DNA from: Octopus sinensis
Lineage: Eukaryota
Length of the DNA: 20,421 nucleotides
Direction of reading: 5' to 3'
Assembly (NCBI RefSeq): GCF_006345805.1
Contig: NW_021823949.1
Location: 1-20,421, forward strand
Shown: positions 1 to 20,421 of the stretch, piece by piece
Position numbering within the stretch: position 1 is the first letter of the stretch
Layout of the letters: every line of letters begins with the position of its first letter
Notes under the pieces: generated by a model
What the model was told of the DNA's origin: nothing
What the model saw: only the letters and a program-made list of their open reading frames with translations
The model's database searches: none
Program-made: the position numbers and the translations under genes

Positions 1-54
1 TTTATTATTATATTATTATATTATTATTGTGTTATTACTATTATTACTATTACA

Positions 55-480
55 ATATGTGGCATTTATTTTTTGCTACGTTCCCTAAGGGACAGGGATA
101 AATGGGGTGGCTACACAACAGGAGAGAAATTTGAAAATCGTGGGTGATTTTATACAGAGTGCGATAGAAAGGGCAGTTGTAAAACACATATATATACGAT
201 ATAGGTATATATATAATATAATAATATTATATATATAATATATATATATACATATATATAATGATATATTTCGATTTTTTTCGAAAAGGATAGGAAAACG
301 ATAACCTTAGGCCGTTTGTGGAACCCTCAAAGATAACGATACCCTGACTATTAAATAGTATTGCTCTTCTACTAGCCTTCTTGTGATTTCCGACGTTAAA
401 TCCATATTCAAGCCTATTCAATCGCGCTTTTAGCGTATCCATTGGAGCGTGGAGGTTCTTTGGGAACTGGATGAAATGTT
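55..480 (-). mobile_element. Possible decayed 3' end of a non-LTR retrotransposon, next to a (TTA)n tract
   Basis: Weak resemblance to 10205-10655 (e.g. aaaggataggaaaacgataaccttaggccg vs aaagcctacggaaaagaccacggtaacctcggtcg). No diagnostic protein motif. Confidence 0.25.
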
Positions 481-729
481 TCCATCCACAGTTTTAAATT
501 TTCACTAGAAAAATTACGAGTTATGGTTTTTGCTTTTGTTTTTTTGTCTTTTTTCTGTGGTTTATTCAGATGATAATTTCAAAACTTGAGTAACCTACAT
601 AGCGCTCCGAGACTGCTGGAAATAGATGAGGAGTAACAAAGATCGGCTATGATTAGAAACAATAAAACAAAGCTATTAAGTTACCTAACCACGGACATGG
701 CATCTCTCTTGAACGCTGATTTTATTTTT

Positions 730-935
730 CTTGTATTACCTTTGTACCTGTTTCAGTCATTCGACAGCGGCCATTCTCCGGCACCTCATTGAAGAATTTT
801 AGTCTAATGAATCGACCACAGTCCTTTTATTTTAAACCTGCTATTTATCCTATTGGTCTCTATTAACGAATTGTTAAGTTGTGAGAATATAAACACCAGC
901 ACCAGTAGTCAAGCAGTGGTGGAGGACAAATACAC
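730..935 (-). mobile_element. Diverged 3' half of SINE family A
   Basis: tgtttcagtcattcgacagcggcc...aacaccagcaccagtagtcaagcagtggtggaggacaaatacac aligns by eye with the copies at 5098 and 16985. Truncated where the 26-bp array starts. Confidence 0.75.
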
Positions 936-2766
936 TAGCGAATATTTGTTAAACTGTCTACTAGCGAAAATTCGATCAACTGTCCTCTAAAAAAATCGAT
1001 CAACTGTCCACTAGCGAAAATTCGATAAACTGTCCTCTGGTGTAAATTCGATAAACTGTCCACAAGCGAAAATTCGATCAACTGTCCACTGGTGTAAATT
1101 CGATAAACTGTTCACTAGCGAATATTCGATCAACTGTCCACTAACGAAAATTCGATCAACTTTTCACTAGCGAAAATATGATCAACTGTCCTCTGGTGCA
1201 AATTCGATCAACTGTCCGCTAGCGAAAATTCGATTAACTGTCCATTATCGCAATATCGACCAACTGTCCACTAGAAAAAATTCGATCAACTGTCCACTAG
1301 CGAAAATTCGAACAACTGTCCACAAGCCAAAATTCGATCGACTGCCCATAGGTGTAAATTCGATCAACTGTCCACGTGAGCAAATTCGATAAACTGTCCA
1401 CTAGCGAAAATTAGATCAACTGTCCACTAACAAAATTTCGATCAACTGTCCATTATCGCAATTTCGATTATCTGTCCATTATCGCAATTTCGATCAACTG
1501 TCCACTATCAAAAATTCGAGCAACTGTCCACTAGCGAAAATTTGATCAACTGCCCTCTGGTGTAAATTCGATCAACTGTCCACTAGCGGCAATTCGATCC
1601 ACTCTCCTCTGGTGTCAATTTGATCAACTGTGATCTAGCGAAAATTCGATCAACTGTCCACTGGTGGAAATTCGATCAATTGTTCACAAATAAAAATTTC
1701 GATCAACTGTATACTGGCGAAAATTTGATCAACTGTCTACTAGCGAATATTCGATCAACTATCTACTAGCGCAAATTCGATCAACTGTCCATTAGCACAA
1801 ATTCGATCAAATGTCCGCTGGTGTAAATTCGATCGATTCTCCACTGGTGTAAATTCGATCAATTGTCTATTTGTGTAAATTCGATCAACTTATACAAAAT
1901 CGATCAACTGTCCACTGCCAAAAATTCGATCAACTGTCCACTGGTGTAAATTCGATCAACTGTCCACTAGCAAAAATTCGATCGTCTTCCACTGGTGTAA
2001 ATTCGATCCACAGTCCACTGGTGTAAATTCGATCAATTGTCTACTTGTGCAAATTCGATCAGCTGTCCACTAGTGAATATTCGATCAACTGTTCACTCGA
2101 AGAAATTCGATCAACTGTCCACTAGCGAAAATTCGATCAACTGTCTATTATTACAAATTCGATCAACTGTCCGCTGGTATAAATTCGATCAACTGTCCAC
2201 TGGTCTAATTTCGATCAACTGTCTAGTTGTGCAAATACTATCAACATCCACCAGAAAAAATTCGATCAACTCTCCACTAGTGAAAATTCGATCAAGTGTC
2301 CACTGGTGTAAATTCGATCAATTGTCTACTTTTGCAAATTCGATCAACTGTCCACTAGCGAAAATTCGATCAACTGTCTACTAGCAAAAAATCGATGAAC
2401 TGTTCACGGGTGTAAATTCGATCAACTGTCCACTTGTTCAAATTCGATCAACTGTCTACTAGCGAAAATTCGATCAACTGTCCACAAAGAAAAATTCGAT
2501 CAACTGTCCACTTGTGCAAATTCGATCACCTGTACACTAGCAAAAATTCGATCGACTATCCATTATCACAAATTCGATCAACTGTCCGCTGGTATAAATT
2601 CGATCAACTGTCCATTTGTGTAATTTCGATCAACTGTCTGTTTGTGCAAATTCGAACAACTGTCCACTAGAAAAAATTCGATAAACTGTCCACTAGCGAA
2701 AATTCTATCAAATGTCCACTGGTGTAAATTCGATCAACTATCCACTGGTGTAATTTCGAGCAACTG
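932..2766. repeat. 26-bp minisatellite, about 70 copies, consensus AAATTCGATCAACTGTCCACT + variable 5-mer (AGCGA/GGTGT/TGTGC/ATCGC/AGCAA)
   Basis: Tandem units are directly visible. About 1830 bp / 26 gives about 70 units. Confidence 0.97.
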
Positions 2767-2880
2767 CATCTAGCAGCTCATCTGCGACGGACTGGCTTCC
2801 CGTCCAGGTGGGGAACCTATACGCCAATGAAACCGGGAAACCGGCCCTATGAGCCCGACATGGCTCGAGAAGGAACAAAC
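2767..2880 (+). mobile_element. 3' part of SINE family C (V-domain-like GACGGACTGGC..CCCGTCCAGG)
   Basis: ctgcgacggactggcttcccgtccagg resembles the V-SINE central domain. Its tail (tatacgccaatgaaaccgggaaaccggccc) recurs at 8452-8525 (+) and 20320-20412 (-). Confidence 0.65.
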
Positions 2881-3116
2881 ATTCATAAACCCTCAGAAAA
2901 CGTGTTACAATCCGGTAAGCGATTAACCATGGAAAATTGGCAAGGTGATTGCGATAATGTATCTGATTGTATTATCATCAGCCATGTATTATACTTCGCG
3001 CATTAGACGGAGGAAAATGAAACATTTTTAAGTTCCCCAATATTTTTGTAATTAAATTTCGGTTGGAATTTCAAGTTCATTACGTAATAGAACTCATTCT
3101 ATGTTTACAATTGTTT

Positions 3117-3344
3117 GCTCTTTTACTTTTTTTACTTTTTCAGTCATTTGACTGTGGCCATGATGGAGCACCGCTTTCAGTCGAGGAAATCGACCCCAGG
3201 ACCTCTTCTATCGGTATTTTTTGCCGAACCGCTAAGTTACGTGTGTGTAAACACACCAGCTTCGGTTGTCAAGCGATGTCGGGAGGACAAACACAGAGAA
3301 ACAAACATATACACACACACATACATACATAATACATACATACA

Positions 3345-3375
<31 letters not shown>

Positions 3376-3475
3376 TATATATATATATATATATATATGT
3401 CGGGCGTCTTTCAGTTTCCGTCTACCAAACCCACTCTCGAGGTTTGGGTCGACTCGAGGCTAAAGTACAAGAGAA
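3117..3475 (-). mobile_element. SINE family A copy lacking the tRNA head
   Basis: Matches the family A body, with an internal (CATA)/(TA) microsatellite. Confidence 0.9.
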
Positions 3476-3804
3476 AAGCCTAGTACTTATTCAATCGGTC
3501 TCTTTTACCGGACCGCTAAGTTACGGGGACGTAAACACACCAGCATCAGTTGTCAAGCGATGTTGGGGGGGACAAACACAGACACACAATCACATACACA
3601 CACATGCATATATATATATATATATATACATATATATATACCACAGGCTTCTTTCAGTTACCGTCTACCAAATCCACTCACAAGGCTTTGGTTGGCCTGA
3701 GATTATAGTAGAAGACACTTGCCCAAAGTGCAACGCAGTGGGACTGAACCCGGAATCATGTGGTTCATAAGCAAGCTACTTAGGACACAGCCACTCTTAC
3801 GCCT
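3476..3804 (-). mobile_element. SINE family A copy with tRNA-like head, 3'-truncated
   Basis: Minus strand starts AGGCGTAAGAGTGGCTGTGTCC and has B box GGTTCAGTCCC. Fused to the preceding copy. Confidence 0.9.
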
Positions 3805-3951
3805 GTTTCGTAAAATACTTTAATAAATTTATTCTGTGAAGACTGTTTTCGGTCCATAACATGATGTAATCGCACAAACATCTGTAACTCAAACAGTCAC
3901 CAATACTACTTCAAAAATTATATATACGTGGATGTGTGTGTCTGCGTGCGC

Positions 3952-3984
<33 letters not shown>

Positions 3985-4117
3985 TGTATGTATGTATGTA
4001 TGTATGTATGTATGTATGTATGTATGGGGAGGGTTTACGAAAAAAAACAAAAGGCGAAGACAGGTGGTGTACAAAACAAACAGATGTATTAGTATAACGC
4101 TCAGAAATAGAAAAAGT

Positions 4118-4153
4118 CTTTTACGTTTCGAGCCTGCGCTCTTCTACAGAAAG
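4118..4153 (-). ncRNA. Minimal type-I hammerhead ribozyme motif, A6U core variant
   Basis: CUUU-CUGUAGA-A-GAGC(GCAG)GCUC-GAAA-C-GUA-AAAG: stem I CUUU/AAAG, stem II 4 bp, palindromic ACGU stem III. Confidence 0.7.
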
Positions 4154-4420
4154 GGACACAAAAAAACAAGGAGAGAAACAAGGAGAGAAAAAATGTGTGT
4201 AGTGGCTAACAATCTATCATGGCGTCTCATGTATGTATGCATGGATGGATGGATGTATGTATGTATGTATGTATGTATGTATGTATGTATGTATGTATGT
4301 ATGTATGTATGTATGTATGTATGTATGGGGAGAGTTTACGAAAAAAAAAACAAAAGGCGCAGACAGGTGGTGTACAAAACAAACAGATGTATTAGTATAA
4401 CGCTCAGAAATAGAAAAAGT

Positions 4421-4456
4421 CTTTTACGTTTCGAGCCTGCGCTCTTCAACAGAAAG
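4421..4456 (-). ncRNA. Minimal type-I hammerhead ribozyme motif, A6U core variant
   Basis: CUUU-CUGUUGA-A-GAGC(GCAG)GCUC-GAAA-C-GUA-AAAG. Differs from the copy at 4118 only at the free N7 position. Confidence 0.7.
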
Positions 4457-4679
4457 GGACACAAAAAAACAACGAGAGAAAAAATGTGTGTAGTGGCTAA
4501 CCATCTATCATGGCGTCTCATGTATGTATTTATTTATATATGTATGTATGTATGTATGAATGTATGTATGTATGTATGTATGTATGTATGTATGTATGTA
4601 TGTATGTATGTATGGATGGATGGATGGATGGATGGATGGATGGATGGATGGATGGATGGATGAATGGATGAATGTAAGA

Positions 4680-5001
4680 ATGTGTCTGTTCTCGTTCCCT
4701 TTTTAATTTTAGAGTAAATCCTGACCGGCCTAATCCTTGGAAACAAATTTGTGAAAGTATTTTGTTTTAAACAATTGTGTAAACCTTGAAGGTCTTGAAA
4801 TTTTTTATAGTCCCTGATATCGTGATCATTTGTAGCATAGGAATTAATAATTTGTATTTTTTTTCTCTAAGATCCCAATCTCAGCAAATCTTTGCCCCAA
4901 ATATGTTGGTCTGTATCCTGTTGCTCCAATAAAAATAGGTACGAAGGGTAGCTAGGGTCCTGGATTTGTAAACTCTTTATCAATGGTCCATAGATGTCCT
5001 T
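4680..5001 (-). mobile_element. Frameshifted C-terminus and 3' UTR of an RLE-type (R4-like) non-LTR retrotransposon
   Basis: Joining three minus frames gives KDIYGPLIKSLQIQDPSY / FVPIFIGATGYRPTYLGQRFAEIGI / KLLIPMLQMITISGTIKNFKTF. This matches the RLE C-terminal pattern K..Y..L...PI(I/V)GA.G...LQ....GT, also seen at 12800-13015. Confidence 0.7.
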
Positions 5002-5097
5002 ATATATGTATGTATGTATGTATATATGTATATATGTATGCATGTGTTTGTGTGTATGTATGTGTGTGTTTATGTGTACATGTATGTATACGTGGCA

Positions 5098-5503
5098 CTC
5101 TCTCTTTACTCTTTTACTCTCTTGTTTCAGTAATTTTACTGTGGCCATGCTGGAGCACCGCATTTAGTCGAGCAAATCGACCCCAGGACTTATTCGTTGT
5201 AAGCCTTGTACTTATTCTATCGGTCTCTTTTGCCGACCCGCTAAGTTACGGGGCGTAAACACACCAGCATCGGTTGTCAAGCGATGTTAGGGGGACATGC
5301 ACAGACACTCAAACACACACATGTATATATACATATATACGACGGGCTTCTTTCAGTTTCCGTCGACCAAATCCACTCACAAGGTTTTGGTCGGCCCGAG
5401 GCTATAGTAGAAGACACTTGCCCAATGTGCCACGCAGTGGGACTGAACCCGGATCCATGTGGTTCGTAAGCAAGCTACTTACCACACAGCCACTCATACG
5501 CCT
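5098..5503 (-). mobile_element. Full-length tRNA-derived SINE, family A
   Basis: A box TGGCTGTGTGG (5482-5492), B box GGTTCAGTCCC (5439-5449), central microsatellite and (AAGAGTAA)-like tail. Multiple homologous copies in the window. Confidence 0.92.
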
Positions 5504-5540
5504 GTATAATATTTTTAGTATACCGCAAGTACGGAAGAAA

Positions 5541-5586
5541 ACTGCGGTTATATTTCGCTCTTATTGGAAAACTCATCAGCGAAAGT
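5541..5586 (-). ncRNA. Decayed hammerhead-like motif
   Basis: CG-CUGAUGA-GUUUU(CCAAUA)AGAGC-GAAA-UAUA-AC-CG: intact boxes and a palindromic loop, but AC instead of UH and a weak stem I. Confidence 0.4.
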
Positions 5587-5756
5587 AAACTTCATTCTTC
5601 TAGCCAAAGCAGTGGCGAAACAATGAGTAAGTAAATGTGGAATATTTCTACACGATTAGACATAGACATATATATTAGTTTTGAGATAAAACAAGCAATA
5701 AAGTAACTAAGTTAATGCCATGGTCTCACTTGTTCTTTATTCCAGACCATGTGAAA

Positions 5757-5878
5757 TTCCTTTCTACTCTGGGCACAAAACCCGAAACTTCGATTAGATC
5801 GATCTTAAAAGAATGAAAGGCAAAGTCGACCTCGACGGAATTTGTACTCAGGACATAAAGACGAACGAAATACCGCTT
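5757..5878 (-). mobile_element. Deleted fragment of SINE family D
   Basis: tttctactctgggcacaa...caaagtcgacctcgacggaatttgtactcaggacata...gaaataccgct is homologous to 14730-14868. Confidence 0.75.
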
Positions 5879-5991
5879 CCATCTTCATACACACACATAA
5901 GTATATACATGCATACATGCACATACCCGCATGCATATTAATATATATCTATAAATACACACATATATGTATGTTTGCATATATGTATCTA

Positions 5992-6100
5992 AAGTTAATC
6001 CAAACATGAAAACACAAAGAGAAAACACAACAACGCGAGGACGTGGAACAAGTATAGTGTTATTGGACGATCAGGAAAGGAAAGAAAGAAGGAGGATTCA
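5992..6100 (-). mobile_element. Inverted partial copy of the hammerhead-bearing element at 6303-6497
   Basis: gttaatccaaacatgaaaacaca...caacaacgcgaggacgtggaac..tatagtgttattggacgatcagga is the reverse complement of about 6415-6497. Confidence 0.85.
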
Positions 6101-6193
6101 ACTGATGAAGAGACATTCTTTATGTGTCTGTTTTGTTTTCCATTTGTGTCTTTCCTTTTATATATATTATATAGTATATATTATATATATATA

Positions 6194-6233
<40 letters not shown>

Positions 6234-6249
6234 CATATATGTGTGTGTG

Positions 6250-6281
<32 letters not shown>

Positions 6282-6302
6282 TGTATGTATGTAGTATGTA
6301 TG

Positions 6303-6497
6303 TGTGACCGCGTGTATACCGTTGTAATTTTTTTCCTCGGTCTTCCTTTTCTGGATCTTTCCTCTTTCCTATGTTTCTGACGAAGAGCTCCGCTCGAAAC
6401 GTAAAACCCTCCATCTTCCCTTCCTTCCTGAGCGTCCAATAATACTATATTGGTTCCACGTCCTCGTGTTGTTGTGTTTTCATGTTTTGATTAACTA
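6303..6497 (+). mobile_element. Short hammerhead-containing repeat (Penelope pLTR-like or retrozyme-like) embedded in microsatellite
   Basis: Contains the motif at 6373-6407. Shares its layout (motif, then CTGAGCGT..TAATAC, then T-rich end) with the 4026/4327 units. Confidence 0.7.
6373..6407 (+). ncRNA. Minimal type-I hammerhead ribozyme motif, canonical core
   Basis: GUUU-CUGACGA-A-GAGC(UCC)GCUC-GAAA-C-GUA-AAAC. Predicted cleavage at 6403/6404. Confidence 0.8.
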
Positions 6498-8034
6498 TAT
6501 ATATATATGTATATGTATGTTCTATGTATGTATTGTATGTATGTATGTATGTATGTAGTCTGTGTGTATAATATATCACATTATGTATGTTATGTATATA
6601 TTGTGTTATAATATATATATATATATATATATAATATAAATATATACATATAAATATATATATATACATACATATATATATATATATATGTATCCATTAT
6701 TTATATCATTATATGATTGAACACCACGCATCCTCTTCCAAGTAAGTTTCTGTGTCTATCTCTCTCTATATATATGCATATATTCATATATTATTTACAT
6801 ACACCTATATTTACGTATACATACATATATATTATATGTATATGTATGTATATGTATGTATGTGTATGTATGTGTATATTTGCATGCTATGTATGTATAA
6901 TAACGTACGCTTTTCACGTGCACAATGACACTTACTAAAGTACGTATGTATATAATTGCAGAGACAGTCTAATAAACATACAGACGGTGTATGCGTATGT
7001 TTATATACATATACACACATAGTGTCTATAAATATCAGTAAGTCCCCACGTATTTATGTATAAGTGCATGACTGTATGAGTAAATGCACGTCCGTATGTG
7101 TTTGTGTGTGAGTGTATATATACATATACATACATAAATACATACGTACATACAGACACATACATATATGCGTAAACACGCACAAACCCTCAATTAAACA
7201 TACACATAAATGCATGCATAGACACACACACATAAACGCACCACCTGATTATATGTACGTATGTATATCAATTAAATAGTGACCAACGTTGAATGTTTAA
7301 TGAGACGGAAGACGTCTGCTGAAGAAGCAATCAACTGTTCAAAGATAGATGGAAGAGAAAATCAGCCAAGCGTTGAATATAAAAGATGATTGGTTAAAAG
7401 GATGAAAAGGTGAGGTGACCAATGAAAACACAGACAAGACAAAATCACGTGATATATCAATATCTCTTCAGCATTGCTTCGATGAATTTTGTTAATTAAC
7501 TCACTGTATCTAGAGTTACTTGTCCCTCTTTAACACTCTTTTGATTAGATAATCAGTTTGTCATTTTGATGAGGTTGGCTCCGTTTTTATCGGTTTATTT
7601 ACATCTTCTTTGCATTCTGACAATCCTTCAGACCCTTTCGTGTTGCTACGTATGTTTATGTGTGTATGTGTGGATATTTATGTGCGTGTGTACGCGTGTG
7701 TGTGTATGCATGTGCGTGCAAATGTATGACTGTGTGTGTGTGTGGTCCTGCGTCCGTCTCTCCACTTACTGATTCTCTCTCTCCCTCTCCTTCTCTTTCT
7801 CTCTTTGTCTCTCTCACTCTCCCTCACCCTCTCTCTTTCTCTCTCTCTCTCTCTCTGTATAAGTATGTCTGTATTTATCTTTTATATATGTGATGCGAAG
7901 GAGTAATATATGAATTTATTGTGTGTCGCATAATAGATATATGTGTGTGTGTGTGTGTCTTATAAGTATGCATATATGTATGTATGTATGTATGTATGAT
8001 ATATATCTATATCTCAATATATATATATATATAA

Positions 8035-8068
<34 letters not shown>

Positions 8069-8085
8069 CATACATATATATAATA

Positions 8086-8133
<48 letters not shown>

Positions 8134-8341
8134 ATAAATCTCTGAACGAGGTATGAACAGTAATGTACGACAAGGTGAAGTATATTTGCCATTTAAATGT
8201 GGCTAACCACTAAGGGTGGATGTTAATGTAGCTTGTAGCCTCAGGAGAACATCTTCTCCAGCTGGCTATTGACACACTTTATGTGCCCTATCAGTATTTG
8301 CAAAGGATAACCATCATTCCCGTCGTCGACCCAACGTGATA

Positions 8342-8387
8342 CGCACGGACCCGGGTTTCTGGATATTTTACCCGTCATCAGCGCACG
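8342..8387 (-). ncRNA. Minimal type-I hammerhead ribozyme motif
   Basis: CGUGCG-CUGAUGA-C-GGGUA(AAA)UAUCC-A-GAAA-C(CCGG)G-UC-CGUGCG: 6-bp stem I, palindromic ACCCGGGU stem III, GUC site. C.A mismatch at 10.1/11.1. Confidence 0.8.
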
Positions 8388-8451
8388 ACAATCACTGGTC
8401 TTAGATGCGAAGGGGTCCACTTTGCAAATACATATATCCTTTTTCCAGTCA

Positions 8452-8530
8452 CTAATGAAACCGGAAAACGACATTGAAACCGGAAAAACGGGCCCATGAG
8501 CCTGGGTAGGCTTTAAAAGGGCGCATTTAT
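8452..8530 (+). mobile_element. 3' tail fragment of SINE family C
   Basis: aatgaaaccggaaaa (twice) followed by cgggcccatgagcc resembles 2826-2856. Confidence 0.55.
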
Positions 8531-8545
8531 TTTATTTATTGTATA

Positions 8546-9229
8546 CGAGGGAAAGTCAAAAATTGGGCGCACTCTTGTTTCTTCAATGTATTTACACTAA
8601 AGCAGGGGATTAACAAGTACGTTATTTTTCTATATAGTCTCTTTCCTTTTCGATGTGCTTGGTCCAGCGGTACACAAGCCTGCATATTCCCTCCAAGAAG
8701 AGGATTTTCCGTTGGTCGTGCAACCATTTATTCACCGCTTCTTTCACATCTCCATCCGTAGGAAATCGACGACTTCGTAAACCATCTTTCAGCGATCCAA
8801 AGATATGATAGACAGAAGGGGCGAGCTCTCGGCTGTAGGGAGGGTGTTCCAGTACCCCCAAAAAACAATTGGTTAATGGTTTCAACGGTCTGCGCGGTCG
8901 TGAGTGGACGTGCATTGTCATGCAACAACAAAACTTTCTTCGACAATAGGCTTCGACATTTAGTGCGAATTGCTGGCTTCAGTTTATTGGCCAGCAAAGC
9001 ACTGTATCTTGCACCGTTGATTACACACTCCAGAGAAATGGGGTCATTGCTTTTTGTTCTTCGTTCATGCACATTGCTAGTGGAGCCAGAAAGAAAAATG
9101 GCGCGATCAGGCTCAAACTTCGATCACGTGATCACAACAATACCAACTATAAGAACACATTCCCAGAAGGCAGTATGACAATAAAGATTTGTTATGGTGA
9201 AAGTGCGGATAATTTTTGACTTCCTCTCG
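8546..9229 (-). mobile_element. Internally deleted mariner (Tc1/mariner, DD34D type) DNA transposon, 684 bp
   Basis: Imperfect ~28-bp TIRs (cgagggaaagtcaaaaattgggcgcact / agtgcggataatttttgacttcctctcg) with TA on both sides (8544-45, 9230-31). Confidence 0.92.
8622..9088 (-). pseudogene. Mariner transposase remnant
   Basis: LLLHDNARP and HPPYSRELAPSVYHIF (YSPDLAPxD motif, catalytic D lost), RWTKHIEKERDYIEK*. The N-terminus MCMNEEQKAMTPFLWS is fused to the catalytic domain at about 9025. Frameshifted. Confidence 0.92.
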
Positions 9230-9259
9230 TATCTCTCTGTCTATTCGTTTATTTATTAT

Positions 9260-9665
9260 GAAGCTATACACGCGCATACACACACACACACAGTTCAACA
9301 AACAAGAACGCACACACACACATTCACACGCACATACACACTCACACAGACAATATACACACATATACTGGGAATATACTGAGAATGGCAAAGCCATACA
9401 TACACACATATAGTGAGAGACAAATTCAAACATACTCGCACACATACATACACACACACACACAAAGAGAGTGAGAGAGACAAGTTCATACGCACATGCA
9501 ATCACATATACACATATATACGCATATATAAACAGAATGGTGAGAGAGAGAGAGAGAGACAAACACATTCACATTCGAACACACCACACACACACGAAGT
9601 CAGAGACACACACAAACACAATCACATACGCATGCACGCATACACACGTACATTGACGCACGCGC
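9260..9665. repeat. Degenerate (CA)/(GA) simple-repeat region
   Basis: Directly visible. Confidence 0.9.
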
Positions 9666-9667
9666 AT

Positions 9668-10844
<1,177 letters not shown>

Positions 10845-10899
10845 ATGTATACATACAGTGAGAAAGAGAACGACAAACACATACACACATATATGGATG

Positions 10900-11284
10900 G
10901 ATGGAAGCACTCCGTCGGTTACGACGACGAGGGTTCCAGTTGATCCGAATCAACGGAACAGCCTGCTCGTGAAATTAACGTGTAAGTGGATGAGCACTCC
11001 ACAGACACGTGTACCCTTAACGTAGTTCTCGGGGATATTCAGCGTGACACAGAGAGTGACAAGGCTGGCCCTTTGAAATACAGGTACAACAGAAACAGGA
11101 AGTAAGAGTGAGAGAAAGTTGTGGTGAAAGAGTACAGCAGGGATCAACACCATCCCCTGCCGGAGCCTCGTGGAGCTTTAGGTGTTTTCGCTCAATAAAC
11201 ACTCACAACGCCCGGTCTGGGAATCGAAACCGCCATCCTATGACCGCGAGTCCGCTGCCTTAACCACTGGGCCATTGCGCCTCC
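10900..11284 (-). mobile_element. Full-length tRNA-derived SINE, family B
   Basis: Head GGAGGCGCAATGGCCCAGTGGTTAAGGCAGCGGACTCGCGGTC...GGTTTCGATTCCC has A and B boxes. (CCAT)n tail. Confidence 0.85.
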
Positions 11285-11944
11285 ACACACATATATACAC
11301 ATGATGAGAGAGAGACAATTACATTCAAGCCTACGTTCATGCACACATTGCCAGTTAGGAACGTAGGCTGTTTGATTTGCTAATTATCTCACTTGTCGCT
11401 TTATCTTTTCGATGTTAACGTGCTTATGTTTGCGTGTACGTTTATGTATTTGTGTAATTATGTCCGCATAATGTTTTATAAATGTGTGCTTAATACCTCT
11501 AGCGAACATCTATCACCTGTCATGCATCTCTGTCAATCACTTCTGTACTACACAGCCTACTTGATATGGTATGAGATCGATATTTTTGTTTAATGATTGG
11601 TTTTATATAGCGTAGTGAGGGCAGGAAGTATCGATAACCATTTTTGAGAAAGACAGATCAGTTGAAAGACAAAGTGTCATCTTCATTGTAAATGTTCCTA
11701 CTGATAGCCGTCGTAGGCCAAAGGTGAGGATTGTGTACGCATGCGCATATACATCGCGAAAAACTGCACACAGACACTACATACATACACATACAGTACA
11801 CAAACACATACACAAAGATTACCTTTGATTTATATGGTTTCATTTGTAAATGAGGTCAATAATTTTAGAATTTTAAAGTTAGATTATATAAAGGAGATTT
11901 TCCTATAATTTTGGGTATTTATATCAGAGAACAGAATAGGCAGC

Positions 11945-11947
11945 ATA

Positions 11948-11978
<31 letters not shown>

Positions 11979-12023
11979 AGAATAATAATAATAATGATGA
12001 TGATGATGATAATAATAATAATG

Positions 12024-12068
<45 letters not shown>
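11945..12068. repeat. (AAT)n/(GAT)n microsatellite
   Basis: Directly visible. Confidence 0.95.
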
Positions 12069-12390
12069 GCCATGTGCTGAAAGGAATTCTTTGGGGTTTG
12101 AATAATTCACCTCTGGAAACATGGGTTGTTCGTTCAACATCCTTAAACAACCCTTATTTAGGGAACTTTTGAGCGGGATGGGTTACTCGACCAGAAGAAA
12201 ATTCTAACTGAGCCCCCCTATCTGCAAGGTCATACGCTATTTATCTTGATATGAGATCACCATGTCGCGTACATATAGTTGTGATGCATGTGTCTAGTGT
12301 ACCCTTATCAGACGGGTAGTCATGATGGGTATACTGGGCTTTGTATATTTTACCCGTGTCACTTTGATGGCATGCACTGCTCTATCACTC
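12069..12390. mobile_element. Unclassified ~320-bp insert flanked on both sides by (AAT)n
   Basis: Sharp boundaries within AAT tracts, higher GC, no coding motif. Confidence 0.45.
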
Positions 12391-12439
<49 letters not shown>

Positions 12440-12441
<2 letters not shown>

Positions 12442-12652
12442 CCTGTGGAATACAATGATTCAGTGCGGTCTCCTGACCAGACATCGGAAGCCGGACATTG
12501 TTATGGTGAATAAAAAAGAAAGAGCATGCATGATAATCGACATAGCATGTCCCGGTAACAATAGGATCAAAGAGAAAGAAGGAAAAAATAAACAATTATT
12601 ATGGTTTGAAGTGGGAAATAAGAAGTTTGTGGTCAATGAGGAGAGTAGATGT
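12440..12652 (+). pseudogene. R4/Dong-like non-LTR retrotransposon RLE endonuclease fragment 1
   Basis: ILWNTMIQC..TRHRKPDIVMVNKKERACMIIDIACPGNNRIKEKE, frameshift, LKWEIRSLWSMRRVDV. PD..D motif present. Starts directly after (AAT)n. Confidence 0.88.
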
Positions 12653-13170
12653 GTCGATTCTATGGGACTTCCCCGTACATACCGACAAAACTATAAAAGC
12701 TAATAAACCGGATATTATTATAAAAGGTCAAACAAAAAGGGTGTGTCTATTAATTGACATGAGTATTCCTTGCGATCATAATATAGCGGCGAAAGATTTT
12801 GACAAGATCAGTAGATATAAAGACTTGCTAACAGAAATTGAAATAATGTCGCATCTCAAGGCGACTACAGTACCAGTGATTGTAGGATCTCAAGAAATTA
12901 TTTAAAAAAAGGTACTGAAACATATTTGATACCAGGCTTACCATCCCTACAGGAAGTGCAAAAAACCGTGTCAACTGGAACGGCTCATGTACTGAAAAGA
13001 GCATTATCGCTGTGAAAATAACATCCATTCATGAATTTATTTATTTGTTTATTTTTTAAATACATATTTTACCTGTGAATTTGTGTGTGTAATCTTGGAA
13101 TGCATACAATGAGCTTCTCTGTCCTAGGTGTACGGAAAACACTCATTTTGCCAGTTTAGCCAATAAAAAC
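12653..13170 (+). mobile_element. R4/Dong-like RLE endonuclease fragment 2 with stop (13015) and 3' UTR
   Basis: SILWDFPVHTDKTIKANKPDIIIK..CLLIDMSIP..KISRYKDL..VPVIVGS / PGLPSLQEVQKTVSTGTAHVLKRALSL*. Confidence 0.92.
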
Positions 13171-13242
13171 ACACGCACTATATATTTGGTGTTACTTTGC
13201 TTCAGTGTTATTTATTTTGTACATTAATCTTAATCTTATTTC

Positions 13243-13287
13243 GGCCAGAGTTCTTTCGTCACACTTCTGTGACCTCATCAGTGGTCC
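13243..13287 (-). ncRNA. Minimal type-I hammerhead ribozyme motif in the Penelope-like 3' tail
   Basis: GGACCA-CUGAUGA-G-GUCACA(GAAG)UGUGAC-GAAA-GAAC-UC-UGGCC: 6-bp stem II, CUC site, same strand as the GIY-YIG ORF. Confidence 0.85.
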
Positions 13288-13526
13288 TTTGCTTTCTTCT
13301 TCCTTATTTGTTTGTCGCTCCTTACTAACGGTCAGCCATTTTGTATTTTGTATTCCTATTGTATGTGTCTTCATTTGCGCATGCGTAGACCTCTATGTGT
13401 GTCTATGTTTAGTTAGTGTGTGTGTGGGGGGGGTAAGTGCCTGTAATATTTGTTTCTCCTGTTTATATACGTTGTGTGATTTGTTTTTGTTTTTGTTTAT
13501 TTTTATTTCGTTCCTGTGTTTACACC

Positions 13527-13544
13527 TACTTATTATTATTATTA

Positions 13545-13593
<49 letters not shown>

Positions 13594-13615
13594 TTGCTAT
13601 TTTTATTATTATTTT
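13527..13615. repeat. (TTA)n microsatellite
   Basis: Directly visible. Confidence 0.95.
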
Positions 13616-14729
13616 TAATGTATATAGTTATTTACTTCCATTTGTTTATTTATCTGTATATTTTATTGTTTTTAGTTTTGTTTATATTACCAGTTTATGG
13701 CAAATAAACAAAAACAAATAATAAACAAAAACAAAACAGCTCACAAATATATCTATCCTCATGGATTTTGAGGACTGAAAGTGCAGAGAATGTTCACCTT
13801 TAGGTCCACCTCAAATTTACGCCCATTTGATGTGAAATGTTCTGCAAGTTCCGTGGAACCACTGTTATTGTTCTTGACGTCGTGCCTATGTCCGTTAAAT
13901 GTTTTTGTAATCGCTCTGTTGTGCAACCAACATAAATCATTTTGTGTATAGTACATTCCGCTGCATACACCAAATGGGAATCCTTACAGGTCCCTCCTTC
14001 TGTGTAAATAATAACATTTCTGCTATAATTCTTGATAAAATTGGTCTTACTCATGTTATTGCACAACGAACAGGACTTACCTCTCTTATGGGTGTTTTGG
14101 CGGGAAGCAGCCGTCCGAAACTCCAATGGAATTTTTTATTAAAGATACCGGTCAGTATTTTTCTAATATTTCTGTTACGTCTAAAGGCTACAATAGGCGG
14201 AAGAGAAAATATTTGTCGGAAATGAGGATATTTTTCTGAAATATGTTGGTAACTGTGATGCAACACTTTTGAAATACCAGAGAAACTTCGGTGCCAGTTA
14301 ATCACTAAAGGAATTTGGCCATAAGCTCTTTTCTGACTGCTAGAATTAGATGTGAAAGTTTGATTATCTCTATTAATTTCAGTTATGTCATTCGCGATTT
14401 CCTTTAATCTTAATTCATTATAACTGCGCTTTACATAATGGGGCACAAAAGTATTTGAATGTTTCCAATAATCTCCAATATCTGTGCAAATCCTGGGACT
14501 TCGGATTTGATCTGGTTGTATGATGTGGATGATCAGAGCGGCGGTGGAGATAAATATGAAATGACATAGTTTTTACAAAATAACTCAGTCACTATTCTGC
14601 ATCCAGAAAACTTGACTTTTGTGTCCAAAAATTCGACGCAAGTTTTTGAAAAGATCGACGCTAATTTTTGAAAAGCACGTGATAAAAATAAAACTACTGA
14701 GTAATAATAATAACAATAATAGTAATGAT

Positions 14730-14868
14730 CTTTTCTACTCTAGGCACAAGGACCGAGAGGATGAAACTCAAAGTCGATCTCGGGGAAATTTGAACTCAGG
14801 ACATAGCGGCAGAAGAAATACCGCTAATTTCGCCCGGCGTGGTAACGATTCTTGCCAGCTCACCACTT
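14730..14868 (-). mobile_element. SINE family D, internally deleted, with tRNA-like head
   Basis: Minus strand GTGGTGAGCTGGCAAGAATCGTTACC...GAGTTCAAATTTCC (A- and B-box-like). Homologous to 5757-5878. Confidence 0.75.
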
Positions 14869-15223
14869 TGATGATGATGATGATGATGATGACGACGATT
14901 AAGATGTTTTCTTTTATTTGCCACGGGAGTATTAATGAGGGGAACACTACAAGAACAAACAGCTCATGGCAATATTTCTCATTATGATCACGATCATCAT
15001 CATCATCAGCAGCAGCTACAACAAAAGCGGCAGTAACAAGAACAACACGAATATGGAAACAATGGAGGCAATACTAGTGAGTCACGTACTGCTAAGCAGG
15101 TTGTCTCTTGAGAATTGGTTTCACCAAATCTTTAAACACTTTGATGTTTGCCGCCGTAGTTTCCACTGCTAATTAGCAACATTGAATGATAATATAAACA
15201 CACCCACACAGGCACAAATATAT

Positions 15224-15280
<57 letters not shown>

Positions 15281-15561
15281 TACACGCACATACACTTACG
15301 AATGTATGTATGTTAAACCGCAACTACTCACAAATTCACTGAGACATGTATATATGCGTACTTTTAGGTATACTCACTCTCACACATACACATACACACA
15401 CGCAGGCACACACACATATACACACTCACGTACATATCACATATATATACATGCGTGGGCGCACACGTACTCACACAAATTGTTTATCTACTCAATTACT
15501 TTCAACCAGGGGGTACGACCCTGCTGGGGCACGGCCACTATATATTTGTATGTATGTATGT

Positions 15562-15611
<50 letters not shown>

Positions 15612-15623
15612 TTATATTATATA

Positions 15624-15999
15624 CTAGCAGTATCGCCCGGCGTTGCTCAGGTTTGTAAGGGAAATAACTATAAAGCATTTTTAGAGAGTTATAGCCAAAA
15701 ATAGCAAAAAAATGGAAAAAAATGATGGTAAATTTTTTTTTTAGTTAAAAAAGGTGGAGTTGCGTCCCCTAGATAGTTTGCGGTTGTGTTTCTGATTCTC
15801 GACCCCATGTCGAATTTATCGATTTTTTTCAGAACTGGGGGAACTTTTCAAAATTTTCGCTGCGTTAGTTTTGAATTATGACATGGGCTATGTGTGTGTC
15901 AAGTTTCATCAGAATCGGTTGAAAGCCGTGGTCAGGGTGAGGGTACAAGCAAACAGACACCAGAAACACGCACAGACAACTGCCGTTTATATAGAGAGA
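15624..15999 (-). mobile_element. Non-autonomous Helitron (376 bp)
   Basis: Minus strand: A|TCTCTCTATATAAA start, subterminal GC-rich imperfect hairpin CCTGAGCAACGCCGGG (15636-15651), CTAG|T end, no TSD. Confidence 0.85.
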
Positions 16000-16040
16000 T
16001 ATATATAATATACACGCACACAACATATATAATTATATAT

Positions 16041-16161
16041 ATCACCGTGATCACCGTGACCCACCAGGCTATCAAATGTTGCTACACATTGCTGGTCACA
16101 ATGCGCTTCGCACTGTTTAGCCTTCAATGACGCCAACCCGCTGGCTAAGCGAGCAGGCCAA
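16041..16161 (-). other. Compact GC-rich structured island between microsatellites
   Basis: Several nested and pseudoknotted helices (see findings). Confidence 0.45.
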
Positions 16162-16211
16162 TACACACAACACACACACACACACAACATATATATATAT
16201 ATATATATATA

Positions 16212-16259
<48 letters not shown>

Positions 16260-16343
16260 TATATAATATATATGTATATGTATATGTATATGTATATATG
16301 TATATATATACCAAGACATATAAACAAAAGATGGAAAGTAGTT

Positions 16344-16434
16344 TACTCACTACAGCTGTTTCAGGCGCGTTTTTCATTGATGAATAATGTTATTACATCA
16401 TGTGAAGTAAAACACCGTTTTCATCAGGTGAATA
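16344..16434 (-). ncRNA. Type-I hammerhead motif with elongated stem II
   Basis: UAUUCAC-CUGAUGA-[58-nt irregular hairpin]-GAAA-C(AGCU)G-UA-GUGAGUA: 7-bp stem I, palindromic ACAGCUGU, GUA site. Confidence 0.72.
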
Positions 16435-16499
16435 TATGCACGTCTTAACCATTTACAAGCAAAAAAGATTCCAACCAAATCGAAGTATGTGCCATTTCA

Positions 16500-16600
16500 T
16501 GATTCCCTGCTGAACTTCTCTTGCCGAAGTTTCATACATGATGTAATAAATTTATTCATCAGTAAAAAAAAAAAGCAAGTCTGCAACAGCTGTAGTGCGT
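16500..16600 (+). ncRNA. Decayed inverted homologue of the 16344 hammerhead
   Basis: AUUCC-CUGCUGA-...acaugauguaauaaauuuauucauca...-GCAA-C(AGCU)G-UA-GUG, with two core mutations. Confidence 0.55.
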
Positions 16601-16984
16601 GAAGTGTTGTTCATCTGTTGCTATTAGTTTATTAGTCACATTACTTGGAACCTGCAATTGGCGTGGATCTGGAGTCAATTGAGTAAAGTACACTTACTGC
16701 AGTATTTGTTTCTAGATACAGTCTTGAAACTTGTGGTATATTTAGTCTGACGCTTGTAATCCTACATGTAAATGGAATATCAATCTCTTTACTTCGGTAC
16801 ATACATGTTCCTCTAATGTTGTTTTGTTGTTTTCTACATGATAGCGTTTTGTACATTGACCCGAACGTGATGCTTTATTATTTAAGGACTTGATGAGCTT
16901 GCATCCTGAAATTTTGTGTATGTGTGTGTGTTTGTATGTGTGCGTGTGTGTATGTGTGCGTGTGTGCGCGCGTGTATAGGTGTA

Positions 16985-17369
16985 CTGTTTTACTCTTTTA
17001 CTTGTTTCTGTCATTTGACTGCGGCCATGTTGGAGTACCGCCTTTTAGTCGAGCAAATCGACACCAGGACTTATTCTTCGTAAGCCAAGTACTTATTCTA
17101 TTGTTTTCTTTTGCCGAACCGCTAAATTACGGGGACGTAAACACAGCAGCATCGGTTGTCAAGCGATGTTGGGGGAACAAACACAAACATGTACACACAC
17201 ACACACACACACATTATATATACATATACATATATATGACACACTTCTTTCAGTTTCCGTCTACCACATCCACTCACAAGGCTTTGGTCGGCCCGAGGCT
17301 ATAGTATAAGACACTTGCCCGAGGCTATAGTAGAAGACACTTGCCCAAGGTACCACGCAGTAGGACTGA
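16985..17369 (-). mobile_element. SINE family A copy, truncated in the B box, with an internal 26-bp tandem duplication (17291-17342)
   Basis: Collinear with 5098-5503. Confidence 0.9.
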
Positions 17370-17384
17370 CACACACACACATAA

Positions 17385-17582
17385 CCACTGCTGTTTATGG
17401 TGGCTCTCTCGGATATGCCATCAGTGACACAGATAGTTACACTTACTAGCTATGCCGATGACACAAAAGTTGTACAAGCAATCAAGGAACCATCGGATGC
17501 TAATCTAGACGCCATATATACATGGGCTGAAGAAAGCAAGACACAATTTAGTGCAAGTCAATTCCAAGCATTTCGCTACGAG
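17385..17582 (+). pseudogene. CR1/L2-group LINE reverse transcriptase fragment
   Basis: PLLFMVALSDMP....TLTSYADDTKV...NLDAIYTWAEESKTQFSASQFQAFRY: YADD catalytic motif and W....(M).F motif. Confidence 0.88.
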
Positions 17583-18147
17583 CTAGCCTGTGCTCACATG
17601 CCGCAACAACACCTCGTTTCATGTACATATTACCATGATGGCGATGTGTAATCGAATGCCAGTCCATCGGGTTCAATACATACGGTTGATTTTATTAAAG
17701 ACAAAAATCAACCATGTGCATTTATACACAACAAAACCGGTTGTCATGCAGTGGTGGGGACAAATACACAAACAGATACATACACATGCTCTCATATACA
17801 CACACACATACACATGTATGTATATATATATTGTTGTGTTTTGGGAGATTTATAGTGCTTTCATATAAATCCGTGGTTCAATTTCCACTCATTTATTTAT
17901 TTATTCATTTATTTATTCCAGAAAGCTTTTTTCTTCGCTGCACTTGCGACCGATTTTAGAATAAATAAGTGTAAATTGAACCGGTGAGTGAATTATATTA
18001 AGGCATAATGACTCTCCCTCAACAACAAAATTTGTTTCAACACACGAATTCACATCAGGAATCTTGAAAACAAGATAAAAAATACGAAGTATATATATGT
18101 GTATATATACCCACCCACACACCCACAAACACACACACACATATATA

Positions 18148-18340
18148 CTTTTTCTTGCTTCAGTCATTTGATTTCGGCCATGCTGGAGCACCGCTTTTAG
18201 TCGAACAATTCGGCGTCAGGTCATATTTTTTATAAGCCTAGTCCGTATTCTATCGGTGCCTTTGCCGAACCGCTAATTTACGGGGATATAAACACTAACA
18301 TCGGTTGTCATGTGATGAAGAGGGAACAACATAGACACAC
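18148..18340 (-). mobile_element. 3' half of SINE family A
   Basis: cttcagtcatttgatttcggccatgctggagcaccgc...catcggttgtca. Confidence 0.85.
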
Positions 18341-18346
18341 AAATAT

Positions 18347-18396
<50 letters not shown>

Positions 18397-18407
18397 TATA
18401 TATATAT

Positions 18408-19087
<680 letters not shown>

Positions 19088-19316
19088 GGTTGTGTGGTGT
19101 CGCTTGTCCTCCACACCTCCACCGCTCATCATGCCTCGTACCAATCCCCTCTCCTCATTCACCATATCGATGACACTTGATTGTCAGCAGGCACGTGCCG
19201 CGACATGAAAAGACGCCGACAGGATAACGAAACAAGAGCAACAACAACATCCACAACCACAATGAACCAAAGTAATAGTAAAAACAATACCAGTCCGGAA
19301 GAATGCTATGGCGACT

Positions 19317-19501
19317 ATTCTTCTTCTTCTTCTTCTTCTTCTTCTTATTATTTATTATTATCTTATTATTATATTATATTATTATTATTAGATTATTATT
19401 ATTATTGTTGTTGTTGTGTTGTTGTTATTTTAATATTTATTATATTATTATTATATTATTATTATTATTATTGTTGTTGTTGTTGTTATTATTATTTTTA
19501 A

Positions 19502-19532
<31 letters not shown>

Positions 19533-19762
19533 ATTATCAACATTAGCGTTATCGTTGTTGTTTGTTGTTGTTGCTATGGTCGATGTTGTTAGTATCATCA
19601 TCATCATCATCCACATGATCATGATCATCATCACCATCATCGCCATCATCATCATCATCCTCACCATCATCATCATCATCATCACCGTCGTCGTCGTCGT
19701 CATCATCACCATCATCATCATCATTACCATTATCGTCATCATCATCATCTTCATCATCATCG

Positions 19763-19826
<64 letters not shown>

Positions 19827-19828
19827 CA

Positions 19829-19869
<41 letters not shown>

Positions 19870-19912
19870 TCATCATCACTGTCATCGTCTTTATCGCTGT
19901 TGTTGTTGTTGT
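19317..19912. repeat. Compound trinucleotide tracts (TTC)n, (TTA)n, (TTG)n, (CAT)n
   Basis: Directly visible. A further (CAT)n tract lies at 20222-20296. Confidence 0.95.
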
Positions 19913-20319
19913 GGCTCGTCTATTGTTTGTATTTCTCTATCGGTGATTTGCATATTTTTGTATATTGTTTTTTTTCTTTTTTTAACATGTTATTTATTTA
20001 CTTTTTTGGTAACTTAATTGGCCTCATTGAAGATTTCCGCAGTTGAGAGCTTTAATTAACGGACAGGAACTCTAATCAATGATGCCGCGCCTGTCCCCAA
20101 AGAAAGGCTGGTATTTCTGGTGTCACGGTTTCGATACTGTACACGTGCTCTCCCTTCACTAATACAAAAATCATTTAACGGAATACAGAGACAGGTTTAA
20201 ATATTTTATCATCATATTAACCATCATCATCATCATTATCATCATCATCATCATCAACATCGTCGTCATCGTCATCATCATCATCATCATCATCATCTAC
20301 CCGCTGATATTATTGTCTC

Positions 20320-20412
20320 AAGGCTAGGTACCCAGAGGGCTGGTTACTCGGTTTCCATGGCGTATAAGTGGCCGGGATCATAAAATAGCTGCTGGACGAG
20401 AAACCAGACTGT
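20320..20412 (-). mobile_element. Diverged fragment related to SINE family C
   Basis: Reverse complement ctggtttctcgtccag...tatacgccatggaaaccgagtaaccagccct matches 2792-2850. Confidence 0.55.
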
Positions 20413-20421
20413 TAAAAGTAA

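Follow-up and report, generated by a model that had tools for sequence, protein, structure and literature searches.

The stretch of Octopus sinensis DNA analysed here (the window, 20,421 nt of contig NW_021823949.1) carries two near-identical fragments on its minus strand that we assign to the 3' end of a Penelope-like element (PLE), both embedded in microsatellite sequence. The features at and around the pair are as follows.

3955 to 4026, no strand: (TATG)18 adjoining unit 1 on its 3' side
4027 to 4228, minus strand: unit 1 (the 3' unit), last 202 nt of the same Penelope-like element as unit 2
4118 to 4153, minus strand: minimal type-I hammerhead motif of unit 1, core CUGUAGA plus an extra A, U6 at 4146, predicted cut after 4122
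4229 to 4327, minus strand: spacer of 99 nt, (CATA)n(CATC)3CATG(CATA)2CAT, host microsatellite
4328 to 4519, minus strand: unit 2 (the 5' unit), last 192 nt of a Penelope-like element, ending in CTCCC
4421 to 4456, minus strand: minimal type-I hammerhead motif of unit 2, core CUGUUGA plus an extra A, U6 at 4449, predicted cut after 4425
4520 to 4676, no strand: (TATG)n/(TGGA)n microsatellite on the 5' side of unit 2
4740 to 4995, minus strand: LINE, frameshifted ORF tail with approximate ends, an unrelated neighbour
5095 to 5502, minus strand: SINE, 3' end approximate

When the pair was aligned, 189 of 208 columns were invariant, the differences between the units being 5 substitutions and two indels, of 12 and 2 nt. 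Microsatellite repeats of the same kinds flank both units and fill the spacer between them, and the coordinates match the initial annotation, which had described two near-identical units of about 200 nt with a (TATG)/(TGGA) spacer. The neighbouring LINE tail may be R4/Dong-like. Elsewhere in the window, a minisatellite with a 26-nt period (about 71 copies, 77% matches) occupies positions 933-2766, and positions 13824-14072 (-) give a weak tblastn match to a GIY-YIG domain (24%, E=1e-4), a putative remnant of another Penelope-like element.

Both units contain the layout CUUU-core-A-GAGC-GCAG-GCUC-GAA-ACGU-A-AAAG, with stem I formed by CUUU/AAAG, stem II by GAGC/GCUC and a palindromic ACGU; the stems, the palindrome, G8 and G12 are unbroken in unit 1 and in unit 2. 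Helix I, helix II with its G10.1-C11.1 pair, the extra base after A9 and the palindrome all correspond to the minimal type-I hammerhead of PLEs. The core does not, since position 6 is U in both units (CUGUAGA and CUGUUGA), where the hammerhead consensus CUGANGA has A. Minus-strand minimal hammerheads with an ACGU palindrome at 4118-4153 and 4421-4456 had been proposed from the start, and their stems and coordinates agree with ours, but the U at position 6 had been overlooked. The two H17 sites are 303 nt apart (4424-4122), so that an RNA spanning both units would give the 303-nt piece that had been predicted. An Rfam scan gave 62 matches at E<=1, with no hammerhead among them and only microsatellite noise. 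Folds of the single motifs were uninformative (z from -0.67 to 1.46), and a constrained double-hammerhead fold of the window pair lay 20.8 kcal/mol above the ensemble. Since four other natural tandems, one of them with an A6 core, gave values of 14.3-19.5 kcal/mol, the energy of the double-hammerhead fold does not discriminate. A third minimal hammerhead at positions 6373-6407 (+) of the window belongs to a sister family; its core, CUGACGA, is canonical, its stem I is GUUU/AAAC, and it sits in a solo 3' end of about 200 nt.

A DNA search of the 2.72-Gb genome with the unit returned 3,833 candidates; scores were computed for 40 of them, and the 29 nearest other copies were examined. These 29 copies have a common 3' end and variable 5' ends, and nearly all then continue into (TA)n-type sequence. 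Several longer copies carry about 1 kb of low-complexity 3' UTR upstream of the unit, preceded by the end of an ORF with the sequence CSRPRCRTC (L031) and a GIY-YIG domain (Atlas features 0.96; Pfam E=0.0025, below the curated cut-off). Walking further upstream, we found a PLE-type reverse transcriptase (RT; Pfam RVT_1 E=7.9e-6, below the curated cut-off) with the motif DKG in L102 and with YIDD also seen. The ORF has 272 homologues; among the 120 listed, identity is 44-63%, and RVT_1 is present in most and GIY-YIG in some. When copies were instead picked by their RT region, 16 of 20 ended in this unit. The broken natural copies thus show, at sub-cut-off Pfam scores, the order expected of an EN+ PLE, an RT followed by a C-terminal GIY-YIG domain in one ORF, and CSRPRCRTC in L031 provides the CX2-5CxxC linker before GIY-YIG that is used in the clade definition of Neptune/Nematis (PMC8557442). 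All five long copies are 5'-truncated, and none shows the upstream unit of a partial-tandem 5' pLTR. Judged by its sequence against the definitions given in PMC8557442, the element whose 3' end the unit forms is an EN+ Penelope-like element of Neptune/Nematis type. This 3' end also occurs in close inverted pairs (G000:C1:21925986(-)/21926252(+), L069 and L157/L158), as expected from the inverted insertions of PLEs.

The motif pattern matched the genome 14,389 times, compared to 0 times for the reversed control, and therefore lies beyond chance. Copies of the motif are nearly all solitary and end in (TA)n. The initial annotation had raised the question of whether a tandem arrangement and (TATG)n flanks are the rule across the genome, and neither is: within 1.5 kb of the 29 nearest copies we found 0 like copies, only a diverged 73% piece at 1.4 kb from L026, (TA)n is the usual flank, and a 3' flank starting CATACATA was found for 0 of the first 100 of 2,359 listed 3' ends. 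Solitary copies elsewhere, which had been named as a sign of chance local duplication, are what the nearest copies show. Searching with GCTCGAAACGT gave 40,204 genomic sites (control, 243), with 97 same-strand pairs at a spacing of 281-331 nt, to which alone the tandem rate refers; 17 of the 97 come from one array. A uniform expectation calculated from the site count is about 15 pairs, which makes the observed number an excess of about 6-fold. Among the first 30 pair loci, 8 rows (7 loci) had units at least 97% alike, 2 were at 90-91% and 20 were at 84% or less, the latter being mostly different subfamilies in a common microsatellite.

U at position 6 is the state of the whole family. Keeping the remainder of a 31-nt pattern constant, we counted 14,389 copies with U at position 6, 163 with A and 380 with C or G; all four bases occur at position 7. 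Samples that were picked without the core gave U6 in 16 of 16 RT-chosen copies and in 21 of 21 site-spanning copies, the latter from 30 picked by a downstream motif. A few A6 copies cluster in the tree (L063, L067, L068 and L070; L062 and L069), so small A6 lineages exist. We defined six subfamilies by downstream flank letters in 55 rows, and among them 2 of 36 motif columns (positions 7 and 17) differ, compared to 57 of 141 flank columns (Fisher p=2e-5); this comparison is partly circular, as 8 motif bases served as anchors for the rows and searches with the core pattern supplied many of the loci, and the T-rich flanks align poorly. As a subfamily state, position 17 is either A or U and never G. 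The sister family has 9,888 copies, and each of the first 100 listed carries A6; the family often shows a C at position 4 (CCGACGA; L139-L150) and a 3-nt loop II, and the outer pair of its stem I (GUUU/AAAC) is G-C, compared to C-G in the U6 family. Given the few varying motif columns and the stem-I pair swap, we take the fold to be real and under selection in the master elements. Among the titles listed, our literature search returned no paper on an A6U hammerhead family, the A6U change leading only to a paper on a twister (supplements were outside its scope, and Lunse et al. 2017 may include the variant), and PMC8557442 was the sole relevant paper returned for octopus Penelope-like hammerheads or Neptune. 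The predicted U6 hammerhead, present family-wide, is a variant of the known PLE hammerheads for which we found no precedent.

The two units share states that are rare or absent among the 29 nearest copies, including the G at the 5' junction (0 of 29), a loop C (1 of 29), T132 (3 of 29) and C183 (0 of 29). A 43-nt pattern with two of the private states has 3 genomic matches, 2 at this locus and 1 in a solo copy of another subfamily, and a genome-wide pattern search for a daughter copy of the pair's variant combination found none. The junction G was also considered as a copied cap; G is absent there in 29 of 29 other copies. In a tree of 75 of the 180 motif-bearing segments (subsampled, leaving out the nearest copies, the RT-chosen copies and the array of L137), the two units are sisters at 100/96. 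The order (CATA)n, (CATC)n, (CATA)n in the spacer is that of a 3' flank followed by a shortened 5' flank, so that the spacer would represent the two flanks of the original insertion, 3' joined to 5'. Since the private states, the sister placement and the spacer order coincide, one insertion was likely doubled together with its flanks. It is therefore probable, in our judgement, that the units are Penelope-like 3' ends derived from a single (CATA)n insertion that was later doubled in place, with an inherited hammerhead and little or no circular RNA at this locus. The RT/endonuclease of the element would have placed a short cDNA here by target-primed reverse transcription, and the (CATA)n/(CATC)n arrays on either side would then have exchanged unequally or slipped, copying the unit and its flank, after which the units would have drifted by 5 substitutions. 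The doubling step itself is one that we infer; a flank search for an empty or single-copy allele that would show the duplication directly returned only the window itself. The hammerhead would be inherited cargo here, probably yielding little or no circular RNA and no offspring.

Two independent insertions into one microsatellite would make the pair an example of the commonest kind of close pair (20 of the 30 examined loci), and the units do differ at position 7 and by a 12-nt repeat. This origin is nevertheless very unlikely and largely refuted by the shared 5' junction, which together with the four shared private states is found nowhere else, and by the sister placement in the tree. The least probable origin of all is an assembly artefact: the window is the entire content of a small unplaced contig of 20 kb that is rich in microsatellites, but 5 substitutions and a clean 12-nt indel exceed what is expected of a duplicated read. 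Local doubling, our preferred origin, faces a different difficulty in the genome-wide counts, since the roughly 6-fold excess of close pairs counts against the plain form of this reading, and tandem formation belongs to PLE biology (PMC2377424). Two tandems that resemble the window pair are a 4-unit (CATA)n array (L115/L116; G000:C2:46.709-46.711 Mb) and a dimer (L119), both of the window's subfamily, with CATA-rich spacers and periods of 304-420 nt. Each unit of the 4-unit array repeats the same host-flank signature. Since the private variants of these tandems are unlike those of the window, they are independent events, and doubling seems to come more easily where (CATA)n flanks are long. An RNA route could also fit three near-identical CATA-spaced tandems in a family where CATA 3' flanks are rare, and the enrichment of CATA spacers among tandems is the strongest point for the view of the initial annotation. 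Both tandems are better substrates than the window for testing the retrozyme idea. Another array (L137) and the dimer L117 have A at G8, so that arrays can grow without an intact core. The array at L137:2700-7100 (G000:C10272; 23 motif hits) consists of about 25 units of 165 nt, with a hammerhead-bearing 3' end plus (TA)n and cores CUGUCAA, and adjoins the end of a longer PLE copy; it resembles a retrozyme array but is probably inactive.

The SINE and the LINE tail do lie upstream of the units on the same strand, as had been noted, but the read-through transcription expected from them does not hold up, since Pol III coming from the SINE would meet runs of T5 (4935), T6 (4484) and T7 (4469) ahead of the first motif, and no more than an ORF tail is present of the LINE. 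The unit itself may be a better source of transcription than the SINE. The 5' ends of both units coincide with a sharp hot spot for 5' ends in the family: of 49 copies ordered by position, 12 begin within the same 11 nt, and none begin in the 92 nt above. Contigs from four sequencing runs presumed to be RNA, compared with the family copy L016, gave no called start or end sites. The hot spot lies at CAGTC/CAGAC before a conserved GCCATG, about 200 nt from the 3' end (L016, L073, L089, L076, L165 and L009). In 6 of 6 long copies that were folded, a hairpin ends at the hot spot, which overlaps its 3' arm. Transcription may begin at the hot spot from an internal promoter, such as that of D. virilis Penelope (PMC2377424), and unit 2 could then drive RNA across both motifs; such a start would count against plain doubling as a full account. 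A stall of the RT at the hairpin fits the hot spot too.

If unit 2 has an internal promoter, the pair could be an incipient non-LTR retrozyme, in which RNA across both motifs is cut at GUA by a double hammerhead and released as a 303-nt circle. The geometry fits, the predicted fold is nested, and the stems, the palindrome, G8 and G12 survive in both units; the Penelope pLTR carries an internal promoter (PMC2377424), the 5' hot spot may be the start site, and a pLTR origin of retrozymes has been proposed, with dimers that contain complete hammerheads meeting the definition (10.64898/2026.07.22.740005). Two consecutive type-I units are present, as in retrozymes, but both cores depart from the consensus at A6, and in the one ribozyme tested an A6C change lowered Mg2+ cleavage by orders of magnitude (PMC7151607), with no such strong slowing in Mn2+ (PMC7151607, PMC3088659). 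Even dimers of minimal PLE hammerheads cut weakly (PMC4209133), only 38% of the predicted circle is paired, compared to the highly self-paired circles of retrozymes (PMC7229834), and Pol III from the SINE would stop short. Spread as tandem monomer repeats, which defines retrozymes, is likewise missing: the unit belongs to the 3' end of a coding PLE, its nearest copies are solitary with (TA)n flanks, close pairs are few among the genomic sites and the pair has no daughter copies. The retrozyme element suggested for this locus is thus not borne out, and we regard the incipient form as improbable. A broader reading, in which a highly successful U6 lineage has kept a selected and still catalytic hammerhead through several successive subfamilies, perhaps with Mn2+, a protein or dimerisation, and transcribes its own end of about 200 nt, so that (CATA)n doublings are nascent retrozymes that release the 303-nt circle, seems to us unlikely.

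The pair may also have arisen by local doubling while its U6 motif is non-catalytic and is kept for RNA dimerisation through ACGU or for binding of an element protein, a reading to which we give appreciable but less than even weight. U6 is fixed in all six subfamilies, loop II is invariant across them too, and A6 copies are fewer than C6/G6 copies, so that most A6 copies look like decay; moreover, Naiad PLEs thrive without canonical hammerheads (PMC8557442). On the other hand, the varying columns 7 and 17 are the two that hammerhead chemistry leaves free, with 17 never G, and natural core variants retain low activity (PMC3088659). In the master element, the hammerhead would have been selected despite A6U and would most likely be a slow, dimer-dependent cutter of precursor RNA; we see a slow cutter and a non-catalytic role as about evenly balanced.

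The locus is ordinary, one doubled fragment among tens of thousands, and the U6 family matters more, the role of the hammerhead in PLEs being still open (PMC8557442). One genome holds large sister families with A6 (9,888) and U6 (14,389) and a constant remainder of the motif, and comparing their cleavage would test directly whether selection keeps catalysis. Since standard CUGANGA descriptors miss the U6 family, published hammerhead counts may be low. The parent element resembles the Neptune/Nematis EN+ PLEs of Craig et al. 2021 (PMC8557442) in its single RT ORF, CxxxxCxxC linker, C-terminal GIY-YIG domain, (TA)n target, hammerhead near the 3' end and mostly 5'-truncated copies, and differs from them in that no 5' pLTR was seen among the five long copies, all of them truncated. 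Its motif shares with the metazoan PLE hammerheads of Cervera and De la Pena 2014 (PMC4209133) the short helix I, the extra base between 9 and 10.1, G10.1-C11.1, the palindromic 15.2-16.2, the lack of a loop 3 and the prevalence of single motifs from truncated elements. Unlike those, it has U6 family-wide and a helix II of 4 bp, compared to 7-8 bp in schistosome motifs; the core change reported for PLE hammerheads in the available portion of that paper is U3-A8, not U6. With non-LTR retrozymes (PMC7229834; 10.64898/2026.07.22.740005), the pair shares tandem units of about 300 nt, one type-I motif in each, pLTR ancestry and a GC content under 45% (36% here). Retrozymes that were tested have canonical hammerheads, shown cleavage, abundant circles and tandem-repeat families, whereas the window holds a single private dimer with a variant core and a host-microsatellite spacer. 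A natural substitution at core position 6 also occurs in the A6C hammerhead of phage Bcep176 (PMC3088659, PMC7151607), which is one phage sequence with C6 that was assayed and found slow in Mg2+ and active in Mn2+, compared to U6 in more than 14,000 copies here.
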